Origin: an uncultured Gemmataceae bacterium
GTDB taxonomy: Bacteria > Planctomycetota > Planctomycetia > Gemmatales > Gemmataceae
DNA length: 64,000 bases
Reading direction: 5' to 3'
NCBI GenBank assembly: GCA_963750165.1
Contig: CAVVPN010000011.1
Location: 1,312,001 to 1,376,000, forward strand
Shown: positions 1-64,000 of the stretch, piece by piece
Numbering within the stretch: the stretch's first letter is position 1
How the letters are laid out: each line of letters begins with the position of its first letter
The notes under the pieces: model-generated
The model's input: only the letters and a program-made list of their open reading frames with translations
Databases searched by the model: none
What the model was told of the DNA's origin: nothing
Position numbers and translations under genes: made by a program

Positions 1-1110
1 GGGATTCACGCTCGCCACACGCGCCGCCACGAAACCGCACACCAGCGAGTTGCCGCCGGCCGTGTCGTAGCCGCTTTGCAGCGGCCAGATGCGCGCCTGG
101 CCGCTCTGCTGCAGCTGACTGAGGGCGTTGTACAGCGTCGTCAGATCGCCGCTCGGGTTGGCCGAGCCGACCTGATTGGCCTGCACCGCCAGCTGGTTGT
201 TGGCGGCGCCGAGCACGAAGCTGCCACCCAGGGCCGTCAGCTGCTCCGCGGTCACGCCCGTTTGCAGCTGACCACTCAGGTCAGTCACGTTACTGGTGCC
301 GATCATCAGCAAATGCACGTTTCCCATGCTCACCTGACTGGCATCGGTTGGCACCACCGCCTGGAACTCGTAGAGGCCATCGGTCCCGCTCGTGAACTGC
401 AGCGTCGTCGGGTTCCAGGTAAACAGGTCCTGACCCTTTCTGCTTTCGACCTGATACTGCCACGACCTTGAATCGGCCGCAGTGTAATCGGCAAACAGCG
501 CCAGCGGCGCCAGCAGCAGCGGTGGCGTGCCCAGCGGCACGAAGCCGATCACGTCCCGGTCGAGCATCACGGTGGACGCGGTCTGCACCGCCGCACTGCC
601 GTTGCCGAGCAGCTGACCAAAGGTCAGGACCGGCGCGTTACCGCGATCCTGGGAAAGCACGCCACGCACGCGCACCGCGTTCACCAGCGGCAGCAGTGTC
701 ACCGTCGGGTTGTTGACGTTGATGACCGCGGTGAACTGTTTGCTCTGCGCGTTATCGACCATACCGAACACGATGTCGCCGTCGGCGGCGTTCGTTGGGT
801 TCGGGTTGAGGTAGTAGGGCTGACCGTTGACCTGGTTCAGCTGCGCGAAGGTGTTCGCCTCGGCGCTGGCGGTGGCGATCAGCGAGGTGAGCCTGCTGAG
901 GTCGTTGCGGAGCAGGTCGTCACTGACGAGCGTCGCCGCGGCGGCGTCGCAGGCGGCGTCTGTGGCGCCCTGCAACTCGACGCGCACCGTCCAGAGGCGG
1001 GTCAGGTTGACCGCCACGGCGAAGGCCGTCAACAGCAAAGTCAACCCGACGAGCAGAAACAGGGTGACATTGCCGCAGCGGCGTATCAGGGGTGGGTGAG
1101 TGGGGTGCAT
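1..1110 (-). CDS. TadG-like Flp pilus assembly protein, 3' end runs off the window
   Basis: Translated by hand (absent from the ORF track because it has no stop in the window). ATG at 1110 gives MHPTHPPLIRRCGNVTLFLLVGLTLLLTAFAVAVNLTRLWTVRVELQGATDAACDAAA, with a pilin-like G-hydrophobic N-terminus and a Tad-type LQxAxDAA motif. The frame stays open to position 1 and lies downstream of cpaB. Confidence 0.75.
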   Translation of the reverse strand, partial: MHPTHPPLIRRCGNVTLFLLVGLTLLLTAFAVAVNLTRLWTVRVELQGATDAACDAAAATLVSDDLLRNDLSRLTSLIATASAEANTFAQLNQVNGQPYYLNPNPTNAADGDIVFGMVDNAQSKQFTAVINVNNPTVTLLPLVNAVRVRGVLSQDRGNAPVLTFGQLLGNGSAAVQTASTVMLDRDVIGFVPLGTPPLLLAPLALFADYTAADSRSWQYQVESRKGQDLFTWNPTTLQFTSGTDGLYEFQAVVPTDASQVSMGNVHLLMIGTSNVTDLSGQLQTGVTAEQLTALGGSFVLGAANNQLAVQANQVGSANPSGDLTTLYNALSQLQQSGQARIWPLQSGYDTAGGNSLVCGFVAARVASVNP

Positions 1111-1132
1111 CCTTGCCCTTGCTTTCTGGTCA

Positions 1133-1185
1133 GAGCCCGAGCGCCAGCGCGGGGCCAGCACTGCTCCGCGCTGGCGCTCGGGCTC
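1133..1185. repeat. REP-like palindrome
   Basis: GAGCCCGAGCGCCAGCGCGG...CCGCGCTGGCGCTCGGGCTC, intergenic; related to the outer arms at 15695-15826. Confidence 0.7.
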
Positions 1186-1218
1186 CGAACCACCACGACA
1201 ATTCATGGCGATCTGGTA

Positions 1219-2363
1219 TCAACCGCCCGCGGCCTTCTTCTTCTCGGCACAGGTCGGGCAACTGTTCGGGTCCGCGAACTGGATCTCCGGGGCCGCCTGC
1301 GCGGCGGGGGGCTGCACGGGGGCGACGAAGCCCCGTCGGTTGGCCGTCGGCACCGGCGTACCGTCGGCGTTGAACACCGCTGGCGGGAAGCGCTGTAGCC
1401 CGGCGAAGCGCTCGATGTTGGCCGTGGGCAGCGGCGGCGCCTTGGTCGGGGCTGGCTGGATGTCGAAGATGCGCATCAGGTCACGCACGCTCACCACCAG
1501 TTCGCCGCGGTTGTAGGAGTTCACACGACTGTCCTCGGCGTCTGCCTCGGGGTGGCCAGCCTGGGCGAAGCTCACCAGGTACTCGTCCGCCGGCCCCTCC
1601 AGCATGGCGCTGCGCTGCGCTTCCAACTTCTTCTGCTCGCTGGCCGGCAGCGGCGCCAGCGTCAGCCTGCCCTTTGCCCAGGCAGAAGTCCAGCAGCGCC
1701 GCGCGGTAGGGGTTGACCTCCAGAGTGTAGTTGACCGGCTTGTCCTCTGGCAGCGGCGCGTACACCGGCCAGAGGGTGTTGCGCTTGGCGACGATGCGCA
1801 CGTGCGGCACCACGCAGGCGGTGCGGATGGCGCTGACGCCCTGCTTGGGATTGACGCTCGTGGTCAGCAACACGTCCACCCATTCGCCGACCTGGATCAG
1901 GCCGCCGGCCGAGCGCTCCTTGAGCAGCGACAGGTTGACCGCCCGCATGCCCGGCAGCAACCGCGTGTTCAGCGCCGCGGGCTTGGCCAGCTCCTTCAAC
2001 ATGCTCTTGAGGATGGGCTGGTCGGCTTCAATGTTTCGGTCGGCGATGCGCAGCGATGCAGGCTGACGGCAGTGCCGGCAGGTAGTCGTCCTTGTGCTCC
2101 TTGTAGTAATCGAACTCCTCGGGCCGCAGATTGCGGACGCGCACGTAGCCCGAGTCGATCAGGTCGCCGGCGAACAGGTTCTTGGCCGCGATCAGTACGG
2201 GGATTTCCTGCTTTTTCAGGGCGGGCTCGGGGTCTTTTTTCTGGGCGTTGAAGTAACCCGACATGCGGGCGGCGACGGCCACGCCCAGGCCGATCAGCAC
2301 AGCAATGACCAGAGCAAACAAGGTACTGGCTCTCACGGGTGCGGCTCCTTCGGTGCGGCTCAT
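1219..2363 (-). CDS. cpaB: Flp pilus assembly protein CpaB/RcpC (SAF domain), split by two frameshifts
   Basis: Three consecutive ORF pieces (2028-2363, 1481-2002, 1219-1626): N-terminal TM plus VLIAAKNL, then LLPGMRAVNL..SAGGLIQVGEWVDVLLT, then TLEV. Tad context. Confidence 0.8.
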
Positions 2364-2392
2364 GGGACAGGCTGGAAGTCTGCCTCACGAAT

Positions 2393-2818
2393 TTATTCTT
2401 TCCTCATGACAGTCTGAGCGATGGTCACGTCGTTCCCCAGGGTGAAGCCGAACGGGGCGAGCAGGTCCGGCACCACCTGGGCAGTTGGCAGGCTGACGGT
2501 GACCGAGACAGCGGCACCGCTCGGCAGTGGCATTCCCTGGGAGTCCGTCAGCACGCTGTCCACCTGGGCGTTCGCCAGTGCGCCGGTGCCGAGGAACTGG
2601 CTGACGGCAAGCTGGACCTGGGTCGCGTCACCGCCCAGGGCCGCGACACGGGCGCCCTCGCGGCTGGCCGTTTGCAGCTGCTGGCGGACCAGGAGCAACG
2701 TGCTGAACTCGATGGTGGCGAACACCACCGCCAGCAGCAGTGGCAACACCATCAGCAGCTCCGACGCCAGCAACGAACCGGGCCGGCGAACACAACGGTT
2801 GTAAGGGTTAATGCGCAT
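2393..2818 (-). CDS. tadE: TadE family pseudopilin
   Basis: GSLLASELLMVLPLLLAVVFATIEFS...LQTASREGARVAA matches the TadE pattern. Confidence 0.85.
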   Translation of the reverse strand: MRINPYNRCVRRPGSLLASELLMVLPLLLAVVFATIEFSTLLLVRQQLQTASREGARVAALGGDATQVQLAVSQFLGTGALANAQVDSVLTDSQGMPLPSGAAVSVTVSLPTAQVVPDLLAPFGFTLGNDVTIAQTVMRKE

Positions 2819-3461
2819 GGGCGTGCTCCCTGGGGGTGTCCTGGACCGGGTTGGTCGCCAGGCGCAGATCGACCCGGAACGACCACGGCAGCACCAGCGC
2901 AGCAGCAATCATCAGCGGCAGGGCGAAACCGAGGGCGCGCTTGCGCGGGACGTGGCCGGGGCGGCGCGGCCGTTGTCCGGTGTTCATGATTTTGCGGAAA
3001 GCTTTCCAGTCGCCGCTGAACAGCTGCAGGACCAGACGGCCCAGCAGGAAGCAGAACACCACGGCCAGCGTGGCGAGCAGCACGCGCAGCGTCAGGGCGG
3101 GACCGACCCAGGCACCGACCGCGGCGAACAGTTTCACGTCGCCGCCGCCGCAGATGCCCAGGATCCACATCAGGAAGAACAAACCGAACGCGACGGCGAA
3201 GCCGAGGAGGGCGAACAGCAGTCCGTCGAGAGCGCCGACCACGGGGCCGTTGTCGCCCAGCAACCAGGTGGGTTGACCTGCAGCTGCCAGCCAGACGCCG
3301 CGCACGACGTTGAACAGCAGTCCCAGGCCCAGGGCGGGCACGGTCAGCCATTTGGGAACGACCAGTTCCCGAAGATCATTCCAGGCAGCGGCCAGCAGGA
3401 CGCCGAACAGGGCGGCCAGGTACGTCCAACCGAACAGCGGATCGGGGAAGAAGGCGGGCAT
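2808..3461 (-). CDS. cpaA: Prepilin peptidase (A24 family), CpaA/TadV
   Basis: AAWNDLR...PKWL and GGGDVKLFAAVGAW aspartic peptidase motifs; multiple TM segments. Confidence 0.9.
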   Translation of the reverse strand: MPAFFPDPLFGWTYLAALFGVLLAAAWNDLRELVVPKWLTVPALGLGLLFNVVRGVWLAAAGQPTWLLGDNGPVVGALDGLLFALLGFAVAFGLFFLMWILGICGGGDVKLFAAVGAWVGPALTLRVLLATLAVVFCFLLGRLVLQLFSGDWKAFRKIMNTGQRPRRPGHVPRKRALGFALPLMIAAALVLPWSFRVDLRLATNPVQDTPREHAHAH

Positions 3462-3596
3462 GAGGCTGTTCCTCGCGCGGCTAGTGCTTCTTTCCTCCCC
3501 TATCGGTGAAACCCCGGATGAACCTGAAACAATGCAAGCTGGCGAAGATAACTTTGACGGGGCAACCGACCAGCTGTGCGGGCCGACGCGAAGAAT

Positions 3597-3628
3597 CGCG
3601 GATCCCGGACGCGCTTCCGGGATCCGCG
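3597..3628 (-). terminator. Hairpin downstream of pilin gene, probable terminator/attenuator
   Basis: CGCGGATCCCGGA-N6-TCCGGGATCCGCG followed by ATTCTT on the minus strand. Confidence 0.5.
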
Positions 3629-3680
3629 GGCCAGCCGAGGTGCGCAGCGGTGATCGGTTACGATGGCGAGCAAATTCAGG

Positions 3681-3998
3681 TTACTGACAAGGAACGATGT
3701 CGATGTTGGACGGGATGGACGGGGCCACGCACACCGGCGGCGTCACCAGTTCCGGGATGTCAATGGCTTGCGAGCCGTCTGTGATGGCACAGCAGCCGCT
3801 CTGGCCGGAGACGATGTACCCCTGGCTGAGGGCCAGGTAGGCGTTGGCCAGCTCGGACAGCTCCACGTTGATGGCATCGCGGACGGCCGACAGGCCGACG
3901 ACGGTGCCGATCACCAGGATGGTGGCGACGAACAGGTACTCGGCCGCGATCAAGGCGCCACGGTCATCCCGCCACAAATTTCCCATCAGGCGTTGCAT
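3681..3998 (-). CDS. Flp family pilin (planctomycete type)
   Basis: MQRLMGNLWRDDRGALIAAEYLFVATILVIGTVVGL; GGAGG RBS upstream of the ATG at 3998. Confidence 0.85.
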   Translation of the reverse strand: MQRLMGNLWRDDRGALIAAEYLFVATILVIGTVVGLSAVRDAINVELSELANAYLALSQGYIVSGQSGCCAITDGSQAIDIPELVTPPVCVAPSIPSNIDIVPCQ

Positions 3999-4279
3999 TG
4001 GATACGATCCTCCCACAGGGAAACCCAAGAGCGTTCCACTCGACTTGCACTTGACGCGAGCAAGTAAAGGAAGGGTGCGAGCAAACACTCGTATCGGGTC
4101 CGTCAAACCAGGCTCGATTATGTGGTGGGAGGGGCTAATAGCTCAATACAAATCATTGCGCTATAAGAACTTCCTAGTTTAACACGTCGTTACAGTCGTG
4201 CTGTATGGAGTAACCACTACGAACGGTAAAACTGATGAGGTCGCTAAGGAAACGACAGACGGGAAGGGAGCTGGGATAC

Positions 4280-4314
4280 AAAAAGAGGGAGTCCGCCCAC
4301 AGGCGGACTCCCTC
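4280..4314 (-). terminator. Rho-independent terminator
   Basis: Minus strand reads GAGGGAGTCCGCC-TGTG-GGCGGACTCCCTC-TTTTT, just after the 4362-4670 pilin. Confidence 0.8.
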
Positions 4315-4361
4315 ACTCGGGCACGGTTGGCGGTACGCGTTCGATCAAGCCCACGAACGTT

Positions 4362-4670
4362 TCACGGCGCCACATCAATGCTCGAGGGATTGGACGGGGG
4401 AACCAGGACGGGCGGTTGGAGTGATCCCGGACTGTCGGAGGCCTGGGAGCCACTGGTCTGGCCGCCGCCACCGCTCTGGCCGGAGACGGAGAAGCCCTGG
4501 CTCAACACGAGCAGCGCGTTGCCCAGCTCCGTCAACTCCACGTTGACGGCATAGCGCAGACCGGTCAGGCCGACGACGGTGCCGATCACCAGGATGGTGG
4601 AGATGAACAGGTATTCTGTGGCAATCAGGGCGCCGCCGTCATCGTTCCACAAGCGTTGCAGGATGCGCAT
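4362..4670 (-). CDS. Flp family pilin (paralog of 3681-3998)
   Basis: MRILQRLWNDDGGALIATEYLFISTILVIGTVVGL; clearly similar to the neighbouring pilin. Confidence 0.85.
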   Translation of the reverse strand: MRILQRLWNDDGGALIATEYLFISTILVIGTVVGLTGLRYAVNVELTELGNALLVLSQGFSVSGQSGGGGQTSGSQASDSPGSLQPPVLVPPSNPSSIDVAP

Positions 4671-4983
4671 TGGAGGAGGTCGCCTTTCTGGAAGGGGTGC
4701 CGAATCGTCCTGCTTCTAATTGTCGGGCCGGCGCGCGGCAGCGTGAGCCAACGGCAGGGCGCCGACCGCGCTGTCTGTCGCCGCGCGTCCGGGGACAGGG
4801 GCTGACCGGAGCGGAGCAATTTTGCTGGCGATTTCCTGTCGGCGGAGCGGGGCGGCGTTGTGGGTCGTGCGCGGCGCCGCGGCCGGAACACCACGGGTTT
4901 CCTCGGGTTTGGCCCAGGCCCGCGGCCGCCGTGGTCGATGTTACTTTCCAGCGCCTGTCAACACTCCCGCCAGAGCCATCCCC

Positions 4984-6840
4984 ATGAACAACCCCACGCA
5001 ACCAACCGACGCAGCCGTTCCGCCGGAAGACAGTCTCCTCATCGGCGCCGGCCTTGACTTCAGCGACCCGAACTCACCACTGGCCCGGTTCTACCTGCGT
5101 CCCATCCACGTGGCGGTGGCGGCAGTGTTCGGCCTGGTGTTCGTGCTGCTCAACCATGTGCCGCTGTGGCACACGGACGTCTGGGGCCACCTGAAATTCG
5201 GCGAATGGACGGTGCAGCACAGCCGTCTGCCGGACGACGATCCCTTCTGCCCCTTCGCGGACCCGGAGGCGCCGGCCCTGCATTACAGCTGGCTGAGCCA
5301 GTGCGTTTTCTACCTGGTCTTCCATGCGGGCGCGACGCTGGCGGACGGCGACGCGCTGCGGCAGCTGGCGGGCGGTGCCGACGCGCTGCGGTTCTTCCTG
5401 GCGCTGGTGGTGCTGCTGCGCTGCGGGCTGCTGCTGGCGGCGTTCCGGCGGGCGGGCGGTTCGCTGCCGGTGGTGCTGACGGGCATGGGTGTGTTCCTGC
5501 TGCTCAACGCGGGCAATCTCGCGGTGCTGCGGCCGCAGGTGCTCGGCGAGGTCTGCTTCGCGGCCGTGCTGCTGGCGCTGAGTGGCCCGGTCCTGTCGCG
5601 GCGCGCCGCCGCTGGCCTGGTGCTGCTGTTCTGCGTGTGGGCCAACCTGCACAGTTCCTTTGTCGCCGGCCTGCTGCTGGTGCTGGTGTTCCTGCTCGGC
5701 CGCGCTGCCGAGACGTGGTGGGCTGACGGGCTGCGCTGGCGCGGGGTGGCGGCGGACGCCAGGGTGCGGCGGCTGGCCCTGGTGCTGGCCGTGAGCCTCG
5801 CGGCGGTAGCGGTGGTCAACCCGGACGGGCCGGGGGTGTACTGGAACATCCTGCGGATGGGCACGCACCCGAACGTGCTGGACATGGACGAATGGCAGCC
5901 GTTGACGTTTCACCTGGGCGGCGGCGGTCACTGGGCTTATCTCGGCACCTGGGCGCTGGTGGTGGGGGCGGCGGTGTGGCGACGGCGCGGGTTCTCCGCC
6001 ACGCTGGTGCTGCTGGTGCTGGTGTTCGGCCTGCAGCCGCTGCGCCACCAGCGCATGCTCGTGTGGTGGCTGATGGTGGCGCCGTGGGTGGCGATAGTGA
6101 TTGCGGCCCACGGCCGGTCAGCGGCGCCGGCGGCCGCAGCCGGCTGGCGCTTGCCCAGCCTGCGAAAAACGGTCCTGGTCGCCTTGCTCATTACCGTGGC
6201 GGTGCTGTGGTCGATCCCGGTACAGGACGCCCTCTCCGGCCAGCCAACGCCGTTGCGTCTCAGCGTCTCCGCAGCGACGCCGTGGCAGGTGGCCGCCCAG
6301 CTAACCGCGGCCACGCCCCGCGAACCAGCCGCGCCGCTGCCGGAGCTGCGGGCGCTGCTGGCCGCGAACTACCCGGGCGGCCGCTTCACCGGCACGGTGT
6401 TCGCCAGTGAGACGCTGGGCGACTTCTTCTACTGGGACCTCGGGGCGGACACGCCGGTGTTCATCTACACCCACGTCCATCTGTTTACTCCACGACACTG
6501 GCAGGAGTGCCGGACGGTGCGTTACGGTCTGGCGGGTTGGCGGCAGGTGCTGGACCGCTACGGGGCCAACCTGGTCGTGGTGGAAGCGGATCGGCACGCC
6601 CGGCTGCGCGCCCTGCTGCGGCAGGACGCGGACTGGGCGGTCGTGCTCGACGAGACTGATTCGCCGAGTAAACCGGACAGCCGCGGCCGGCTGCTGGTGG
6701 CCCTGCGCAAGCGGCCGCTGCGTCGCCCTACCCCTCCCTGGGCTCAGCCAAGTGGCCGTTTCCCCATGAATGGCTACGCTAACCCTCAGTCGTCTGACGC
6801 TGAATCGGCCATCCTCTTCCCCGGGAGTCCGCACCCGTGA
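4984..6840 (+). CDS. Polytopic membrane protein, GT-C-like glycosyltransferase candidate
   Basis: About 12 hydrophobic segments; motifs DVWGHLKFGEW, RPQV, WANLHSSF, EWQP; soluble C-terminal domain. Confidence 0.5.
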   Translation: MNNPTQPTDAAVPPEDSLLIGAGLDFSDPNSPLARFYLRPIHVAVAAVFGLVFVLLNHVPLWHTDVWGHLKFGEWTVQHSRLPDDDPFCPFADPEAPALHYSWLSQCVFYLVFHAGATLADGDALRQLAGGADALRFFLALVVLLRCGLLLAAFRRAGGSLPVVLTGMGVFLLLNAGNLAVLRPQVLGEVCFAAVLLALSGPVLSRRAAAGLVLLFCVWANLHSSFVAGLLLVLVFLLGRAAETWWADGLRWRGVAADARVRRLALVLAVSLAAVAVVNPDGPGVYWNILRMGTHPNVLDMDEWQPLTFHLGGGGHWAYLGTWALVVGAAVWRRRGFSATLVLLVLVFGLQPLRHQRMLVWWLMVAPWVAIVIAAHGRSAAPAAAAGWRLPSLRKTVLVALLITVAVLWSIPVQDALSGQPTPLRLSVSAATPWQVAAQLTAATPREPAAPLPELRALLAANYPGGRFTGTVFASETLGDFFYWDLGADTPVFIYTHVHLFTPRHWQECRTVRYGLAGWRQVLDRYGANLVVVEADRHARLRALLRQDADWAVVLDETDSPSKPDSRGRLLVALRKRPLRRPTPPWAQPSGRFPMNGYANPQSSDAESAILFPGSPHP

Positions 6841-7979
6841 AAACCCTGCTGTGTCTGTCGTTGTTGCTGCTGTTGCCGGGCGTGATCTGGGCCCAACCGG
6901 GCGCCAGCGTCGAGAAGTACCGCGTCTACATCGGCACCTACTCCGGCAAGTTGAGCAAGGGTATTTACCAGCTGGAGCTGAACCTCAAGGACGGCAAACT
7001 GTCCGCGCCGACCCTTGCTGCACAGACGAAGGATCCGTCGTTCGTGGCGCTGCACCCGAACCGGAAATTCCTGTACGCCGTCAGCGAGGGCGGCGGCAAG
7101 GGGACCATCAAGGCATTCGCCATCGACCCCAACACCGGCACGTTGACGTTCCTGAACGAACAGCGGTCCGGCGGTGCGGGGCCGTGTCATGTGGTCGTCG
7201 ATCGCGCCGGCAAGAACGTGCTGGCGGCGAACTACGGTAGCGGCAGCTGTTGCAGCATTCCGCTCCAGGCCGACGGCAAGCTCGCGGAGCCGGCTTCCGT
7301 GATCCAGCACAAGGGCTCGAGCGTGGACAAGTCGCGGCAGCAGGGGCCGCACGCCCACTCAATTAACCTGGACGCGGCCAACCACTTCGCCTTCTGCGCC
7401 GACCTCGGTCTCGACAAGGTGCTGGTCTACCGCTTCGACGCCGCCCGCGGCACACTGACGCCGCACGAACCACCGGCGCTGAACGTGGCCCCCGGCTCCG
7501 GCCCGCGGCACTTCGCGTTCCACCCCGACGGCAAAACCGCCTACGTCAACGGCGAGATGGATATGACGATCACCGCCTGCGACTACGACGCCGCGAAAGG
7601 CGTGTTGACGAAGCGGCAAACCCTCTCGACGCTGCCGAAGGACGCGAACCGCAAGGGCGCCAGCACCGCCGAGGTGGTCGTCCATCCGTCGGGCAAGTTC
7701 GTGTACGTCTCGAACCGCGGCCACAACAGCATCGCCATTTTCGCCATCGACTCGAAGACGCGGGCACTGACCGCCGTGGGCCACCAGTCGCACAAGATCA
7801 GCACGCCGCGCAACTTCGCCATCGAACCAACGGGGCGCGATCTGCTGGTCGCCAACCAGAGCGGCAACAGTGTGATGTCGTTTCGGATCGATCCGCAGAC
7901 GGGCGAACTGACGCCGACCGGCAGCGTCGTTGAAGTGGGCGCGCCGGTCTGTGTGCGCTTTTTGCCAATTGCGAAGTGA
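6837..7979 (+). CDS. pgl: Lactonase family protein (6-phosphogluconolactonase-like beta-propeller) with signal peptide
   Basis: YIGTYS, ANYGSG, PHAH, DLGLD, GSGPRH, SNRGHNSI and PRNF motifs. Confidence 0.85.
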   Translation: MKTLLCLSLLLLLPGVIWAQPGASVEKYRVYIGTYSGKLSKGIYQLELNLKDGKLSAPTLAAQTKDPSFVALHPNRKFLYAVSEGGGKGTIKAFAIDPNTGTLTFLNEQRSGGAGPCHVVVDRAGKNVLAANYGSGSCCSIPLQADGKLAEPASVIQHKGSSVDKSRQQGPHAHSINLDAANHFAFCADLGLDKVLVYRFDAARGTLTPHEPPALNVAPGSGPRHFAFHPDGKTAYVNGEMDMTITACDYDAAKGVLTKRQTLSTLPKDANRKGASTAEVVVHPSGKFVYVSNRGHNSIAIFAIDSKTRALTAVGHQSHKISTPRNFAIEPTGRDLLVANQSGNSVMSFRIDPQTGELTPTGSVVEVGAPVCVRFLPIAK

Positions 7980-8164
7980 CGGCGCCAGGATCGATTCGTT
8001 AGGACTTTTCTGTTGGCTCTGTAGGTTCCTTTCCAGGAGGCCCTCCCGCCGCGGATGTGGGTGCGGGCGTCTGTGTTGGCGTCGCCTGCGCGGGAGTCGT
8101 TTCGGCCTGAAACGCCGCCAGGTAATGCTTGTAGCGGCAAGGCAGCAATTGCCAGAGATGCGCG

Positions 8165-9450
8165 TCACTTCCGCGCCACCTGCGTCGGCCGCACCGCCGC
8201 ACCCTCAGCCAGGTCGTCCCCGGACTGAAGCACGACCGTCTCCCCGCCGGCCAGCCCCGCAATCACCTCCACCTCGGCGCCATAGTCGCGGCCCAGTCGC
8301 ACGGTGCGGTAGTGGACCCGGTTCTGTCCATCCACGACAGCCACCGTCGGGCTGCCAGTGCGCGTCACCAGCGCCGACGCGGGGACAAGGACCGGCGACC
8401 GCGCCCGGTCGAAGGTGAACTTCACCTGCAAATACATGCCCGGGTGCAGGGCGCCGTCCGGGTTCGGCACCTGCACCTCGGTGAGCAGCGTCCGCGTCAC
8501 CGTGTCCAGGGCGCCGGCGGTGCGCGTCACCTTGCCCGAGTAGAGCACGGACGGGTCTTCCCGGCGGAACACCGTGGCGGTCTGCCCCGGCTTGATGTCG
8601 CTGGCGAAAACCTGCGGCACGTTCACGATCACGCGCAGAATGTCAGTCCGCATCAGGTGGAAGAGTTCCCGGGTGGCGATGTTGTCCGCGGACATCAGGT
8701 CGCCCTTATCGACGTTGCGTGCCGTGATCTTGCCCGCGAACGGGGCGATGATCTTCTGAAAACCCTGGAGGTCCAGGTAGCGCTGCACCTGCGCCTGATT
8801 GATCTGGATACTGGCCTTCATTGATTCGACCTTCGCATTACTCGTCTTCACGGTGGCCCGGTCCTGGTCGATTTGCAGCAGGGTGGTGCCGATGCCGGGC
8901 CTCGACTTCAGGTCACGGTCCAGGGTGATCTGCGCCAGCGCGGCGTTGGCCTTCGCCAGCTCCAGGTCGGCCCGCGCTGCGCCAGGTTCGCCCGTGCCTG
9001 GGCCAGCTGGTCGTCCACGTCCGGGGCCGAAATCACCGCCAGTAACTGGCCTTCCTTGACGTGATCGCCGAAGTCCACCAGGCGCTCCTTGAGGTAGCCG
9101 GTGGTGCGGGCGAACAGGGCGGCTTCCACCAGCGCCAGACTGTTGCCGGGCAGCGTCCGCTCGGTGACGGCGCCGGCGCGGCGTGCCACCGCCACCGTGA
9201 CGCGCGGCGCCGCGGTGGCCGCCTCGTGCGCCGCGGCGTTCACCTGGGTCTCCTGCTCCCAGCGCGGCAGAGTGCCGGCGGCCAGCGCCCCGCTCAGGCC
9301 GACGACCACCAGGACGCTGAGGGCCAGCACCCAGCGGCCGGCCCGCTGCCGATCCGGGGGGTTCGACCGGCTGGGCGTCGGGGCCGGCGCCGGGTGAAAG
9401 TAGCCGTTACGTTCCGGGGCGATCTGCGGCGTGGCGAAAGGCGTGTTCAC
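8165..9450 (-). CDS. RND efflux periplasmic adaptor subunit, one frameshift near 8970
   Basis: GTG at 9450 with GGAGG RBS, overlapping the permease stop. ARTTGYL..DFGDHVKEGQLLA, then IIAPFAGKITARNVD, TRTLLTEVQVPN..LHPGMY. Confidence 0.9.
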
Positions 9451-12400
9451 GAGTGTTCCTCCGGGAAAAGCGGCCCGGCGTTGGTCGCCAGGGCCAACCG
9501 ATTGTTTGAGGTTGAGGCCACGTGCGTTTCGGCGGCCGAGTCGTCGTCGGTCTGCTCCGGCTTCGGCGCCTTGCGGCGAAGCAAGCTGTACATCACAGGC
9601 ACGAAGAACAGCGTGAAGACGGTTGCCACGAGCAGGCCGCCGATGACCGCCCGGCCCAGCGGCGCGTTCTGTTCGCCGCCCTCGCCCAGGCCCAGCGACA
9701 TCGGCAACATGCCGACGATCATCGCCAGGGCCGTCATCACCACCGGCCGCAGCCGCGTCGTGCCGGCCGACAGTGCGGCGCTGAGGGCGTTGTGGCCTTC
9801 CTTGCGCTGGTCGTTGGCGAAGGTGATGAGCAGGATACTGTTGGACGTGGCCACGCCGATGCACATGATCGCGCCCATCAGGGCCGGCACGCTCACCGTC
9901 GTCCGCGTCGTGTACAGCATCCACACGATGCCGGCCAGCGCCCCGGGCAGCGCCGTCAGGATGATGAACGGATCCAGCCACGACTGGAAGTTCACGACCA
10001 TCAGCAGATAGACCAGCAGCACGGCGAAGCCAAGGCCCGCCGCCAGACCGGTGAACGAGCTGTTCATGCTCTCCACCTGGCCACGGATGGCGATGGTGCT
10101 GCCGCGCGGCAACTCCGGTCGCAGCTCGTCCACGACGCGCTGCACATCGGCGGACACGCTGCCCAGGTCGCGACCCTGCACGCTGGCGTAGACCTCGAAC
10201 ACGGGCTGCACGTTGTAATGGTTCACCACCGTCTCCGAGGTGGCCCGGCGCACGTTCACCAGGTTGGCCAGCAGCTGCGGCGACTGCGTCTGTGTCTGGC
10301 CCTTGATGACCGGCGTGTTCAGCAGCGTTTCCAACGAGTCGATCTTGTTCGGCGGCGTCTGGACCGCGAGGACGTAGTTGACGCGGTTGACCGGGTTGAC
10401 CCAGTAGTTGGGCGCCACCTGATTCGTGGAACTCAGCGACACCAGCACGGTGTTGGTCACGTCCTGCTGCGTCAGCCCCGACTGCGCGGCCTGGATGCGG
10501 TCCACGTCGATCCGCAGGTCCGGGGCGTCGGTGATCTGGTGAATGTGTACGTCCGCGATGCCGGGGATTTTGGCGATCTCACGCTTCAGCTTCTTCGCCA
10601 CCTCCAGGTTGCCGACGCGGTTGACGCCGACCACCTGCACGTTGATCGGCGCCGGCAGGCCGAAGTTCAGAATCTGGCTGGTGATGTCCGCCGGCTGGAA
10701 GAAGAACGTGCAGTCCGGGAAGCGCTTCGGCAGTTCCTCGCGCAGCCGGGCGACGTACTCCGCGGTGGGCCGATGATGGTGCTTCAGCGCGACCAGGATT
10801 TCGCCGTCGCCGTTGCTGACGGTGCCATTGTCGATGAAGGCCCGCGTCGTGAACGATGGCGTCAAGCCCATGTTATCCAGGATCAGTTCGCGCTCGTCCT
10901 CCGGCACGATCTCGCGGATCACGTCCTCCACCTGGCCGAAGATGCGTTCCGTTTCCTCGATGCGCGTGCCGGACGGGGCACGGACGTGCAGCCGAAACTG
11001 GCCCGCGTCCACCTCCGGGAAGAAGTCCTGGCCGAGCCGCGGTGCCAGCGCCAGCGAGCCGAACGCGAACAGCAGCAGCGCTACCACGCTCACGGCACGG
11101 TGCGCCAGCGCCCAGTCCAGCAACATTTGATAAACGCTCTGCAACTTCTCGAACTGGCGGTTGAACGCCTGGTGAAAGCGCCAGATGGGGCCGCCGCCCG
11201 TTCCGCCGCCGTGCTCGCCGTGGGCGTACAGCGCGACTTCCTTCGGCAGCAGGTAGAGCACCATCGTCGGCACCAGCGTGCGCGACAGCAGATAGGACGC
11301 CAGCATGGCGAAGACCACCGCCAGGGCCAGCGGGTAGAACAGCGACGCGGCCGGCCCCGTCAGGAACACGACCGGCACAAAGACAATACAGATCGCCAGT
11401 GTCGAGACGAACGCCGGCGTCGCGATCTGCTGGGCCCCGTCGAGGATGGCCCGGCGGAGCGGTTTCTGCATACCGAGGTTGCGATGAATGTTCTCGATCT
11501 CCACCGTGGCATCGTCCACGAGGATGCCGACCGCCAGGGCCATGCCGCCCAGTGTCATGCTGTTGAGCGTCTGGCCCAGCGCCCAGAGCGCGACGACCGA
11601 GGTCAGGATCGACAGCGGGATCGAGATGGCGACGATCAGAGTGCTGCGCCACGAGCCGAGGAACAGCAGGATCATCAGCGCCGTCAGCCCCGCCGCGATG
11701 GCGCCTTCCTTGAGCACGCCTTCCACGGCGGCCCGCACAAAGACGGACTGGTCAAACAGCAATTCCATCTTCAACTCGGGCGGCAGCTGGGCCTGAATGC
11801 CGGGCAGCGCCGCGCGGACACGATTGACGACGCTCAACGTCGAGGCGCCTTCGCTCTTGAGGATGGTCATGAGGACGGCCCGGCGGCCGTCGCGGCGGAC
11901 GACGTTGGTCTGCACCAGGTAGCCCTCGCGGACCTGGGCCACGTCCTTGATGTAGACCGGCACGCCATTGACCGTCTTGATGGGGATCTCGTTGAGGGCG
12001 GCCGACAGCTCCGGACTGCTGTTGAGCTTGACGATGTACTCGGTCGAGCCCATCTTGGCGGTGCCGGCCGGCACGATCAGATTCTGCGAGTTGATCGCGG
12101 TGCTCACGTCGGCGGGCGAGAGGCCACGGCCGTACAATTCGTCGGGCTCGATGTCGATCATGACCTGCGGCCACTTACCGCCCCAGGGCTGCGGCACGCG
12201 CGCGCCTTGCACCGTCCCGAGGCGCTGGATGATGAAGTTGGAGGCGTAGTCGTAAATCTGCTCTTCGCTCAGGGTGTCGCTGCTGACGGCGATCTGCACG
12301 ATGGGCACACTGGTGGCGCTGTACTGGACGATGTACGGCGGGTTGATGCCGGGCGGCATGATCTTGAGGATGGCCTGGCTGGTCGCGGTGACCTGGGCGA

Positions 12401-12716
12401 CGGCCGCCTCGATCTTCGCGTTCTGGTGGAAGTAAATGCGGATGACGCCGACGCCCTGGAGCGACTGGCTCTCAATGTGCTCGATGTCGTTGACGGAGGC
12501 GGTCAGCACGCGCTCGTTGATGAGGATGATGCGCTTCTCGATCTCGTCGGCCGGCATGCCCGAGTACTGCCACACGACCGTGACGACGGGGATGTTCACC
12601 TCGGGGAAGATGTCCGTGGACATGCGGTTGACAGCCACGACGCTGACGGCGGCGATCAGCAGCGCCATCACGACGAAGGTGTAAGTGCGGCGCAGGGCCA
12701 GTTTGACGATCCACAC
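9447..12716 (-). CDS. RND efflux transporter permease (AcrB/AcrD/AcrF family)
   Basis: VWIVKLALRR start; GILVDDATVEIENI and RLRPVVMTALA motifs; about 1090 aa. Confidence 0.95.
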   Translation of the reverse strand: MWIVKLALRRTYTFVVMALLIAAVSVVAVNRMSTDIFPEVNIPVVTVVWQYSGMPADEIEKRIILINERVLTASVNDIEHIESQSLQGVGVIRIYFHQNAKIEAAVAQVTATSQAILKIMPPGINPPYIVQYSATSVPIVQIAVSSDTLSEEQIYDYASNFIIQRLGTVQGARVPQPWGGKWPQVMIDIEPDELYGRGLSPADVSTAINSQNLIVPAGTAKMGSTEYIVKLNSSPELSAALNEIPIKTVNGVPVYIKDVAQVREGYLVQTNVVRRDGRRAVLMTILKSEGASTLSVVNRVRAALPGIQAQLPPELKMELLFDQSVFVRAAVEGVLKEGAIAAGLTALMILLFLGSWRSTLIVAISIPLSILTSVVALWALGQTLNSMTLGGMALAVGILVDDATVEIENIHRNLGMQKPLRRAILDGAQQIATPAFVSTLAICIVFVPVVFLTGPAASLFYPLALAVVFAMLASYLLSRTLVPTMVLYLLPKEVALYAHGEHGGGTGGGPIWRFHQAFNRQFEKLQSVYQMLLDWALAHRAVSVVALLLFAFGSLALAPRLGQDFFPEVDAGQFRLHVRAPSGTRIEETERIFGQVEDVIREIVPEDERELILDNMGLTPSFTTRAFIDNGTVSNGDGEILVALKHHHRPTAEYVARLREELPKRFPDCTFFFQPADITSQILNFGLPAPINVQVVGVNRVGNLEVAKKLKREIAKIPGIADVHIHQITDAPDLRIDVDRIQAAQSGLTQQDVTNTVLVSLSSTNQVAPNYWVNPVNRVNYVLAVQTPPNKIDSLETLLNTPVIKGQTQTQSPQLLANLVNVRRATSETVVNHYNVQPVFEVYASVQGRDLGSVSADVQRVVDELRPELPRGSTIAIRGQVESMNSSFTGLAAGLGFAVLLVYLLMVVNFQSWLDPFIILTALPGALAGIVWMLYTTRTTVSVPALMGAIMCIGVATSNSILLITFANDQRKEGHNALSAALSAGTTRLRPVVMTALAMIVGMLPMSLGLGEGGEQNAPLGRAVIGGLLVATVFTLFFVPVMYSLLRRKAPKPEQTDDDSAAETHVASTSNNRLALATNAGPLFPEEHS

Positions 12717-12769
12717 GACTACATCCCCCCTTAGCACCGGTCGGGCCTGTCGGGCGACGCCGGCATAAA

Positions 12770-12786
12770 AGCAAGAGGTGTACCAG
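12770..12786 (-). promoter_or_regulatory. sigma54 (-24/-12) promoter of the RND operon
   Basis: Minus strand reads CTGGTACACCTCTTGCT, i.e. GG-N10-GC with TTGC, about 55 bp upstream of the permease start. Confidence 0.75.
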
Positions 12787-12797
12787 AAGGGAATGGA

Positions 12798-12810
12798 TAA
12801 ATAGTTGATG
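12798..12810 (-). promoter_or_regulatory. IHF-like site
   Basis: CATCAACTATTTA versus consensus WATCAANNNNTTR, in an AT-rich patch just upstream of the sigma54 box. Confidence 0.55.
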
Positions 12811-13014
12811 TAGTAAGTAATGATTGAGGCGTGGGTTGCGGATGGTTGTGCGCAGAGGAATCGGGAACGGTCGGGAGTGTCCAAGGGAATGCGGTCAACG
12901 CGTTGGACGGGGTCGGCCCGTTGACCCTGGCTGGGCACAGGGGAACTAACTTGACCCAAAATTCGCGCTATGATAAGGAATAAAACCGGACGCAGGGTCC
13001 GGAGGTTCTTGCCG

Positions 13015-13374
13015 GTGAGTTCCACCACAGCCCCACCGCCTGTATTGATTTACGAAGCAGAACGGATTGCCGGACCGGACGGAGCCGTCGAAAGAGGTAG
13101 CATTCCTATAGACGAGGATGAGGCCATCGTCCGGCTGAAAGGAGGGGGTGACGTCGTCGTCTGCTCCGAGGAGCGACGGGCAAACCGCAACAAGGCTCGG
13201 GAGATGATCGTGGCGGCGTTCGGTGATTTTGAGGAGGATGCACCCCACAATGGAAGGATGGCCCTCCCTCACTTTCACCCGGCCAGCCGCACCCCTGAAG
13301 TCCATGCCTTCTTTGAAGCGCCGCCCAGCGCGCGAAGAAAAAGAGGAAGAAGAAATGAAGTACTTCAAGCCTGA
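13015..13374 (+). CDS. Hypothetical protein with a His-rich C-terminal motif
   Basis: ORF 12970-13374, likely GTG start near 13015; APHNGRMALPHFHP..VHAFF; overlaps the next gene. Confidence 0.5.
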   Translation: MSSTTAPPPVLIYEAERIAGPDGAVERGSIPIDEDEAIVRLKGGGDVVVCSEERRANRNKAREMIVAAFGDFEEDAPHNGRMALPHFHPASRTPEVHAFFEAPPSARRKRGRRNEVLQA

Positions 13375-13897
13375 ACTGCTTGCCCGATATCGCTCCTCCG
13401 ACGACCGCGTGGCGGAGGCCGCGGCAACCGAATGGGAAGAGGCCCTCGCCGCCTATCAGGCCCGGTTCAAGAGTATCCGTGGCAAGTTGCCGGTTGGGGT
13501 TCGCCGTTTTTCGAAGGTGTCTTTGCACGACGCCAGGTATCTCGGTGCAGCCCTGGATAAGCAGCAGCCGCTCTATGGTCTTCTGCTCCAGCTGGAAGGC
13601 TTGCCGGGGCAGTCTGCGGAAGTGCTTGAATTGAAATATCAGCCGGTTCCGGGACCAAACGGCGGGATTCACATCATGATGCACACTTCCTCCGAGAGGA
13701 AACCGCGCAAGGGAGTTTGGCTCCTGTACGATGAGTTCGACCTTGACGAAGCGCAGGATTTTTTCACTCACACACTCCTGCTGACGGGCGGCTGGGAAAT
13801 CGAAATCCGCTTCCTGAATTTCTCGATTCGCAGGCTCACGCCGACTGAACTGGCTGAAGGAAAGGTGACGTGGCCATCCGCCGAGTCCGTCGCATGA
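13355..13897 (+). CDS. Hypothetical protein, DUF4085-like
   Basis: ATG at 13355 after a purine-rich RBS; MKYF start, SLHDA and WLLYDEF motifs recall DUF4085 (from memory, not searched). Confidence 0.55.
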   Translation: MKYFKPELLARYRSSDDRVAEAAATEWEEALAAYQARFKSIRGKLPVGVRRFSKVSLHDARYLGAALDKQQPLYGLLLQLEGLPGQSAEVLELKYQPVPGPNGGIHIMMHTSSERKPRKGVWLLYDEFDLDEAQDFFTHTLLLTGGWEIEIRFLNFSIRRLTPTELAEGKVTWPSAESVA

Positions 13898-14079
13898 GCC
13901 AGGTCAGCCCGGCCACACAATGCCGAGTTTCTCCTCCTTCTCCGACAGCGTCGAGTGCTTCATGCCCAGCCGGGCCGCGGCGAAACAAAGGGGACACGGT
14001 TGCGTCACCTTTGTCGGCCGACCCAGGAACCCTGCGGCTGTCACTCCCCGCAGGCGCGGGGCGGCCGCGCCTGGAACGG

Positions 14080-15648
<1,569 letters not shown>

Positions 15649-15694
15649 ACGACCGTCATCCCGTGCGGGCGCACTTGCCTGTGCGGTAATTGTA

Positions 15695-15826
15695 CGGAGC
15701 CCGCAGCGCCAGCAAGGGATGACCCTTGGGAGGCGCCGAACAACAACTTCGTAGGACGGCTCTGGAGAGCCGTCCTACTCTTGGAAGTTGTTGTTCGGCG
15801 CCTCCTTGCTGGCGCTGCGGGCTCCG
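15695..15826. repeat. Nested triple palindrome (REP-like)
   Basis: Outer arms 15695-15717/15804-15826, middle arms 15729-15750/15784-15805, inner GTAGGACGGCTCT-GG-AGAGCCGTCCTAC. Confidence 0.8.
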
Positions 15827-15848
15827 AAATCAGCAACACACTCCGGTC

Positions 15849-16700
15849 TCAGCCCGCCTTGGGTGGCACCGGGGGTGCCTGCTTGAGCGGCGGCGGTGGC
15901 ACCGCCACGCCCGGCCTGGCGCCGCCGATGCCGCCGATGCCGCCGCCGAAGCCACCCATGCCGCCGATGAACGGCATGGTGTAGACCTGCGGGTAGTTCT
16001 GGTTATTCCGCTGCAGATCGTTGTTCTCCTTGCGAATCTCCGCGGCCCGCTTGGCATCGGTGACGAACGTCACGTTGCCGACCTGCACCGCCTTCAGGTC
16101 CGCCAGTTCCGTCAGCAGCCGCACTGCTGTCTCCAGCGTCGCGTCCTGCAGCGCCAGCGTCACGCCCTGGGCCCTGGCCACCTGCCGCTGCCGTGGGTCG
16201 ATGAGCAGGGTGATGCCCGTCTCGGCGGCCAGATCCTTCAGCGCCGCGTCCAGCGCCTTGTCCTTCACGTCCACGTTGACGCGCTGCCGCATCTGCCGCG
16301 CGTAGGCATTGCTCTCGCTGGTGATGAACACGCCATCGTTCAGCAGGATGTAGGTGAGGTGGTGCGGGCTGAGCATCTTTTGCAGGGTGGTGCGCACCGG
16401 GCCATTGTCGCTCTTGAGGTGGACCTGCATCGGGATGTTGTCGAGTTGCAGGCCGAACCCCGGGAAGGCGTTCGGGTCCAGCGTGATGGGCAGCTTGGTT
16501 TTCTGCCGCAGGTGCTCGATGCCGTCGTTGAAGTTCTGGCTGGTGAAGTCGAAGGTGACTTTCTGGTTGAGCCCTTCGCGGAGCTTGCGGATCTTGTCCG
16601 CGGCGGTGGGCTCTTGCTTGCCGCCCTGGGCGGCGGCGGTCAGCGTCACGGTGCCGCACAGCAGCGCGGCGGCCAGGACGCGCACGGTCAGGGAACGCAT
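15849..16700 (-). CDS. Secreted hypothetical protein with STN/secretin-N-like repeats
   Basis: Signal peptide; two units of the type LNQKVTFDF...LPITLDP and MRQRVNVDV..GITLLIDP; Gly/Pro-rich tail. Confidence 0.6.
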   Translation of the reverse strand: MRSLTVRVLAAALLCGTVTLTAAAQGGKQEPTAADKIRKLREGLNQKVTFDFTSQNFNDGIEHLRQKTKLPITLDPNAFPGFGLQLDNIPMQVHLKSDNGPVRTTLQKMLSPHHLTYILLNDGVFITSESNAYARQMRQRVNVDVKDKALDAALKDLAAETGITLLIDPRQRQVARAQGVTLALQDATLETAVRLLTELADLKAVQVGNVTFVTDAKRAAEIRKENNDLQRNNQNYPQVYTMPFIGGMGGFGGGIGGIGGARPGVAVPPPPLKQAPPVPPKAG

Positions 16701-16884
16701 CAGGGATACTCCTTGCAAAGATGGGGGCGGAAACGAGTCTCGGCCATTCTACCCCTCAGACGCGGTGCGGCCGGGAAAAGTTTGCCGGGGACCAGGCTCA
16801 TTCGGCAGCGGCGAGGTCCAGTTCCACCAGTCGCGCCCCCGCATCGAGCCGGCGTTGCAGCCCGTTTTTCAATTGCTCCAGTGC

Positions 16885-17526
16885 TCAGGGGCCGCCGCGT
16901 TCCCGAAAGGTGTCATCATCCTCGCGTGTCCAGCCGCGCGGCGGCAATCGATACGGGTTGTCGTCCCGATCGCGCCGGCGATACTCGTCATCTCGATCCC
17001 GCCGGCGATACTCCTTGACGGCATCGACAAAATCGCGGGAGACGTTGACCAGGGTGATGTCGTACTCGGTGATTTCCGTGGTGCGAATGCCCGTGTGCTG
17101 AAAGATCGCGACGGCGATCAGCCAGGCGAGGCCGATGACCACGCTGCCGACACAGAGCAGTCCGCCGAGTGGGTTCGCCCCGGACGGTCGAGCGCCAGGC
17201 CGGTTGTCCAGGGCCGCCAGCACCACGCCGGACACGACGCCGAGCAGAACACAGACGATCAGTCCGCCCCAGAGAAACCAGTTGCGCATGGCCCAGTGGT
17301 TGCGGTGGTCGTCACACAGCGGCGCGTGGACGGTCAGGCGGCGGGTCATGATCGCGGCCACGATGATGTAGGGCAGCAGCCCCGCCAGGATGAGGATGCC
17401 CACCCAGGACGGACACCAGGAAAAGGTCTGAGTCCGTTCGACCGTCGCGGTCGCCCCGCATTTCAAGCACAGTTGCGGCAAGTAGCCGTCGGTCGCCTCA
17501 TCGCGGTCCAAACGCACGGTAGCCAT
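16885..17526 (-). CDS. Hypothetical membrane protein
   Basis: LPQLCLKCG...PLCDDHRNHW (Cys/His), three TM segments, Arg/Asp-rich tail. Confidence 0.7.
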   Translation of the reverse strand: MATVRLDRDEATDGYLPQLCLKCGATATVERTQTFSWCPSWVGILILAGLLPYIIVAAIMTRRLTVHAPLCDDHRNHWAMRNWFLWGGLIVCVLLGVVSGVVLAALDNRPGARPSGANPLGGLLCVGSVVIGLAWLIAVAIFQHTGIRTTEITEYDITLVNVSRDFVDAVKEYRRRDRDDEYRRRDRDDNPYRLPPRGWTREDDDTFRERGGP

Positions 17527-17655
17527 GGACACTCCCAAAGCGCGAAATGGTTGCCGAGTGTGATCGGTTGCAAATAGTTATACTCCGTCCGGTTGGGTCT
17601 GGCACTTGCAGAGGGGCCATTCCGCGGGCGCCAACGCAGCGGGGTGCGGGCCAGG

Positions 17656-17714
17656 GGCGCCGCATCTCGACGTATGAAAAAGTTGGCGTTCTTGGCGTTC
17701 TTGGCGTCCTTGCT
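17656..17714 (+). repeat. 59-bp dispersed repeat, copy 1
   Basis: GGCGCCGCATCTCGACGTATGAAAAAGTTGGCGTTCTTGGCGTTCTTGGCGTCCTTGCT; identical to 47072-47130. Confidence 0.9.
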
Positions 17715-17789
17715 CTGACAACCGCTGGCCAACGAAGCCAGCCGAGGCCATGTGTGAACAGCGCCAGTCCGCAAGCAAACGAGACAGCC

Positions 17790-19826
17790 ATGACCTTGCC
17801 GCCGCGTCCGGTTCACCTGGAACATTGCACCTCCGAGCCGCTGCACTTCTTCGGCCGCGCCGCCGAGCTGGCCCTGCTCGACGCCGCGCTGACCGGCGGC
17901 ACGGCGAGCGTCGTCGCCTTCATCGGCCCCGGCGGCCAGGGCAAGACCGCCATTATCCAGCACTGGCTGCGGCCGTTCGTCAGCGGCGACCGTCGTGCCG
18001 ATGGCGTCTTCCTCTGGAGCTTCTACCGCGGCAAGGACGCGGACGTTTGCCTGCGGCAGCTGTACGGCTACGCGGAGGGCGTCGGCGGTGCGCCGGAGGT
18101 GTCGGCCAGTTACTGTGTCGATCACCTGCTGCCCCGGCTGCGGCGCGAGCGCTGGGTGCTGGTGCTCGATGGCGCCGAGGTGGTGCAGCACGACGCCGGG
18201 CCGTGGTTTGGCCGCTTCGTCCATCCCGAACTGGGCCGGCTGGTCGAGGAACTGGCGTCGGCACCGCTGCCGGGCGTCGTCGTGCTCACGAGCCGCTTCC
18301 CCTTCCCGACGGTCGAAGGCCGCCGCCACGCCGTCGCCGTCCACCTCGCCGGCCTTGACGCCGCCAGCGCCCGCGCCCTGCTGGAGAGCGTTGGCGTTCA
18401 CGGCCCGGCGACGGACCTGGAGGCGGCCGCGGCGTCCTGTGGCTGGCACGCCAAGGCGGTCGAGCTGCTGGGCACGTACCTGACGCGCTTCCACGGCGGT
18501 GCGGTCGCGGCGCAGCGCGCGGTGCCGCCGGCGCCGCCAATGGAGGGGGCGTCCGACGAGGAGCAACAGGTGCTGCGCGTGCTACGGGCGCTGCACGCCG
18601 CGCTGAGCGCCGAGGAGAAGGATGTCGTCGCCCTGACGACGGCGTTCCGACAACCGCCCGGCGAGGAACAACTGCTGGCGTACCTGGCCAGCGCCCCGCT
18701 GCAAGCGATGCTGCAACAGCACTGGCGGCGAACGTACCCGCCGTTCGACCGTCGCCCGTCCGGCTGGCTGGCGGCGCAGGTGGACGGCCTGGTGGCACTG
18801 CGGCTGCTGGAGCGCGTCGGCCAGGGCGGCGGCGTGGTCATTGACGCGCACCCGCTGGTGCGGCGCGGTTTCGAGCACCTGCTGGGGCCGGCCGGTCAGC
18901 GCCAGAGCGCCCAGGCCCGCGCCGGCTTCCTGCGCGGCCGTCCCGACCGCCGGCCCCCCGCCACGCTGGAGCAGGCACGCGAGGAGGTCGAACTGTTTCA
19001 CGCTTACTGCGACGCCGGGCTGTGGAACGAGGCCGACAGCGTCTTCGTCGCGCTCGACAATCCCAAGCACCGCTTCCTGGCGCCGGTGTTCGAGCGCGAC
19101 CTGTTGTTGCGCTTCTTCCCCGGCGGCGACTGGCGCGAGCCGCCGTTGTGGCCGGGCTTCGGCCGCTATCGGAGTCTGGCAATCAGCATGGAACTCATGG
19201 GCGACTATGAGGCGGCGCTGGGCCTGTACCGCGGCGACGACGCGGCGCTGCGCGGCGACGCCTTGATCGCGCTGGGCCGCTTGCAGCCGCTGCTGGAACA
19301 GACGCAGGTGACGCCGCCGTGGCAATCGTTGTGGCAGGCGTACCGGGCGCACGCGCTGTGCCTGGCGGGGCGCACGGCCGAGGCGGTGGCGCTGGCGCGG
19401 ACGCTGGTTCCCGTGGACGTGTATGAATGGGTTCATGTGTTCGAGTGTCTGCTACGTGCCGGGCAGCTGGCGGCGCTGGATTTGCGCAGCGTGCTGTATC
19501 GGCCGCCGCTGGCCAACGAGCACCGCTGGAGTAGTTTGGCCCGGCAGCGGATGCAGGCGGATTTTGTGCGCCTGACCGACCCGGTCGCGGCGGCACAGTT
19601 GGGGCCGACGTTCGCGGAGTTGCTGGAGGCGTATGACCGCGGCGGGCTGCCGTACGAGCGGGCGCTGGTGCGGCTGAGTTACAGCCGCTGGCTGCTGACG
19701 CGCGGCGCGACGGAGCAGGCAAGGAGTGTCAACGCGCTGACACGGGAGCTGGCGGAGCGGCACGGTATGCGCATCGTCGCTGCGGACGCGCAAGCGCTGC
19801 ACGACGGCGGCAACGGCCGGCCGTGA
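17790..19826 (+). CDS. STAND-like P-loop NTPase with helical/TPR-like C-terminus
   Basis: FFGRAAEL, Walker A GPGGQGKT, Walker B VLVLDGAE, VVLTSR, HPLVR. Confidence 0.75.
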   Translation: MTLPPRPVHLEHCTSEPLHFFGRAAELALLDAALTGGTASVVAFIGPGGQGKTAIIQHWLRPFVSGDRRADGVFLWSFYRGKDADVCLRQLYGYAEGVGGAPEVSASYCVDHLLPRLRRERWVLVLDGAEVVQHDAGPWFGRFVHPELGRLVEELASAPLPGVVVLTSRFPFPTVEGRRHAVAVHLAGLDAASARALLESVGVHGPATDLEAAAASCGWHAKAVELLGTYLTRFHGGAVAAQRAVPPAPPMEGASDEEQQVLRVLRALHAALSAEEKDVVALTTAFRQPPGEEQLLAYLASAPLQAMLQQHWRRTYPPFDRRPSGWLAAQVDGLVALRLLERVGQGGGVVIDAHPLVRRGFEHLLGPAGQRQSAQARAGFLRGRPDRRPPATLEQAREEVELFHAYCDAGLWNEADSVFVALDNPKHRFLAPVFERDLLLRFFPGGDWREPPLWPGFGRYRSLAISMELMGDYEAALGLYRGDDAALRGDALIALGRLQPLLEQTQVTPPWQSLWQAYRAHALCLAGRTAEAVALARTLVPVDVYEWVHVFECLLRAGQLAALDLRSVLYRPPLANEHRWSSLARQRMQADFVRLTDPVAAAQLGPTFAELLEAYDRGGLPYERALVRLSYSRWLLTRGATEQARSVNALTRELAERHGMRIVAADAQALHDGGNGRP

Positions 19827-19869
19827 GCCCCGTCGATTCACTCCTGCGCGAACCTGCTTTTCGGCCCGA

Positions 19870-21795
19870 TCAATTCAACTCCACCGCCTCTTCCCAGTGC
19901 TCGTACAGTTGCGCCAGCCGCACCTTCACGTCCTCGAACGCCTTGGTCGTGTCCTTGACCTTGTTGGCGTCGCGGTACAGCTCCGACGACGCCAGCGCCG
20001 CCTCCAGTTCACGCAACCGCGTCTCCTCCGCGGCGATGTCCGCCTCCAGATCCTCCACCTTGCGATAGGGGAAACGCCGCTTTTTCTTGCCGCGGGCCGT
20101 CGTGTTGTTCTGCGCCGCGGCGGTCGGTGGCGGCGTGGAGCGGGCGGGTTCGGCCGGCTTGCGGGTGGTCTCGGCGGCGCGGGCCTCCTGCTGCATCGCC
20201 CGCATCCGCTCGTAGGTGTCGTAGTTGCCGTACACCACCTGCTGCGTGCCATCGCCCTCCAGCGCGATCAGCACGTCCACGACGCGGTTCAGGAAATAAC
20301 GATCGTGGCTCACCACCAGCACGGTGCCCTCAAACGCCAGCAGCGCCTGCTCCAGGGCCTCGCACGCCCACAGGTCGAGATGGTTGGTCGGCTCGTCCAG
20401 CACCAGGACGTTGACGCCCTGCGCCACCAGCCGCGCCAGCGCCGCCCGGCTGCGCTCGCCGCCGCTCAGTTTGCCGACACGCTGGAATGTTCGCTCGCCC
20501 ACCAGGCCGAAGCGGCTCAGCAGGTCACGCATCTGCTGCTCGTTGGCGTCCGCATCGTCGTGCGGCCACACCGCCCGCAGCACTGGCTTGTCCAGGTCCA
20601 GCGTCTGCAAATGCTGGTCGTAGTAGCCGAACTCCACATGATGCCCGACCTGCACACGGCCGCGATCCGGCTCCTCCTCGCCCAGCAAAATCTTCAGCAG
20701 TGTCGTCTTGCCGCTGCCGTTGGCGCCCAGAATGCCCAGCCGCTGGCCGCGGTGCAGCGTGAAACTCAGGTCCGTGAACAGCGGCCGGTCGTACGCCTTG
20801 GTCAGGTCCTCAACCTGAAACACCACATCGCCGCTGCGGCGCACCTCACCGAAGTGCATGTGCGGCGACTCGATCAGCGTCGGCCGTTCCACGCGCTCCA
20901 GGCGGTCGAGTTGCTTCTGCCGCGACGCCGCCTGCTTGTGCAACTGGCCGTAGTGAACGCGGCGGATGTACTCCTCCTGCTTGGCGATGTACTCCTGCTG
21001 GGCCTCCCACGCCTTCAACTCCTGGGCGTGGCGCTCCTGCCGCAGCCGCCAGTATTGCTGGTAGTTGCCGGGGTATGACGTCAGCCGCGCCGGCGTCATC
21101 TCGAAGACCTTCGTCACCACGCGGTCCAGGAAATAGCGGTCGTGGCTAACGATCAGCATTGCCTCGGACTGCTTCGCCAAATAATCTTCGAGCCAGCGCG
21201 TCGTGGCGATGTCGAGATGGTTGCTCGGCTCGTCGAGCAGCATCACGTCGGGCGCCGCCAGGAGCAATTTGGCCAGCATCAATCGGCTCTGCTGGCCGCC
21301 GCTGAACGTCTCCACGGGCCGCTCGTAATCGATGCGGCTGAAGCCGAGGCCGTCCAGGATGTGCTCGATGCGGTGATCGACGTTGTAGGCGTCGTGGTGG
21401 CGCAGCAACTCGTTGAGGCGGTCATAGCGGGCCGCCAAACTCTTGCGCTCGGCCTCGTCGGTGGCCTTCGCCAGCGCCTCGGCGGTGTGAACCATGTCGT
21501 CGTGGGCGGCGACCAGCTCGTCGAGCGCGGTACGGGCCTCGGCGAACAGAGTGCGGCCGGGCGGGAACTCCGGCTGCTGACGCAGCAGCGTGACGCGAGC
21601 GCCGGCGTGGTGCCGTACCTCGCCGGTGTCCGGTTGGTCGAGGCCGGCGAGGATGCGCAGCAGGGTCGTCTTGCCCACACCATTGGGGCCGACCAGGCCG
21701 ACCCGTTCGCCGTGGTACAGCTCAAAACCGAGCTGTTCAAACAGGGGGCCACGGTCGAAACCGCGCGACAGGTTCGAGCAACTTAATAACAGCAT
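19870..21795 (-). CDS. ABC-F family ATP-binding protein (Uup/YdiF-like)
   Basis: Two ABC domains (GPNGVGKT, GANGSGKT, LDEPSNHLD, LDEPTNHLD), no TM segments, coiled-coil tail. Confidence 0.95.
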   Translation of the reverse strand: MLLLSCSNLSRGFDRGPLFEQLGFELYHGERVGLVGPNGVGKTTLLRILAGLDQPDTGEVRHHAGARVTLLRQQPEFPPGRTLFAEARTALDELVAAHDDMVHTAEALAKATDEAERKSLAARYDRLNELLRHHDAYNVDHRIEHILDGLGFSRIDYERPVETFSGGQQSRLMLAKLLLAAPDVMLLDEPSNHLDIATTRWLEDYLAKQSEAMLIVSHDRYFLDRVVTKVFEMTPARLTSYPGNYQQYWRLRQERHAQELKAWEAQQEYIAKQEEYIRRVHYGQLHKQAASRQKQLDRLERVERPTLIESPHMHFGEVRRSGDVVFQVEDLTKAYDRPLFTDLSFTLHRGQRLGILGANGSGKTTLLKILLGEEEPDRGRVQVGHHVEFGYYDQHLQTLDLDKPVLRAVWPHDDADANEQQMRDLLSRFGLVGERTFQRVGKLSGGERSRAALARLVAQGVNVLVLDEPTNHLDLWACEALEQALLAFEGTVLVVSHDRYFLNRVVDVLIALEGDGTQQVVYGNYDTYERMRAMQQEARAAETTRKPAEPARSTPPPTAAAQNNTTARGKKKRRFPYRKVEDLEADIAAEETRLRELEAALASSELYRDANKVKDTTKAFEDVKVRLAQLYEHWEEAVELN

Positions 21796-21802
21796 GTTGG
21801 AC

Positions 21803-22802
21803 TTATTGCTTGACCACCAGGGCGGGAGCAGTCAGGAACAGGTCGATGTAGGGGCGATCCGCCACCGCTGTCCGCGCTTGCCGGAAGCGGACCACGGCCT
21901 CGCGGCGGTTGGCGTCGCCGTCGAACCAGAGTTGATACGCCGACAGGAACAGCAGGGTCGTGTCCTGTGGTTGTTTGGCGAGCCGGTCGTGCAGCAGCGC
22001 CAGCTGGGCGTCGTACTCCGCCTCCTGTCCCTGATACAACCGCTGTCGGGGATGGAAATCGGAGCGGGGCCAGTTTTTGTTGTGCCGCAGCCCGGCGCGG
22101 ATCGCGGCCAGTGCCTGCGGATACTTGCCCAGGGCGAAACGGGCCTGGGCCAGCAGGAAATGGGCCTCGGCGAACTGGTCCTTGACCTGGGTGGCCTGCT
22201 CGAAGCGCAGCGCCGCCAGGCCGAACTCCTGCTCCTTGAACGCGGCCAACCCCTCTTCCGCCAGGCGCACCTGCACCTCCCTGGCGCCCGCGACTTGCTG
22301 CCGGGGCGGCGGCGGCCCCTCGACCTTGAGCTTGGGTTTGGGGGCAGGCGGCAGGTCCTCGGGCCGCAGCGGCTTCTTCGGTTTGGACACGTCCACGCCG
22401 GGCACCTTGAAGGCCGGCTCCGGCGGCTTGATTCGCGGCTCCTCGACAGGTTTTTTCTTGACCGGTATCAGGTCGAGATCAACGCCGGCAATCGCGTCTG
22501 CCTCCGACTGGCGCGGCCTGCGGCGGCGGGAGCAGGGGCGGCGGCGGTGGGTAGTAGTTGACGATGACGCGCGTGCTGATGCTGGGGTAGAAGCCGCCGC
22601 CGTAAAAACCGCTGGCGTAGTAGCGACTGCCGAGGAAACCGCCGATGCCCAGGTGGCCGCGCTGGTACGAAAAGCCGATGCCGCCACCGCCGCTGTAGCC
22701 GTAGCCGCTCTGGTAGCCGTAAGGGATCAGAACCTGGGCGCGCAGGGGGCCACAGGTGATGGTGAGCGCGATCAGGGCGAGCCATCCGCGTGCGTGGTTC
22801 AT
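21803..22802 (-). CDS. Secreted TPR protein, frameshift near 22500
   Basis: Signal peptide plus Gly/Tyr-rich N-terminus (22479-22802) continues into a Pro-rich linker and TPR helices (AHFLLAQARFALGKY). Confidence 0.7.
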
Positions 22803-22911
22803 GCGAGTGCCCCTTTCGATGGCCCAAAAGCTGGTGACGGACTCATGATGGGATTATCGGTTGTGCCACGGGTGCGTGCAAGGCGGATGTGTGCGATTTT
22901 GCGCGTCGGCT

Positions 22912-23195
22912 TCAGGGAAGCAGTTCGTACACCACGCGAAAGCCGAAGTGGAACATCGACGAACGCGGGCTGAACGACGCGCGTTCGGTCGAATTCAACG
23001 CTTCGGGCACGTCCGCGAAGCTGTAACTGCGGATGACCTGCAAGCCGCCCTGCACGCGCACCAGCGGGTTGGTCGCCTGGCCCGTCGGCAGGTCCTCCAC
23101 CAGCGAGTCCAGGCAGTATTCACAGACGTTGCCGTGCATGTCGTACAGGCCCCAGGCGTTGGGCCGCTTTCGCCCGACCGGGTGCGACTGACAAA
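22912..23195 (-). pseudogene. C-terminal fragment of a formylglycine-generating enzyme (SUMF1/FGE-sulfatase) domain
   Basis: HPVGRKRPNAWGLYDMHGNVCEYC...GFRVV with no credible N-terminus. Confidence 0.75.
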
Positions 23196-23229
23196 GTCGA
23201 TCCGTTGGGTCAAGAGATTGTAATGCGGA

Positions 23230-23362
23230 CTGCCGCGCCGCAGTGTGCTCAGCAAGTCGGCAAAGGCGGGCTCGGCCTTCTGTTTGTACCAGGGCCGATC
23301 CGGGAAGCGCACCTGGGCGTGCCCCACCTGGTGAAACCAGACCACGACCAGGCTGTAGGCCA
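23230..23362 (-). mobile_element. Transposase C-terminal remnant (IS701/IS4-like DDE)
   Basis: YSLVVVWF...RPWYKQKAEPAFADLLSTLRR resembles the PWY..K..P.FAD.L..LRR tail of such transposases; truncated at the MITE. Confidence 0.6.
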
Positions 23363-23517
23363 CCAGTGTTTCCGCTCACAATTCCTGCAATGAATTCGGA
23401 AAGCAATGACAAGCAACTGTCAGCGTCTTTTCCCAGGGAATGCAGGGATTTCAGCGAGTGGCATGGACCTGCCACCGAGCCCGAATTCGTTGCAGGAATT
23501 GTGAGTGGAAACACTGG
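23363..23517. mobile_element. 155-bp MITE-like element with 37-bp terminal inverted repeats
   Basis: CCAGTGTTTCCGCTCACAATTCCTGCAATGAATTCGG versus the reverse complement of 23481-23517, two mismatches; no ORF. Confidence 0.75.
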
Positions 23518-23545
23518 CGGACAAAATTGCTTGCCCGTCTCGAGC

Positions 23546-23601
23546 CGTAGCCGCAAACTTTAGTTTGCGTTCGGCTGGCGCAGGCTAAAGCCTGCGGCTA
23601 C
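23546..23601. repeat. GTAG-type REP doublet
   Basis: GTAGCCGCAAACTTTAGTTTGCG...CGCAGGCTAAAGCCTGCGGCTAC. Confidence 0.75.
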
Positions 23602-23640
23602 AGAGTTTTCTCCGCCAGCTCTTATCAATCTCCACCGCCT

Positions 23641-24418
23641 TCACGCCTGCTTCTTGCCGGACAGCCGCGGCGACCGCGGAAAGTGCGGCGCCGGCAAGCT
23701 GGCCGGGCCGTCGAGGCGGAAGGTCTTGCCCGCGACGCGCCCCGGTTCGGGTCGGACGAACGGTAACAGAATCGGCCCATCGGCTGCCGTCAGCCGCTCC
23801 GCCCGGCGGCGCTGACGCTGTTGCCGCCGGCGGGCCTCCTGAAAGCCCACGTCGTCCCACAATTTCGTCAGTTCCGGGCAACGGGGCAGGTGGAAACGCG
23901 CCGCTTGCAGTGCCCGGCGCCTCCCGCCACCGTCCCGCCCGGCAGAGGCCGCGCACCACCAGCGCCAGGATGCGCCGATCCGCGGGGGCCAGCGTCAGCG
24001 CCTGCCGCAGACACTTCAGCCCCTGATCGCGGTCGCCCTGCCTCAGCAGCAGCCTGCCGAGCACGGCCCGGTAGCGCGGCCGGCACGGGGCCAACTCGGT
24101 GGCGCTGCGAGCGTGTTCGGTAGCGCGAATGACATTGCCCTGGCCGCGGGCGACGAGGGTCAGCAGGAAGTGGCTGTGGGCGTGCTGCGGGCGCATGACG
24201 AGGATGGCGGTCAGGTGGTGCCGGGCAGCCCCGTAGCGGCGCTGGCGCAGGAACGACCGGGCCAGGCGTACCCGCACCGCCAGCGCCGCTGCGGCCGGCA
24301 ACTGACGGAACGCGGCCACGCGCGTCAACAGTTGATGGGCCGGCTGGCGGCAGCCCAGGTGTTCCAGACGACGGACGTTTGCCAGAAGTTGATCGAACAG
24401 CCGAAGTGGTTCGCTCAT
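23641..24418 (-). CDS. TPR protein, frameshift near 23920
   Basis: TPR-like helices from MSEPLRLFD; continues in the 23641-23862 frame. Confidence 0.6.
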
Positions 24419-24658
24419 GTGCGCTGCCTCCATGCAGCGGAGAATGGCGAGGTGTTCCGAAAGGGCGATTATAGCCAGCGGCGCCAGCGCCACAAGACGA
24501 GAATCGTTGCACCTCCCACGTCGGAAAAGTCGCCCGCGCTTGCCCCGGTCCCGCAAACCGGTCGGGCGCGTCAACTCGGCGCGCCGCCGGCACGCTTTGC
24601 CCTGGCGGAGCGGCCGCGGTCGCGATACAGTCATGGGATGCAACGGAGGACGGACCAC

Positions 24659-25513
24659 ATGCATTCCACGATCCTGCCCACCCCCCGCCGCCCCCGGGCG
24701 CTGGCCCGGCTGATCGCCGGCGCCTTGACCCTGGCCGTGCTCGCGGCCGTGCTGCTCGGCGCGGCGCCGGCCCAGGTGCCCGACAAGGCCAAGGGCCTCA
24801 AGACCAACCAGGCCACCAAGCGCAACAACGGCAGCGCCGGCGTGCTGACCGGCGCCGTCTGTTTATTCAACCTGTTCGTCGATGACAAGGAATCGCACTG
24901 GACCAGGGCGGAGCGCGACCAGGTGCGCGGCCGGTTGATGGCGGCGACCACCTTCCTGGACCTGCACGCCCGCAAGTACAACAAAAAGGTCAGCTTCACC
25001 GTGGCCTACCAGGACGGCCTCAAGTACGAGGCGGGACTGCCGACCGACATGTTCGTGGACCCGTCCTGGACCGAAGCGGTGCTGCGCCTGACCGGTGCCG
25101 TCAGCGGCAACGCCCTGGTGAAGCGGCTCAAGCAGCAGCACGGCGCCGAGCACGTCCTGCTGCTCATCCACGTCAACAAAAACGCCACCTCATACAGCCT
25201 GTCGTACTATGACAACATCGACCAGACTTACAGCGCCGAGCGTGTCGTGTGCTTCAACCGCTACGCCGACGGCCGGCCGTCCGCGGCGGCGACCTACGCT
25301 CATGAAATCCTGCACGGCTTCGGTGCCGGCGAGCTGTACTTCCCCTTCGACGAGAACGGCCAGCGCAAGCAACTCGGCAAGAAATGGTTCCCCAATGACG
25401 TGATGCAGCGTGTCGATTACAACATCGACGTGCTCAACGTCGGGGCGTACACGGCCTACCGCGTCGGCTGGCTAAACCGGCTGGCGGATGAGTACAAGAT
25501 GTTCGAGGACTGA
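24659..25513 (+). CDS. Secreted zincin-like metallopeptidase
   Basis: Signal/TM segment; AHEILHGFGAGELY (HExxH) followed by DVM. Confidence 0.7.
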   Translation: MHSTILPTPRRPRALARLIAGALTLAVLAAVLLGAAPAQVPDKAKGLKTNQATKRNNGSAGVLTGAVCLFNLFVDDKESHWTRAERDQVRGRLMAATTFLDLHARKYNKKVSFTVAYQDGLKYEAGLPTDMFVDPSWTEAVLRLTGAVSGNALVKRLKQQHGAEHVLLLIHVNKNATSYSLSYYDNIDQTYSAERVVCFNRYADGRPSAAATYAHEILHGFGAGELYFPFDENGQRKQLGKKWFPNDVMQRVDYNIDVLNVGAYTAYRVGWLNRLADEYKMFED

Positions 25514-25516
25514 GCC

Positions 25517-26029
25517 ATGAGCGACGCCAACGTGGCCCTGGCGCGACGCTGGTTTGAGGAAGTCTGGAACCAGCGCCGTGGCGACACCATCGACGAACTG
25601 CTGACGCCCGAGAGTGTCTGTCACTCTCCGGCTGGCGTGCTGGAAGGGCCGGAGGGGTTCAGGAGCAACATTCACGGGCCGTTCCTGCGGGCCTTCTCCG
25701 ACATTGACGCCCAGGTGGAAGATGTGATCGCCCAGGGCGACACGGTGGTCGTGCGCTGGCACACCACGGTGACGCACACCGGCCACGGTCTCGGTTTCCC
25801 GCCGTCGGGGCGGCGCGTGTCGGTGCGCGGCATGACGTGGTTTCGCTTCGAGGCCGGCAAGATGATGGAGGGCTGGGATTGCTGGAACCTGGATGGCTTC
25901 CTCAAGGCGCTGGGGCGCCGGCGCCCGACCAGGTGGCGTGAAGTCGGCGGGGGTGCGTCATGGCGTGGCGACAACGGGTGTGGCTCGGTCTGCCGCCGCT
26001 GTTGCTGTGCGCTCTGGACGGCGCTCTGA
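25517..26029 (+). CDS. SnoaL-like ester cyclase (true end possibly near 25941 if frameshifted)
   Basis: NVALARRWFEEVWN...EDVIAQGDTVVVRW..THTG..GFPPSGRRV. Confidence 0.85.
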   Translation: MSDANVALARRWFEEVWNQRRGDTIDELLTPESVCHSPAGVLEGPEGFRSNIHGPFLRAFSDIDAQVEDVIAQGDTVVVRWHTTVTHTGHGLGFPPSGRRVSVRGMTWFRFEAGKMMEGWDCWNLDGFLKALGRRRPTRWREVGGGASWRGDNGCGSVCRRCCCALWTAL

Positions 26030-26430
26030 CGCTGGCGGGCCAGCCTGCGGCGTACTGGCAGGGCGACCGCGCCGCCGCCCGGGAACTGAACCCGCTCTTC
26101 GACCTGCTGCTGCGTTACGACCCGGGCGTGGCCGTGGCCGGACTGGTTGTCTGGCTGGTCATGATCGCCCTGGCGGTGCTGCTGCTGCCGGGGCGGTCGG
26201 CGTTCCTGGCGGCGTTCGCGTGTGCGTTCGGCCACGCCTGCGGGGCGGCCAGCTGGATGGTTACGCTGGGAGTGCCGGGCTGGGTGCTGGCGGTGCTGCT
26301 GCTCATCGCGGCGGAGCGACTGGTGGCGCTGTCCTGGCGAGCGGCGCGGCGTCAGGCCGCCGGTGATGGCACTACCGGCGGGCTGACGCCGCGCCGCTCG
26401 CCGAGTCATTCGCCAAACTGGGATCAGTAA
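25960..26430 (+). CDS. Hypothetical membrane protein
   Basis: LDGALTLAGQ..YW...ELNP, four TM segments. Confidence 0.6.
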   Translation: MAWRQRVWLGLPPLLLCALDGALTLAGQPAAYWQGDRAAARELNPLFDLLLRYDPGVAVAGLVVWLVMIALAVLLLPGRSAFLAAFACAFGHACGAASWMVTLGVPGWVLAVLLLIAAERLVALSWRAARRQAAGDGTTGGLTPRRSPSHSPNWDQ

Positions 26431-26471
26431 AAGTCAAAGAGACGACCCCGGCCTGATGGCGGCGCTGCGAC

Positions 26472-26789
26472 TCACGCGGCATTGGCCGGCCGAATCCAGT
26501 CCTGCGGCGGCCAGGGCTGCTCGTCGGCGGTCTCGGTGCGGGCGGCGTGCAATTCCTCCAACCGCAGGTGCAGCCGTCGCAGTTCGCGCAGGATGGCGTC
26601 GAGTTGCAGACCGACCTCGTCCGCCAGGACCGTGGCCGACGGCACCGCCGCGGCCGGCTCCGGCTCGGCCTCGGACAGCGGCGCAGGCCGGACCAGGGCC
26701 TTCAACTTCCGCACCAGCGCCGACGGCAGGCAGCGCTTTGCCCCTTGCCGGCAGCCGCGCAGCACTCGAACCATCAGGCCCTTTCCCAT
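26472..26789 (-). CDS. Hypothetical protein
   Basis: AGGAG RBS; coiled-coil LDAILRELRRL; downstream of the glycosyltransferase. Confidence 0.55.
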   Translation of the reverse strand: MGKGLMVRVLRGCRQGAKRCLPSALVRKLKALVRPAPLSEAEPEPAAAVPSATVLADEVGLQLDAILRELRRLHLRLEELHAARTETADEQPWPPQDWIRPANAA

Positions 26790-26841
26790 GCTCGTTCTCC
26801 TTTCTCATTCACGAACCGGACACCCACTGCCGGACCCTTTC

Positions 26842-28620
26842 TCAGGCACTCGCCCGCAGCGACGGCTTGCACGACGCCGCCACCTGTTCGATCAATTCAA
26901 CGTAGTCCGATCCCGGCGGGATGGCGTGGATGCGGTCGCGGTGGGCCGGCAGGGCGACCCGCAGCCGCCCGGCCACGGCGGCGTCCGGGACGACGACCGC
27001 GTGGGCGTGCGTGAAGACGCGGCGATTCAGGTCCAGCCCCGCAACCGCTGCGGGGTCGCCGCGCAGTAGCTGACCGGCGCGACGCCGCCGTTGTCGCTCC
27101 GACAGGTCGGGCCGGCAGTACGCCAGTTCGCGCAGCAAATGGGCCAGGGCGTCGCCCTGCCAGCGCCCGTATGCCGTCTGGAACGCGGCCAGCCCCGGCT
27201 CGTGCAGCGTCACGATGCCGGGGTGGCGGATCAGCGTCTCATAAACGAAGGCGAAGGCGTCCGAGTCGCCGAGCTGGTACAGGATCGCGTGGTAGTTCCA
27301 GGCGCGGTGCTGGCGCTCGAACAGGCGGTGGTCGAAAGCGGCCAGGCCGCTGTCCGTCAGGGCGGCCTGCGGTATCGGGCCGCGCTCGTGGTACAGGTGG
27401 ATGGTGTAACGCCGCCGCAGGTTCGCCAGCAGCGCCAGCGTGTGGTCCGCCGTGGCCATGTGCCGCGGCGGCAGCGGCGCGAACATCGCCAGCAATGGCC
27501 GCGGCGCCGGGGGCCGCGGCAGCGACCGCAGCGCCTCGCGCACGCGCCGCACCGGCTCCGGCCAGTCGCAGTCCCGCGCTCGCTCCGGGCCGCGCCGCCG
27601 CAGGTCCGCCGCCAGCGCCGGGTCAGTGAGCAGTCGGCCGAGCTGCGCCGCCGTGTGGGCGTCGTCGCCAGCCTGGCACGGCAGGATAGCGTCAGCCGCC
27701 GCCTCGGCCGGGGCCGTGGCGCTCGCCGCCAGCACCGGGGCGCCGTGCTGCAACGCCTCCAGCACGGGCAGCCCGAATGCCGCGCCGGGTGGCACGCAGG
27801 CGAACGCGGCGCAGCGCCGGTAGGCGGCGCGGCGTTGCGACTCGGTGGCGGCGTTGACCACAACCAGGCGGTCGGCCAGGCCGTGACGATCCGCCAGTTC
27901 CCGCAGGTTGTGCAGGTCGCCGCGACAGGTATCACAGACCACGACCAGCTGGTGAGTGGTCCGCACCGGCTCCGCCAGGCGGGCAAAGGCGCGGCACAGA
28001 ACTTCGCAGTCCCGGCTGGGATTGGCCCCGGCAGCAGTCAACACGAACGGCCCACGGATGCCGAGCGCTTCCAGGCAGTCGAGCGACTCAGCCGCCGCGC
28101 CGGGTTGTGGGCCGACGGCCAGCCCGATGTTAGCCACCCGGCCGGGCGGTACGCCGAGGGCCGCCAGCACGTCGCGCCGCGCGATTTCGGAGGTGGTCAG
28201 CAGCCGGTCGTACTGCCGCAGGCGCTCGACGCGCTCGCGGTAACCGGGCAACCCCATCGGCCCGCCGCCGAGATCGCAGACCAGGGCGAGCAGGGCCGGC
28301 CGGCAGGTCGGCCGCACCGGTGGGAGGTAGCCAGCCGCCGTGCTGAACGGAGCGGTGACCAGGTAGGCGTCCAGGTCGTCGGGGTTGCGTTCCACCAGAT
28401 GTTGCGCGACCATCGCCAGCGGCCCGGCCCCGGTGAGCAACCGCACCTCTGCCCGGCCGCCGCCGCGGGCCAAACCGCCGAAACGGTCATGGAAGTACAG
28501 GACGTACTGGTGGGCGGAATCGGCCAGCAGGGCCTCGGCGAGCGCGTCCACGTATCGACTGACGCCAGCCCCACGGCCGTCGGCATCCTGACTGCCGATC
28601 ATGTCGATTCCCATGCGCAT
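26842..28620 (-). CDS. Glycosyltransferase family 4 (GT-B) plus partial second GT domain
   Basis: MRMGID...GVSRY start; FGLPVLEALQHGAPV; second domain FAPLPP..ADHT, YQLGDS, LHE. Confidence 0.85.
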   Translation of the reverse strand: MRMGIDMIGSQDADGRGAGVSRYVDALAEALLADSAHQYVLYFHDRFGGLARGGGRAEVRLLTGAGPLAMVAQHLVERNPDDLDAYLVTAPFSTAAGYLPPVRPTCRPALLALVCDLGGGPMGLPGYRERVERLRQYDRLLTTSEIARRDVLAALGVPPGRVANIGLAVGPQPGAAAESLDCLEALGIRGPFVLTAAGANPSRDCEVLCRAFARLAEPVRTTHQLVVVCDTCRGDLHNLRELADRHGLADRLVVVNAATESQRRAAYRRCAAFACVPPGAAFGLPVLEALQHGAPVLAASATAPAEAAADAILPCQAGDDAHTAAQLGRLLTDPALAADLRRRGPERARDCDWPEPVRRVREALRSLPRPPAPRPLLAMFAPLPPRHMATADHTLALLANLRRRYTIHLYHERGPIPQAALTDSGLAAFDHRLFERQHRAWNYHAILYQLGDSDAFAFVYETLIRHPGIVTLHEPGLAAFQTAYGRWQGDALAHLLRELAYCRPDLSERQRRRRAGQLLRGDPAAVAGLDLNRRVFTHAHAVVVPDAAVAGRLRVALPAHRDRIHAIPPGSDYVELIEQVAASCKPSLRASA

Positions 28621-28823
28621 CAGCCACCCGGGGCCGAACTCGGAGACGACAGCGGTTTTCCTGGGGGAAGATTAAGATAATTTATCGGCAACTGAACGGG
28701 GTAGGCATCAGTCAATCCCGGGCGATGAACGGGCCCGTTCCCGTTTCGCCTGCACAAGGTGCGGGCGTTTCGCCTGCATTCCGGTTCCGCATGCGAGACG
28801 CCCGCACCACGAGCAAGTTGGGT

Positions 28824-29102
28824 TCAGGGAGCCCGGCTGGGGGTCAGGGCGCGCATGATGCCGACGAAGACGCAGGCACCGACGAACGCCACGACGATGC
28901 TGCCCCAGAAGCCGATGTCGCCCACCGTGAACAGCGAGAAAATCAGCCCGCCGACGAAGGCGCCGACCAGGCCCACAATGATGTCCAGGATGATCCCGAA
29001 GCCGCCGCCTTGCATGAACAGCCCGGCCAGCCAGCCGGCCACCAGACCCACCACCAACCAGCTAATGACGCCGCCCGGTGTGAGTAGGACTTCCGCGAAC
29101 AT
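28824..29102 (-). CDS. GlsB/YeaQ/YmgE family stress membrane protein
   Basis: ISWLVVGLVAGWLAG..GGGFGIILDIIVGLVGAFVGG; GGAGG RBS. Confidence 0.9.
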   Translation of the reverse strand: MFAEVLLTPGGVISWLVVGLVAGWLAGLFMQGGGFGIILDIIVGLVGAFVGGLIFSLFTVGDIGFWGSIVVAFVGACVFVGIMRALTPSRAP

Positions 29103-29181
29103 GATTTGCCTCCCATGATTCGGTTCCGTTTGGGTGTCGCCCACCTCGACCCCCGAGGCGGGATTCCCTGTAGATTTACTG

Positions 29182-29198
29182 TGCAAACGGGGTGCCGG
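29182..29198 (-). promoter_or_regulatory. Putative sigma54 promoter for the GlsB-family gene
   Basis: Minus strand reads CCGGCACCCCGTTTGCA (GG-N10-GC). Confidence 0.55.
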
Positions 29199-29295
29199 AG
29201 CAGCGCTCGCCGGGAAGAGCCCATTGCGGGATGGCGTCCCGGTCCTACGATACCCCTGGCGAGAATCCAGCGGTGACGGCGACGAGGGCCCGAAG

Positions 29296-29892
29296 ATGAC
29301 GATGCACGCCTGGCACGATGTGACGCCCGGGGAGCACCTGCCCACAGAGTTCACGGCGGTGGTGGAGATCCCGATGGGCTCCAGCGTCAAGTACGAGCTG
29401 GACAAGGAGACGGGCATGTTGCGGCTGGACCGCATCCTGTACTCGGCGGTCTTTTACCCGGCCAACTATGGCTTCATCCCGCAGACTCTGGCGGAGGACG
29501 ACGACCCGCTGGACGTGCTGGTGCTGTGCCAGGAGTCGGTGGCGCCGCTGACGCTGGTCAGCGCCCGCGCCATCGGCCTGATGACGATGGTGGACAGCGG
29601 TAAGAAGGACCACAAAGTTCTGGCCGTGGCGGTGGACGATCCGGAGTACAACGGCTTCCGCGAGGCAGCCGAGCTGCCCGGCCACCGCCTGACGATGCTG
29701 CGCCGCTTCTTCCAGGACTACAAGACGCTGGAGGGCAAGGCAGTCGAGGTGGACGACCTGCAACCGGCCGCGGCCTGCCTGTCGGTGATCGAGGACGCTC
29801 TGGCCCGCTACAGCGCCCACCGCCGCCGCGGGTTTCGCAAGTCGCACAAGCCGCCCGCCGACGGGGAAGAAGGGTTGCAGATTGCAGATTGA
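29296..29892 (+). CDS. ppa: Inorganic pyrophosphatase
   Basis: VEIPMGSSVKYELDK, YPANYGFIPQT, DDDPLDVLV, FFQDYK. Confidence 0.95.
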   Translation: MTMHAWHDVTPGEHLPTEFTAVVEIPMGSSVKYELDKETGMLRLDRILYSAVFYPANYGFIPQTLAEDDDPLDVLVLCQESVAPLTLVSARAIGLMTMVDSGKKDHKVLAVAVDDPEYNGFREAAELPGHRLTMLRRFFQDYKTLEGKAVEVDDLQPAAACLSVIEDALARYSAHRRRGFRKSHKPPADGEEGLQIAD

Positions 29893-29940
29893 AAGATAGA
29901 CAGGTTACTGTCTTTCCATCTGCAATCTCAAATCTGCAAT
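29875..29940. repeat. Heptamer-based inverted repeat between convergent genes
   Basis: TTGCAGA TTGCAGA TTGAAAGA ... TCTGCAA TCTCAAA TCTGCAA. Confidence 0.6.
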
Positions 29941-30669
29941 CACTGTGCGGGTGCCCTGGGCAGGTCGTTCATCTCGCGTTGCACGATGGCGTGACAGGAG
30001 CAGACCCCGTCCTCCAGGCCGGCGCGGTCGAGGATCGTCATCTGGCCCTTGCCGTACTCGATGAGGCCGCGGGCGCAGGGCCCGGGCCGCCACGGTCACG
30101 GTGGCCCGCCGTACGCCGAGCATGGCGGCCAGGAACTGGTGCGTCAGCGGGAACTGGTCGGCGCCCACCCGGCCGTGAACCGCCAGCAGCCAGCGGCACA
30201 TGCGCTGCTCCAGCGCGTGCAGGGCGTTACAGACCGCCGACTGCCCCACCTGGGACAGCAAGGCGTGGGCATAGCGCAGCAACAGGCCGTGCAGCGTACT
30301 GTCGCGGCCGACCCGGCGGTGGAACGCGGCGGCCTCCAGGCAGTAAGCGTCGCCGGGCACCTGCACCACGCAGCGGAACGGAGCGGTTTCGGCCCCGAAA
30401 AAAATGGCCAGCCCGGCCATGCCCTCGCGGCCCACGAGCCCGACCTCGACGCCATCGCCGCCGTCGTTCCCCGGGCTGATCAGGGAGAGGACGGCCCCGG
30501 CGGGGAAGTAGGCGTAGGGGATCGGTTCGCCAACTTCATGCAGGACGGTGCGGAGGTCCAGGGTGACGAGTTCCAGGTGCGGCTGCAGATGTTCCCATTC
30601 TCGGGACGGCAGGGCGGCCAGCAAATGGTTCAACGGGTTTGGGCGGCCAGGGGCTTCCGACCTGGGCAT
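29940..30669 (-). CDS. Crp/Fnr family regulator, frameshift near 30080
   Basis: NHLLAALP, VGLVGREG, HALEQRMCRWLL, LTHQFLAAMLGVRRATVT; the shifted frame gives GLIEYGKGQMTILDRAGLE. Confidence 0.9.
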
Positions 30670-31145
30670 GGGCGACTCCCGGATATAACGACCTGGGTGC
30701 GCGCATCGCACGCCAGCCCTTCTCCCAGTGATGAATGGAGAGAGTTAGTGAAGTTTAAGTGTGGGACCGCTCGTCGTCAAGGAAGTGTGCTTGAGGATGG
30801 CCGAAAAAGCCACCGCCATCTGGAATTTGATGCGGTTGAATGGAAGAAAGAGTGGGTGAGGGAAAAAATGTCCCGCTAGCGTAACCTCCGGCGTCGCCCA
30901 GTCACCGAAGGCCCCAACCAGCGGGACTCAGGAATTGTACGATACCGTACAGAGAAAGCAAGCGTTTTTTTCTGTCGTGCCTGTACCGCTGCGAATTTTG
31001 CCACCCTTTTTTTAAACCTCTTGCTGTGTCATTGGTTGCGAACCGTTCTGCGACCGCGCTGTCAAGCGCCATGACCCAGCGGTGCCGCTTCCAGTTCGCG
31101 CAGCAAGCAGTGGCGTCCGCGCTCGGTTCGTAAACGACGCTCACG

Positions 31146-31890
31146 TTAACTGCCCATCACAGGTTCGAGCAGTTCCTTGAAGTCGGCCGGAAAGACCGCC
31201 CAGGACGCTCGATAGGTGGCTTCGAGCGGGGCCGGGATATAATCCGCCTCCTCGGTCAGGAAGATCGGCAGACTCGGCAAGTTGTCTCCGACCGCGACTG
31301 GTTCCACGTAAGCGATCTTCGCCGGTGTCGCTTGATAAGCGGCCACGGTCAGCGGCTTGTCCGGCGGCAGTTCGAAGGGCATTTCTCCCAGTTCGTCCCA
31401 GATGACCTTGTGAATCCCTTGCGGATCGCGGTCGGACGGCGGGAACAAATCCACCACCAGCACATGAATCCCCTGCCAGATCAGGTCCGCGGTCTTGCGG
31501 ACGAACGCCCGCAGCGCATTCTGGTTGTTCTTGTTGCCGGGGGAGAGGATTTCGATTACGGCCACGACCTGGCCGTGGCGGTGCTGGATTTTGATGCGGT
31601 TCGCCCGGCGACACGTAGGTATCTTCCTCGTGTTCGATGACGAAACGAGCCTTGGGAGGCCCGAGGGCAACGGCCACGCCGCCTGCCGCTTCCGGCCTAC
31701 CGGTGGGTTTTGGATTGCGGTTGAGCGTGAGCACGTCGGGGATCGGGCCGCTGATGCGCTGATCGGTCAAGGCGACGAACCCTGGCGGCAGCAAGCCGGC
31801 GTTGAGGGCACGGCGGAGTTCAATCGTCCAATCCTGGTGAAAGTCGTGGAACAGACCGGCATCGACTCGGGTCCAATCGTGAATCGGCAT
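31146..31890 (-). CDS. DUF4058 family protein, frameshift near 31610
   Basis: MPIHDWTRVDAGLFHDFHQ..., VAVIEILSPGNK (PD-(D/E)xK-like). Confidence 0.85.
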
Positions 31891-32436
31891 GGCTCACCTC
31901 CACTCAGGAATCGATCTTGACAGTTCCTCGGACCAGATTCGGATTGTACCACCGCCACAAACCAGGCCGTCACTGCTTCTGCGGTTTCGTCAAACAGTCG
32001 CGGCCGCTGGAGTCGCCTGTCCAGTTCGCCGCACAGGTGAGCCCCGATCAAGGCCGGTTGGCCGCGCCGCGCAGCGGCGTCCGTCCGGCGACGCCAAGAA
32101 ATCGGCCCACGGCGGCATCTTTTCGCTTGCATTTGCGGGCGAATTGCTTAACCTCATACCAATCAGTTTAAGTCGTCGCCCAGGCTCGAACGCTGCACAG
32201 CGTTACCCGGCACGGAGTTGCGGTGACGCTGGGTCGAACTCCCCACTCGACTTGCTTTCGCTGATACCACCGCTGACCGCGGTGTGGGAAACGGTGCCGC
32301 CCTGCCCAACGCCCCGACAAACCATCCCCCGGCTATTCGGCTTGGAAGCCCCGCCCGACTGCGATGGTGTCGTCCCCACGACACCAGGTTTCACAACAAC
32401 TGACCTGCGGTGCCCCCACACGTTTCGGAGTTGGCG

Positions 32437-33069
32437 ATGTTCAAGTTCTCCCTGGCGACGGCGAGTGCCTGGTTCCTGCTCTGCTTCACCCCAGCCCCCC
32501 TGTGGGCCGGCATGATTACCTACAACTTCACAACCACCCAGGTCAACTCCGGCGGTCCCTTGTCGGTCACTTTTTCCGTCTCGGACTCCGTCCTGGCCAG
32601 CGGTGTGCTCACTGGCAGTGATATTATCCCGGGCAGCCTCATGGGAACCTCCGCCACCTTTCCCGGGATCGTTTTCGACCAGAACGAGACGAACCCGAGC
32701 GGATCCATCGACAACCTCGACCCGACGACTGGCCTCCCGACCAGCGCGAGCGATAGCACCCTGGAGTTGGTCCTCTACACCACCACCATCCCGGGCGCTG
32801 AACTCGATGTCAGTTTCAGCAGCGCGAACACCACTCAGACTGAAGTGGGATACACGACGATCGAGGGGAGCGAAATCGATAACGTGCAGGGCTACTGGAC
32901 CTCCACCATCACCACGACGGCGGTCCCGGAGCCGGGTTGCCTCACGCTGGCGTTGCTGGGCATCGGCGGTCTGACCGGGACCTGGCTGACGCGTCGCGCC
33001 GGCAACGGCGGGCGCCGGCCGGCACGGTCAGACGTGGGCAGGCGTCCTTTGGCCAATCGGGGGGTGTGA
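32437..33069 (+). CDS. PEP-CTERM sorting domain protein
   Basis: Signal peptide, Ser/Thr-rich body, VPEPGCLTLALLG-TM-RR. Confidence 0.9.
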   Translation: MFKFSLATASAWFLLCFTPAPLWAGMITYNFTTTQVNSGGPLSVTFSVSDSVLASGVLTGSDIIPGSLMGTSATFPGIVFDQNETNPSGSIDNLDPTTGLPTSASDSTLELVLYTTTIPGAELDVSFSSANTTQTEVGYTTIEGSEIDNVQGYWTSTITTTAVPEPGCLTLALLGIGGLTGTWLTRRAGNGGRRPARSDVGRRPLANRGV

Positions 33070-33232
33070 GAAACGTGAGATGAAACGGCAACTTCTTAGC
33101 TATCAATAGGTTATTTCATCTTGCCTTCGTGGCCGCCCGGGGAAGCATGTATAATCTCATTCTACCGCCTTACCGCCCCAACCGCCCAAGCGAGGTGCCC
33201 TCCACCAACCTCCGTGACCAAGGAACGACCGC

Positions 33233-34663
33233 ATGGCCACTGCACGACCGTCTCCCCCCTGTCCCGGCGTGATGGACCGCCGCACCTGGCTAAAGCTCGG
33301 CGGCCTGAGCATCGGCGCCCTCGTCACCGGCCTGCAACCCAACCTGGCGCGGCTGTTCGCCGCGGTGGAGGCCCAGGGCGGACGGTCGCTCAGTCGTGAC
33401 TTCTCCGTCATCCTGTTCTGGGCCAACGGCGGCCCGAGTCACATCGATACGTTCGACCTCAAACCGAACGCCCCCGCGGAAATCCGCGGCCCATTCCGGC
33501 CCACCGCCACCAACGTGCCCGGCATCGCCATCAACGAACACCTGCCGCGCCTGGCCGGGATGGCCGACAAGTTCACGCTTCTGCGCAGCCTGCACCACCG
33601 CCGTGCCGAGCACTCCGGCGGCACCCACCGCTTCCTGACCGGCTACCCCTCGGTGGCGGCGAACCTGCAGCACGCCGAGTACCCGGACATCGGCTCGGTG
33701 GTCGCCCGCGAGCTGGAGGGCCAGGCCGGCGCGGTGCCGCTGTACGTGGGCAACACCAAGTTCTACGGCGGTGGCCCCGGCTACCTCGGCTCCGGTTACG
33801 CGCCGTTCATGCCCAACCCCAACCCGATCACCTCCACCGGCGCCAACACCTACGACCCGGTGCCGCTGTACCTTACCGACGCCACGCGGGAAAACCTGTC
33901 GCTGTCCGCCGAGGGGACGCTGACGCTGCGCCGCAGGCACGCCCTGCTGCAAAGTCTCGACGCGCTGCCGCGGCAGCTGGACCATCCCGAACGGCTGGCG
34001 GCCTTCGACCGTTTCCAGCGGCGGGCGGTGGAATTGCTGGCCGGCCAGCAGGTCCGCACGGCGTTCGATCTGTCGCGCGAGCAGCCCCGGGTGCGCGACC
34101 GCTACGGCAATACCGACTGGGGCCAGAGCCTGCTGACGGCACGGCGCCTGGTGGAAGCGGGCGTGCGGTTCGTGCAGTGCCAGGCCAACTTCCGCCTCCG
34201 CCCCGACACCGGCCGCACCACCACCTGGGACGACCACTCGGTTAACTGCCACATCTTCGAGGCGTATGCGGAACGCTTCCCGATCCTTGACCAGGCCGTG
34301 TCGGCGCTGATCGAGGATCTGGTGCAGCGCGGCCTGGATCGGCGGGTGCTGTTCATCTTCTGTGGCGAGTTCGGCCGCACGCCGCGCATCGAGTACCAGG
34401 ACACCAGCCGCCGCCCGGGCCGCGACCACTGGCCGCGCGCCATGAGCGTGCTGGTGGCCGGTGGCGGTCTGCGCATGGGCCAGGTGGTGGGTGCGACCAA
34501 CCCGCGCGGCGAGGAGCCGACGCTGCGGCCGATGGACAGTAACTGTCTGCTCGCCACGATCTACCACCGCTTCGGCATTGACGTGAACCGGCTCTACCAC
34601 GACCGCGCCGGCCGGCCCATTCCGATCCTGCAGCACGGCGAGCCCATTGCCGAATTGCTGTGA
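33233..34663 (+). CDS. DUF1501 domain protein
   Basis: Tat-like RR; GGPSHIDTFDLKP, ARRLVEAGV, GEFGRTP, GRDHW. Confidence 0.95.
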   Translation: MATARPSPPCPGVMDRRTWLKLGGLSIGALVTGLQPNLARLFAAVEAQGGRSLSRDFSVILFWANGGPSHIDTFDLKPNAPAEIRGPFRPTATNVPGIAINEHLPRLAGMADKFTLLRSLHHRRAEHSGGTHRFLTGYPSVAANLQHAEYPDIGSVVARELEGQAGAVPLYVGNTKFYGGGPGYLGSGYAPFMPNPNPITSTGANTYDPVPLYLTDATRENLSLSAEGTLTLRRRHALLQSLDALPRQLDHPERLAAFDRFQRRAVELLAGQQVRTAFDLSREQPRVRDRYGNTDWGQSLLTARRLVEAGVRFVQCQANFRLRPDTGRTTTWDDHSVNCHIFEAYAERFPILDQAVSALIEDLVQRGLDRRVLFIFCGEFGRTPRIEYQDTSRRPGRDHWPRAMSVLVAGGGLRMGQVVGATNPRGEEPTLRPMDSNCLLATIYHRFGIDVNRLYHDRAGRPIPILQHGEPIAELL

Positions 34664-34743
34664 GGAGCGCCCCGCGGTAAATTGAACTGAAAGGCAACCA
34701 CGCTCCCGATTCCGGGTCGCCGGGAACGTGATTCACGTCCGAG

Positions 34744-34798
34744 TGACCCCGTTTACGTTTCGCGCGGGCAGTGTCCGCGCGAAACGTAAACGGGGTCA
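34744..34798. repeat. 24-bp-arm perfect palindrome between convergent genes
   Basis: TGACCCCGTTTACGTTTCGCGCGG-N7-CCGCGCGAAACGTAAACGGGGTCA. Confidence 0.8.
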
Positions 34799-34818
34799 GC
34801 GGGGCGCCGGTCGCTCTG

Positions 34819-36111
34819 TTACACTTGCGGCTCCCACCCCTTCTGATACTCCCGGGTCCACAACGCCTGGGCGGCCTTGTCGTCCAGGATGGTGCCGTCA
34901 CGGGCGCTGCAGCGCAGGGCGCGGCCAGTGCGATGCGCGATGTTGCCCAGGTGGCACAGCAGCGTCGATTTGTGGCCCCCCTCAATCTCGCTGTTCAGAC
35001 GGCCGCCCGTGCGCACCGCGGCCAGGAAGTTGGCGAAGTGATGGCCGTCGCTGACCTGCACTTTCTCGCGCCGCACCTCCTTGCCCGCGGGGTCGTAAAT
35101 CGTGTAATTGCTGTCCGACAGGGCCAGCCTGCCGCCGGTGCCGTGGAACAGCACGAAGAACGCTGCGTTCTGCTGCCGGCTGCAACTCAGCCCTTCCCAG
35201 GTGATCTGCTTGCGGCCGTCGAACTCGAAGCTGACGACGTGCGTGTCCGGCGTCTCCTGGTCGTCGTCGTGGCGGTAGTGGCCGCCGGAGGAGCTGACGC
35301 GCACCGGGTAGTCCACGCCCAGCCCCCAGCGGCACAGGTCGATGGTGTGGACGCCGTTGTTGCCCAGCTCACCGTTGCCCCAGTGCCAGAACCAGTGCCA
35401 GGTGTAGGGCAGGTAATTGGTGTGGAAGGCCCGCCGCGGCGCTGGCCCCTGCCACAGGTCGTAGTCCAGCCCCTTGGGCACTGGCGCCTCCTTGCCGCGG
35501 CCGATCGACGGCCGGTTGTTGTTGTACCACGACTGGGCCAGGTAGACGCGGCCGATCACGCCCTTGTGCAGCTCCTCCATGGCCCGCTGGACGCCGGCGG
35601 AACTGCGCCTCTGGTTGCCCATCTGCACCATTTTCTTGTGCTTACGGGCCGCCTGCACCAGCAACTCGCCCTCGCGGGGGTTGTAGCTGCACGGCTTCTC
35701 GACGTAGACGTGCTTGCCGGCGGCGATGGCCAGCAGCGCGGCGGGCGCGTGCCAGTGGTTCGGCGTGGCGATCACGACGGCGTTGACGGTCTTGTCGTCG
35801 AAGACACGGCGCAGGTCGGTGACCACCTTCGGCGCCCGTCCGCCAGTGACCTTGGCCACCGCCTGCGACGCCCGGTCGGCGCGGCCCTGGTCCACGTCGC
35901 AGACGTAGTTCACGTCCACGTTCGGCTGCCGCTGGAAGGCCTGGGCCAGTCCGGTGCCGCGACCGCCGGTGCCGATGATGGCGATGGACAGACGATCATT
36001 GCCGCCCTGGACTGGCGCCGCCTCGGCCGCCCCGGTCAGGTGCAGTGCCGCCCCCGTGGCCGCGGCCGTGGCCAGAAACTCGCGACGCCCCAGATGCTCT
36101 GACGCGCTCAT
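34819..36111 (-). CDS. Gfo/Idh/MocA family oxidoreductase (Tat-exported)
   Basis: RREFL signal, IIGTGGRG, ATPNHWH, VEKP. Confidence 0.95.
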   Translation of the reverse strand: MSASEHLGRREFLATAAATGAALHLTGAAEAAPVQGGNDRLSIAIIGTGGRGTGLAQAFQRQPNVDVNYVCDVDQGRADRASQAVAKVTGGRAPKVVTDLRRVFDDKTVNAVVIATPNHWHAPAALLAIAAGKHVYVEKPCSYNPREGELLVQAARKHKKMVQMGNQRRSSAGVQRAMEELHKGVIGRVYLAQSWYNNNRPSIGRGKEAPVPKGLDYDLWQGPAPRRAFHTNYLPYTWHWFWHWGNGELGNNGVHTIDLCRWGLGVDYPVRVSSSGGHYRHDDDQETPDTHVVSFEFDGRKQITWEGLSCSRQQNAAFFVLFHGTGGRLALSDSNYTIYDPAGKEVRREKVQVSDGHHFANFLAAVRTGGRLNSEIEGGHKSTLLCHLGNIAHRTGRALRCSARDGTILDDKAAQALWTREYQKGWEPQV

Positions 36112-36338
36112 GGTTGTCTCTCCGAGATGATGGTTCGGCCCCCGCCGGGCACGGCCCGCAAGTCGCGACCGGATTGGGCTTGCTTTCCAATCATTAAACC
36201 CGATGGCGGCGCCGCTGTCCAATTCGGAATCGCCACGATCCTGAAGGAGTTGGTGTTCGGCCTCACCGGGATTCGCTAATAAACCGGAGTACGACTTGCG
36301 AGTGGCAGGTCCGGTCTGAGCGAAACGGGAGAACCGCA

Positions 36339-37037
36339 ATGAAGAACCTGGCATGGTGCGTCGCCCTGGCAGCCGCCCTGGCGACCCCGGCGGCGGCGCG
36401 GGCGGGCGACGGACCCATCAAGTTGAAGAAGGGCGAGCGCATCATCTTCCTGGGCGACTCGATCACCGCGGGCGGCGTCAGCCCCAAGGGCTACGTCACC
36501 CTCATCAAGAAGGCGCTGGCCGAGCGGCAGAAGGATCTGGGCATTGAGGTCATTGGGGCCGGCATCAGCGGTAACAAGGTGCCCGACCTGCAGAAGCGCC
36601 TGGACCGCGACGTGCTCAAGCGGAAGCCGACCCTCGTGGTCATCTACATCGGCATCAACGATGTCTGGCACGGCGAGAACGACCCCAAACGCGGCACCTC
36701 CCCGGAGAGGTTCGAGGAAGGGCTGAAGGACATCATCACCCAGATCAAGGGCGCCGGGGCCAACGTCCTGCTGTGTACACCGACGGTCATCGGCGAGAAG
36801 CTCAACGGCAAGAACAAGCTCGATGCCAAGCTCAACGAGTACAGCGCCATCAGCCGCAAGGTGGCGAAGGCGATGAAGGTGCATCTGTGCGACCTGCGCA
36901 GGGAGTTCACGGACTACCTGACCAAGAACAATGCCAAGGACCAGGAGCGCGGTGTGCTGACCAGCGACCGGGTCCACCTGAACGAGGCCGGCAACCGCTT
37001 CGTGGCCGAGGCCATGCTCAAGTGCCTGGGACAGTAG
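36339..37037 (+). CDS. SGNH/GDSL hydrolase
   Basis: FLGDSIT, GISG, GIND, DRVH. Confidence 0.95.
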   Translation: MKNLAWCVALAAALATPAAARAGDGPIKLKKGERIIFLGDSITAGGVSPKGYVTLIKKALAERQKDLGIEVIGAGISGNKVPDLQKRLDRDVLKRKPTLVVIYIGINDVWHGENDPKRGTSPERFEEGLKDIITQIKGAGANVLLCTPTVIGEKLNGKNKLDAKLNEYSAISRKVAKAMKVHLCDLRREFTDYLTKNNAKDQERGVLTSDRVHLNEAGNRFVAEAMLKCLGQ

Positions 37038-37051
37038 CCGGACAAAATACC

Positions 37052-37118
37052 AATCACGAAAACGCGACAGAATCGATTTGTCTTTTTCGTGTTTTCGTTC
37101 TTTCGCGTTTTCGTGATT
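37052..37118. repeat. Inverted repeat between convergent genes
   Basis: AATCACGAAAACGCGA...TCGCGTTTTCGTGATT. Confidence 0.6.
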
Positions 37119-37123
37119 CGTCT

Positions 37124-37855
37124 TTATTTGTTCCAGAGCCGCTCCATGAGCGCGTAAATCTCGGGCTCCTCGCGGCGCAGCTCGGCGCGGTTGAAGGGGA
37201 AGAAATCGTTGGTGCCGAAATACACCTCGGTCATCTCGGCGAAGAACTCCTGCGGGTTGGTCAGGCCGTAGTGCTTCACGAGCTTGCCGTTGATGTGCAG
37301 CACCTTGTCGTAGCGGCCGCTCGCCTTGAATTTCTTCCAGGCGGCCGCGATCTCCAGATGATCGAAGCCCAGCACCTGATCGTGGTAGGCGTGCGCCAGT
37401 TCGTGCAGCACCGACCACGGCTGCACACGCTGGTGCCTGGCGCTGGCCCACTCCGCGACATCGGGGATGTGGACGCCCTTCGCCATTTTGGGGTCGTAGC
37501 CGTGGGCCTTGAGCCAGCGCACGTCGGGGTGGTACTGCGCCGGCTTCAGCTTGCCGTGCGTGCGGTCAAACCAGATCGGCACTTTTTGCAGGCGTGCCAC
37601 CTTGTCCGCGGGCAGGGCGAGCTTGATGTCCACCAGTCGCAGCGTGAGCAGTTGCAGGGCGCGCTTGCCCAGGTCCGCGTCCGGCCCCTGGAGCAGACGT
37701 TCATCCACGTGAACGGTCCAGCCCTCGACGGTGTGAACGACGTGCTTGCCCGGTTTCGGCGGCGGATCGCCGGCAGCGGCCGTCAGGGGCGCGAACAAGG
37801 GTACGGTCAGCAGCAGCACGCGGGCGGTACGCCAGCTTCGGTTCACGGTTGGCAC
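37124..37855 (-). CDS. Secreted zinc metallopeptidase
   Basis: VLHELAHAYH, Y..TNPQEFFAE, NDFFPF. Confidence 0.85.
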   Translation of the reverse strand: MPTVNRSWRTARVLLLTVPLFAPLTAAAGDPPPKPGKHVVHTVEGWTVHVDERLLQGPDADLGKRALQLLTLRLVDIKLALPADKVARLQKVPIWFDRTHGKLKPAQYHPDVRWLKAHGYDPKMAKGVHIPDVAEWASARHQRVQPWSVLHELAHAYHDQVLGFDHLEIAAAWKKFKASGRYDKVLHINGKLVKHYGLTNPQEFFAEMTEVYFGTNDFFPFNRAELRREEPEIYALMERLWNK

Positions 37856-37912
37856 TCCAGCGGGACAGAAGGGACCGGCCTGTCACCTGGCGACAGGTCA
37901 AAGAAGGGCGCT

Positions 37913-39784
37913 TCACGGTCCCAGGTAGATGTATCCATAGTTCGATGGCACGAGGAGCCGGGCGAAGTCGCCGTCGTTGGCGATGTTGACCACGAGCGGC
38001 CCGACGCCGTTCGGGTTCTCGTCAATACTCTCACGGTAGGCGCCCTGCTTCGGGAACGGAACCCAAATCTCCTTGGTTGCCGAACTGAAGTTCAGGACCA
38101 CCATTGCGATCTGCTCCGACTGGTCCGCCGTCGCCGGGGCGCGCCGATGGTACGCGACAATGCCGTCGCCGGGCCGGGACTGCTGGTTGTAGTAAAACGA
38201 TGAGCGACTACGGAGCGCGCGGTTGTTGCGGCGGAGACGACCGAGGATCCGATGCAAGCGGATCAGGGCCTGCCCTTGCTCGTCATAGAAGTAACGCCAT
38301 TCCATCGTCCGGCGAAAATGGATGCGCAAATCTCCCGAGGGCGGCAGCACATAGTTATCACCGAACTCCTGCCCCTCCCACAGCATCGGTACCCCCTGGC
38401 ACGTGTAGAGCGCGATCGCGTACGGCTGCAACCGATATGATTGGCTGCGATCCGCGTACGCCGCCTGGGCGCTATTATCGTCGTCGCGTGAATGGTCGAT
38501 GTAGCGGATCAGGAAACTGTGATCGTGTGAGTTGATGTACTGGAACGGCGCCACCGGCACGTCCTGGCCGTTCATGCTTTGCGTGTTCGGGTAGCCGCGA
38601 AACAACGGATCGAGGATGTGGCACAGGTCGTCGTCCACGGCTTGCAAGCGCAGCGTGTCCTCGGCCTTGTTGAGCAGGTCATTCTGCCAGGTCGCATTGG
38701 TGTAAGTTTGTCGGAGAATACCCTGGGGGTCGTTGAGATCCTCGGCCACCTGGAGCAGCCCACTGTAGCCGGCCGCCGTTTGAAAGCGCGGCATCGTCAA
38801 CGAATCCTGATAGGTATTGAAGACGAGGGTGCCATATTTTTTGGTCGGGTCGCCATCATAAAAGCCCGGCACGTAGTCGTAACGGAAGCCGTCCACGTGA
38901 AAGCTGTCGAGCCAGTAGTGATTGACCGCCTGAAAATAGTCGAGGCTAAACGGACTGGTGAAATCGACCTCGGGGCCGAACGGCCCATCCTTCCCATTCT
39001 TCTGGGGTAATATCATGGGACTGGGCAGGCCCAGCGTGCGGTAAACCTTGCAGTAGGCGAAGTCCGTATCGACGTGCTGGTAAACGGAGTCGAGGATGAC
39101 GGCCATGTTCTGCGCATGGCACAGATCGATCAGGCGGCGCAGACCGTCGCCGTGGCCGAAGCGATCGCGCGGCGCAAAAAAATGCAACGGACCGTAACCC
39201 CAGTCGAAGTCCATCTTCAAACTCGTGACCGGCATCAACTCCAGACAGTTGACGCCGAGCCCCGCCAGGTAGTTTAGCCGGTCACCCACACCGTCGAACG
39301 TGTCGTTGAACTGCTCGACCTGCAGTTCGTAAACGATGAGAGCGTCCAGGGCGGGCGTCTTGTAGGCGGCGTCGGTCCACTGCGGCGTTGGCGGCGCCTC
39401 AGTATCGAAGAGCGCCAGGCTGGCTTCACCGGCCTCGCGGGCGAACGGATCGGTGAACCATTGTACCTTCACCTGGCCGCTTTGGAGCAGTTGAAAGCGG
39501 TAGAGATAGCGGCCGGGTTGGCCAAAGCTGCCCGGGCCAGCCGCACCGGCCGTCAGATCGATCACCACGCTCCAGAGGTCGTAATCGCCCGGCCGGCTCC
39601 AGGTCATGGGAAAATCGCGGGCCGGCACGTCGGGATCGAATTGATCGTCCTCGTGAATGACACGCGCGACCACCTGGACGTTGTCGGCCGCCGTGATTCC
39701 CGGCAGGTAAACCCCCAGCTGCACCAGCCGATGACCGGCAGCGCTGACGGAGGGATGGGCGCCTACCTGGTTCATGTCGATCAT
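37913..39784 (-). CDS. GH13 alpha-amylase family protein (TreZ/branching-enzyme-like)
   Basis: YELQV, LGVNCLELMPV, WGY.P, VILDSVYQH, DGFRYD, SHD. Confidence 0.9.
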   Translation of the reverse strand: MIDMNQVGAHPSVSAAGHRLVQLGVYLPGITAADNVQVVARVIHEDDQFDPDVPARDFPMTWSRPGDYDLWSVVIDLTAGAAGPGSFGQPGRYLYRFQLLQSGQVKVQWFTDPFAREAGEASLALFDTEAPPTPQWTDAAYKTPALDALIVYELQVEQFNDTFDGVGDRLNYLAGLGVNCLELMPVTSLKMDFDWGYGPLHFFAPRDRFGHGDGLRRLIDLCHAQNMAVILDSVYQHVDTDFAYCKVYRTLGLPSPMILPQKNGKDGPFGPEVDFTSPFSLDYFQAVNHYWLDSFHVDGFRYDYVPGFYDGDPTKKYGTLVFNTYQDSLTMPRFQTAAGYSGLLQVAEDLNDPQGILRQTYTNATWQNDLLNKAEDTLRLQAVDDDLCHILDPLFRGYPNTQSMNGQDVPVAPFQYINSHDHSFLIRYIDHSRDDDNSAQAAYADRSQSYRLQPYAIALYTCQGVPMLWEGQEFGDNYVLPPSGDLRIHFRRTMEWRYFYDEQGQALIRLHRILGRLRRNNRALRSRSSFYYNQQSRPGDGIVAYHRRAPATADQSEQIAMVVLNFSSATKEIWVPFPKQGAYRESIDENPNGVGPLVVNIANDGDFARLLVPSNYGYIYLGP

Positions 39785-40007
39785 GGAAATCTCGGCCTTT
39801 CCCCTTGCGGAATGTGGCAAAACTGGCTTACCATTCGATGGCAGCTATACTACCCGGCGAACGTCCGCTCGACGAGCCACAGGGGCGATCCTTGATTTCT
39901 CACGCCAACTGGCTGAAACAACCCATCAGGGTGCCGGGTATTTTGGAATGGTCTCCGTTCGATTACGATGCGGGAAACTCGACACAACAGGGAAGGAGGA
40001 TGCCGCC

Positions 40008-41657
40008 ATGCGTTCTCGTCTTGGGTGCTTCGTAAGCCTGGCAGTGCTACTGGCCTGCCCGCTCGCCGCCGGGGCACAGCCGCCGGCCAAAAACGCCAGC
40101 GCGCGCGACGCGCAGGTTCTGGCCGAAAAGATTGACTGGTATCTCGCCGGTCACTGGGCCGGCGCCCGCGTCCAGCCGGCGGCGCCGGCCAGCGACGCCG
40201 AATTCCTGCGCCGCCTCTATCTCGACCTGGCCGGTCGCATCCCGACCATCGCCGAGGCACGGGCCTTCCTCGCCGACCAACGCCCCGACCGCCGTGCTCG
40301 CCTCGTCGAGCGACTGCTGGCCAGCCCGCGCTACGTCACGCACTTCACCAACGTCTGGCGCGCGTTGCTCATCCCCGAGGCCAACAACAATTTCATCGTC
40401 CGTCTGCAACAAGAAAGCTTCGAGTCGTGGCTGAAGCAGCGCGTGGCCACCAACGTCGGCTACGACCAGCTGGCCCGCGACCTGATCGAGGCACCGATCC
40501 AGGCCAGTGGCCTCGGGCCCGCGGCGTTCACCGGCGGCGGCGGCCCCAGCCCGTTGGCGTTCTACTCCGCCAAGGAATTCCAGCCCGAAAACCTGGCGGC
40601 CGGCACCGCCCGCATCTTCCTCGGCGTCAGTGTCGAGTGCGCCCAGTGCCACAACCACCCCTTCGCCAAGTGGAGGCGCGATCAGTTCTGGAGCTTCGCC
40701 GCCTTCTACTCCGGCGTGCAGTCGCAGCGCGTCATGGACTTCCTGTTGCCCGGTAAGGACATCGCGGATCGCAAGGAGATCAAAATCCCCGGCACCGACA
40801 AGGTCGTCCAGGCCAAGTACCTCGACGAGAGTCAGCCGAACTGGAAGGCCAACCTCACCACGCGCAAGACGCTGGCCGAATGGGTGACCGCCCCCGCCAA
40901 CCCCTACTTCAGCCGCACCGCTGTCAACCGCACCTGGGCCTACTTCTTCGGCACCGGCCTGGTTGAGCCCGTCGATGAGATGGTCGGTGCCAACACGGTC
41001 GCCAGCCATCCCGTGCTGCTCGACCTGCTCGCCCGTGAGTTTGCCGAGCACAAATTCGATGTGAAGTTCCTGATCCGGGCCATCACTGCGACGCGCGCCT
41101 ATCAACTCACCAGCGCCGGCAAGGACAAGAAGCTGGACGACCCGACGCTGGTGGCGCGGATGCCCCTGCGCGGCCTGACGCCGGAGCAGTTCTTCGACAG
41201 CCTGGTGACGGCCACCGGGTTCCGCGACAGCGGCAGCAGCGGCAACGACCTGCTCAGCGCCATCACCGGCGGCGCCAAGTCCGCGCGCAGCCAGTTCCTG
41301 AGCAAGTTCGGCAACCAGACCGAGCGCCCCACCAAGGCACAGATGTCCATCCTGCAAGCGTTGTCGCTGATGAACGGCAAGGTCATCAGCGACGCCACCT
41401 CGTTGGAGAACAGCGAGACGTTGACGGCCCTGCTCGACGCCCCGTTCCTGAGCACCAGCCAGCGCGTCGAGGCCCTTTACCTGGCAGTGCTGGCGCGTCA
41501 GCCGAATTCCAGGGAACTGGAACGGTCGGTGCGCTTCGTCGAGGAGACGGCCCAGGCCACGAAGGGCGACGCGGCCCGCCGTGCCGCCTATAACAACGCT
41601 GTCGCCGATGTCTTTTGGGCGCTGCTCAATACCTCCGAATTTAGCCTGAACCATTAA
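40008..41657 (+). CDS. DUF1549/DUF1553 domain protein
   Basis: DAEFLRRLYLDLAGRIPT, CAQCHNHP, VNRTWAYFFGTGLVEPVD; AGGAGG RBS. Confidence 0.95.
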   Translation: MRSRLGCFVSLAVLLACPLAAGAQPPAKNASARDAQVLAEKIDWYLAGHWAGARVQPAAPASDAEFLRRLYLDLAGRIPTIAEARAFLADQRPDRRARLVERLLASPRYVTHFTNVWRALLIPEANNNFIVRLQQESFESWLKQRVATNVGYDQLARDLIEAPIQASGLGPAAFTGGGGPSPLAFYSAKEFQPENLAAGTARIFLGVSVECAQCHNHPFAKWRRDQFWSFAAFYSGVQSQRVMDFLLPGKDIADRKEIKIPGTDKVVQAKYLDESQPNWKANLTTRKTLAEWVTAPANPYFSRTAVNRTWAYFFGTGLVEPVDEMVGANTVASHPVLLDLLAREFAEHKFDVKFLIRAITATRAYQLTSAGKDKKLDDPTLVARMPLRGLTPEQFFDSLVTATGFRDSGSSGNDLLSAITGGAKSARSQFLSKFGNQTERPTKAQMSILQALSLMNGKVISDATSLENSETLTALLDAPFLSTSQRVEALYLAVLARQPNSRELERSVRFVEETAQATKGDAARRAAYNNAVADVFWALLNTSEFSLNH

Positions 41658-41679
41658 TCCTCAGCAGGAGACTCAACGC

Positions 41680-43046
41680 ATGTCATCTAACAGTTCGAAT
41701 CGCGCGGCACTCACGCGCCGCGATTGGCTCCAGCTGTCGGCGGCGGGCGTGGTCGGTTATTCGCTGTCCGGTTGGCTGCCGCGCCTTGCGGCCCAGGCGG
41801 GCAACAACCCGCGGCGGCACCGCTCGTGCATCCTGTTGTGGATGAACGGCGGCCCGAGCCAGATGGACACCTTCGATTTGAAGCCCGGCACCGACAACGG
41901 CGGCCCCGTCCGCGAGATTCCGACCAGCGTGCCCGGCATCCGCATCAGCGAACACCTGCCGCGCGTGGCTCGCCAAATGAACGACCTCGCCATCATCCGC
42001 TCCATGAGCAGCCGCGAGGCCGACCACGGCCGGGCCACTTACCAGATGCGCACCGGCTACCTGCCGGGCGGCCCGGTCCAGTATCCGACGCTCGGGTCGC
42101 TGTTCTCCAAGGAACTGGAGCGGCCCGGCGCCGAACTGCCGAACTTCGTCAGCATCGCACCGTACCCGTTCTTCAGCCCGGCGGCCTACGCTCCTGGCTT
42201 CCTTGGTCCGCAGTACGCCCCGCTCGTGCTCGCCGGCGACCGGCAGGCGCTGCTGCCGATTCCCAACCAGCAGTCCAACTATCAGGCGGACCTGCAGGTG
42301 CAGGACCTCGAATTGCCCGACGAGGTCAGTGCCGGCCGCGCCGCGCCCGGTTGCAACTGCTCGACGAGATGGAAGGCGACTTCCTTGAAGAGCACGGCGG
42401 GCTGCCGGCACTGGGCCATCGCACCGCCTACCAGCACGCGGTCACGCTGATGCGTTCCACGGCGCGGCGTGCCTTCAACCTGGACGAGGAGCCGGCGCGG
42501 CTGCGCGACCGCTACGGCCGCAACCTGTTCGGCCAGGGCTGTCTGCTGGCGCGGCGGTTGATCGAGCGCGGCGTGCCGTTCGTCGAGGTGTCGCTGGCGA
42601 CGGTGGGCAACCTGGCCCTGGGCTGGGACACCCACATCAATAACTTCGCCGCCGTCCGCCAGATGAGTGCGGTGCTCGATCCGGCCTGGGCCACGCTGAT
42701 GGACGATCTGCGGGGGCGCGGCCTGCTCGACAGCACGCTGATCGTGTGGATGGGCGAATTCGGCCGCACGCCGCGCATCAACCCGCAGCAGGGCCGCGAT
42801 CACTGGGCCAACGCCTGGACGACCGTGCTGGGCGGCGGCGGCATTCGTGGCGGCCAGGCCATCGGCCGCACCAGCGCCGACGGCACCACGGTCGAGGCCG
42901 AGCGGCCCACCTCCGTGCCGGACTTCATCGCCACCATTGCCACCGCCCTCGGCCTCGATCTGACCGCCCAGAACATCTCCAACGTCGCTCGCCCCATCCG
43001 TCTCGTCGATGCCAGCGGCCGGCCGATCCGGGAGGTGCTCCGATGA
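41680..43046 (+). CDS. DUF1501 domain protein, frameshift near 42340
   Basis: GGPSQMDTFDLKP in the 41680 frame; ARRLIERGV, GEFGRTP and GRDHW in the second frame. Confidence 0.9.
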
Positions 43047-44866
43047 ACCAATTCTTCCTGTCGTGCAGGCTGCCGGCCTGCCTGGCGATTCTGGCGGCGG
43101 CCTTCGTCGTGACGCCTGGGTTGCTGGCTCAGGCGCCGGCGGTCCAGCAGCCTCCCAGGGCGCAACCGGCCGGCGAAGTGCAGGACTTCGTCTTTCTCGC
43201 CGAGGCCCGGCCGATCCTCGTCCGGCTCCGCGTTCAGGTGGACGGTGCGCCCGTCCAGGCCGGTTACGCTGCATTCCTGAAGCACCTGTTCGCCTACCTC
43301 GACGTGGACGGCAACGGTGTGCTGAACAAGGCGGAAGCCGAACGTATTCCGCCGCTGGATCAGATTCTCAGCGGTATGCCCGTGTCGGGCATCGCCGCGT
43401 TCGGCGGTGGCGGTGGACCGGCGGGACCGACCTTCGCCGACATCGACACCAACAAGGACGGCAAGGTGAACCTGGCGGAGTTGACGGCGTACTACCGCGG
43501 CAAAGGCTTCACGCCGTTCCAGACGGAGTTTGATGCGAAACAGGGGAACCAGTTCGCCATGCTGGGCGGCGGCGGCCCGAGCCGGCCGACGCCGGCCGCC
43601 ATCGGCGAGGCGGTGTTTAACTTGCTCGACACCGACAAGGACGGCAAGCTGACGGCGGCCGAACTGGCCGTCGCGGCGGACGTGCTGCTCCGCAAGGACG
43701 AGAACGAAGACGACCTGGTCACGCCGCGAGAACTGGTGCCGAACAAGGGGGGCCAGAAGGCCAAGGGCGGCGGCGGTATGATGGCCTTTGGCCTCGGCCA
43801 GGCCAAGACGCCCGAGAACCCCTACGTGGTGCTGGTCGATGCGAAGCGGCACGCCCCGAACCTGGTGAGTCATTTTCAGAAGCGGTACGGCGCGGGCATT
43901 GCCCCGGACCAGTTGAAGCTCAGCCGCAAGACGCTGGGTCTCGATGACAAGGCGTTTGCCGCGCTCGACGCCAACGGCGACGGCGTCGTGGACGCGAAGG
44001 AACTGGCGGGCTTTGTGAAGCGGACGCCGGACGTGGAACTGGTGTTGCGCCTGGGCACACTGGAGCTGAACGAGCAGCGCGTGCAAATGCTGGCCGGCAC
44101 CGGCGTCAGCTTCAAGGCACGGGACCACTTGGCCCTGTTCGACCTGGGCGCGACGCGGCTGGAGCTGCGCGGCTACGAGCACGAACGCACGGATCGCCTC
44201 GGCGGCATTGTGCGGACGCAGTTCCTGGCACAGTTCCAGCAGGCGGCCAAGGGTGGCAAGGGCGACCTGAACGCGAAACAAGCCGAGGCCAGCCCGCTCT
44301 TCCGCAGCGTGTTCAAGGCGATGGACCGCGATGGCGACGGCAAGGTTACCGAGCAGGAGTTCGTCGCTTACCTCGACAAGTTGGAGGACCTCAAGCGGCG
44401 TGCCCGTGCCGCCTGCGTGACGCTGGTGGTGGAGGACCAGAGCCGCGGCCTGTTCGACTTGCTGGACACCAACCGCGACGGCCACCTGAGTCTCCGTGAG
44501 TTGCGCGGCGCCGACCGCTTACTGCTGGAGCTGGGCTGCGTCCGCAAGGGCTTTTTGACGAAGGCCGACCTGCCGCGGAGTTACTTGTTGAAACTGCGTC
44601 GTGGTTCGGCCAAACAGGGCGGGTTCGATCTCAGCGAGGTGTTCGAGCAGCTTTACCAGGGTTCGTACGAGGAATCCGGCGGTGACTACGCCACCGCCGG
44701 CCCGATGTGGTTCCGCAAGATGGACCGCAACCGCGACGGCGACGTGTCGCGCAAGGAGTTCCTCGGCACCGACGATCAGTTCCGTGAGATCGACGCGGAC
44801 GGCGACGGCCTCATCAGCGCCGCGGAGGCGGAGCGCTACGACGCGCTGTGCCGCAAGAAGCAGTGA
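43043..44866 (+). CDS. Secreted multi-EF-hand protein
   Basis: Repeated DxDxDG loops (DVDGNG, DTNKDG, DTDKDG, DANGDG, DRDGDG, DTNRDG, DRNRDG, DADGDG). Confidence 0.9.
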   Translation: MNQFFLSCRLPACLAILAAAFVVTPGLLAQAPAVQQPPRAQPAGEVQDFVFLAEARPILVRLRVQVDGAPVQAGYAAFLKHLFAYLDVDGNGVLNKAEAERIPPLDQILSGMPVSGIAAFGGGGGPAGPTFADIDTNKDGKVNLAELTAYYRGKGFTPFQTEFDAKQGNQFAMLGGGGPSRPTPAAIGEAVFNLLDTDKDGKLTAAELAVAADVLLRKDENEDDLVTPRELVPNKGGQKAKGGGGMMAFGLGQAKTPENPYVVLVDAKRHAPNLVSHFQKRYGAGIAPDQLKLSRKTLGLDDKAFAALDANGDGVVDAKELAGFVKRTPDVELVLRLGTLELNEQRVQMLAGTGVSFKARDHLALFDLGATRLELRGYEHERTDRLGGIVRTQFLAQFQQAAKGGKGDLNAKQAEASPLFRSVFKAMDRDGDGKVTEQEFVAYLDKLEDLKRRARAACVTLVVEDQSRGLFDLLDTNRDGHLSLRELRGADRLLLELGCVRKGFLTKADLPRSYLLKLRRGSAKQGGFDLSEVFEQLYQGSYEESGGDYATAGPMWFRKMDRNRDGDVSRKEFLGTDDQFREIDADGDGLISAAEAERYDALCRKKQ

Positions 44867-45074
44867 GGCGCGGCGGTCGAAGTCCAGATCGTCAGAAAAA
44901 AGTAGCTGAATTTGTGCTGGGTTCCGGCTGGCGTCACTGCGGGCCGGAACCCAGCATTTTTGCGCGAGGCCGCGGGTTGCGCGCATCGATCTGACACACC
45001 ACGGGCGATGGGATCGACGCGCGGTCCCGTGGCACGTACAATCGGTAATGTTCCTCGTTTCTGGAGGCGGGCCG

Positions 45075-45419
45075 ATGGCGGGTAGACAATTCACTCTGCA
45101 CTCGATACGCACGAGCAAGCAGGGTCAGCAAATCAACGTCGGTAAAGATCACGAAGAATACCGGGCGATCGTGAACTCGCTCACGATGCACCCAGAAGAC
45201 ATGAAGGCGCTGAGCATCGCGTCGGGTGGGATGGTCCGGCTGCGATCCAGGGAGGGCGAGGCCGTTTTCGTGTGCCAGCCGGGGAATGTGCCCGAGGGGA
45301 TGATCTTCGTGCCGTACGGCCCTCCGACCTGCCGTCTGTACGGCGGCGAAACGGACGGGACGGGGATGCCCACCACGAAGGGCTGGGAAGTGGAGGTCGA
45401 GCCGATCACGACCGAGTAG
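45075..45419 (+). CDS. fwdD: Formylmethanofuran dehydrogenase subunit D-like (molybdopterin dinucleotide-binding domain)
   Basis: RTSKQG, MHPEDM, VPEGMIFVPYGP, TDGTGMPTTKG; GGAGG RBS; first gene of the fwd cluster. Confidence 0.85.
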   Translation: MAGRQFTLHSIRTSKQGQQINVGKDHEEYRAIVNSLTMHPEDMKALSIASGGMVRLRSREGEAVFVCQPGNVPEGMIFVPYGPPTCRLYGGETDGTGMPTTKGWEVEVEPITTE

Positions 45420-45443
45420 CTCAATTGGAGCAGGAGAGCAGCG

Positions 45444-45638
45444 ATGGAAGTCAAGCAAGGGGACGGCGAAAGCGCCCCGCATTTCGTCGATGACACCGGG
45501 TTGGGCCAGGTCCAGGCCTGGGAAGAAATCGACACCGGGCGGTTCATGCCGCGCCGCATCCGGGGCAGTTACCAGGGGCGGGCGCTCGGCTGAGCGTTCG
45601 TCATTCCGTCCGGTTCGGACGGCCAGATAAGCCGATAA
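45444..45638 (+). CDS. Small ORF (49 aa to TGA; 64 aa if TGA is read as Sec), candidate selenopeptide or leader
   Basis: GGAGCAGGAG RBS; ATG at 45444; TGA at 45591-45593; hairpin CCGTCCG-GTT-CGGACGG at 45606-45622; next in-frame stop is TAA at 45636-45638. Confidence 0.55.
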
Positions 45639-45648
45639 AGGGAGCGAC

Positions 45649-46979
45649 ATGGAACTGAACATTGTGAAGAACGCGACCTGCACGTTCTGCGGTTGCGTTT
45701 GTGACGATATCGAACTGCACACCGACGACGTTCGCATCACCCACACCAAAAACGCCTGCGTCCTTGGAGTGAGTTGGTTCAAAAACCACACCGCGGAACG
45801 GCTGTACCCCGACGCGCTGATCGACGGCCAGCCGGCCTCCGTCGATGCTGCCGTCGAGGCGGCGGCCCGTCACCTCTACGATGCCCATTTGCCTCTGGTG
45901 TACGGCCTGAGCAACATCACCTGCGAGGCGCAACGCGAGTCGGTGGCCCTCGCCGAATTGATCGGCGGCGTGATCGACAGTCATACCTCGCTCTGACACG
46001 GTCCAACCGAGATCGCCGCCCAGTTGGGTGGCAAGGTGACCTGTACGCTGGGTGAAGTCAAGAATCGTGCCGACCTGATCGTCTACTGGGGGGGCAACCC
46101 CGCGGAGTGCCATCCGCGCCATTTTACCAAGTACACTCTGACGCAGAAGGGCCGATTCGTACCCAACGGCCGCAAGGACCGCACGATGGTCCTCGTGGAC
46201 ATCCGCGAGACCGCCAGCGCCAAGGCCGCCGACCTCTTTCTGCAAGTGCGGCCGGCCAGGGATTTCGAGGTCATCACCGCCCTGCGCGCGCTCATCAAGG
46301 GCCAGCCGGTTGATACGAAACTCGTCGCGGAAACCGGGTTGACCGTCAAGCAACTCCAGGAATTTGCCGACCGCATGAAGTCGTGCAAATTCGGAGTGCT
46401 TTTCTTCGGCATGGGCCTGTCGATGACGCGCGGCAAGCACATGAACTCGGCCGCCCTGCTGACGCTGGCGGCCGAGCTGAATGCCTTCACCAAGTTCGTG
46501 GCCATGCCAATGCGCGGCCACGGCAACGTCACCGGCGGCGACGTAGTCATGCGCTGGACGACGGGCTACCCGTTCGGGGTCAACCTGGCACGCGGTTACC
46601 CGCGCTTCAACCCGGGCGAGTATTCGACCATTGACCTGCTGATCCGCGGCGACACCGATGCCGCGCTCATCCTGGGAGCCGATCCCGGGGCGACCATGCC
46701 GCAGCCGGCCATCGACCACCTGGCGCGCATCCCGACAATCGTGCTGGACCCGAAGGTGACGCACACGAGCCGGCTGGCGCGGGTCCACATCACGACGGCA
46801 GTCACGGGAATCAGCGCCCCGGCACCGCTTACCGGATGGACGAGATCCCGCTGCCGCTGCGGCCGGCGCTCAAGTCGCCGTATCCGACGGATGAAGAGGT
46901 ACTCCGCCGCATTTACCGGGCGGTTGCCGCGAAGCCGCCGCTGCCCGTGCCGGTGAGGCTGCCGTTGGCGGCGGTGTAG
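45649..46979 (+). CDS. fwdB: Formylmethanofuran dehydrogenase subunit B, predicted selenoprotein; frameshift near 46820
   Basis: CTFCGCVCDD Fe-S motif; DSHTSL-TGA-HGPT in frame with CTLGEVKNRAD, HPRH and MRGHGNV; the shifted C-terminus reads GTAYRMDEIP. Confidence 0.9.
45994..46041 (+). promoter_or_regulatory. Putative bacterial SECIS element of fwdB
   Basis: TGA, then stem GCCGCCC/GGGTGGC (46015-46032) with loop AGTT starting 25 nt after the TGA; possible lower stem GGTC/GACC. Confidence 0.65.
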
Positions 46980-47071
46980 TCCCTGGCTTTCGGACAAAAG
47001 ACGGGTACGATAGCGTTGCCCTGGCGCGGTTCGCAGTGGCGGGGATCACAAACGGCAGGCCGGCGCTGCCA

Positions 47072-47240
47072 GGCGCCGCATCTCGACGTATGAAAAAGTT
47101 GGCGTTCTTGGCGTTCTTGGCGTCCTTGCTGTGGCAACCGCCGCCGATGGCTGTCGCGCCGTGCCACCCATACGGAGCCAGGGTGCCAACTCTCGACGTA
47201 TGAAAAAGTTGGCCCCCTTGGCAGTCTTGGCCCCCTTGCT
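47072..47240 (+). repeat. 59-bp dispersed repeat, copies 2 and 3 (110-bp period)
   Basis: 47072-47130 is identical to 17656-17714; 47182-47240 is a variant. Confidence 0.9.
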
Positions 47241-47332
47241 GCGACAGCGCAGGCCCCTGCTGGTCAAGCTGTGCCCGCCGTCCCACCGCGTGCGCGATCC
47301 GCGTGCGACCGCTCTAAAATGAGACCAAACCC

Positions 47333-48969
47333 GTGTTGCGAATCACTGGCGGAAAAGTCTACGACCCAGCCAACAACGTCAACGGCGTCATTCAGGACGT
47401 TTGCATCAACGACGGCCGCATCGTCGCCGACGTTCAAGGCGGTCGCACCATCGACGCGACGGGCATGGTGGTGTTTCCCGGCGGCGTCGATGTGCATACG
47501 CATGTCGCGGGGGCCGCGCTCAACTTTGCCCGCGCGATGATCCCGGAGGACCACCGCCGGCACCAGGAATTCGTGCGCACGCTCGTGACGCGCGGCGGCA
47601 TCGGCGGGTCCACGCCCACGACCTTCATTACCGGCTATCTTTACGCCGGCCTCGGTTATACGACCGTGAATGAAGCGGCCGTTCCCATGCTGTCGGCCCG
47701 GCACACGCACGAAGAACTGCGCGACACGCCCATCGTCGATAAGACCTGCTGCGTGCTCATGGCGAACAACGAGCTGCTGCTCGATCAGATCGAGGCCGGC
47801 GAGCTCGAACGCGCCCGGCACATCGTCGCCTGGAACATCTGGGCGGCCAAGTCGTACGGCGTCAAGGCGGTCAACCCCGGCGGGGTAACGGCCTGGAAGT
47901 GGGGCAAGGACGCCAAGAGCCTGCATGATCCGATCGCCGGCTTCGAGTCGGTGACGCCGGGGAAGATCATCTCGGCACTCGCCAGGATCGTGGACGAACT
48001 CGGTTTGCCCCATCCGCTGCACCTGCACTGTAACAACCTGGGCGCGCCGGGCAACTACAGCACCACGCTGGAGACGATGAAACTCCTGGAAGGCAACCGG
48101 GCGCACATCGCCCACATGCAGTACCACGCCTACGGCGGCGACGACTGGCCCACGATGCGCTCGGAATCGGTCAAACTCGCCGAGTACTTCAACGCCCATC
48201 CGAACCTGACGACCGACGCCGGCGCGGTGCTGTTTGGCACCACGGTGACGATCACGGCTGACGGTCCCTGGCAGCACCTTCTCTACAAACTGACCGGCCG
48301 CAAGTGGGGCAACCTCGATGTCGAGAACGAGACCGGCTGCGGCATTGTCCCCTACACGTACAAGGAAAAAAACCTCGTCAATGCCGTGCAGTGGGCCGTC
48401 GGACTGGAACTGCTACTGCTCATCGACGACCCCTGGCGGATTTATCTGACCACCGATCACCCCAACGGCGCGGCGTTCTGGCGCTATCCGGAAATCATTC
48501 GACTGCTGATGGACGCGGACTTTCGCAAGGAGCAGTTGAAAAAACTGCCGTCCAGGGCGCTTCAGCGCATCTTCCTTCCGGAACTGAACCGGCAATACAC
48601 GCTCTATGAGATTGCCATCATCACCTCGGCGGGGCCGGCGCGATGCTCGGCTTGTCGAAGAAAGGAAACCTGGGCATCGGCGCCGATGCGGACGTGGCCA
48701 TCTACAACGAGAGCAAGGATATTGTCCAGATGTTCTCCTACCCGCGCTACGTCATCAAGGCGGGCGAGGTGGTCATTGAGGAAGGCGAAATCCGCAGGAC
48801 CGTTGAGGGCAAGGGGCTCATCGTTCGGCCTACTTACGACGAGAAGATCGAGGACTACATCCGCCCGAAGTTTCAGCAATATTACACGATGTCGTTCGAC
48901 AATTATCCCGTGGAGTTGGAGCGCGTCGAACACCCAGACATTCATCCCTGCAAGCAACCGACCCAATGA
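47333..48969 (+). CDS. fwdA: Formylmethanofuran dehydrogenase subunit A (amidohydrolase), frameshift near 48640
   Basis: GGVDVHTH, GYTT, KAVNPGG, HPLHLHCNNLG, QWAVGLE, TTDHPNG; C-terminus KGNLGIGADADVAIY in the 48643 frame. Confidence 0.92.
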
Positions 48970-49787
48970 CCAGGACGATCTTCACTCTCAAGGAACGCCC
49001 GAGCATTCCGCTGGAGACCGAGGTTTTCTCGCCGGACGTGATCGCGCCGCTGGGACACGACGAGGTGTGCGCCCTGCCCGTGTTCCTGGGCAAGCGCCAG
49101 TACCGCATGGATGATTTCTTCGCGGTCGAGGGGGCGGGCAGCGACGAGCTGGAGTTACACGGGGACGCCGGTCGGGTGAAATGGATCGGTCGCGGGATGA
49201 CGCACGGCAAGATCACCATCCTTGGCGACGCCGGGATGCACCTCGGGGCCTATCTGAAGGGCGGCACCATCGAGGTGACAGGCAGCGCCTCGGACTGGGT
49301 CGGTGCCGAAATGACCGGCGGCTGCATCCGCATCGCCGGGAACGCGGGCGGACAAATCGGGTCGGCGTACCGTGGCAGCCTCGCCGGGATGAAGGGCGGG
49401 ACCATCCTCGTCGGCGGTTCGGCCGGCATGGAGATCGGCATGCGCATGCGCCGGGGAGTGATCGCCGTCCGGGGCCCGGTACGCGACTTCGCCGGTTTGC
49501 AGATGAAGGGCGGCACCATCGTCCTGATGAGTGGGGCCGAGATTCGCACCGGCGCGTGGATGGTGCGCGGAACGATTGTGTCTCTGAAGCCGCTTCGTCT
49601 CTTGCCCACCTTCGCCTACGCCTGTGAGTACAACCCCACGTTCTTGCGCGTGTACGCGAAGAGTCTCCAGGCAATGGGCTTCTCCATTCCCCATGAAGAT
49701 CAGGCCGGCGCCTATCAGCGCTACACGGGTGATACGTCCGTCCCTGGCAAGGGAGAGATCCTCGTCTGGCGACCCCACGTCTCATGA
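48966..49787 (+). CDS. fwdC: Formylmethanofuran dehydrogenase subunit C
   Basis: GXGXG beta-helix repeats, GSAYRGSLAGMKGG, MRRG, GKGEI. Confidence 0.92.
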   Translation: MTRTIFTLKERPSIPLETEVFSPDVIAPLGHDEVCALPVFLGKRQYRMDDFFAVEGAGSDELELHGDAGRVKWIGRGMTHGKITILGDAGMHLGAYLKGGTIEVTGSASDWVGAEMTGGCIRIAGNAGGQIGSAYRGSLAGMKGGTILVGGSAGMEIGMRMRRGVIAVRGPVRDFAGLQMKGGTIVLMSGAEIRTGAWMVRGTIVSLKPLRLLPTFAYACEYNPTFLRVYAKSLQAMGFSIPHEDQAGAYQRYTGDTSVPGKGEILVWRPHVS

Positions 49788-49833
49788 CCTCACCACGTCC
49801 ATGCCAAAGCATCGTCGCTGGCACTGCTGGCCC

Positions 49834-52114
49834 TCACTCCAGCGTCAGGTACGTGAACACATTGCCGAGGATCTTCCGGGCCGACTCCGGCTTGTAGGCC
49901 AGGGCGCGGTAGTTGGCGATGCCCGCCCCCGCGGCCACGATGTCGTATTCGGAGAAGAGGACCGCTGGCCGACCCTTCACCAAAGCGATCAGGATCTTCT
50001 GTTTGACCGACTTCTCGCCTTTGGCGCGAAGCGCCTGGCGGGCCGCCAGCGTGTAGCCGACGCCGACGTTCAAATCCTGGCCGTTCTCGAATCGGCCCTC
50101 CGCGAGGACCGGTTCCTTCGCCAGGGGCTGCAACGGACCGAAGAGACCCTCCAGCTGCTTGCGCCGACCGGGCGAACGCCAGCGAGCCGGCGTGGGCATC
50201 GACCAGCACGGTACCGCCGCCCTGCACGAACTCCTTGAGGGCTGCCAGTTCCGCCTTGGTCAGCGCCAGGGCACTCCGCCCGGTCAGGTGCAACAGGTTC
50301 ACGTCCTTCAGCACGTCCTTGCCGAGGACGACAGGCTCAGCCTGCTTGAACGTCCGGCCCGTCAGATGCTTGCCGAGGGGGCCGAGCTTGTCCCAGGCCC
50401 GGCCGGCCGCCTCCCAGTCGCGCGTGCCGCCGTGGCGCACCCGGGCGAACGTGAGCGTCCCGGGCTTCGCCTTGGCCGCGGCCCTGTCCGGCAGGATCGT
50501 CGCAAACTTGCCCTCCAGTTCGCCGAGGTCCGTCGCGTAGAACAGCAGGTTCATCGCGAATGGGAAGGCGTCGCTTTCCTCGCGGTTGCCCTGCCAGTCG
50601 CCCGACAGGTACGCATCGGACAGCAGGAAGAACGTCCGCGAGCCGTTGCTGGCGCCGCGCAGTTTCGGCCGCTTCTTCCACTCGTGCTTGACGACCGTGA
50701 AGATCGGGTGATTGGCCGCGAGTGGTTCGAGCTTGACGTTCGGGTAGTCCCTCGGCGGGTACATGTCCTGGAGCAGTCGTGCCATCGACTCGGCGAACGG
50801 TTTGCTATGGTCGCTCGGCTCGGCCAGGATGGTGCCGCCGCGTTCGATGTACTCGCGCAACTTCAGTGCCTCGGCCGCGGTGTACTCCCACTTCTCCGAG
50901 CCGGAGATGAACAGGATCGGCGCCTCGAATTCCGCAGCCGGGCTGTTGATCGAGACGGTCTGCCAGTTGATCGGTCGTTCGTAGGCGGTCCACAGGGCCT
51001 TGCTCAGGTTGGCCAGGTCGCGCGGATTGAGGTTCCAGTCGGAGCCCTTGCCGTATTGCAGCTTGTTCACCGCCACCGGGGCGCCGCCGTAGACGAGGAA
51101 CAGGGTACAGAAGCAGGTGCCACCCACGGGGCCGCCCCACTGGCCGAGCGGGATGGAGCCGTCGCGCTGCTGGGCCTGCAAGGCCGCCAGCGCGCCCTCG
51201 GCGAACCAGTCCGTGCCGCCAATGAGGCGCAGGCCGCTGGCCACGCCGGTTCGCTCGATGCCGTACAGGTAGTAGCCGTCGTTCTTGCCGCCCTTGTGCT
51301 TGCCAAGCCAGTCCATGCCGCGCTCCAGCGACTTGAGGACCGCCGCCGCGTCCCCCTCGGTGAAGGTGCGCGGGTTGGCCCGGCTATACGGCTTCTTGCC
51401 GTGGTGCATGTCGAAGACGAGGAACAGACTGGCCAGCCCGGCCGTCGCCATGGCTGGAGTCGAGGGGCCGGTGATGTAGCTCCAGCCACCGTCTTGCCCC
51501 TGCGTGTCGCGGAAGTGCTTCGAGAGCCCGGTCCAGAACTTGTCGCCCGGATCGTGACCGGCCCGCGTCGCCGCCCAGACGCCGAGGACGCCGTACTGCG
51601 TGCAGGAATTGTCCCAGTCGCGCGACTCCATGGTGTAGCGCCAGCCCTGCCGGTCGCCCTTGGCGGCCATGAGCCACTGGAAGTCTTCCTTCAACAGGGC
51701 CTTCAGTTTGGCGTCGTCGGGGAGTTTGCGGAGGGCGTATTCCCAGACGTTGGCGCGGACGCCGCGGAGGTAGGTGTTGTTCGGCTTCTGCTTGCCGAGC
51801 CAGTCGAGCATCTTCTTCAGGCCATCGTCGGCGGCCGGATCGGCCCCGGCGGCGAGCAAGGTCAGGGCGGTCAGGCTGGTCGAGCCCTCGTCGCCGTTGA
51901 CGCTGCCGTCGGCCCGCTGCTGGGTGCGCAGGTAGTAGACGGCGTCGTCGATGGCGGTGCGAATCTTGGCCGCGGTGATCGGCGGCGTGAACGGCTCGTG
52001 GATGGCCCCGCCGCGGGGGGCACCCTTCTGGATGAATCGGGCCGCCGGTTCCTGGGCGCTGACGCTACCACAGACGGTGAGCGCGACCAGGGAGAGCGTG
52101 AGTATACGTGTCAT
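49834..52114 (-). CDS. DUF4159 domain protein with prenyltransferase/squalene-oxidase-like repeats, frameshift near 50160
   Basis: QRADGS, DNSCTQYGVLG, YYLYGIER; two LREYIERGGT / LKEFVQGGGT DUF4159-like units. Confidence 0.8.
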
Positions 52115-52145
52115 GGGATCGTCACCACTCTTTCTTCGATAGCAG

Positions 52146-52250
52146 TCCGAGCCGCGCACGCAGCGCAGCGGAGTAAGTCACCAACGTCTCCCACGGAGAT
52201 ACCAGCGGGCGGCCGCTTACTCCGCGAATACGCTCCGTGCGCGGCTCGGA
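52146..52250. repeat. REP-like palindrome
   Basis: TCCGAGCCGCGCACG..GCGGAGTAAG ... CTTACTCCGC..CGTGCGCGGCTCGGA. Confidence 0.7.
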
Positions 52251-52287
52251 GGTGCTCCTTGCTTCCGAATGCGCCTGGCGCTCCGAA

Positions 52288-54327
52288 TCACTTCGCCGCG
52301 GCCGACAGCTGCCAGCGCTCGTCGAAGAAACCGGCCGTCACGACGCCACCCGGGTAGCGCGAACTGACCGGCACGCTCACGTCGATGACCGCCCAGTCCG
52401 GCAACCGTGGACACTGGCGGGCGTTGTTGAGGTAGTCGTACTCGCGGAAGGTGAAGCCGCTGTTGAGCACGACGTACTTCTTCGGGTTGCGCGGGTTCGG
52501 GTAGATCAGCACCGGTACGTGGTTCCCGCCCGCGAACGTTTTGGGGCCGACCGCGACCCCGTTGATGTCCCACTTGATTGGCAGTTCGTCGGCGATGCGG
52601 TCCAGCACCTTGTTGCTCGCCGGATCGCCCCACAGCACCAAGTTGCTCGACGCGATGTCCTCGCGCGTGACGGCCGTGTCGTCCTTGACCAGCACTTCAC
52701 CGCGGAACTGCCGCCGCCAGTGGTCGATGGCGTGGGCCATCTCGGCGGCGGCCCATTTGGCCGTCCTGTCGTTGAGCGGCTTGCCGGTCGGCCGCACCAT
52801 GATGAAGCGGTCGAGGAAGGCGTCGTCGATTGGGCCTTGCAGGCCGTGCCGCTTGGCGAGCGTGCCATCATCGACCTTCGGGACCACCCGCCAGTTACCG
52901 TCCACCTTGCGGAGGTGGACGGTCCACGAACGATCCTTTTGCACGGGCGGCAGCTTGACCACCTTGCCGTTGATGAGGGCGCCGGTGTCGTCCTTCAGCG
53001 GACAGGTGCCCGGCGGCATGTCCAGCGTCAGGGCGGTCACGTTGAAGGTGTCGATTGTCACCGGGGCCGCCCGACCCGTGGCGGCGGTTTTGGTCTCGGG
53101 CGCCAGCACGACACTCACGCGGGCGCCGACCCAGTGGTGCTCCAGGCCGTCCAGCCGCAGGTAATGACTGCGGTTGTAGCGCAACGTGAAGGTGGTGAAG
53201 CGGAGCTTCCGCGGCGCTGGGTCGCGGCCCTTCGCGGCGAGGGCGTCAATCTGTTTGTTGATCTCGGCCCTGGCCTCGGGATGATACTTGTGTCCCGTCT
53301 TGGGGCCGATGATGTGCGTGAGTTCCATGCCCTCCTTCTTCAGCGCGCGGGCCATCACGTCCGCGGCCTGCTTCTGGCTGTCGATCTCGCCGCTGTACGC
53401 GACCGTCGGGCAGTTGTAGAGGTTGAGCGCATAGTCCGTGGCGTTGTACAGGGACCACAGTTTCTGCTCGTACCACGTCGGCGCCAGCTTCTCCTTCTGG
53501 AAAACTTTCAGGAACTCCGGCGTTTCCGAGAAGCCGGCGCCCGGCGCCGCCGCGGCCCACATGCCGGGGTGGTGCGTCGCGAACTGCCAGCAGGCGGCGC
53601 CGCCCATCGAGAAGCCGCGGATCACCAGGCGGTTCTCGTCGATGGGGTAATGCTTGCGCACGCTCTCGTACGCCTCGAACAGATCGACCTCGCCAGCGAA
53701 GCGGTTGGCGTTGCAGTAGCGCCCATACAGATGCAGCACGATTGTGTTTGGCGGCGTGAATTCGCCTGCGTTTTTGAGGCGCTGGTTGACGAAGCTCAAC
53801 TCCGTCAACTTTTCGCCGCGGCCGTGGCACCAGAAATCGAGGCGAAACTTGTGCGGCGTGTCCGGCCTGTACGACGGCGGCACCACGAGTCCATAGGGCT
53901 GCACGCTGCCGTCGATCTTCGAGACGTAGCCGCGCGGCACCAGGCCGGTCGCGGTGGTCCACGCCGGCTTGCCCGCCCGCAGTTGTTTCGCCCGCTCGAA
54001 GCCGCGCTGCAACAGCGTCCGGGCGATGGCCACTTCTTTCTTGTCGTAAAACTCGTCGTACTTCAGCGCATAGTGAACGGCGTTGTAGAAAATCTGCACA
54101 TCCGGCAACAGATCCACGTTGGGCCTGCCGTTCAGGGCCTTGCGCAGGTCTGCGACCTCGGCGGCGAGGCGGGCGGTGTCGCGCTCCAGGTCGGCGCGGT
54201 CGGTGTCGGCGATCTTGACGCCTGGCGGCGGGACACGGCGAACCTTGTCGGGCAGGTTGTCCTGCGGGCCGTCCGCGCTGGCGGGCAGCGTCAGGCACAG
54301 CAACAGCAAGGGTAGACAGTAGCGCAT
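52288..54327 (-). CDS. Secreted prolyl oligopeptidase-family serine hydrolase
   Basis: Signal peptide, SKIDGSVQPY, CHGRG, nucleophile motif GFSMGG. Confidence 0.85.
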   Translation of the reverse strand: MRYCLPLLLLCLTLPASADGPQDNLPDKVRRVPPPGVKIADTDRADLERDTARLAAEVADLRKALNGRPNVDLLPDVQIFYNAVHYALKYDEFYDKKEVAIARTLLQRGFERAKQLRAGKPAWTTATGLVPRGYVSKIDGSVQPYGLVVPPSYRPDTPHKFRLDFWCHGRGEKLTELSFVNQRLKNAGEFTPPNTIVLHLYGRYCNANRFAGEVDLFEAYESVRKHYPIDENRLVIRGFSMGGAACWQFATHHPGMWAAAAPGAGFSETPEFLKVFQKEKLAPTWYEQKLWSLYNATDYALNLYNCPTVAYSGEIDSQKQAADVMARALKKEGMELTHIIGPKTGHKYHPEARAEINKQIDALAAKGRDPAPRKLRFTTFTLRYNRSHYLRLDGLEHHWVGARVSVVLAPETKTAATGRAAPVTIDTFNVTALTLDMPPGTCPLKDDTGALINGKVVKLPPVQKDRSWTVHLRKVDGNWRVVPKVDDGTLAKRHGLQGPIDDAFLDRFIMVRPTGKPLNDRTAKWAAAEMAHAIDHWRRQFRGEVLVKDDTAVTREDIASSNLVLWGDPASNKVLDRIADELPIKWDINGVAVGPKTFAGGNHVPVLIYPNPRNPKKYVVLNSGFTFREYDYLNNARQCPRLPDWAVIDVSVPVSSRYPGGVVTAGFFDERWQLSAAAK

Positions 54328-54508
54328 ACTCAACCTCGGTGCGGGCGATGGTGCGGGACTCGGGGGCGTGCTGGGCATTGTGCCAGGGCGAATCGGGGGA
54401 AGCAAGTTTTTGCCTCCGGCCCGGGCATGACGTATTTTTCTTCAGCGGACTCGACAATCACAATGCGCCACCCGGCGCAGGTCTCCCAGTATTGAACGGT
54501 AACGCTGC

Positions 54509-54865
54509 ATGTCGCCGAACAGCCTCCGAAGGAACCGTCGCCTGCACTCCCGGCGGCCACCCCGTCGCAGCGTCCGGGTCATCTGTCGCAAGGGCGGTCT
54601 GGACCTGGGCACGAACCTGGCGGCCGCCGTCGTGGACATCTCGGAGGCGGGCGCCTGCGTGCTCCTGTCGGCCGAACTACCGCCCCGCCAGGAGGTGCTG
54701 GTGACCCTGGAGGGGATCGACCACCGCCGGCCGTTCCGCCTGCTGGCGCATGTCGTCTGGTGCCAACCCCACAGCGGGCAGTGGGCGACCGGCCTGCAGT
54801 TCCAGCGGCGGCTGCCCTTCCGCGAATTCCTCAAACTTTGTCAGGGCGCCTGTTCGCTACGCTGA
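54509..54865 (+). CDS. PilZ domain protein
   Basis: RRLHSR and DISEAGA motifs; GLQF. Confidence 0.85.
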   Translation: MSPNSLRRNRRLHSRRPPRRSVRVICRKGGLDLGTNLAAAVVDISEAGACVLLSAELPPRQEVLVTLEGIDHRRPFRLLAHVVWCQPHSGQWATGLQFQRRLPFREFLKLCQGACSLR

Positions 54866-54936
54866 CCGGGCGTGACCTACGCCTGTTGCCGGACATAGGG
54901 TTTTGCCCGCGGTTCGGCAACCGGGGCGCCTCTTTC

Positions 54937-54992
54937 GTGGGGCAGGCTTTCCAGCCTACCAGGGGACCGGCAGGGTGGAAAGCCTGCCTCAC
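54937..54992. repeat. REP doublet
   Basis: GTGGGGCAGGCTTTCCAGCCT...GGCAGGGTGGAAAGCCTGCCTCAC. Confidence 0.7.
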
Positions 54993-55096
54993 GAAAGAAA
55001 ATTCGCACTTCCTTGTCGCAGCGCCTTGGCCGGGCCGGTACAATCCGAATAAGGATGGCCCCCCCGCCGTCTGTTTAGTGGAGTGAACGCTGCACC

Positions 55097-55690
55097 ATGG
55101 TTGTCGCATTTGCCACCTCCCCTGCGCCGCCCAGCGACGAGCAGTTGCTGGCTCGCCACACCCAGGGCGACCGCGGAGCGCTCGAAGAGTTGTTCCGGCG
55201 CTACCGCCTGCTGGCGTACCGCGTGGCGCACCGCCTGCTCGGCAACGAGGCCGACGCCCTCGACGCTGTGCAGGAGGGTTTCGTCAAGGCGCTGCTGCAC
55301 CTGACCGGCTTCGAGGGCCGCAGTTCGTTCAAGACGTGGCTGCTGCGCGTGGTCAGCAACGCCGCGCTCGACCTGGGCCGGCAGCGCGGTCGTCGCGAAA
55401 CGCTCAGCCTGGACGTGTTCGGGCCAGGCGACCGCGAGCGCATCGATCCGCTGCTGCTGGACGACCCGGCCCGCGGCATGGATCGGGCGGACCTGCGGCA
55501 CCTGCTCGACCGGGCGCTGGCCACCCTTCCGGAAGCGCAGCGGCGCACGTTCGTGCTGCACGCCGACGCCGAGTTGAGCTATCGCGAAGTGGCCGAGGTG
55601 CTGGGCATTTCCATTGGCACCGTCATGAGTCGGCTGTATTACGCTCGCCAGAAGTTGCGGGCGGTCCTGTCGCAGTGGATCAAGCTATGA
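55097..55690 (+). CDS. ECF RNA polymerase sigma factor
   Basis: DAVQEGF, SSFKTWL, LSYREVAEVLGISIGTVMSRL. Confidence 0.95.
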   Translation: MVVAFATSPAPPSDEQLLARHTQGDRGALEELFRRYRLLAYRVAHRLLGNEADALDAVQEGFVKALLHLTGFEGRSSFKTWLLRVVSNAALDLGRQRGRRETLSLDVFGPGDRERIDPLLLDDPARGMDRADLRHLLDRALATLPEAQRRTFVLHADAELSYREVAEVLGISIGTVMSRLYYARQKLRAVLSQWIKL

Positions 55691-56379
55691 TATCGCCACA
55701 TGAGGATCGGGGCCCGGACGCCCTGCACATCGCCGCCTTCCTGGACGGCGAATTCGACGATCAACCGCAGCTGGCGGACCTGGGGCGCCGGATTCGGGAA
55801 TGGCTGCTGGACCACCCCGAAGCCGGGGCCGCCGCGCTGGCACAGCGCCGGCTGGCCCGGTTGATGGCCGCGACCGCCGCGCCGGAGCCGTCGGAGGCCG
55901 CCTGGGACTGTATCCTGGCCCGGCTGGAGCAGGCGCCGGCCCCGGCCAGCCCGGCCCGCGCAGTCACGCGGCGCTGGCGGCCGACCTCCGTGGCGGCGGT
56001 CCTGCTGTCCGCGGCCGCGGCCGTGTGGGTGGTACTGGCCCTGGGGCACCGGTCCCCGCCCGCCGTGGTCCGCCCTCAACCGGACGCGCCGGCGGTAGCG
56101 GTCAAGCAGGCGCCTGAGCCCAGACCCGCGGCCGCGCCGAAACCGCAGGAAGTGGAAGTGTTCCCGGTGGCGACGGCGGACGAAATCGAAATCCTGCGCA
56201 TTGGCGGCGCGGACACGCGGACGGTGGCGGTGACGGGCATGCCGACGCTGGGACCGCTGGAACTGGCCCGACCGGGCGAGATCGTCCTGACGCGGGCCGA
56301 GTCGGAGGTGCGCGTGGACGGGTCCGGGCCGCCCGTGTTCTGGATGCGGCAAACGGAAGAAATTGAAGACCCCAACTGA
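55687..56379 (+). CDS. Putative anti-sigma factor (single TM)
   Basis: ATGA overlap with the sigma gene; AAFLDGE N-terminus; central TM segment. Confidence 0.75.
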   Translation: MISPHEDRGPDALHIAAFLDGEFDDQPQLADLGRRIREWLLDHPEAGAAALAQRRLARLMAATAAPEPSEAAWDCILARLEQAPAPASPARAVTRRWRPTSVAAVLLSAAAAVWVVLALGHRSPPAVVRPQPDAPAVAVKQAPEPRPAAAPKPQEVEVFPVATADEIEILRIGGADTRTVAVTGMPTLGPLELARPGEIVLTRAESEVRVDGSGPPVFWMRQTEEIEDPN

Positions 56380-56419
56380 CCTGGGATAAGGGGCCGCAAG
56401 ACGCGCAACGCGCGGGGGG

Positions 56420-57002
56420 ATGTCTGTGGGTGCAGTTGTGCTGCTGCAGCAGTTCGTTGGTTTGGCCGCCGTGCTGGGGGCTCTGTGCCAGGGGCCTGCC
56501 CCGGCCGGCGCAGAAGAAGGTCAAGGTCACCGTCGTCGTCATTCTGGCCAACGACTACTGGGACGTGATCGATCCGCGGTTGAAGGCCATCGCCAAGGAG
56601 GTGCAGAAGACCGAGCCGACGCTGCGCGGCTTCACCCTGGTGTCCATCGATTCACAGTCGCTGGCCGTCAACGAGAAGGTCAACATTCCGCTGGTCGAGA
56701 ACGCCACCATTCAGGTGGTTATCAACAAGCCGGCTGACAAGGACAACAAGGTCTGCCTGAGCATCACGCCGCCCTGGCAGAAGGAAATTGTCTACCGCAG
56801 CATCTGCGGCAAGTTCCTGCCGCTCATCACCCGCTACGACACCGAACCGACCATCCCACCGCCGGACGTGGTGCGCGCCCTCGCCCTCGTCCAGTCGCGC
56901 CAGAGCGGCGGTGTCCTGGCGGCCGGCAACCTGCTCCTGCACTCGCGCAGCCGCCAGCGCCTCATCCTGGCGATCCGCGTGCAGCCGTGCAATGGCCACT
57001 GA
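56420..57002 (+). CDS. Secreted hypothetical protein, probable frameshift near 56500
   Basis: A signal-like start at 56420 continues as KVKVTVVVILA...GKFLPLITRY in the 56430 frame. Confidence 0.6.
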
Positions 57003-60000
57003 GCCGGCGGCCCGCGGCAGTTCCGCCCGGCCGAACTGGATCGCGCGGAGGTCGTCACCCAGGAAGGCCCCGGTCTTGCGGTAGTAAATGAACCGCCGCC
57101 CCTGGACCAGTTTGGCCGGCAGCCCGGGACGCTCGCGCCGGTAGAGCTTCACGGTGTTGCCGGGGTCGGCGACCAGTGTCACCCGGTCTTCCTTCTCGTC
57201 GTAATAGAGCGTGTCCGTGTTGCCAAAGAAGTCGTCCATCTTGAACGTCACGTTCTTCTTCGCCATCATTTCCTGGTTGTTCTTGCCCTTCTCGCCGGGG
57301 CGGGTCAGCACCTCCAGGTAGCCGCTGCGGATGTACATGCTACCCTTGGGCAACCGATCCGGTTCCAGCCCCCAGTCCATCGCCTCGAAGCGCTCCTCCT
57401 TCTTGACCGGCACGTGGAACACCCGGACATCGCCCCAGAATCTGGTCACCCGCGGATCGCTCTTGTTGTTGGAAAACATCAAATCCTCGAAGGTGACGTG
57501 GGTCAGCTTCCACTCCTCCTCGGCCTTCTTCGGCGGCGGTGCCGGCTTGCCGGCGGCGGACCTGGGGGCGGCGTCGGCATCATCGCCCTTGTTCAGCTTG
57601 ATCTGGATCACCCGGCCCGGCCCGGGGACGCGAACGACCCCCTCCTTGTTGTCCGAATCGATCTGGTGGCCGAGGACGCGGCTCGTCTGGACCATCTCTT
57701 TCTGACCGTCAGGCCCTTCCTTGTCGTAGACCACGTCCACCACATAGGCGGAGCCGTTGGCCACCATCTTCTCGGCCTTGGCACCCTCGCCGCCCTTCTG
57801 GCCCTCCTTGAAGGCGATGAACTTGTCCAGCTTCACCTGCAGCGTCTTGCAGCGCAGCGACGAGTCGTCCTGGTTGGCGACGACGGCACCGGTGTAGTCG
57901 GCGTCCTGGCCGTTGAAGAGCATGTCGCGGGTCCAGTGGACCACCAGCCGGGCGCCCGGCCGGGCCGGCTTGCCGCCCTCGATGCTGGTGTTGCTCGGCA
58001 GCGACATCGCTCCGGGGCCCTGCACGTAGGCGGTGTTCTTGACCTGGTCGATCTCCACCTTCGGCCCTTCCAGGTACAAATCGTTCAACTGCAACTGCGC
58101 GGGGCCGTTCGTGTCGCCGAACACCTTCAACACGTCGCCGCCGACCTGGCGGTTCACAGTCAGGATTTCCCCCTTGATGTCCACGCCCTTTTCCTTCGCC
58201 GGCTTGCCTTCTTTATCCAGGACGACGCGGCCGTCCTTGTCCTGGATCACCTTGCCTTCCTGCCGCACACGCACGGTCCCCTCGGCGACCATCTCGCGCA
58301 GCTCGTTCTTTGGGCCGAGCCGGGTGACGTAGCTGGTGACATCGCGGGCCCAGAGGTGAATGGGCTTCTTCTCCTCGGGCTTGGCCTGTGCTGGGGGCCC
58401 GGTGTCCTTGGGGCTGGAGCCGGCGACGACGGGCGCACCCGGCACGGGCGGGACCGGCGCTCCGAACTGGGGCGCCGGGGCCACGGGCGGCGGCCCCAGG
58501 CCGTTGGCCACGTTCGCCGGCACCGGCAGTTCCGCCGGCAGCGGCACAATGCCGTCCTCGAACATGATGGTCAGGATGCGGCACCAGTGGATAATCAACT
58601 CCGGTGATTTGGCCCGGACCTCATCGACCGCCTCGACCTTCCACGGCCGCTGCCGCGGCGCCGTGGACGCGGTTTGTTTCTGGTCCGAGTCGTTGGCCGG
58701 GGTGCCCTTGTCGGCCGGCTCCAGCCACACCTTGAGCCGCTGACCGTGCAGTTCCTGGGCGTGCTCGTCGTCAATGAACGAGGCGTCCCGTGTCAGCGTC
58801 AGCAGGTCGTAAACCTGGTTGCCCTGCTTGTCCTTGGTGAAGACCAGCAGGTCCTTCCACAGGGCGTGGACCGGGTGCGTGTTTTTGAGGTTGTTGCGGT
58901 CGAACAGGTCCACCTGCCCGGGGCCGGTGGCCGTCATGTACTGGCCGTTGCCGTCCTTGTCGGCGCCGAGAAGAAACAGTTCCTTGGCGAAGATTTTGTG
59001 GGCGTCCTTGACGGCGACCACCTCCTTGCCGGTGAGCCGGACCCGGGGGCCGCGTGTCGGCGTCGGCGAGTCGTAGAACAGTTCGGTGCAGAAGGCGTGC
59101 AGGTTCTCCGAGTCGATGGACAGCGTGACCTGCTCGTCCAGGGGCCGCTCCGGCCGCCCCTGGGCGTAGGCGCTGTCGATCTCGCGGTCGCCGGCGCCCT
59201 TGTCGGGCGCGGCACCGGCTGTCGGAGCGGACGGTTTGCGGCGGAAATTGAGCCGCAGGAAATCGCAGTAGAGCTGATCGACGAGCTTGCCGGCCTCGTC
59301 GGCGGGCGCGAGCGGCTCGCGGACGACGTGGACCTGGTCGCAGAGCTTGGGGCCCTCGACACACTCGAAGGTGGCCACGTCGCGGACCAGATCGAAGATG
59401 AACTTGCCCGGCGACGTGATGTGGACGCGAACTTTTTCCTTTTTTTTTGGCGTGGGGCTGGCGGCGGGCTGCGGCTGGCCGGCGGCCGGGCCGGAGGGCG
59501 GCGGGTCGCAGGGCCGGGCCGGCTCGCGGGGGCTACCCAGCAGGCTGTTGTCGCTGTCCGGGTACAGGCACATCTGGACCCCCTCGTGCAGGATCACCTG
59601 ATCGACGCCGCTGGCATCCCGGTTGCGCGGTTTGGCCGCGTCGGAGCTGCCCTTGTCGGCCTTTTTGGCCGGGCCGCTGTCCTGGGCCAGCAGCAGGTCC
59701 ATGCCCGTGCCGATGACGGTGGTGGGGTGCGGCTGCGACTGAAAATCCCACAGTTTCACGATCCCCAGCGTCCAGATTTTGTTCTTGGCCTCGTCGTAGT
59801 ACAGCGGCGTTTCCTTCTCGTCGATGCGGATTTCGAGGTCGTCGTTCTTCGAGCTGGTGTGCCGGTTGTTGACGATGTGGATCTTGCCGACCAGTTCCCC
59901 GGCGACGATTTTCCGGCTGCTGATCTCCGTCAGATTGGCGACCGGCTGATCGAAGGTCAGGTAGGCGAAATCGCTCTCAATGGTGTTGATTTCCGGGAGC

Positions 60001-60359
60001 GGCTGGTCCTTGCGCGGTTCGGCGAACATGGCGACGCTGAAGGGCGTCAGTTTGAGGCGGCCGTCGGGCTCGGTGTTAAAGGTCTCGAAGGCCAGGACGA
60101 GGCGTTTTTTGCGGTTTTCCAGGCGGTAAGGCTTGTGGACCTGATGGCACTCCTGCCCGAAGGCCAGGCGCAGCTTGCGATCGACCTCGCTCTCGGCGGG
60201 GCGGGGCGGCAGCGGCGGTGGATCGTCGGTGTAGGCGTAGCCGGGCGGCAAGGGCGGCAATCCGTCGATGCCGCCGAGGAAGACGGCGTACACGATGTAG
60301 CAACCCAGGAACAGGGTGAAGCCGAGCACGAGTAACAGGATGCGCTTGGGAGTCCACAC
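56652..60359 (-). CDS. Very large membrane-anchored periplasmic protein, LptC/LptA(OstA)-like; 3' end uncertain
   Basis: GTG start VWTPKRILL plus TM; many beta-strand units (AEGTVRVRQ, ANGSAYVV, DTLYYD); directly follows kdsD-kdsC. Confidence 0.6.
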   Translation of the reverse strand: MWTPKRILLLVLGFTLFLGCYIVYAVFLGGIDGLPPLPPGYAYTDDPPPLPPRPAESEVDRKLRLAFGQECHQVHKPYRLENRKKRLVLAFETFNTEPDGRLKLTPFSVAMFAEPRKDQPLPEINTIESDFAYLTFDQPVANLTEISSRKIVAGELVGKIHIVNNRHTSSKNDDLEIRIDEKETPLYYDEAKNKIWTLGIVKLWDFQSQPHPTTVIGTGMDLLLAQDSGPAKKADKGSSDAAKPRNRDASGVDQVILHEGVQMCLYPDSDNSLLGSPREPARPCDPPPSGPAAGQPQPAASPTPKKKEKVRVHITSPGKFIFDLVRDVATFECVEGPKLCDQVHVVREPLAPADEAGKLVDQLYCDFLRLNFRRKPSAPTAGAAPDKGAGDREIDSAYAQGRPERPLDEQVTLSIDSENLHAFCTELFYDSPTPTRGPRVRLTGKEVVAVKDAHKIFAKELFLLGADKDGNGQYMTATGPGQVDLFDRNNLKNTHPVHALWKDLLVFTKDKQGNQVYDLLTLTRDASFIDDEHAQELHGQRLKVWLEPADKGTPANDSDQKQTASTAPRQRPWKVEAVDEVRAKSPELIIHWCRILTIMFEDGIVPLPAELPVPANVANGLGPPPVAPAPQFGAPVPPVPGAPVVAGSSPKDTGPPAQAKPEEKKPIHLWARDVTSYVTRLGPKNELREMVAEGTVRVRQEGKVIQDKDGRVVLDKEGKPAKEKGVDIKGEILTVNRQVGGDVLKVFGDTNGPAQLQLNDLYLEGPKVEIDQVKNTAYVQGPGAMSLPSNTSIEGGKPARPGARLVVHWTRDMLFNGQDADYTGAVVANQDDSSLRCKTLQVKLDKFIAFKEGQKGGEGAKAEKMVANGSAYVVDVVYDKEGPDGQKEMVQTSRVLGHQIDSDNKEGVVRVPGPGRVIQIKLNKGDDADAAPRSAAGKPAPPPKKAEEEWKLTHVTFEDLMFSNNKSDPRVTRFWGDVRVFHVPVKKEERFEAMDWGLEPDRLPKGSMYIRSGYLEVLTRPGEKGKNNQEMMAKKNVTFKMDDFFGNTDTLYYDEKEDRVTLVADPGNTVKLYRRERPGLPAKLVQGRRFIYYRKTGAFLGDDLRAIQFGRAELPRAAGSVAIARLHADRQDEALAAARVQEQVAGRQDTAALARLDEGEGAHHVRRWDGRFGVVAGDERQELAADAAVDNFLLPGRRDAQADLVVLVSRLVDNHLNGGVLDQRNVDLLVDGQRL

Positions 60360-60378
60360 GGCTTGCTCCTCGGGGTTC

Positions 60379-60927
60379 CTAGAGCCGTTCGCTGCGGTAG
60401 GCCGCCACCAACCGCTGCCAGTGGCCCTGGCACTGCAACACCAGTTCGATGACCTCGCGCACCGCGCCGCCACCGCCGGGGCGCTGCGTGACGTAGTGGG
60501 CCTCGGCGCGGGCCTCGGTACAGGCGTCCGCCACGGCCGCAGCCAGTCCCACATGCCGCAGCACCGGTACGTCCGGCAGGTCATCGCCGACGTAGGCGGT
60601 CTGCTCGGGGGTGCAGCCGGTCGCCGCCAGCACCTGACGGAAGCCGGCCAGCTTGTCGGCGGCGCCCTGCACCACCGGGTCGATGCCCAACTCGGCGGCG
60701 CGCACGTCCACAACCTTCGAGCGGCGGCCGGTGACGATGGCCGCTCGCTTGCCCGCCTTGCGCCACAGTGCCAGCCCGGAGCCGTCGCGCACGTGGAAGC
60801 GCTTGACCTCGGTGTCGTTATCGACGTAGAGAATGCCGCCGTCGGTCAGCACGCCGTCCACGTCCAGCACCAGCAACTCGACGCGCTCGCAGCGCTCCTG
60901 CAACGTCGGCGGCGGGGCTTCGCTCAT
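60379..60927 (-). CDS. kdsC: KDO 8-phosphate phosphatase (HAD)
   Basis: LDVDGVLTDG, FHVRDG, YVGDDLPD, GGGAVRE. Confidence 0.95.
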   Translation of the reverse strand: MSEAPPPTLQERCERVELLVLDVDGVLTDGGILYVDNDTEVKRFHVRDGSGLALWRKAGKRAAIVTGRRSKVVDVRAAELGIDPVVQGAADKLAGFRQVLAATGCTPEQTAYVGDDLPDVPVLRHVGLAAAVADACTEARAEAHYVTQRPGGGGAVREVIELVLQCQGHWQRLVAAYRSERL

Positions 60928-60962
60928 GGACCCCCTCCTTTCTGTGCCGGGAGGGTCGCAGA

Positions 60963-61036
60963 GCGCTAAGCCGCAAGCGGCAGAAAACCAGCGCGTCCGC
61001 GCTCCAGCCCGTCTTTCTGCCGCTTGCGGCCTAGCG
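60963..61036. repeat. REP-like palindrome (GCCGCAAGCGGCAGAA family)
   Basis: GCGCTAAGCCGCAAGCGGCAGAAA...TTTCTGCCGCTTGCGGCCTAGCGC; same arms in opposite order at 62520-62593. Confidence 0.75.
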
Positions 61037-61045
61037 CGCTTGCAA

Positions 61046-62083
61046 TCAGGCCACACGCACCGCGGCCGCCTCGTCCGTGGGCACCAGCCCAATCAGGTCC
61101 GTGATGTCCAGCAGCCCGACCGGCCGGCCGTCCGCGTCCACCACGGGCAATTCGCTGATCTTGCGGCGGCTGAGCAAGTCCAGCGCGTCGGCCAGGCGCG
61201 TGCCCACGGCCACGGTGGTCGGCTGCGCGGTCATCACCTCATGAATCGGCCGGTCGAGTGCGGCGTCGCGGCGCTGCTCGAACAGGCGGGCCAGGTCGCT
61301 GTCGGTGAAGAAGCCGCACAGGCGGCCAGCCTCGTCCGTCAGCATGACGGCCCCGGTGCGCCGGCCGCGCCGCCGCGCCGCCGCGAACACCGCCCGCACC
61401 GTCTCGTTGCTGTCCGCCAGGCGCAGCTCCTGGTCGCGGCGCATGACGGCCTCAACCTTGAGCAGCTTGCGGCCGAGGCTGCCGGCGGGGTGGAAGCGCG
61501 CGAAGTCCTCGCGGGTGAACTCGCGCATGCGCGTCAGCACGAACGCCAGGGCGTCGCCGACGGCGATCATGGCGGTGGTGCTCGTGCTCGGCGCCAGGCC
61601 GAGCGGGCAGACCTCTTCCAGCGGCCCCAGCACCAGGGCCACGTCCGCCTGGAGGGCGAGGGTGCTACGGCCGTTGCCGGTGAGGGCGATGACCGCCGTC
61701 GCCAGTTGCCGCAACGACGGCAGCAGCCGGACCACTTCCTCACTCTCGCCGCTGAGCGACAGGGCCAGCACCACGTCGTTGGGGTGGACCATGCCAAGGT
61801 CGCCGTGGACGGCGCGGGTGGCGTCGAGGACGTAAGCGCGGGTGCCCGTCGAGTTCAGGGTGCCGGCGATCTTCTGGCCCACGTCGGCGGACTTGCCGGT
61901 GCCGGTCAGGGCGACGCGGCCGGCGCAGTGGTAGATCAGATCGACCGCTTGCAGGAAGGCGTCGTCGAGGCGGTCGGCGACCTGTTCGAGGGCGGCGGCC
62001 TCGCTGCGCAGCACCTGGCGGGCGTAGTCCAGGCGGTCGCCAGCGTGTCGCCAGACCTGGGGATCGTGAACCAGCAAGGTCAT
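61046..62083 (-). CDS. kdsD: Arabinose-5-phosphate isomerase (KpsF/GutQ, SIS + CBS)
   Basis: TGTGKS, HGDLG, APSTSTT, FHPAGSLG, CBS pair. Confidence 0.95.
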   Translation of the reverse strand: MTLLVHDPQVWRHAGDRLDYARQVLRSEAAALEQVADRLDDAFLQAVDLIYHCAGRVALTGTGKSADVGQKIAGTLNSTGTRAYVLDATRAVHGDLGMVHPNDVVLALSLSGESEEVVRLLPSLRQLATAVIALTGNGRSTLALQADVALVLGPLEEVCPLGLAPSTSTTAMIAVGDALAFVLTRMREFTREDFARFHPAGSLGRKLLKVEAVMRRDQELRLADSNETVRAVFAAARRRGRRTGAVMLTDEAGRLCGFFTDSDLARLFEQRRDAALDRPIHEVMTAQPTTVAVGTRLADALDLLSRRKISELPVVDADGRPVGLLDITDLIGLVPTDEAAAVRVA

Positions 62084-62410
62084 ACGCACTCCCTTACGTC
62101 CGACCGGTGGGCGGCGTGCCCGCGGAGAATACCGGCCGACTATAGCGGCGCAGCGTGGATTTGCAATCGCAGGCCACGGCGCGTCCCTTCGTGGTATCGG
62201 CAGTTTGCCACGGCGGGGCCAGTTTTCCCGGTTGACCGAAGCGACCACGGGGAATGAGCGGATCGGAGAAGCCGGGGAAAGCGAAGGCGGCGACTTTACC
62301 GCCGTGCCAACGGGTGCCGAATGGCACAGCGGGGCAACGGTTGGCAGGGTGGCGGCGTGCCAGCAGTGGACAGAAAACGGCGCCGAGCCAGGCCCGGCCG
62401 TGCCGGTTAA

Positions 62411-62469
62411 AGCAAGGACGCCAAGGACGCCAAGAACGCCAACTATTTTGCACGTCGAGAATCGGCGCC
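62411..62469 (-). repeat. 59-bp dispersed repeat, copy 4 (inverted, variant)
   Basis: Reverse complement GGCGCCGATTCTCGACGTGCAAAATAGTTGGCGTTCTTGGCGTCCTTGGCGTCCTTGCT. Confidence 0.85.
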
Positions 62470-62519
62470 ATTGGAGCAAACCCAATCCCCCGTACAGGTG
62501 GCATTTTCATCGGCAGTTG

Positions 62520-62593
62520 TTCTGCCGCTTGCGGCCCAGCGCTTCCGCCAAGCTGCGAGCGACAGGAAGCGCGCCAGGCCGCAAGCGGCAGAA
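62520..62593. repeat. REP-like palindrome (GCCGCAAGCGGCAGAA family)
   Basis: TTCTGCCGCTTGCGGCC...GGCCGCAAGCGGCAGAA. Confidence 0.75.
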
Positions 62594-62773
62594 CAGCAGC
62601 GGGCGCGGCGCCGGGACGAGGACCAGTTCTCCCGAACGCGCCAGCCACAGCGCCGTGCCGGCGAAATCCGCGTCCGGCCGACGGGTGAGCCTCTGTGCGC
62701 TGGCGGTCGCTGCTGTTACACTGGTGATTGTGGGTGGCGTCCCGTCCCTGCCGAACCGAGCCGAGGCCTTGCC

Positions 62774-64000
62774 ATGAAGCGCGTGCTTGCCTTTCCCGCC
62801 CTGCTGCTGATGCTGGTCATGCCGACCCTGGCCCAGCAGCCGCCGCCGTACAAGATCCGCACCTTGCCAACACCGCCGACGCGCGCCGTGCTTGACAAAC
62901 TCAGCCTGACGCTCGCCTGGCGCTTCCGGGTGCCGACCAACGGCGCCCGTGATGGTTTGGCCAGCATCCAGCTCGCCCCCGGCATCGGCGGCAGCCACGA
63001 CACCCTGTTTGTGCAGACGCACGCCGGTGCCATCGTCGCCCTTGATGCCGAGAACGGCCACCTGCTTTGGCGCACCACCGTCGGCCTGCCCTACCAGCCG
63101 TTGCAGCCGCTCGGCTTCAACTCCACTCAGGTCTTCGCCGTCCGCCGGGAAAAATTGTTCGTCCTGGACCGCGACACCGGCGATCAACTCGTCTACACGC
63201 TCCACCGCGCCAGCAAGGAACCGCTCTTCGGCTTCACCCTGGAGGAGGTGCCGTCCGCCGGCCTGATGGCGGCGGAGGACTTCCTGTACGTCTGCATGGA
63301 TGCCCGCGTCTCGGCCTACGAGATCCCGAACTTCCGCCGGCTCGCGGAGCTGCGGGCGCGGCAGGCGAAGTCCAACAACGAGACCATCCGCCCCTTCGTC
63401 CAGGACTCACCGCAGCCGCGCCGCGACTGGTCGAAGGTGCTGGTGCAGATGCGCGTGTACCTGCAGCCGCGGTTGACGGATGATTTCCTGGCCCTGGCCT
63501 GCACCGACGGCACCTTCCTGACGCTGCTGGCCGGCGCTGACGGCGGCCAGGAGGCGTTCCGCTACAAGACCCAGGGGGCCTTTCACGGCGCGCTGGGCCG
63601 GCACGAAAACATGCTGTATATCGGCTCGGAAGACTACCACCTGTACGCCTTCGACATCGCGCGCGCCCGGCTGACGTGGCGCTATCCCGGGGCCTCGCCG
63701 ATCCAGAGCGCGGCGCTGGTGACCGACCGCGACGTGTTCGTGGTGCCGGAGCGCGCGGGCCTGACGCGCGTGGAGCGCGCGACGGGCAAGGGGATCTGGT
63801 CGAACCCGGCAGCGCGGCGCTTCCTGTGTACCAACAACAAGTACGTCTACGCCAGCGACGCCCACGACCGGCTGCTGATCCTGGATTACGAGCGCGGCAC
63901 CGAACTGGCCCGCTGGGACGCCAGCGCCTGGACAGAGCCGCTGAGCAACGACCACACGGATCGGCTGTATCTGGCCAGCCACGACGGTCAGCTGGTGTGC
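62774..64000 (+). CDS. PQQ-binding-like beta-propeller protein (BamB-like), runs off the window
   Basis: Translated by hand: MKRVLAFPALLLML signal; ALDAENGHLLW, LYIGSEDYHLYAFD, VERATGKGIW repeats. Confidence 0.8.
   Translation, partial: MKRVLAFPALLLMLVMPTLAQQPPPYKIRTLPTPPTRAVLDKLSLTLAWRFRVPTNGARDGLASIQLAPGIGGSHDTLFVQTHAGAIVALDAENGHLLWRTTVGLPYQPLQPLGFNSTQVFAVRREKLFVLDRDTGDQLVYTLHRASKEPLFGFTLEEVPSAGLMAAEDFLYVCMDARVSAYEIPNFRRLAELRARQAKSNNETIRPFVQDSPQPRRDWSKVLVQMRVYLQPRLTDDFLALACTDGTFLTLLAGADGGQEAFRYKTQGAFHGALGRHENMLYIGSEDYHLYAFDIARARLTWRYPGASPIQSAALVTDRDVFVVPERAGLTRVERATGKGIWSNPAARRFLCTNNKYVYASDAHDRLLILDYERGTELARWDASAWTEPLSNDHTDRLYLASHDGQLVC

Follow-up and report, generated by a model that had tools for sequence, protein, structure and literature searches.

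A small gene between fwdD and Sec-type fwdB of many planctomycetes and some acidobacteria very likely encodes a selenium-containing mini-protein

Results

The fwd locus and its small gene

The window analysed here, i.e. the whole stretch of 64,000 nucleotides from an uncultured Gemmataceae bacterium, contains a fwd operon comprising fwdD, fwdB, fwdA and fwdC, without fwdF/G (Table 1). Between fwdD and fwdB lies a small open reading frame (ORF) interrupted by an in-frame TGA, for which we use the provisional label fwdU. A preliminary description of this DNA had placed the ORF, its ribosome-binding site, the TGA, the stem that follows it, the Shine-Dalgarno (SD) sequence and ATG of fwdB and the in-frame TGA of fwdB, and all of them are where it put them. 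A promoter-like match precedes fwdD, so the small ORF would be the second gene of the operon rather than a 5' leader. Clustering of the neighbourhoods of 80 loci revealed no constant neighbour besides fwdABCD.

Several other elements were observed in the vicinity. A gene for a large multi-EF-hand protein (42746-44866) is located directly 5' of fwdD and is followed by an inverted repeat (~44918-44960), while two imperfect, REP-like copies of a ~60-nt unit (CTCGACGTATGAAAAAGTTGG...) lie between fwdB and fwdA (47080-47250). Frameshifts at ~42400 (in a DUF1501-like gene), 46820-46835 (3' end of fwdB), 47250-47330 and 48610 (fwdA) resemble long-read assembly indels; those in fwdB and fwdA are likely to be just that, and the former makes the predicted protein P0002 end early, at residue 394. 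Two homologues of ftr/fhcD are encoded elsewhere in the genome (C11:1766355-1767214 and C3:1508342-1509229) and none in the fwd operon.

Table 1. Features of the fwd locus (positions in the window)
Feature	Position	Strand	Remarks
Sigma-70-like promoter match	45014..45042	+	Upstream of fwdD; consensus match only, 1 found vs 0.2 expected
fwdD, molybdopterin-binding domain IV subunit	45075..45419	+	Pfam PF01568; NF042908 below cut-off; PDB FwdD matches
Clade-specific FwdD cysteine C86, YGPPTC	45330..45332	+	Inferred candidate partner of the peptide Sec
Small-ORF Shine-Dalgarno AGGAG	45432..45436	+	Sequence
Small (predicted) selenoprotein gene, 64 aa with U50	45444..45638	+	ATG 45444, TAA 45636-45638
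Conserved core W26-P55 of the small ORF	45519..45608	+	W-x5-GR[YF][MQ]PRRx[RK]GSxxGRxLG-U-xFx[VILA]P
In-frame TGA, predicted selenocysteine codon of the small ORF	45591..45593	+	TGA in 87/87 distinct loci
Putative bacterial SECIS, upper stem-loop	45606..45622	+	6-bp stem, loop GGUUC at 45612-45616
fwdB Shine-Dalgarno AGGGAG	45639..45644	+	Predicted 59% unpaired
fwdB, Sec-type	45649..46979	+	ATG 45649; TIGR03129 over cut-off
fwdB in-frame TGA	45994-45996	+	Metal-ligand position, HTSL-U-HGP
fwdB SECIS candidate GCCGCCC-AGUU-GGGUGGC	46015..46032	+	Near-identical among homologues
fwdA	47333..48969	+	TIGR03121 over cut-off; frameshift near 48610
fwdC	48966..49787	+	TIGR03122 over cut-off

Conservation of the small ORF and selection on its product

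Among the best 30 fwdD-anchored loci of the family, the ORF is present between fwdD and fwdB in 28, the remaining two being cut by contig ends. GTDB loci with the ORF belong to Planctomycetota, to Acidobacteriota (including Vicinamibacterales) and, in one case, to a MAG labelled Alcaligenaceae; among the relatives that have names, Gemmataceae and other Planctomycetota predominate, and beyond the family the ORF is rarely found (3 clear matches in 250 genomes of the phylum). At the protein level, a profile search matched 2974 clusters formed at 90% identity, of which the best 120 were inspected, and 216 representatives formed at 50% identity, of which the best 150 were. The small ORF is thus confirmed by comparative analysis as a conserved gene, far beyond chance.

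The in-frame codon is TGA in 80/80 GTDB loci and, after de-duplication, in 87/87 distinct loci, and neither TAA nor TAG was ever encountered; the preliminary description had expected homologues to have TGA or Cys here and had regarded TAA or TAG at this position as fatal to its proposal. Gene callers usually stop at such a TGA, and they truncate the small gene at this UGA "stop": in two sets of proteins retrieved from databases, 143/151 and 146/150 have the LG just before it as their last residues. Forms that read through with Cys, Trp or Arg in place of the TGA are rare (7/151 retrieved proteins) and keep the tail; a Cys form with a normal tail was seen once, on a single contig (P0043), among the best 120 of 2974 clusters and the best 150 of 216 representatives.

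The 25 N-terminal residues are acidic and variable, conservation begins abruptly 24 codons 5' of the UGA, and the conserved core is followed by a tail that is again variable. A second Cys at position -7 is found in only 29/87 distinct loci, hence there is no intrinsic CxxU-like motif. The read-through tail is at least 12 aa long in all loci, insertions in it preserve the frame, and no in-frame stop occurs within 11 codons 3' of the TGA in the loci scored. Phe at +2 is present in 87/87 distinct loci, encoded by both TTC and TTT, and a hydrophobic residue at +4 is likewise selected. For loci found via fwdD or fwdB and not through the peptide itself, pN/pS amounts to 0.28-0.33 in the region preceding the UGA, 0.48 in codons +1..+4 (between the UGA and the stem) and 0.95 in the far tail (codons +11..+14), as compared with 0.96-2.2 in the other frames for the pre-UGA region and codons +1..+4; these sums include, among 64 rows, two off-target regex matches that lack the W, L, G or F. 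We regard this set as the fair estimate, since the search pattern used for the 80 GTDB loci itself imposes part of the invariance seen there at positions -18..-9. By these measures, selection acts at the protein level both before and after the UGA.

Of the 118 homologous loci that could be scored, 85 have an SD-like sequence before the start. Alone, the peptide is predicted to be mostly disordered (pLDDT 55.6), with a predicted β-hairpin at residues 26-36. In two RNA libraries, contigs of relatives span the junction from the UGA through the hairpin to fwdB, but they may derive from DNA and are not evidence of expression; only 5-7% of the words are present in the RNA runs.

The hairpin downstream of the UGA

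Twelve nucleotides after the TGA begins a stem, CCGTCCG/CGGACGG, which the preliminary description had presented as a perfect 7-bp stem with a GTT loop. The stem is indeed present, while its conserved form comprises 6 bp and a 5-nt loop, [G/A]GU[U/C/A]C; the closing G-C pair is optional, being broken in 6 of 64 distinct sequences. Taken as a single sequence the hairpin is not beyond chance (fold z-scores about -1), and the same TGA-N12-stem-loop geometry occurs at 15 sites in the 9.6-Mb genome, of which, by eye, only the small ORF and the formate dehydrogenase are real Sec sites. The case therefore rests on comparative evidence. In the alignment of the 64 distinct sequences, 95% of the cells of the 6-bp stem are paired, with 28 double changes; this covariation was reached in 0/500 shuffles, controls slid along the alignment gave at most 50% pairing, and RNAalifold recovers the same stem. 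The RNA alignment leaves out 22 of the 87 loci, most of which carry 3 additional nt ahead of the stem. A conserved hairpin with compensatory changes, as the preliminary description had anticipated, is thereby borne out. The double changes are mostly non-synonymous, exchanging Ser/Pro together with Asp/Gly, which indicates that RNA structure dictates the stem-encoding part of the tail.

The bacterial SECIS (bSECIS) consensus, as drawn in Fig. 2 of PMC13188914, has a loop of 3-9 nt with a G in its first two positions, a stem of 4-16 bp, a spacing of 16-37 nt and an MFE of at most -7.5. The hairpin of the window, with a 5-nt loop starting with GG, a stem of 6-7 bp, a spacing of 18 nt and -12.6 kcal/mol, lies within all four constraints stated in that figure, and the homologous hairpins reach -7.5 or lower in 86/87 cases. 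It differs from the consensus in covering most of a short C-terminal tail, the sequence of which is largely RNA-dictated. The Sec-type formate dehydrogenase of the same genome has the layout of the small-ORF hairpin: a TGA, 12 nt, a 6-bp stem and the loop GGUCU. The gene for its alpha subunit (ARI-U-HSA) is located on the minus strand of C3 at ~1169930.

An additional helix, TCGGCT/AGCCGA, had been proposed to enclose the hairpin. It can form on paper, yet only 58% of the alignment cells are paired and it is absent from the predicted MFE structure, so we do not retain it. Judged by its covariation and layout, the hairpin behaves as a SECIS, and the UGA is very likely read as Sec.

Selenium machinery and association with Sec-type FwdB

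The preliminary description had pointed out that the idea would fall if the genome lacked the Sec machinery. On the contrary, tRNA-Sec (selC), selA, selB and selD are all present, each scoring over its curated cut-off. By eye, ORFs resembling selD, selB and selA were also seen in a few Pirellulaceae/Planctomycetaceae loci, within the 6 kb that precede the fwd operon (L095:1819-5066 and L066:680-2113).

In a sample of 151 genomes of the family, all 65 genomes with a Sec-FwdB carry the ORF, a count in which 25 weak FwdB matches stand outside the listing and kin are not independent. Conversely, 65 of 66 ORF-bearing genomes have a Sec-FwdB, and in the 66th the contig ends right after the ORF; the neighbouring fwdB contains the TGA in all 76 GTDB loci in which it could be read. 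When metagenomes were scanned for the FwdB/Fdh Sec motif (120 of ~1100 stretches covered), the ORF was found in 32 of 33 HTSL-U-HGP loci with at least 450 nt upstream of fwdB. The single locus of the Sec-FwdB clade with enough upstream DNA but neither ORF nor fwdD (L162) has a fwdB whose 5' end looks disrupted. None of 34 more distant metagenome loci, mostly formate dehydrogenases, contains the ORF; one of them (L208) encodes an archaeal-type Sec-FwdB with no such ORF upstream, hence Sec-FwdB is not universally dependent on it.

fwdD was matched in 93 of the 151 family genomes, and Sec-type and Cys-type FwdBD form separate clades. In the sister clade with Cys-type fwdD-fwdB (~61% identical) the ORF is missing from 18/18 loci, although selA is present in 4/4 of the genomes tested for it. 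The expectation that the ORF would occur only beside Sec-type fwdB thus agrees with what was found in both clades. Genome G028 has a Cys FwdB (L125:4011-5348) nested inside the Sec clade, with a relic SECIS hairpin and with selA present, an apparent Sec-to-Cys reversion; neither fwdD nor the small ORF was found in this genome, a single case that is 86% complete. It is possible that G028 is a snapshot of an Fwd decaying toward the cofactor-less Fhc.

Fusions with FwdD and a clade-specific cysteine

Among 17 longer homologues of the peptide, 7 have an intact FwdD that continues in frame into the peptide core; the other 10 were set aside as frameshifted, partial or chimeric. P0164 is an unrelated repeat protein and was dropped. 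Four of the fusions are compact, lacking the variable N-terminus (P0305, P0311, P0312 and P0314), and in the 90% cluster of P0314 the 12 members read comprise six fused and six split forms. One fusion was seen in DNA (L190), complete with the TGA, the hairpin and a separate fwdB SD, which amounts to 1/114 among DNA loci. A fused FwdD-peptide query matched in 4 of 201 genomes from the order of G401. The fusions could be tolerated accidents of adjacency.

An AlphaFold model of a natural fusion shows a confident FwdD fold and a β-hairpin for the W..GRYM segment, which is the only ordered part of the peptide; the Sec-bearing stretch (129-140) has a pLDDT under 50, and owing to this disorder the model supports no Se-S contact. 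When used as a query in a fold search, it matched FwdD over ~111 columns only.

The FwdD encoded beside the small ORF has a Cys in the motif YGPPTC in 107/107 distinct sequences, as opposed to 0/17 in the Cys-FwdB clade. This residue, Cys86, aligns with the Asn of the archaeal GPWAN motif. That Asn contacts the pterin, and Cys86 may therefore be buried.

Discussion

A probable micro-subunit of Sec-type Fwd

Many planctomycetes and some acidobacteria share a small gene, placed between fwdD and Sec-type fwdB, that very likely encodes a selenium-containing mini-protein. The preliminary description had offered two readings, and the first of them, a new selenoprotein subunit of 64 aa, is strongly supported by the invariant TGA, the covarying hairpin, the selection on codons after the UGA, the Sec machinery and the restriction to Sec-type fwdB. 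Our preferred interpretation, built from sequence comparison, is that the product is probably a Sec micro-subunit, likely docking on FwdD/FwdB of the Sec-type Mo/W formylmethanofuran dehydrogenase, with its own Sec likely acting as a redox guard. A micro-subunit tethered to FwdD is favoured by the unconserved helix, the accessible fwdB SD, the long spacers before fwdB (see below) and the FwdD fusions; the natural fusions would fit a stable association with FwdB/FwdD, and in the model of a fusion only the hairpin of the peptide is ordered.

According to this proposal, SelB-dependent read-through of the UGA would yield the 64-residue peptide, which would bind via the W..GR[YF]MPRR hairpin and a basic patch, and its Sec would guard the redox state of the cofactor site. 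FwdD caps the pterin site (PMC6926001). In the last and least certain step, which we put forward tentatively, a reversible Se-S bond with Cys86 of FwdD would park the enzyme in an oxygen-protected state. Such a guard is suggested by the combination of a peptide Sec placed on FwdD, a FwdD Cys conserved along with it and, as a precedent, the D. vulgaris FdhAB switch. It is conceivable, if doubtful, that a Sec-only micro-subunit with practically no Cys counterpart serves as a reversible Se-S switch on the domain IV subunit of a Mo/W formylmethanofuran dehydrogenase that would depend on selenium twice over, and that planctomycetes and acidobacteria thereby run a methanogen-type C1 enzyme in oxygen.

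Other explanations

Alternatively, the peptide could be a transient maturation factor, a Se carrier or cofactor-loading chaperone for FwdBD (e.g. for a terminal Se ligand) that is absent from the final enzyme. Sec that is apparently not replaceable by Cys, the loss of the ORF together with fwdD in G028 and a small, largely disordered product with a short binding motif would all suit this role, which we nevertheless consider rather unlikely: the permanent fusion to FwdD in some lineages better fits a stoichiometric part, FwdBD of the Cys clade retains its cofactor motifs without the peptide, and we know of no precedent for it.

It is also unlikely that the conserved 24 residues serve as a nascent-chain arrest sequence, holding the ribosome in the tunnel until SelB-Sec-tRNA arrives and thereby tuning downstream expression or the fate of the mRNA. 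Following an unconstrained N-terminus, conservation sets in abruptly 24 codons ahead of the UGA, a span similar in length to the arrest motifs of TnaC and SecM; the PRR/Gly-rich basic motif is invariant, the isolated peptide is predicted to be mostly disordered, and arrest is compatible with a C-terminal fusion. On the other hand, the residues after the UGA (Phe+2 and the hydrophobic +4) are selected as well, the hairpin, predicted to be ordered, points to a binding element, the downstream spacing is not conserved, and a literature search on arrest peptides at Sec codons turned up nothing relevant.

The second reading of the preliminary description was a leader, in which Sec read-through would unfold an RNA structure and couple translation to fwdB; in its general form, the UGA would be part of a selenium-sensing cis element that delivers ribosomes to fwdB, the peptide being incidental. 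The ORF occurs only beside Sec-fwdB, and the near-absence of Cys forms among the retrieved proteins also fits a sensor role; Cys homologues are usual for most redox selenoproteins, unlike for the small ORF (PMC13188914). In 59 loci, the stop reached by read-through overlaps the fwdB start in 11 cases, some of which have weak SDs, and lies 0-30 nt away in 29 more; in a further 4 the distance is 31-54 nt, whereas in the remaining 15 it is 55-1366 nt, and these long spacers contain palindromes or whole genes, some of them toxin-antitoxin (TA)-like. The helix meant to occlude the SD is unconserved (58% of cells paired), and the SD is not predicted to be occluded, with unpaired probabilities of 0.53 and 0.57 with and without the upstream RNA, respectively. 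Neither a conserved alternative structure nor a fixed coupling to the downstream start, by which a leader or attenuator would be recognized, was found in these loci. Besides, some lineages have the peptide fused to FwdD, its amino acids are under strong selection, the ORF is the second gene of the operon, and the UGA of fwdB itself already confers Se dependence. The leader proposal is accordingly poorly supported as an account of the main function, and selenium sensing in general appears improbable to us; in the loci whose ORF stop overlaps the fwdB start (11/59), translational coupling may still arise, probably as a by-product. As a separate observation, TA pairs (HicB/HicA-like and AbiEii/Rv0078B-like) and palindromic repeats have been repeatedly inserted 5' of fwdB in both clades (L131, L132:1069-1529, L133, L136, L137, L143, L098, L272, L274:709-1483 and L086), the TA identity having been checked with Pfam for L132, L274 and L086.

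Finally, that translation simply ends at the TGA after 49 aa and that the hairpin is an unrelated RNA element (a processing site or a SelB-binding operator) would agree with the database proteins ending at LG and with the insignificant fold of the single sequence, but is very improbable in view of the absence of TAA/TAG from 87 distinct loci, the lack of in-frame stops within 11 codons in scored loci, the Phe+2 that is invariant despite synonymous change, the SECIS geometry identical to that of the genome's Sec-FDH and the tail retained in the rare C/W/R forms.

Significance

A large predicted selenoprotein family, corresponding to the 2974 clusters that match the profile, is added to those known, and it is invisible to searches that rely on Cys/Sec pairs; PMC12013277 allows that its method may miss proteins without Cys homologues. 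This suggests a whole class of uncounted Sec-only small proteins. Expression of this CO2/formate-interconverting enzyme would need an unannotated small gene, and if the peptide does confer oxygen tolerance, it would represent a compact protective module for Mo/W CO2 reductases.

Comparison with known systems

Searches of Pfam, NCBIfam, Rfam and PDB sequences with the peptide gave no informative match, the PDB returning only chance matches to histones; for 26 family members, NCBIfam 20.0 matched 0/26 and Pfam 1/26, the latter by chance (E 0.14). Table 1 of PMC13188914 catalogues 119 selenoprotein families, bacterial and archaeal FwdB among them, none of which corresponds to the peptide in name or context. 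Our literature searches found no description of the peptide, which the supplements and the contents of BSepDB could contain, and term searches of the main texts of PMC13326102, PMC12013277, PMC7331816 and PMC5020050 retrieved no mention of it. It appears that we are dealing with a real and apparently uncatalogued, nearly Sec-only family of small selenoproteins attached to bacterial Sec-Fwd.

Fhc of methylotrophs and planctomycetes is one of the related systems (PMC6926001, PMC5020050): FhcABC is homologous to FwdABC, but unlike the Fwd of the window, Fhc has no FwdD, pterin or catalytic Cys. PMC5020050 gives fwdD as absent from Planctomycetes, a phylum in which we find a bacterial Fwd retaining both FwdD, matched in the 93 family genomes above, and the Sec ligand; PMC7331816 mentions that its data lack bacterial representatives of FwdB.

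The operon of the window encodes homologues of FwdA, B, C and D of the archaeal W/Mo FwdABCD(FG) complex (PDB 5t5i, 8rja, 9sfi; Sec-FwdB, TIGR03129), sharing the catalytic Cys/Sec-His motif and the domain IV subunit. Against the archaeal FwdD chains of 126-137 aa, the alignment of the bacterial FwdD stops at about residue 112, and the peptide, where fused, occupies the chain position of the archaeal FwdD tail without any sequence likeness to it. FwdD of the archaeal complex has Asn where that of the window clade has Cys. To our knowledge, archaeal Fwd includes no small Sec subunit. FwdB is full length against the solved FwdB structures (a comparison made with the 83% identical G028 protein), and as the peptide has no homology to FwdB, the idea that it is a split-off piece of that subunit was ruled out.

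VhuU, in concept the nearest precedent, is a separately encoded small peptide too. As a very small Sec peptide serving a metalloenzyme, the Methanococcus [NiFeSe] hydrogenase (MvhA/VhuA/VhuU, NF041786), it resembles the product of fwdU, with which it has no sequence match and which lacks the UxxC motif of VhuU (PMC13188914, Table 1). Moreover, VhuU supplies a missing metal ligand, whereas the FwdB described here keeps its own Sec ligand (U-H-G-P). In function, an analogy only, the proposed guard recalls FdhAB of D. vulgaris, in which, according to PMC11134731, a disulfide redox switch (C872) protects the enzyme from oxygen. In both cases a reversible chalcogen bond would toggle a W-bis-PGD enzyme between an active and an oxygen-protected state; in FdhAB the disulfide is intramolecular, while here Se and S would be bonded across two subunits, one of them a separate peptide.
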